This document shows, piece after piece, positions 1 to 64,000 of a stretch of 64,000 nt of DNA. This stretch comes from Heptranchias perlo (lineage: Eukaryota), in the NCBI RefSeq assembly GCF_035084215.1, contig NC_090364.1:4650001-4714000 (forward strand), in the 5' to 3' direction. A program made the translations under genes and the position numbers. Below the pieces are notes generated by a model. It saw only the letters and a list, made by a program, of their open reading frames with translations, searched no databases and was not told the origin of the DNA. The stretch's first letter is position 1, and each line of letters starts with the position of its first letter.

Positions 1-670
1 TCTCCTGCCATGACTCAACCCTTAAGTTAGCTTAACAACAACTGCAATGTCAAGAGAAAAAAAAGGAAAGAAAAACTACTTACCACTCCCTTTAAGGAGT
101 TTACTCCTTTAAATTGTTCTCAATTTAGAGAATGTTAACTACACTAGGGACCTTGATTCACTAAAAAATAAACGCTACTTCCTATAAGACCTGCAGACCT
201 TCCCTTTCCTTTTACTTTAGTTACTGTAGATAAGTAGAAATACTCACCTGAACCTACTCCCCAATCAGGTGCCTCCCCTGTGTCGCGTCCCGATCTGATT
301 CCTGACGTCACTTCGAACTCGGTCGCAGCTCCGCTCGGCTCGGCTCCTCTCAGCGCTCTGAAATCCCGCCTTTTATCAGACGCTCCCTCCGCTCGGCTCG
401 GCTCCTCTCAGCTGTTCTCAGCGCTCTGAAATCCCGCCTTTTATCGGATGCTCCCTCCGCTCGGCTCGGCTCCTCTCAGCTGTTCTCAGCGCTCTGAAAT
501 CCCGCCTTTTATCGGACGCTCCCTCCGCTCGGCTTGGCTCCTGTCAGCTGTTCTCAGCGCTCTGAAATCCCGCCTTTTATCGGTCGCAGCTCCGCTCCGC
601 TCGGCTCCTCTCAGCTGTTCTCAGCGCTCTGAAATCCCGCCTTTTATCGGACGCTCCCTCCTCTCCTCTC
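1..670 (-). mobile_element. Probable 5' end (5'UTR and ORF1 start) of a CR1-like LINE running off the left edge of the window
   Basis: Minus-strand ATGGCAGGAGA at 11..1 is preceded by a CpG-rich, tandem-monomer 5' region. It interrupts the ferritin spacer, which resumes at about 888. Family assignment is from recognition only. Confidence 0.45.
329..668. repeat. Tandem repeat, about 5 units of 58-70 bp
   Basis: Unit ctccgctcggctcggctcctctcagc(tgttctcagc)gctctgaaatcccgccttttatcggacgctcc repeated five times. Confidence 0.9.
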
Positions 671-684
671 AGACACTCACCACT

Positions 685-888
685 CTTTTCACTCAAAGAG
701 TGGTGAGTGTCTGGAACGAGCTGCCAGAGGCAGGTACAATTTTGTCTTTTAAAAAGCATTTGGACAGTTACATGGGTAAGATGGGTATAGAGGCCAAGTG
801 CAGGCAATTGGGACTAGCTTAGTGGTATAAACTGGGCGACATGGACATGTTGGGCCGAAGGGCCTGTTCTATGTTGTAAACTTCTATG
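685..888 (+). mobile_element. CR1-type LINE 3' end (ORF2 C-terminus and 3'UTR)
   Basis: Translates FTQRVVSVWNELPE...FKKHLDSYM, a typical CR1 ORF2 C-terminus. It is followed by the tail atggacatgttgggccgaagggcctgttctatg. Confidence 0.85.
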
Positions 889-1898
889 AAATGCACAATG
901 GCACTAAAGGCAAATTGTTAAATTCATGGAGGAGTTGATTGTATTGGGTTTATGAATTAATGGAACAGTGGGGGTGGTGGACGTTTACCCCTCAATGGAA
1001 AACTAGTTGTCGTTAACTTGGTGTTTTACGACGTGTATTCAATGAAATATTTGCTTCTTCCTGAAAGATTACATTTTGCTTAAATTCAGTTCCACAGGAA
1101 TTATTCTCCCTCCAGTACCTCACTCAATTTCTTGTTTATGTGGGAGTGGAAAGAAGGTAGAGAATTCTCCATGGGCCTGGGGTAAAGATGAAAAAAAAAA
1201 GGGAATGGAGAAAAATAAATTCTCCACCCCCACACTTTGACCTAAGAGGCCAATTGCTGTTGATTGCTCTCTCACGCAAGTCGAAGCCCCTTCATGCAAT
1301 GAGTACAGGGGGTTCAGACTATGATCTTGACAGTTCTACAGAACCAGCAGTATCATATGCAACTTTACTCACAAAACATCAGAATGTTTAAGTAGCAGCC
1401 ATTAAGGGAAGCTCACTAAACCAAATTAGCTGATCCATGGCATTTTACTTTTAAGTCAAAACACTGCACTGCTGTTCCCAGGGGAGCTACCATTTTGCAG
1501 GTTATTCATTGGACTGAAATAGTGCAATACTAATTCACCGGCCTTACGGTTTAATAAAAAAAGTGAGAAAAGTTACAGCAGCTGCTATATTGAGGGGTAG
1601 AGAGTTAACATTTATGGACAGGGGAAAGAGAATTTATCACCAATGGGAACAGTAACTTGTATGCAGCTGCCTTAGTTCTAAGCTTTGGCATACCCTCCTG
1701 AAATATCTACCTCCCCTCCCAAAACAGACCTTCCCTCCCAAAACCTACCTTTTGCTCACCTGTCCTAATATCTCATTAGGAGAGACAGTGTCAAAAGAGC
1801 CCAATGTAGTTCATGTCCAATGTAAAGCAAATTCTGTTACTGGTAAATGAGCAACAGCTCAAGGTTTAAAAAAAACAAAACCAGTCAAATGTTAACTG

Positions 1899-1904
1899 TT
1901 TATT
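1899..1904 (-). terminator. Polyadenylation signal AATAAA of ferritin copy 1
   Basis: tttatt on + strand about 115 nt past the stop. An equivalent motif lies downstream of the other copies (e.g. ~7222, ~48385, ~58674). Confidence 0.7.
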
Positions 1905-2016
1905 TAGTTACAACCACATTCCACATCAAGAGCCCAGGTCTCCTGGCTCAGTACAAAGTCACACAAATCATTCAGTAGAGGATGGGAGGTCTCAAGACTA
2001 TACCCATGCAGTCAGT

Positions 2017-4261
<2,245 letters not shown>

Positions 4262-4340
4262 CTTTACTATTTCTGTATTAGTACTTTTCACTATTACTCA
4301 AAAAGTTCTAGAACTACCTTCTTCCAGCAAAAGCTCTTGT

Positions 4341-4500
4341 ATTTATACTCCTGGGACAGCCTGCATTGAGGTAATCAATGACATCACCAATGATGATTGA
4401 CAATCCCCAATAGCCAATCAGGAATCACCCATGAATCCAGGCACCAATTAACAAAGGAGAGGCGGTGTGAGGGAGGGATTGATACCCAGAGCCAATCAGA
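4341..4500 (-). promoter_or_regulatory. Core promoter of copy 1: TATA box, CRE-like TGACATCA, several inverted CCAAT boxes; same layout in the other copies, diverged in copy 9
   Basis: TATAAAT (atttata at 4341-4347) about 80 nt upstream of ATG; tgacatca at ~4379; ccaat at ~4387, 4413, 4444, 4492. Motifs recur at matching positions in paralogues. Confidence 0.75.
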
Positions 4501-4734
4501 GGTTAGGAATACAGGCGGATTTGGATGAACAGTCTCGGAGATGTCACTGCTTCTGGGCTCTTTGAACTCCCTCAAATCTGAAAGTGACTCTTTGTTTCAA
4601 TCTCTCGGGATCATAACTTTGAATTATTTGACATTAATTTAATATTTTCACTGAAGTGGCTTTTCTTAATCTGGTCAAGTTTATTACTTTTAGTAATTGT
4701 GATAATGAGACAATATTCAAAGCAATCAAGTAGT

Positions 4735-5006
4735 CTTGAGTGAATTTGCAAACCAACCATTGGACAGAGAAATGGAAATTCCATCCCATGGATGGTGTGA
4801 ATCGTCCCCAGTTCTAATATAGAGAATGGGTGTGTCTGAGGATTGGCAGCATGGGGGCATCAACTGGGCAAAGCATTGTGGGATGTGTCATTTTTAGTTT
4901 TGATTCTCATGAAATGTTGTTTGGTAAAATTCAGGATATTCAGCGAGAATGAGAGGGAGTGAAGATTACTGAATGCAATGTCACCCACACAAACATCTCC
5001 ATTTGT
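4735..5006. promoter_or_regulatory. Near-invariant ~270-bp upstream block, candidate enhancer; also at ~10085, 19811, 29325, 34844, 41476, 51291, 56487, 62046
   Basis: Very few differences among nine copies, while flanks and introns diverge visibly. Contains atttgcaa (4744), tggaaattcca (4773) and ttctcatgaa (4904). Function is inferred. Confidence 0.5.
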
Positions 5007-5447
5007 GTCAGCTGTGGCTCAGTGGCAGCACTCTCACCTCAGAGTCAGAAGGTTGTGGGTTCAAGTCCCACTCCAGGGACTGGAGCACAAAGTCTAGACT
5101 GATACCTCAGTGCAGCACCATGGGAATGCTGTATAGATCGATAAGAGATTAAACTGTGGCCTTATCTGCTCATTTTGGTAGGTGTAAAAGATGCCATAGC
5201 ACTAATTTGAGGAAGAGCAGGGGAGTTCGCCCCAGTGTCGTTACTAATATTTATCTTTAACCAACATAATTAAAACAGATCATCTTGTTATTATTTCTGT
5301 TTGTGCCATTTTGCTGTGAGCAAATTGGGTGCTGCATTTCCCTAATTACAACAGCAACTACATTTTGAAAGTACTTCATTGGCTGTAAACGCTTCAGGAT
5401 GTCCTGAGGTTGCAATAAGACGCTATATAAATGCAAGCTTTTTCTTT
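5007..5447 (+). mobile_element. tRNA-derived DeuSINE (SacSINE1/AmnSINE1-like), near full length
   Basis: A box tggctcagtgg and B box ggttcaagtcc. Deu-domain core (taaaagat..catagcacta..gaagagcaggggagtt..aaaacagat..ttacaacag..aaagtacttcattggctgtaaa) and tail gctatataaatgcaag. Confidence 0.8.
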
Positions 5448-7349
5448 CTATATCCTCTAGCATATTAGATGAGTCCTTTTATGATCAGCGTTCAATGAGG
5501 CTAAAGAATATTTGAATCTGATTGAAATGATGAGACTCTGATGTTCTCTAACAGTCTGGCTCATCACATTGGTGTTTCTCTGAGATCCAAAGTCTTGACA
5601 TCTGGTTTTATTGCAAAATGGTTGAGGTTTTCAATCCTGGATTAAGTGATGAGATGTGTTCCCTTGGAATAAAACTGTTTCCCCCATCACACAATTCCTT
5701 TGAATGTAAACACAGAAATTTCTCTTCAAGAAGAACAAACATGTATTTTCTAGCCCATCACCAGGAGACGCTGCTACCAGAACTATTCTTCATTGTAATC
5801 AGACTGTAGGAAACATAACAGCAGAGAGGGAGGTGAACATTACACCTCAAAGCAAAATCAGGTCAAACAGTTAACCCCCTTTAGCCCAGTTGTGACCTCA
5901 GTGTGGGGAATGTTTGCAGCTGATCCACATCCAGGTTCAGCACAGAGTGAGCTGAAGACTTTTTGCCTGAAATATGAAGTCATCAAACCCATCAACAAAT
6001 CCACACCCACTCGAACAATCGTGGCTCAGCAACGTATGAAATGTAATGACATTGATCCCCCAAAAGTGCTTGAGAGAAGCAAAGACATTAACGTGGAATG
6101 ACTGAAGACTGCAATTCCATCACACCCAGTGCAATTCACAACTAAGTTCCTAAACTTGAATTGTAAACACTGGATAATTACAGCTGCAGCATCAACATTT
6201 GAATCCATTCATAGGGGTGAACGAGACAAATGGAGAACCAATAGGATTTGGAAAGGATGGAGAGTATTTAGAATGAAACGCACAATGGAACTAAAGGCAA
6301 ATTGTTCAGTTCATGGAGCAGTTTATTGTATTGGGTTTATGAATTAACAGAATAGTGGGGGTGGTGGAAGTTAACCCCCCACCGAGACCTAGTGATATTT
6401 AACTGTGTTTTAAGATGTGCATTTAGTGAAATATTTGCTCCTTCCTGAACAATTACATTTTACTTGAATTCAGTTCCAGAGGAATTATTCTCCCTCCAGT
6501 ACCTCACCCCATTTCTTGTTCATTGAAGATCTTAAGTAGGCAGGATTGGGGGTGGAGGGGTTAAAAGAAAAAGGAAAAAGACTCTCCACCCCCACAATCC
6601 ACACAAGAGGCCAATTGCTCACCCACATCAAGGTCCTTCATGCCATGAGTTCAGGAGCTCACAATGAACTGCGACATTACTGGTACTCTAGAGCCATCAT
6701 GTGCTGCTTTGCTCACAAACCTTCAGAAAGTCTATAGCAGCAGTGGTGAGTTTGGTTTAGTGAGCTCCCCAAATTAACTAAGGATCTATAGCATTTGACT
6801 TTTTAAAATCAAACCGTGAACTGCTATTCCCAATGCTGATACCATTCTTAGAGGTTGGTTATTGGACTGAAATGGTGCAATACTATTTCACTGGCATTGT
6901 GGTTTAACAAAAGAAAAAAAAGTTACAGCAGCTGATATGTTGAGTGGGTGGAGTGTTAACATTTACAGACAGGGGGGAGAGAGGATATTCACCACCCATG
7001 GGAACAGTTACTTGTATACAGCTGCCTCAGTCCTAAGCTTTGGCATTTCCTCTCAATCTCTTCCTCCCTCCGAAAACCTACCTTTTGCGCACCTGATTTA
7101 ATGTCCTATTATGTGCCTGAGTGCAAATAGCCCAATGTAGTTCTTGTTAGATGTAAAGCAAATTAGGTTACTGAAAAATGAGCAAAACCACAGGAAGACA
7201 AAACCAGTCCAGTGTTCACTGTTTATTTACAGTTACTACCACATTAAGAGCCCAGCACTCAGCTCTATACAAAATCACACAAATAATCATTCAAGAGGAT
7301 GGGTAGTCTCAAGACTATATAAATAATAGGCTATACCCATGCAGTCAGT

Positions 7350-9290
<1,941 letters not shown>

Positions 9291-9684
9291 CTTTACTATA
9301 CCTTATGTTTTCACTATCACCTGGACAGTTCTACATCTACCCTCTTCCCTCCCAAGCTCTTGTATTTATACTACTGGGACAGCCCGCATTGAAGCAAGGA
9401 ATGACATCACCAATGATGATTGACAATTCCCGATAACCAATCAGGAATCGTCCATGAATCCAGGCACCAATTAACAAAGGACAAGGGCGTGGTGGAGGAG
9501 AGGTTGATACCCAGAGCCAATCAGAGCTTTGGAATACAGGCTGGTTTGGGTGATTGGTCTCAGTGATATCACTGCTTTTTTTTGGACGAAAATAATTCTA
9601 AGATGGGGCACTTGTGTAACTGTCTTGAGACCCAGTGTCACCTGTATTTTTTTTTGGACATCTTGATTTCTTTATCACGATATC

Positions 9685-9903
9685 AAACAAAACCAGAATC
9701 AAATTATAACTTTATTGTTAGAGTCGAGGATTCGCTCCAGTCCCTGCTGCTCCCACCAGTCGCGGAAAGCCTCAACCATAACGGCAGACACGGAATGCTC
9801 TTCTCCAGGGCCAAGTGGGCGCAGAGAATGCTGCGGACGAGAGTCGGAGCGACCGCCCCCACAGGCCGTGTCCGTCTTGTACCTGTGGATGGTCACCTTT
9901 GGT
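9685..9903 (-). mobile_element. Tx1-like (L1 clade) ORF2 3' fragment upstream of copy 2
   Basis: Minus frame ends EAFRDWWEQQGLERILDSNNKVII, homologous to the end of the 40678-41227 frame. Confidence 0.8.
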
Positions 9904-10356
9904 GCTTTTTGGGTTCTTTGACCTCCCTCATAGTGCCTCTTTGTATAAATCTCTCAGAATCACAACTTTGAATTATTTGATAATAATTTGATATTTTCAC
10001 TGAAGTGGCTTTTCATAATCTGGTCAAGTTTATTACTTGCAAGTAACAGTGATGATGAGACAATATTCAACGCAATCAAGTCATCTTGAGTGAATTTGCA
10101 AACCAAATCTTGGACAGAGAAATGGAAATTCCATCCCATGGATGGTGTGAATCGTCCCCAGTTCTAATATAGAGAATGGGTGTGTCTGAGGATTGGCAGC
10201 ATGGGGGCATCAACTGGGCAAAGCATTGTGGGATGTGTCATTTTTAGTTTTGATTCTCATGAAATGTTGTTTGGTAAAATTCAGGATATTCAGCGAGAAT
10301 GAGAGGGAGTGAAGATTACTGAATGCAATGTCACCCACACAAACATCTCCATTTGT

Positions 10357-10735
10357 GTCAGCTGTGACTCAGTGGCAGCACTCTCACCTCAGAGTCAGAA
10401 GGTTGTGGGTTCAAGTCCCACTCCAGGGACTTGAGCACAAAGTCCAGGCTGATACTTCACCACAGCACCCAGTGAGTGCTGTACAGTCGGATGAGACATT
10501 AAACCGAGGCCCCGTCTGCTCACTTAGGATGTAAAAGATCCCATGGCACTAATTTGAGTGAGAGAAGGGGAGTTCTCCCTGGTGTCTCTGCAAATATTTA
10601 TCCCTCAACCAATGTAATTAAAACAGATTATCTAATCAATATTTCATGCTGTTTGTGGGATCTTGCTGTGGCCATATTGGTTGCTGCGTTTCCAACATTA
10701 CAACAGTGAGTACATTTCAAAAGTACTTATTGGCC
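10357..10735 (+). mobile_element. DeuSINE copy, 3' truncated
   Basis: Paralogue of 5007-5447. Confidence 0.75.
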
Positions 10736-12303
10736 GTGCTTCATTGTAATCAGATTATAGGGAACGGATCAGCACAGAGTGAGCTGAACATTGGCCTGTT
10801 TTCCATTTGAGGTGTAAACAGTTAACCCCCATTAGCCCAGTTGTGACCTCCGTGTGGGGAATGTTTGCAGTTGATCCTCATCCAGGTTCAGCACATCGAG
10901 TGAGCTGAATACTTTTTGCTCGAAATATGAAGCCGTCAAAGCCATCAGCAAATCCAACCGACTCGTACAATTGTGGCTCAGCAATGAATGAAATGTGGTG
11001 AAATTGATCCCCCAAAAGTGCTTTTGAGAGAAGCAGACATTAACGTGGAACGACTGAAGACTGCAATTCCATCACACCCAGTGCAGTTCACAACTCAGTT
11101 CCTAAACTTCACTTGTAAACACTGGATAATTACAGATACAGCATCAACATTTGATCCATTCATAGGGTTGAAGGTGACAAATGGAGAACCAATAAGATTT
11201 GGAAAGGATGATTAGTATTTGGTATGAAATGCACAATAGGACCAAATACAAATTGATACATTTCAGGTTGGAGCTGATTGTATTGGGTTTATGAATTGAT
11301 GGGACAGGGATGTGGAAGGATTTTGCAGGAGAAATATCGATTTAACTTGAAATCAAAAAGCAAATTTAAACAATGAAATATATTTACTCCTTCCAAAAGG
11401 ATTTCAGTTGCACAGATATTACTCTCCCATGAGGACCTTACTCAATTGCTTCTCATGAGATCAACAGTGAGTGTTGCAGGTTCTTTACCTGGACAGTGGG
11501 TGCACACATGGGGCAAAAAAAAAGTTTTTAATCAAACCCTAACTTCTCCACCGAATCTATACTGTCCCCTAAGAAGCCAGTGGATACAAAGCAAATGTGC
11601 CAATGTTCATTGCCTCCCTCCCCCAAGTACACTGAGTTCACATTACTGGTCTGTAATTGTTTGACCACTAAGCTTACTGGAAAGCCCAGAGCAGCAATGA
11701 TGAGTTTGGTTTCATGAGCTCCCTCCAGTGTATCCCATAGCAATAACTTTTTTAAAATGGGATTGTTCAGTGGACTGATCTGGTTTAACATAAAATATCA
11801 AGAAAATGAGCTTAACACAATGTTACAGTCGCTGATATCTTGTCCTGGGGTGGGGATGTTTAAAAAGGAAGATGCCTTTTTGGAAAGAGAATATTCAGTG
11901 GTAACAGTAACTTGTATTAAAACCAGCAAAGATTGGAATGTGCTGTTAGTATTCAAGGTAAACACAGAATTGAAATTAGATAGTCAACATCCAAGTCAAT
12001 AAATTGGAATTACTACAGGAATGGCAGGGGAGGGGGGGGTTAAATTGACAATGGACTGACTCTTACACTGCCCAATGTAATTGTTAGATGTAAACTAAAT
12101 TAGGTTACTGAAAAATCAGCATCCACTCAATTTGAGACAACAAAATCCAGTTCAACAATTTATTGACAGTTCCTATTACATTTCACAAGAGCCCCGGTCT
12201 CAGTTCTTTGTACAAAGCCACATAAGTCATGACTGCTACAGGATGGGGGAGTGTCAAGACAACATGAACAGGAGCACTAATAAACTTTATCCCTGCAGTC
12301 AGT

Positions 12304-14193
<1,890 letters not shown>

Positions 14194-14759
14194 CTTTCCT
14201 GTATCCTATGTTTTCACTATCACCTGGACAGTTCGACAACTACCCTCTTCACTCCCAAGCTCTTGTATTTATACTACTGGGACAGCCAGCATTGAAGCAA
14301 GGAATGACATCACCAATGATGATTGACAATCCTCGATAACCACTCAGGAATCGTCCATGAATCCAAGCACCAATTAACAAAGGACAGGGTAAAAAAGAAA
14401 AAAAACAAAGGACAGGGGCATTGTGGAGAAGGGATTGATACCCAGAGCCAATCAGAGCTTGCGTGTTTGGTCTTGGTGATATCAATGCTTTTTGACTAAA
14501 ATAATTCTAAGATGGGGTACTTTTTTTGTGCAGGTCAGTGAGCTCTGAAGGGACGGTGGGACTGGCCTGAGGTACTGGTGCCGGCTGGTTGACGGACCAA
14601 TCATTCCCTCGGTGCTCTGTGGCCATGGATCACTCGAATCCCCACACGGGCTCCAAACTCCAGTTAAACTTTCCCATTTGGAACTAATTGTCCAAACACG
14701 AATAAGATTGAAAGTTTGTTATTCTCTAGGTTGACTTTTTATTAGTGATGTTCGTCTAG

Positions 14760-15076
14760 TTTTCTTTTCTTCTTCTTTGTTTTCGGCCCCCCTTTTATAA
14801 GAAGTATGGTGGGAGGGGGGTGGTTAGGGAGTGTTTTTATGTGCAGCAAATCAATAAACCCAAAATAAGTGTCAAATTCTAATTTTATTGTATTGATCCA
14901 GGATGCACTCCAATCCCTCCGGTGCCCACCGGTCGCGGAAAGCCTCAAGCATAACGGCAGACACCGCGTGCTCCCTCTCCAGGGCCATCCAGTCGCAGAG
15001 AATGCCGTAGACGAGATTCAGAGCGACCGCCCCCACGTACCGCGTCCAGCCTGGACCTGTGGATGGTCACCTTTGG
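14760..15076 (-). mobile_element. Tx1-like 3' fragment with 3'UTR and A-rich tail upstream of copy 3
   Basis: Reverse complement matches ~41015-41318, including cttcttataaaaggggggcc. Confidence 0.8.
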
Positions 15077-16632
15077 TGCTTTTTGAGTTCTTTGACCTCC
15101 CTCAAAGTGCCTCTTTGTATCAATCTCTCGAAATCACAACTTTGAACTATTTGGTAACAACTTGATATTTCCACTGAAGTGGCTTTTCATACACTGGTCA
15201 AGTTTATTACTTTAAGTAATTGTGATGCTGAGACAATATTCAATGCAATCAAGTCGTCGAATTTTCAAAGACATTAACGTGGAATCACCGAAGACTGCAA
15301 TGTCATCGTACCCACTGCAGTTCACAACTGAGCTTGTAAACTTCACTTGTAAACACTGGATAATCACAGCTGCAGCATCAATATTTGAATTCATTCATTG
15401 GGGTGACGGAGACAAATGGAGAACCAATAGGATTTGGAAAGGATGATTGTTATTTGGTATGAAATATACAATAGGACTAAATACAAATTGATATATTTAT
15501 GGAGGAGCTGATTGTATTGAGAACAGGGATATGGCGGGAGTTTGTCAAAATATCTATAACTTCATTCAAATTATTTGCTTCCAGAAGGATTACATGTCAC
15601 TGGAGTACAATCCCACAGGTATTACTCTCCCTTGAGTCCCTCACCCAATGGCTTAATCATGAGGGTGGTGGCAGTAGAAAGTGAGTTCATAGAACCAAGC
15701 CCAATCCTCTCCCCACTGGGAATCCATACTTTCTCCATAGAGGTCAGTGGATAGTCAGCAAATGTGGCAATTCTGGTTGATTTTACCACTGCCCCCCCCC
15801 TCCTCACCCAAGGGAAGTCTCCTTACCTTTAGGAGTTCACACAATACTGGTCTGTATAGCAGTTATCTGCTGCTTTACCACACAGCTTGCCCAACCATCT
15901 ACAGTAATGATGAGTTTGGTTTAGTGAGCTCCCTCCAGTGTATCCCACAGTAATAACTGAATGAGATCTGTAGCAGCTTTATTTAAAAACCCTTAGTAAA
16001 CACCTCATCCAAGGGCAGATACCTTCCTTAAATAGGATTGTTCATTGGACTGAAATTATTTAACACTAGCACACTTCCTTGGTGTTTTTCAACCAGGGAA
16101 AAACATTACAGCAGCTGATATTTTGTTGCACGGAGGGGTTAAAGAAAGTTGCCATTTTTGCAAGGAGAATATTCATCACCAATGGTAGCAGTAACTTGTA
16201 TCACAGCATTGCATTCAAACCAGCAGTGAAGAGCAATGTTTGAAATGCACAAATACAATCAAGGTACACAGAATTAAAATTAGATCTTCAACATGTGGCC
16301 CTGAACATCAAAGTCAATAAATTGGAATGACCCCAGCAGGGGAAAAAAATTTACAAGGTCTTAATCCCATGAAGTTGTTCCACAGCCTAGTGTAATTCTT
16401 GTTTGACAGAAACTAAATGTTAAATTAAGTGATTGCTTATTTTTTCAAGTTATTACACAACAAAATCCAGTTCAATGTTAACAGTTTATTTTCAGTTACG
16501 ATTACATTTCAAATCAAGACCCCAGGTCTCAGCTTTGTACAAAGTCACAAAAGTCATAACTGTGACAGGATGGGGGTCTCACACACATTATATAAACAGG
16601 AGCACGACCAAAGCTTTATTCCTGCAGTCAGT

Positions 16633-18995
<2,363 letters not shown>

Positions 18996-19407
18996 CTATT
19001 TCTGTTTTCACTCTTCACTATCACCTGGACAATTCTAGAACTACCCTCTTCACTCACAAGCTCTTTCATTTATACTATTGGGACAGCCGACATTTGAGCA
19101 AGGAATGACATCACCAATGATGATTGACAATCCCTGATAGCCAATCAGGAATCTTCCATAAATCCAGGCACCAATTAACAAAGGAGAAGGGGTGTGGGGG
19201 AGGGGTTGATACCCAGAGCCAATCAGAGCTTTGGAATACAGGCTGGTTTGGGTGATTGGTCTCGGTGATGTCACTGCTTTATGGGTTGTTTTTCCCTCTT
19301 TTCTTCTGTTTGACTAAAATAATTCTAAGATGGGACACTTGTGTTGCTGTCTTTAGACCCAGTGTCACCTGTATTTTTGTCACCTTCATTTCTTTATTAC
19401 GAAATCC

Positions 19408-19631
19408 AACAAAACCAGAATCAAATCATAACTTTATTGTCGGAGTCGAGGACGTACTCCGAGCTCTGCGCCTCCCACCGGTCTCGGAAAGCCTCAAGTT
19501 TACCAGCAGACACCGTGTGCTCCCTCTCCAGGGCCACCCGGGCGCAGAGAATGCTGCGGAGCGAGGCAGAGAGACGGAGCGACCGCCCCCACGGGCCGCA
19601 TCCAGCCAGGACCTGTGGATGGTCACCTTTG
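19408..19631 (-). mobile_element. Tx1-like ORF2 3' fragment upstream of copy 4
   Basis: ARVALEREHTVSAGKLEAFRDRWEAQSSEYVLDSDNKVMI. Confidence 0.8.
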
Positions 19632-20085
19632 ATGCTTTTTGGGTTCTTTGACCTCCCTGAAAGTGCCTCTTTGTATAAATCTTTCAGAATCACAACTTTG
19701 TATTTTTTGATAATTTAATATTTTCACTGAAGTTGCTTTTCATAATCTGGCCAAGTTTATTACTTGTAAGTAATTGTGACACTGAGACAATATTCAATGC
19801 AATCAAGTCATCTTGAGTGAATTTGCAAACCAACCATTGGACAGAGAAATGGAAATTCCATCCCATGGATGGTGTGAATCGTCCCCAGTTCTAATATAGA
19901 GAATGGGTGTGTCTGAGGATTGGCAGCATGGGGGCATCAACTGGGCAAAGCATTGTGGGATGTATCATTGTTTTGGTTTTGATTCTCATGAAATGTTGTT
20001 TGGTAAAATTCAGGATATTCAGCGAGAATGAGAGGGAGTGAAGATTACTGAATGCAATGTCACCCACACAAACATCTCCATTTGT

Positions 20086-40677: not shown

Positions 40678-41318
40678 CATCCAAAACTCCCAGTGGGAGG
40701 CTCTCTATACAGGGGTCCTCCCGTGTTACTTTGGGGATCTGGGGTGGAGGGTGGCGCACGGAGCAGTCGCGTGCAACCGGCGGTTACGCCATTTCACGGA
40801 CACCCAGGCCGCTTGTGATTTCTGCGGCCTGGAGGAGTCCGTGTTCCATCTGTACACCGGGTGTGCGAGACTGCAGCCCCCGTTCCATTATTTGAAGGGG
40901 CTGCTCCTCAAGTTCTGGCTGCACTTCAGTCCCACGCTCCTGATCTTTGGCCGCCCGGTGAGGAGGGGGGCGGGCAGGTCGGTGGACGTTCTCGTGGGCC
41001 TGCTCCTGGGCCTGTCCAAGGTGGCCATCCACAGGTCTAGGTTGCTCGCGGTCCGTGGGGGCGGTCGCTCGGCCTGTCTGCCTCTCTTCCGCGGAATGCT
41101 CCGCGCCCGGGTGGCCCTGGAGATGGAGCACGCGGTGTCTGCCGGTACGCTCGAGGCTTTCCGCGACCGGTGGGCACCGCAGGGGCTGGAGTGCATCCTG
41201 GACGAGGATAATAAAATTTTAATTTGAACACTTGGTTTTGGTTTGTTTGGTTTTAGTATTTAAGCACAACCCACACCCCCCTTCTTATAAAAGGGGGGCC
41301 TAATACACTAAAAAAAAA
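40678..41318 (+). mobile_element. 5'-truncated Tx1-like non-LTR retrotransposon (ORF2 C-terminal CCHC zinc knuckle, 3'UTR, poly-A)
   Basis: Open frame QWEALYTGVLPCYFGDLGWRVAHGAVACN...CDFCGLEESVFHLYTGC...EAFRDRWAPQG to stop 41227; GC-rich; A9 tail. Empty site gacctccctc|caatctgaaag at ~61876-61894. Confidence 0.88.
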
Positions 41319-41739
41319 TCTGAAAGTTTCTCTTTGTTTAAATCTCTCAAAATGGCAACTTTGAATTATTTGATAATAATTTGCTATTTTCACCAGAGTG
41401 GCTTTTCTTAATCTGGTCAAGTTTGTTACTTGTAAGTAATTGTGACGCTGAGACAATATTCAAAGCAATCAAGTAGAATTTGCAAACCAACCATTGGTCA
41501 GAGAAATGGAAATTCCATCCCATGGATGGTGTGAATCGTCCCCAGTTCTAATATCGAGAATGGGTGTGTCTGAGGATTGGCAGCATGGGGGCATCAACTG
41601 GGCAAAGCATTGTGGGACGTGTCATTATAGTTTTGATTCTCATGAAATGTTGTTTGGTAAAATTCAGGATATTCAGCGAGAATGAGAGGGAGTGAAGATT
41701 ACTGAATGCAATGTCACCCACACAAACATCCCCATTTGT

Positions 41740-42110
41740 GTCAGCTGTGGCTCAGTGGCAGCACTCTCACCTCAGAGTCAGAAGGTTGTGGGTTCAAATC
41801 ATCATCTAGAGACTTGAGCACATAATCTAGGCTGACTAAGGGAGTGCTGTACTGTCAGAGGTGCCGTCTTTTGGATGTGATATTAAAGCGAGGCCTCATC
41901 TGCCCTCTCATGTGGATGTAAAAGATCCCACAGCACTATTTCGAGGAAGAGCAGGGGAGTTCTCCCCAATGTCTGGACCAATATTTATCCCTCAACTAAC
42001 ATCACTAAAACAGATTATCAGGTCAATATTTCATTGCTGTTTTTGGGTCCTTGCTGGAGGCAAATTGACTGCTGCATTTCTTACATTACAACAGTGACTA
42101 CACCTCAAAG
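41740..42110 (+). mobile_element. DeuSINE copy, 3' truncated
   Basis: Clear Deu domain: gggagtgctgtactgtcagaggtgccgtctttt...aaagatcccacagcactatttcgaggaagagcaggggagttctcccc. Confidence 0.8.
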
Positions 42111-42221
42111 GTTCGAACTATGCAGCAGTCAAAGCTATCAGATAATCCACACTGACTCGTAAAATTATGGCTCAACAACGTATGAAATGTGGTGACATTG
42201 ATACCCCAAAAGTGCCTTTAG

Positions 42222-42535
42222 AGATCATGGTATCCTAATATTACAGCACAGAAGGAGGCCATTCAGCCCATCATGCCTGCACTGGCTCTTTGAAAGAGCT
42301 ATCCAATTAGTCCCACTCCCCTGCTCTTTCCCCCTTCAAGTATTTATCCAACTTCCTTTTGAAAGTTATTAAATCTGCTTCCACCACCCAATGAGGCAAT
42401 GCATTCCAGATCAGAACACTGCGTTAAAAATAAGTTTTGTGTCATTTCTGGTTCTTTTACCAATCACCTTAAATCTGTGTTTGCTGGTTACTAACCGGTC
42501 TGCCACTGGAATCAGTTTCCCGTCATTTACTCTAT
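42222..42535 (-). mobile_element. CR1-type LINE 3' end
   Basis: tacagcacagaaggaggccattcagcccatc...gcattccagatc is the reverse complement of a CR1 3'UTR and ORF2 end. Inserted relative to other spacers. Confidence 0.75.
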
Positions 42536-43932
42536 GTAAAGACATTAACATGGAATAACTGCAGACTGTAATTCTCTCACACCCAGTGCAGTTCACAACT
42601 AAGTTCCTAAACTTCACTTGTAAACACTGGATAATTACAGCTGCAGCATCAACATTTGAATCCATTCATAGGGGTGAAGGAGACAAATGGAGAACCAATA
42701 GGAGTTGGAAAGGATGATTACAATTTGCTATGGAACACACAATGGCACTACAGGCAAATTGACATTTATGGAGGAGCTGATTTTATTGTGTTTATGAATT
42801 GATGGAACAGGGATGTGGAGTTTCAGGCAAAAGATCTATTTAACTTGGTTTAAATGAAATGGTGATCCAGTAGAATTTACAATTGTAATTTGGTATTAAC
42901 TGCACAATGGGATAAATACAAATTGATAGATTTATGGAGGAGCTGATTATATTGGGTTTATGAATTGATGGAACATTAGTAGTATGGAAGAGTTTAAGAG
43001 CCTTACCTATTCAACTTAATGGTTAAAGTTATGTTTTGTGCATTGACTACATCATCCAGAAGGAAGACATTTTTTGCTGGAGTTTGAGGTATTTTTCTAG
43101 TACCCCACCCAATTTATTATTCATGGGGGAGATTAAAAGGGGGTTGGGGGAAGAAAATAAAAGGGAAATAGACTAAGAAGTTGTCAGTCAATCCTATCCC
43201 AACAGGGAATCTACACTGCCCCATAAGAGCCCCCTTTGACTACAAACTAGCAGTAATGAGTGATTTCATAAGCTACTCCAACTAACTACTGAGGTCTGGA
43301 GCATCTTGCTTTGAAAAAAAAAGCATCTGGACTGCTCTTCCCCAGGCAGATACTATTCTTAAATAAAATTGCCTGTTGGACTGAAATTACCAGTTCACTT
43401 TCCTTGTGTTTGAACAGAACAAAATGTTACAGCAGCTGATTTTGCACTATTGATGAGTTAAACAGTTGACATTCAGGCACAGTGCCAAGATAATATGCAG
43501 CACCAGTAGGAACAGTAACTTGTGTTACTGTATTGTTCTTTGCATCGAAATCAGCAGTAATCATTGAAATGCATAAATACAATTTACACTCAAGGTAGAC
43601 ACAGTGGCCCTGAACACCAAGTCACTACATTGATATGACCCCAGGAGAAAAAAAAAATCACAGGGCAGAATCTCACACGAAAGCCAATACCCAGCCCAAT
43701 GTAGTTTGTTATAACAACTGAATTATGTTAATCTGAAAAATAAGCAATCACTCAATTTACAAGGAGCCAAAACCCAGTCTTCTGTAACAGTTTATTTCCA
43801 GTTACTATTACATTTCACATCAAGAGCCCAGGTGTCACAGCTCTTTGTACAAAGTCACCATTGCTACAGGATAGGGGTTCTTCAGACTATAAACAGGAGA
43901 ACTAAACAATAAGCTTTATCCCTGCAGTCAGT

Positions 43933-45377
<1,445 letters not shown>

Positions 45378-45914
45378 CTTTAAATTAACACAAAATAGCT
45401 CTATCAAAACAAGAAACTAAGAAATAACCACCCAAAGCTCCATATTTATACTGCTGGTTAATCCGGGGCGTGGCAGCCTAGATGATTAGTGACAGTTGAC
45501 AATACCCAATCAGAAATTACATCCTCTCTCAGAACACCAATCAAGAAAAGGGAGGAGGGGAGATGACACCCAGAGCCAGTCAGAACTTTGAAGGAGGAGC
45601 ATCATTGGCTGACAATTCAATAAAGATCCAATCAATTAGAAAAAAAAATAAGGATCCAATTGCACTGACTTTCCTCAAACTGTAAAATCTGATAGTGACC
45701 ATATTATTGACCATAATTGACCTTTCTTTGATGGACCAATAAGGGAGACTCTGGGTTGCCCCAGGGTCACCAAACATAAACCATCACAAGTGGCCCTCTC
45801 AGGGCACCACTAATATTGGATGGTCCAATCAAACTGAAAAGATGCCGAAATAAGCATCAAGTGCCACCAAAAACAACAGGATACTTTCCCAATTAAATCA
45901 GGATTCTATTATTG

Positions 45915-46012
45915 ATGACAAGACAGTCTATACCCTGCGGTGCCCACCGGTCGCGGAAGGCATCAAGCGTAACGGTGGACACCACATGCTCCCTCTCCGG
46001 GGCCACCCGGGC
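45915..46012 (-). mobile_element. Degenerate Tx1-like 3' fragment upstream of copy 9
   Basis: ccctgcggtgcccaccggtcgcggaagg...ctccctctccggggccacccgggc matches the reverse complement of ~41102-41190. Confidence 0.7.
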
Positions 46013-47058
46013 ACTTGACCATAATGGACCAAATTGTCAATTGGTGGATTTGCCCCCATCCCATCGGTTATGGTCACTGATAGTGACGGTTCAAAGATCC
46101 AGAACCACAGGTTTAATTGTTGTTTGCGGGTCAGTGTCTTTGAATAATTCTGGATGGGTCCATGAGTTGGTTATTTGGCAGGTAGCTGCGGGGTTGAGAC
46201 AACATCCAAACAGATCAGAGCCTGTGAACAGCAACCAACAGCGAGTCAGGCGAATGGAAAGTGGGTGTGATGAATGTGTCAAACACAAGTCCTTCGATAC
46301 TCCATCAATTCTAGGGTCAGTGAGCATCTGTACACACATCGGCTGGAAAGTGAAGGGGACCACGGCATGTTGAGTTCTTGTTTTGTCATCATGAAATTTT
46401 ACAAACAATAAATTGCAGAGCAGTGCACAGGGAAGAGACTGTGGATCATTGACTGATCCCTAAAACTGAAAGCTCTCAGTCAGCCACTGTCAAATATTTA
46501 TCTCAGTCATCTGTACATTCCCCACGTTATCTTCCTCCAGTATCCCCAGACTCATCTCCCCTGTTGGTGGTTTGTGGCCTCGAGCCATTTAGATTATATT
46601 CCCACAGCGGACTGGACAGTCCATATTCCCCAGTCTCAGTCCCTTGAATCTTCCCACATTAAATGTTATTTTCCACTCAGCTGCCCACCTTCCCCACCTA
46701 TCCAGATCCCTTTGTATTTCCTTTGCCTCACCCCTGAATGGCCTAATACATTCCATGTAATTTACAAGAGCTGTTATAAGTCTGGTCTATCCGCCAGAGG
46801 TCAAAAGGCAGGATGTCTGAGTGAAGTTGAAAGGATTGTGGGGGATGGGGGTTTGGTGTTGGGTGTTGGGAGGGATTGCGGTGAGAGGCAAACACTGTGT
46901 ATAGCGTTGGTTGTATATACAGTGACCCACAGTGGTGAACAGACTATCTGGTATTTCCTGGGTTTGGTAACCCCTTGTTTCAATGATTAATCTCTTGTAC
47001 TTTTTGCCTGGACAGTCAAACACCAAGCTGAAAGCAGCAAGTGGTGAATTTTCTCGTT

Positions 47059-47140
47059 AGAACATAAGAAATAGGAGCAGGAGTAGGCCAATCGGCCCCT
47101 CGAGCCTGCTCCGCCATTCAATAAGATCATGGCTGATCTG
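47059..47140 (-). mobile_element. Short CR1-type 3' tail
   Basis: agaacataagaaataggagcaggagtaggcc...gagcctgctccgccattcaataagatcatggctgatctg. Confidence 0.75.
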
Positions 47141-47378
47141 ATCCTATCCTCAAATCTAAATTCATGTCCAAGGGGAGTTACTGATATTTCCCTATATGTG
47201 GTCAGGGAAAGGATGGGGCTCCGTGGATATTTTGTGTTCCAGATCAGATCACATCAGAATACTGTCGGATCAACAAGAAACAGCAGGCTAAAAAAAAAAC
47301 CATCTCAAAGGAGGAACCTCGTGAAGGAAAAATGAAGCAACAAAAAGTGGGGTCGATGGACTGATCTGATTGTGATCC

Positions 47379-47395
47379 TTGTGTGTGTGTGTGTG
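47379..47395. repeat. (TG)n microsatellite
   Basis: About 8 TG units. Confidence 0.7.
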
Positions 47396-48521
47396 AGAAT
47401 AACCTGAATATCACTGGTGCAATCTCAGATAAAGCTTTAAATAGACCAAGTAGTTGGTGGTTTATCCGATAATTTGCTTGCTCTATTCTCCAACTTTTCA
47501 GTAGACTTACAAGTGGCAGCTTTGGCAATTGGGATCTCGCGTCACTTGGTTCCAGGCCAAATAAGACAACACAATGATCGTATTCGCAAGGAGCGTGAGT
47601 GGAATGGGGCCAGAACTACTAAATGAAACAGCAGAATCCAGCAAGGGAAACCTAGAGGGACTCCTGGATTGGCAGCAGGAAATGAAAGTATTTGGGAGGC
47701 TGTAGGGTCCAGGTTGTAAGAGATGGGTGAAGTAAACAGAGAGGCTGGAAAATAGAAACTGAGATTGAAACAAATAGTAGGAGCTGGACCAAAGTTCCAC
47801 ACAGGAAGGAAAGATGGGCTGAAGAGAGAAAAGAACCAGGTAACCTTAGAAGGAACAACTGGAGATTTGTTCTTATTTTGCTTCAAGATTTTTGTAACTA
47901 CTCAACTTTGAATACCTGCTTCAGGGAACACTTTCCTCCTGTCCTACAATGGAAGAGTCAGCAGCAATTTGTGGTGTTTTTTAATGCAGAAGGTTAACTA
48001 CTGTAAGCACCAGCAACACCCACACCCCATGAACGAATAAAAAAAGGCACACTCTCCAGCTGGGACTCCAGCAAATGGGGAAGGTGTGGAGGAAGAGGTC
48101 TTACTCTAACTAGATTACACTTCAATCTTTTCTGCAGAAAACCAAACATTAAAAGCTGTTACAGGCCAAAATTAGACTTACAGCTACGGCCACCCAAGGC
48201 TGCTACAAAACAAGCCTTCTGGTGGAGAAGGGGTTAAAACAGCTATGTGTGCCAATCAGATTTATCAAGAGGACAACCTATTTCTTAGCAGAAATTTTTT
48301 TGTTTGACGCAAGGCCACCTGCATTGACGTTAGAATGTGCTCAGTTACGGAGAAGAATAAGGAACCAGTTCAACATGAAAAAGTTTTATTTCAGCTGCAA
48401 GAACACTCAACTACAATGTTTGAAGTTAATCTTAGACTTGGAATTCCATTCCCAGTTCAGAGAGATGACAACATAAAACTTCAATACAGTTGTAATATCT
48501 GCAACATGGACAACAGTCCAG

Positions 48522-50831
<2,310 letters not shown>

Positions 50832-51563
50832 CTTCACCAATTCAATAATATCACTTTCAACTATTGCTCAAAAAGTTCTAAAACTATCTTCTTTCCTCCC
50901 AAGCTCTTGTATTTATACTACTGGGACAGTCTGCAGTTTGGTAAGCAATGACATCACCAATGATGATTGACAATCCCCAATAGTCAATCAGGAATCATCT
51001 ATTTAACCAATTAACAAAGGAGAGGCAGTGTGGGGCGGGATTGATACCCAGAGCCAATCAGAGGTTTGGAATACAGGCCAATTTGGATAATCAGTCTCCG
51101 TGATGCTTTTGGGGTCATTGACGTCCCTCAAATCTGAAAGTTTCTCTTTGTTTCAATCTCTCGGAATGACAACTTTGAATTATTTGATAATAATTTGCTA
51201 TTTTCACTGAAGTGGCTTTTCATAATCTGGTCAAGTTTATTACTTGTTCGTAATTGTGACACTGAGACAATATTCAGAGGAATCAAGTAGTCTTGAGTGA
51301 ATTTGCAAACCAACCATTGGACAGAGAAATGGAAATTCCATCCCATGGATGGTGTGAATCGTCCCCAGTTCTAATATAGAGAATGGGTGTGTCTGAGGAT
51401 TGGCAGCATGGGGGCATCAACTGGGCAAAGCATTGTGGGATGTGTCATTTTTCGTTTTGATTCTCATGAAATGTTGTTTGGTAAAATTCAGGATATTCAG
51501 CGAGAATGAGAGGGAGTGAAGATTACTGAATGCAATGTCACCCACACAAACATCTCCATTTGT

Positions 51564-52010
51564 GTCAGCTGTGGCTCAGTGGCAGCACTCTCACCTCAGA
51601 GTCAGAAGGTTGTGGGTTCAAGTCCCAATCTATAGACTTGAGCACAAAATCCAGGCTGACACATCACCACAGCACCGAGTGAGTGCTGCACAGTCGGATG
51701 AGACATTAAACCATGGCCCCCGTCTGCTCACTTAGGTGGATATAAAAGATCCCATGGCACTAATTTGAGCAAGAGTAGGGGAGTACTTTGTAGCATCCTT
51801 GCTAATATTTATCCCTCAACCTACATAATTAAAACAGATTATCTTGTCATTATCACATTGCTGTTTGTGGGACCTTGTTGTGGGCAAATTGGCTCCTGTG
51901 TTTCCCTAATTACAACAGTGACTACATTTCAAAAGTACTTCATCGGCTGTAAATGCCTTGGGATGTCCTGAGGTCATTAAAACGCTATATAAATGCAGGT
52001 TCCTTCTTTC
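51564..52010 (+). mobile_element. DeuSINE copy, near full length
   Basis: Paralogue of 5007-5447, including the gctatataaatgca tail. Confidence 0.8.
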
Positions 52011-54127
52011 TATGTCCTCAAGCATGTTAGGTGAGTCCTTTTATGATCAGCTTTCAATGAGGCTAAAGAATATTTGAATCTGATTGAAATGATGAGACTC
52101 AGACATTGTCTAACAGTCTGGCTCATCACATTGGTGTTTCTCTGAGATCCAAAGTCTTGACATCTGGTTTCATTGCAAAATGGTTGAGGTTTTCAGTCCT
52201 GGATTAGGTGATGAGATGTGTTCCCTTGGAATAAACTGTTTCCTGCATCGCTCAATCCCTTCAAATGTAAACACAAAAATTCCTCTTCCAGAAGAACAAA
52301 CATGTATTTTCTAGCCCATCACCAGGGGAAGCTGCCACCAGAGCTATTCTTCATTGTAATCAGACTGTTGGAAATGTATCAGCACAGAATGGGGTGAACA
52401 TTGACCTTATTTTGCTTTGAGGTGTAAAAGGTTAACCCCCATTCGCCCAATTGTGACCTCAGTGTGGGAAATGTTTGCAGCTGACCACATCCAGGTTCAG
52501 CACAGAGTGAGCTGAAGACTTTTTGTCTGAAATATGAAGTCATCAAACCCATCAACAAATCCACACTGACTCGTACAAGTGTGGCTCAGCAACATATGAA
52601 ATGTGGTGACATTGATCCCCACAAGAGCTTGATAGAAGCAAAGACATTAACATGGAATGACTGAAGACTGCAATTCCATCACACCCAGTGCAATTTTCAA
52701 CTAAGTTCCTAAACTTCACTTGTAAACACTGGATAATTACAGCTGCAGCATCAACATTTGAATCCATTCATAGGGGTGAAGGAGATGAATGGAGAACCCA
52801 TAGGATTTGGAAAGGATGATTACAATTTGATATGAAATGCACAATGGTACTAAAGTCAAATTGGTATATTTATTGAGGAGCTGGTTGTATTGTTTTTATG
52901 AATTGATATAACAGGGACGTAGCTGCATTTCAGGCAAAATATCTATTTGAATCCATTCATTGGGGTGAAAGAGACAAATGGAAAACTAACAGAATTGGGA
53001 AAGGATGATCACTATCTGGAATCCAGAACACAATAGGACTAAAGGCAAATTGATAAATTCATGGTGGAGCTGATTGTATGGGGTTGATGAATTAATGGAA
53101 TAGTGGAAGATTTCCCCCCCCGCAAAAGAATGTCATAGTTAGCTTGACATTTTAAGATGTGAGTTTAATGAAATATATTTGTTTCTTCCAGAAAGATGTT
53201 TTGCTCAATTTCAGTTTCACAGAGATTATTCTCGCTCCACGACCTCACCCAATTTCTTGTTCATGGCGGATTTTAAATCGGCAGGTTGGGGGTCGGGGTG
53301 GGTATGGAGGAGATAAAGAGTTCCTCATTGGGGGAGGAGCCCAGGAAAGAAAGTGGGAAAAAAAGTCCCCAAACTCCCATTGCTGTTGATTTCCTTCTCA
53401 CCCAATTGTAGTCCACTTTAGTACTGTGAGCTCACACTATGCACTTAGACAGTGCTGGTACTCTGGAGCCATCTTGTGCTGCTTTGCTCACAATCTTTCA
53501 GAAAGTCTGTAGCAGCAGTGATGAGTTTGGTTTAGTGAGCTCACCCTAAATAACTGAAGATCTATAGCACCTTACTTTTTAAAAAAAAACCCTGAACTGC
53601 TAGTCCCAGGATAGATACCATTCTTAGAGGTTGTTCATTGGATTGAAATGGTGCAACACGAATGCACTGGATAATTGGCCTTGTGTTTTAACAGAAGCAA
53701 ACAGCTGAAATTGTTTTGAGGTAGAGAGTGTTAACATTTATGCACATGCGAGGGGATATTCACCAGTGGTGAAACAGTTACTTGTTTGAAGCGGCCTCTG
53801 TCCTAAGCTTTGGCATTCCCTCCATAAACCTCTTCCTCCCCCTCCTGCAGTATACTTCTTAAAACCTACCTTTTGCTCACCTGTCCTAATATCTCATTAT
53901 GTGGTTCAGTGTCAAATAGCCCAATGTAATTCTTGTTACTGAAAAAAAAGCAACTGCTTCAGAGTTAAAAAGGAGATAAAACCCAGTCCACTGTTAAACA
54001 TAGTTTATTTATGGTTTCCATCAAGAGCCCAGGTCTCACAGCTCTGTACAAAGTCACACAAGTCATCATGCACTAGACTATATAAACAGGAGTACTGCAC
54101 ACAATAAGCTTCATCCCTGCAGTCAGT

Positions 54128-56011
<1,884 letters not shown>

Positions 56012-56758
56012 CTTCACTATTTTTTTAATATATGAATACCTTTACACTATTACCCAGAAAACTAAAGAACGATCCACTTTCTGCACAAGCTCTTGTATTT
56101 ATATTACTGGGACAGCCTGCATTTTGACAACAAATGACATCACCAATGATGATTGACAATCCCCGATAGCCACTCAGGAATCGTCCATGAATCCAGGCAC
56201 CAATTAACAAAGGACGGGTTGTGGGGGAGGGGTTGATACCCAGAGCCAATCAGAGGTTTGGAATACAGTCCAGTTTGGATAATCAGTCTCGGTGATGTCA
56301 CTGCTTTTGGGGTCTTTGACCTCCTTCAAATCTGAAAGTGTCTCTTTGTTTAAATCTCTCGGAATCATAGCTTTGAATTATTTGATAATTTAATATTTTC
56401 ACTGAAGTGGCTTTTCATAATCTGGTCAAGTTTATTACTTGTCAGTAACTGTGAGGCTGAGACAATATTCAAAGCAATCAAGTCGTCTTGAGTGAATTTG
56501 CAAACCAACCATTGGACAGAGAAATGGAAATTCCATCCCATGGATGGTGTGAATCGTCCCCAGTTCTAATATAGAGAATGGGTGTGTCTGAGGATTGGCA
56601 GCATGGGGGCATCAACTGGGCAAAGCATTGTGGGATGTGTTATTTTTGGTTTTGATTCTCATGAAATGTTGTTTGGTAAAATTCAGGATATTCAGCGAGA
56701 ATGAGAGGGAGTGAAGATTACTGAATGCAATGTCACCCACACAAACATCCCCATTTGT

Positions 56759-57123
56759 GTCAGCTGCGGCTCAGTGGCAGCACTCTCACCTCAGAGTCAG
56801 AAGGTTGTGGGTTCAAGTCCCACTCCATAGACAAAGTCTAGGCTGATTGTGGGAGTGCTGCACTGTTGGAGATGCCTTCTTTTGGATGAGACATTAAACC
56901 GAGGTCTGGTCTGCCTTCTCAGGTGAACGTAAAAGATCCCTTGGCACTATTTCAAGGAAGAGCAAGGGAGTTCTCCCCAGTGTCCTGGACGATGTTTATC
57001 CCTCAAACATCACCAACGCAGATTATTTGGTCTTTATTTCATTGCTGTTTGTGGGATCTTGCTGTGGGAAAATTCACTTCTACATTACAACAGTGACTAC
57101 ATTTCAAAAGTACTTCATTGGCT
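56759..57123 (+). mobile_element. DeuSINE copy, 3' truncated
   Basis: Paralogue of 5007-5447. Confidence 0.75.
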
Positions 57124-58825
57124 GCACTTCATTGTATTCAGACTGTAAGAAACATATCAGCACGGAGTGGGGTGAACATTGATATATTTTGTTTTTTGAG
57201 GTGTTTACAGTGAACCACCATTAGCCCAGTTGTGACCTCAGTGTGGGGAATGTTTGCAGTTGATCCTCATCCAGATTCACCACACCGAGTGAGCTAAAGA
57301 TTCTTTGTTCAAAATATGAAGCTGTCAAAGCCATTAGCAAATCCACACCAACTCGTACACTCGTGGCTCAGCAATATATGAAATGTGGTGACATTGATCC
57401 CCCAAAAGTGCTTCTGAGAGAAGCAAAGACATTAACGTGGAATGACTGAAGACTGCAATGCCATCACACCCAGTGCAATTCACAACTAAGTCCGTAAACT
57501 TCACTTGTAAACACTGGATAATTACAGCTGCAGCATCAACATTTGATCCATTCATCAGAATAAAGGAGACAAATGGAGAAGCAAAAAGATTTGGAAAGGA
57601 TGATTGCTATTTGGTATGAAACACACAATAGGACCAAATACAAATTATACATTTATGGAAGAGCTGATTGTGTTGAAAACAGGGATATTGGGGGGTGGGG
57701 GACAAGAATTGGGCAGAGTATCTGTTTAACTTGGTTTAAAGTATTTGCTTTGTGCATTTAATGAAATATATTTTCATCTTCCAGAAGGACATTTTGCTGG
57801 AGTACAGTTCCACACATTACTCTGGAGTACCTTACCTAATTGTTTATTCATGTGGGATGCTAAACAGTGAGTGTTCACAGGTTATTCAATCTGTGAAAAG
57901 AGCAGTAGGGTTTTTTTTTTAAGCAAAAAGCCCAATTCTCTCCACATATGGTTGTAAGAGGCCAGAAGACAAATGTGCTAATTCTGGTTGATTCTATCCC
58001 CTCACATTGTAGTCACCTTAGTACAGTGCATTCAGGAAGTTCACATTGTTGGTTTATACACCAGTTATGTGCTGGTTTGACCATAAAGTCTATAGCAACA
58101 ATGATGAGTTTGGTTTAGTGAGCTACCTCATGTATCCCACAGTAATAATTGAATGAGATCTGTAGCAGCTTTGTTTTAAAAAAGTGCCTGGACTGCTGTT
58201 TCCAGGGCAGATACCCTCCTTAAATGATTTCAGTCCAATGAACAATCCTATTTAATAGTAACTCACTTGCCTGGTGTTTTAACAAAATGTTACAGCAGCT
58301 GATATTTTGTTGCATTGAGGGGGTTAAAATGAGTTGCCATTTATGCAATGAGAATATTCATCAGCAGTGGTAACAGTAACTTGTATTACAGCATTGCTCT
58401 TCACTGCTGGTTTCAACATAATATTTGAAATGCACAAATACAATTTGCATTCAAGGTACACAGAATTGAAATCTTTAACATGTGGCCCTGAACAGCAAAG
58501 TCAATAAATTAGAACTACCCCACAAGGAAAAAAAAAATGTACACAGGACTAAATCCCATAACTGAAGCTGTTCCACAGCCCAGTGTAATTCTTGTTAGAT
58601 GTCAACCAAATTCTGTTTAAGAACCACTCAATTAAGATTTGAGGCAACAAAATCCCATTCAATATTATACAGTTTATTTCCAGTTACTATTACATTTCAC
58701 ATCAAGAGCCCAGGTCTCAGCTCTTTACACAAAGTTACAAGTCATTACTGCTACAGGATGGGGCCTCACACATGATATTATATAAACACAAGCACAACCA
58801 ATTAAGCTTCATCCCTGCAGTCAGT

Positions 58826-61571
<2,746 letters not shown>

Positions 61572-62318
61572 CTTCACTATGTCTCTATCAAAATTTTTCA
61601 CTATTACCCAAAAAAGCTCCACAACTAACTTCTTCCCTCACAAGCTCTTTTATTTATACCACTGGGACAGCCTGCATTTAAACAGGGTATGACATCATCA
61701 ATGATGATTGACAATCCCTAATAGCCAATCAGGAATCTTCCATGAATCCAGGCACCAATTAACAAAGGAGTGGGGGTGTGGGGGAGGGATTGATAACCAG
61801 AGCCAATCAGAGGTTTGGAACACAGGCCAGTTTGGGTGATGAGTCTCAGTGATGTCACTGCTTTCGGGCTCTTTGACCTCCCTCCAATCTGAAAGTTTCT
61901 CTTTGTTTCAATCTCTTGGAATCATAACTTTGAATTATTTGATAATAATTTGATATTTTCACTGAAGTGGCTTTTCATAATCTGGTCAAGTTTATTACTT
62001 GTTAGTGATTGTGATGTTGAGACAATATTCAAAGCAATCAAGTTGTCTTGAGTGAATTTGCAAACCAACCATTGGACAGAGAAATGGAAATTCCATCCCA
62101 TGGATGGTGTGAATCGTCCCCAGTTCTAATATAGAGAATGGGTGTGTCTGAGGATTGGCAGCATGGGGGCATCAACTGGGCAAAGCATTGTGGGATGCGT
62201 CATTTTTAGTTTTGATTCTCATGAAATGTTGTTTGGTAAAATTCAGGATATTCAGCGAGAATGAGAGGGAGTGAAGATTACTGAATGCAATGTCACCCAC
62301 ACAAACATCTCCATTTGT

Positions 62319-62689
62319 GTCAGCTGTGGCTCAGTGGCAGCACTCTCACCTCAGAGTCAGAAGGTTGTGGGTTCAAATCATCATCTAGAGACTTGAGCAC
62401 ATAATCTAGGCTGACTAAGGGAGTGCTGTACTGTCGGAGGTGCCGTCTTTTGGATGTGATATTAAATCGAGGCCTCATCTGCTCTCTCAGGTGGACGTAA
62501 AAGATCCCACAGCACTATTTCGAGGAAGAGCAGGGGAGTTCTCCCCAATGTCTGGACCAATATTTATCCCTCAACTAACATCACTAAAACAGATTATCAG
62601 GTCAATATTTCATTGCTGTTTTTGGGTCCTTGCTGGAGGCAAATTGACTGCTGCATTTCTTACATTACAACAGTGACTACACCTCAAAG
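62319..62689 (+). mobile_element. DeuSINE copy, 3' truncated
   Basis: Nearly identical to 41740-42110. Confidence 0.8.
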
Positions 62690-62799
62690 GTTCGAACTAT
62701 GCAGCAGTCAAAGCTATCAGATAATCCACACTGACTCGTAAAATTGTGGCTCAACGACGTATGAAATGTGGTGACATTGATACCCCAAAAGTGCCTTTA

Positions 62800-63110
62800 C
62801 AGATCATAATATCCTACTATTACAGCACAGAAAGAAGCCATTCAGCCCATTGTGCCTGTACTGGCTCTTTGAAAGAGCTATCCAATTAGTCCCACTCCCC
62901 TGCTCTTTCCCCCTTCAAGTATTTATCCAATTTCCTTTTGAAAATTATTAAATCTGCTTCCACCACCCAATGAGGCAATGCATTCCAGATCAGAACACTG
63001 AAAAAAGTTTCGTGTCACTTCTGGTTCTTTTACCAATCACCTTAAATCTGTGTTTGCTGGTTACTAACCGGTCTGCTACTGGAATCAGTTTCCCCTTATT
63101 TACTCCATCA
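62800..63110 (-). mobile_element. CR1-type LINE 3' end
   Basis: Paralogue of 42222-42535. Confidence 0.75.
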
Positions 63111-64000
63111 ATATAAAGATATTAACATGGACTGACTGAAGACGGCAATTCTATCACACCCAGTACAAGTCACAAGTTCCTAAATTTCACTTGGAAACAC
63201 TGGATAATTACAGCTACAGCATCAACATTTGAATCCATTCATAGGGGTGAAGATAAATGGAGAACCAATAGGATTTGGAAAGGATGATTACAATTTGGTA
63301 TGGAACACACAATAGGACTATAGGCAAATCGACACATTTATGGAGGAGCTGATTGTATTGTGTTTATGAATTGATGGCATTGGGATGTGGAGTTTCAGGC
63401 AAAAGATCTATTTAACTTGGTTTAAATGAAATGGTGATCCTGTAGAATTTAGAATTGTAATCTAGTATTAACTGCACAATGGGATAAATACAAATTGATA
63501 GATTTATGGATGAGCTGCTTATATTGGGTTTATGAATTGATGGAACAGTAGTGGTATGGAAGAGTTTAGGAGCCTTATCTATTCAACTTAATGGTTCAAC
63601 TTAGTTGTTTAGTGCATTTACTACAGCTCCCAGAAGGAAGATTTTGTTTGCTGGAGTTTAGTTCGAGGTATTCTTTCTGTACCATACCCAATTTATTATT
63701 CATGGGGTTGATTAACAGGGGGGGGGGGGGCAGAAGATGAAAATAAAGGGAAATAGACAAACAGGGAACCTGCACGCCCCCATATGAGACCTATTTGACT
63801 CCAAACAGTTTATTAGGAGTAATTTCATAAGCTACCCCAACTACCTACTGAGGTCTGTAGCATCTTTGAAAAAAACCATCTGGATTGCTCTTCCCCAGGC
63901 AGATACTATTCTTAAAAAAATTGCCTATTGGACTGAAATTACTAGTTCACTTTCCTTGTGTTTTATTGGAACAAAATGTTACAGCAGCTGATTTTGCATC

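Follow-up and report, generated by a model that had tools for sequence, protein, structure and literature searches.

The window, a 64-kb stretch of Heptranchias perlo DNA, carries 12 tandem ferritin genes, all on the minus strand (g1-g12; Table 1), and a BLASTN search with g1 returned each of its four exons 12 times. Neighbouring copies lie 4.8-6.3 kb apart from ATG to ATG, and all 12 have four exons, three GT-AG introns and open frames of 173-176 aa. Purifying selection acts on the 12 open frames, with a dN/dS of 0.16 across 45 pairs drawn from ten of the genes (g9 and g10 were omitted for length). Five window proteins match RefSeq models of this species: g1 (176 aa, identical to stored protein P0141), g5, g6, g7, which equals P0005 except for one extra N-terminal methionine in P0005, and g10, identical to P0011. 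Contigs from four runs in two studies bridged introns 1-3 of g2 at the predicted GT-AG ends, in both studies: intron 1 in runs X1, X2 and X6, intron 2 in all four runs, and intron 3 in X1, X2, X3 and, with a one-base offset, X6. These contigs were matched at 80% likeness and therefore include paralogues and relatives, and their status as RNA is a guess. The window ferritins are real, spliced genes. Their 3'UTRs are short, with the poly(A) signal 112-161 nt past the stop codon in g1-g12; the block right before AATAAA is conserved and often contains AUAGU, and g4 and g5 have an additional AATAAA 12 nt past the stop.

The most divergent copy is g9, with a three-codon deletion in exon 1, an intron 1 of about 143 nt and a different promoter (upstream region 45378-45670) that lacks TGTCAATCA and precedes a U-rich predicted leader, also IRE-less. 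We considered the deletion as the mark of an old shark subfamily and rejected this idea, as 0 of 176 stored proteins carry it. Positions 1-1900 hold no additional ferritin exon; a 68-nt GC-rich tandem repeat (4.7 copies) lies downstream of g1 at 348-665. Between g7 and g8, a near-perfect inverted repeat of about 83 nt (36306-36388), possibly a small transposon relic, gave weak matches to Rfam miRNA families, far under their gathering scores. The interspersed repeats at 10259-10741 and 8810-8970, presumably SINE-like, are covered in each of the four runs by numerous divergent contigs. A conserved far-upstream block recurs as an inverted copy in intron 1 of g4 (18302-18422).

Table 1. Positions of the ferritin genes and of the promoter, leader and related features in the window
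Feature	Position	Strand	Details
g1 ferritin	2017..4261	minus	exons 4261-4160, 3430-3284, 2609-2484, 2172-2017
g1 poly(A) signal AATAAA	1904-1899	minus	
g1 predicted leader	4262..4315	minus	54 nt; A-rich, C-poor, without IRE or conserved structure
g1 AUAGUGAAAA motif	4285..4294	minus	conserved AUAGU core at about +22; not an IRE
g1 predicted initiator T-A(+1)GTT	4311..4316	minus	predicted TSS 4315
g1 TATA box TATAAAT	4341..4347	minus	
g1 proximal promoter block	4348..4577	minus	five ATTGG (reverse CCAAT) at -149, -101, -71, -64 and -44 from TATA
g1 promoter motifs	4348..4577	minus	TGTCAATCA at -55, TGATGTCA at -39
g2 ferritin	7350..9370	minus	TATA 9370, predicted leader 9338-9291, ATG 9290
g3 ferritin	12304..14273	minus	TATA 14273, ATG 14193, predicted leader 48 nt
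g4 ferritin	16633..19074	minus	TATA 19074, ATG 18992, predicted leader 50 nt
g5 ferritin	22079..24045	minus	TATA 24045, ATG 23965, predicted leader 48 nt; protein = P0133
g6 ferritin (E62N)	26539..28948	minus	TATA 28948, ATG 28862, predicted leader 54 nt; protein = P0010
g7 ferritin	31639..34107	minus	TATA 34107, ATG 34025, predicted leader 50 nt
g8 ferritin	37854..40453	minus	TATA 40453, ATG 40363, predicted leader 58 nt
g9 ferritin (173 aa)	43933..45450	minus	TATA 45450, ATG 45377, predicted leader 41 nt
g10 ferritin (175 aa, E62N)	48522..50917	minus	TATA 50917, ATG 50831, predicted leader 54 nt
g11 ferritin	54128..56103	minus	TATA 56103, ATG 56011, predicted leader 60 nt
g12 ferritin	58826..61658	minus	TATA 61658, ATG 61571, predicted leader 55 nt
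IRE 5'-arm-like stretch, loop missing	9371-9402 (g2), 14274-14305 (g3), 24046-24077 (g5)	minus	directly 5' of TATA

Relation to other ferritins

Stored proteins identical to window proteins contain the PF00210 ferritin domain, and P0004 matched ferritin H/M chains at E~1e-85. Alignment with those chains supplied the numbering of the ferroxidase ligands, which we take to be E27, Y34, E61, E62, H65, E107 and Q141. All seven are kept in the sequences of nine of the 12 window proteins. The other three have a changed Glu62, accompanied in one case by a second substitution (E62K with H65D in g1, E62N in g6 and in g10). In exon 2 of these genes (3430-3284 in g1, 28023-27877 in g6, 49989-49843 in g10) the change to K or N adjoins R63W, and they form a sub-clade with P0010.

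To place the family we built a tree from the 12 window proteins together with 31 stored ones picked from 120; it was rooted at its midpoint only and contained no teleost M, frog M or outgroup. The window genes fall inside an elasmobranch clade (support 98/99), and the FTH1 clade (five rows; support 97/92) excludes all of them; their identity to skate fth1a is 71-75%. By this placement the window genes are not FTH1 (H-chain) orthologues. As judged from the unrooted tree, which contains no teleost or frog M chain, they lie on the non-FTH1 side with coelacanth, K62 shark and reptile L chains. A second shark clade has K62, as reptile L chains do, and the E62-substituted sub-clade is separate from the shark K62 clade and from tetrapod L chains. 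The sequences suggest that L-like subunits may have emerged repeatedly within the array.

The window genes are members of a shark-wide multicopy ferritin family. The best 54 matches to exon 4 were all shark proteins, with many per species, and shark ferritin clusters at 90% had 180, 138 and 127 members. The gene fth1a forms its own 90% cluster and lies on contigs other than the array's in the same species; in white shark, fth1a and the array are on separate contigs (171.6 Mb vs 33.1 Mb). Tandem multicopy clusters of the same kind are known from other elasmobranchs, both in a Greenland shark preprint and as RefSeq 'ferritin heavy chain B-like / oocyte isoform-like' entries. The preprint reports 155 FTL and 179 FTH1 copies in clusters syntenic with white shark, and one sentence describes the largest cluster as ovary-specific in expression (10.1101/2024.09.09.611499). 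It labels its copies FTH1/FTL, whereas the window genes lie outside the FTH1 clade. The ovary report concerns another shark species, and we liken that cluster to the window by family, not by established orthology. Ferritin transcripts are described as abundant in vertebrate ovaries. Several 176-aa ferritin paralogues occur in coelacanth too (P0087, P0173-P0175), three of them on one 172-Mb contig, and their IRE status bears on the question of whether non-shark vertebrates also underwent amplification or IRE loss.

With the vertebrate M/L lineage (frog M, salmon M1-M3, coelacanth 176-aa ferritins) the window genes share the four-exon, three-intron structure, a length of 176 aa with alignment to the frog M chain from residue 1 and, in nine of the 12 copies, intact ferroxidase ligands. 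Salmon H1, H2 and M1-M3, however, are all reported to have predicted IREs, and the IRE has been used to separate real salmon ferritin genes from pseudogenes. Among ferritins described as independent of IRE/IRP regulation, mammalian FTMT is intronless and mitochondrial, whereas the window genes have three introns, no targeting extension and a mostly intact ferroxidase site. FTHL17, a germ-cell ferritin reported in six mouse copies, has the E62K substitution also found in g1. Schistosoma ferritin mRNAs reportedly lack IREs, with one isoform serving as a yolk protein, and atypical sponge ferritins lack them too. The hadal snailfish fthl27 is likewise a tandemly amplified fish ferritin gene, with 14 mostly tandem, recent and broadly expressed copies, whereas the expansion in sharks is old and much more extensive; the available text of that paper contains 0 occurrences of IRE (PMC10746142).

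Search for iron-responsive elements

The initial annotation of the segment running from the g1 TATAAAT down to the base preceding its ATG at 4261 (4262-4347, minus strand) had claimed that none of the 12 predicted 5'UTRs contains a canonical IRE. We judged the leaders by the IRE features of Volz 2021 and by Rfam RF00037, and an Rfam search, a structural scan and a core-motif search confirmed the claim. The CAGUGN loop said to be missing between TATA and ATG is indeed missing, with CAG[A/U]G absent in all 12 copies. The leaders contain 16 NAGUGN loops; none has a bulged C at position 8, and the upper helix has 0-3 of five pairs in all of them. Those with UAGUG form just one to three pairs, in line with the annotated absence of a conserved 5-bp upper stem. 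The C14-G18 cross-loop pair with A15-G16-U17 is also absent, the leaders having a UAGUG loop or none. RNAalifold returned 0 consensus pairs over the 12 leaders. The AUAGUGAAAA loop of g1 has two of five upper-stem pairs and a G at position 8; this motif had been ascribed to most copies, but it is exact in four (g1, g2, g3 and g12), and AUAGUG is present in nine. Since the UAGUG loops lack C14-G18, C8 and the 5-bp helix, the leaders fail as IREs, and sequence gives good support to the proposed uncoupling from IRP repression. The absence of an IRE from about 50 nt is expected by chance (0.08 canonical IREs are expected per shuffled 64-kb strand), and carries information only because the IREs of vertebrate ferritins, as a table of their sequences attests, are nearly invariant and cap-proximal. 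Among other features of the leaders, g4 and g7 have an in-frame ATG immediately 5' of the main one (18993-18995 and 34026-34028), and g2 and g5 have short upstream ATGs between TATA and the main ATG.

Our searches also took in every stretch of intergenic DNA upstream of g1-g11, and for g12 the 2.4 kb upstream. Rfam gave 16 matches at E<=10 in 64 kb, none of them an IRE. Scans of 151 nt (g3) and 166 nt (g1) of promoter and leader, which are more permissive and listed four and three other matches down to 7-9 bits, returned no IRE family. The structural scan found 0 canonical IREs on the whole 64-kb coding strand, also at one stem mismatch; when synthetic hairpins were planted, 200 of 200 were recovered for each type, which tests the code rather than how well real IREs are picked up. 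For the 13-nt core of vertebrate ferritin IREs there were 0 matches at up to two mismatches vs 3.0 expected by chance, and for the IRE 3' core 10 at up to three mismatches vs 14 expected. CNNNNNCAGWGH occurred 70 times against an expected 54.5, without clear enrichment (six of 100 shuffles reached 70), and the closest CAGWGH above any ATG was 277-378 nt distant. A metagenome search for positive-control IRE loci yielded 72 candidate stretches and three weak loci (best E 2e-6), none of them suitable as a control.

Two sets of upstream candidates were rejected. The best, 288 nt above the g1 ATG, has C8 and four of five pairs; it has no lower stem, and the other copies do not retain it (two of five pairs in g6, g8, g11 and g12). 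Five relaxed-loop hairpins with one mismatch lie 265-1183 nt from ATGs, none of them within a leader. A farther upstream exon supplying an IRE was found nowhere on the coding strand of the window, and such an exon is thus excluded inside it. We regard it as highly probable that the array ferritins are IRE-less.

Promoters and predicted transcription starts

Above each of the 12 genes we found a TATA box with three to six CCAAT boxes. Coding-strand TATAWAW with at least three CCAAT/ATTGG within 200 nt upstream occurred at exactly 12 sites, one per ATG; one further coding-strand TATAWAW site has two such boxes. TGTCAATCA is at -55 in 11 copies and TGATGTCA at -39 in nine, and we take the factors for the promoter motifs to be NF-Y, Pbx/Meis-like and CRE-like. 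TATAAAT is present above the ATG in all 12 copies, as annotated. Its closeness to the ATG held, but the distance of 65-80 nt did not, the end of TATAAA being 67-86 nt from the ATG; similarly, the leaders are short, with a predicted range of 41-60 nt rather than 40-55 nt. In 11 copies an initiator-like pyrimidine-A (TAGTT-like) follows the TATA at a fixed spacing, with the A exactly 32 nt on, counted from the first T of the box; g11 has C there. The TSS was predicted from this TATA-initiator spacing, as contigs cannot show starts or levels. A few low-depth contigs cross the g2 TATA unspliced (X3 record 21, 9255-9540), which speaks against a single sharp start, and could represent DNA or upstream-initiated RNA; the DNA under them is also without an IRE. 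Summed contig depth drops above the g2 ATG, and X1 and X3 differ; we counted neither as evidence.

Mean pairwise identity was 0.79 in the promoter, 0.69 in the first 120 nt of intron 1, 0.63 in the leader and 0.54 in far-upstream DNA. The higher identity of the promoter than of the leader fits selection on transcriptional elements over leader RNA, although the 12 copies are related rather than independent, and their promoters could owe part of this identity to gene conversion. The annotated transcriptional control gains only indirect support from this, and post-transcriptional control through the 3'UTR or the RUAGU motifs may act as well. TATA and CCAAT boxes are widespread and not specific to oocytes. 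CCAAT clusters have reportedly been studied in zebrafish zona pellucida promoters. Oocyte promoters of mouse and zebrafish are described as preferring TATA-like boxes at -31 to -24 with a sharp TSS.

Directly 5' of TATA, g2, g3 and g5 carry a stretch that resembles the 5' arm of an IRE. It gave three exact 10-mer matches vs 0.57 expected, in copies that are not independent, and falls outside the predicted mRNA. Its likeness to vertebrate ferritin IREs is gapped, was drawn by eye and was chosen post hoc. The g3 copy had no Rfam IRE match, and the stretch formed no hairpin beyond chance (z -1.0 to +0.9). One could imagine that the elasmobranch ovary ferritins (>100 genes, ancient) are a vertebrate 'yolk ferritin' system, in which a new TATA/initiator arose 3' of the ancestral IRE and, in a single step, moved the cap site past it and allowed escape from IRPs. 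A decaying relic in the roughly 30 nt directly 5' of the present TATA, clearest in g2, g3 and g5, would be left behind, and amplification would have followed, with repeated splitting into ferroxidase-active and Glu62-substituted (L-like) subunits co-assembling in oocytes. We consider this scenario unlikely because it relies on a post hoc 10-mer in three related copies, without support from models or folding.

Proposed control of the array

Our preferred reading, which we consider probable, is that the array belongs to a family of oocyte ferritins that has escaped repression by IRPs and is driven by its TATA/CCAAT promoter together with gene dosage. A tandem elasmobranch expansion outside the FTH1 clade would have lost the IRE, and each unit of about 5 kb would be transcribed from its own CCAAT-cluster, TATA and initiator promoter, with a start about 32 nt below TATA predicted from motif spacing. 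The mRNA leader of 41-60 nt would be unstructured and, judging by the failed IRE features, not bound by IRP1 or IRP2, so that translation would not be throttled at low iron. Output would be set by promoter activity and copy number, as their product, and not by cytosolic iron. Expression of many copies in the ovary, as in the Greenland shark report, could then build up a bulk stock of ferritin shells in advance of the labile iron pool and without dependence on it. Their purpose would be maternal iron provisioning and redox buffering, with the oocyte as the presumed cell type, and the separate fth1a would keep its ordinary somatic role and presumably its IRE.

An IRE-less array could serve another purpose, such as stress or immune inducibility, red cells or the general antioxidant dosage put forward for the snailfish fthl27, or could be largely a by-product of birth-and-death duplication. 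The snailfish fthl27, reported to be expressed in most tissues and tied to ROS tolerance (PMC10746142), and the loss of ferroxidase ligand E62 from three of the 12 copies would fit such alternatives. We think it unlikely, given the ovary-specific expression reported for the largest shark cluster (10.1101/2024.09.09.611499) and the purifying selection on the 12 open frames. Translation might also remain the main control of IRE-less mRNAs, through (G/A)U1-3AGU motifs in the leader and beside the poly(A) signal. This motif, which we take to be the Musashi-type consensus, occurs 17 times in the 12 leaders vs 6.0 (maximum 12) in dinucleotide shuffles and at least once in each of the 12 3' regions (260 nt beyond the stop), and mouse MSI1 is described as binding and stabilising Fthl17c mRNA. 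However, P per leader ranges from 0.03 to 1.0 and falls under 0.05 in just one of 12. Shared ancestry inflates the pooled count, an initiator is the better reading of the first TAGTT, and UUUUAU CPEs lie 5' of the poly(A) signal in only two copies (g5 and g10). We therefore hold control through these motifs to be quite improbable.

Least probable, to a degree that leaves it little weight, is that mature mRNAs carry an IRE from a shared 5' exon outside the window, or that the UAGUGA loop binds IRP weakly. AG precedes the ATG at the end of most leaders, and acceptor-like pyrimidine tracts reach 0.65 and 0.75 in g9, 0.65 in g11 and 0.60 in g8, compared with a mean of 0.74 and a minimum of 0.60 in real acceptors. 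Nine of the 12 leaders, however, have no AG with a tract of at least 0.60, a complete promoter stands at every gene, and none of the 15 joints listed, out of 166, connects a leader to upstream DNA. As for weak binding, the salmon M-chain loop is reported as CAGUGA, one change from UAGUGA, but the UAGUG loops lack C8 and the stem, and even a full IRE carrying U14-G18 does not regulate in vivo.

Ferritin genes and their expansion in sharks are already known, and IRE-less ferritins exist elsewhere. We found no report of IRE loss in shark ferritins among titles, abstract openings and the text of the Greenland shark preprint, with subscription journals and preprint supplements outside this scope; the main text of the preprint contains none of the terms 'iron', 'IRE', 'UTR' and 'responsive' (10.1101/2024.09.09.611499). 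An IRE counts as a hallmark of vertebrate ferritin genes with introns, and here 12 intact, spliced and selected copies drop it wholesale. Gene dosage with loss of the iron brake would suit the pre-loading of large yolky eggs and may offer a mechanism for hundreds of ovary-expressed copies. If this is true, the reading of the shark ferritin expansion would move from longevity and stress to reproduction.
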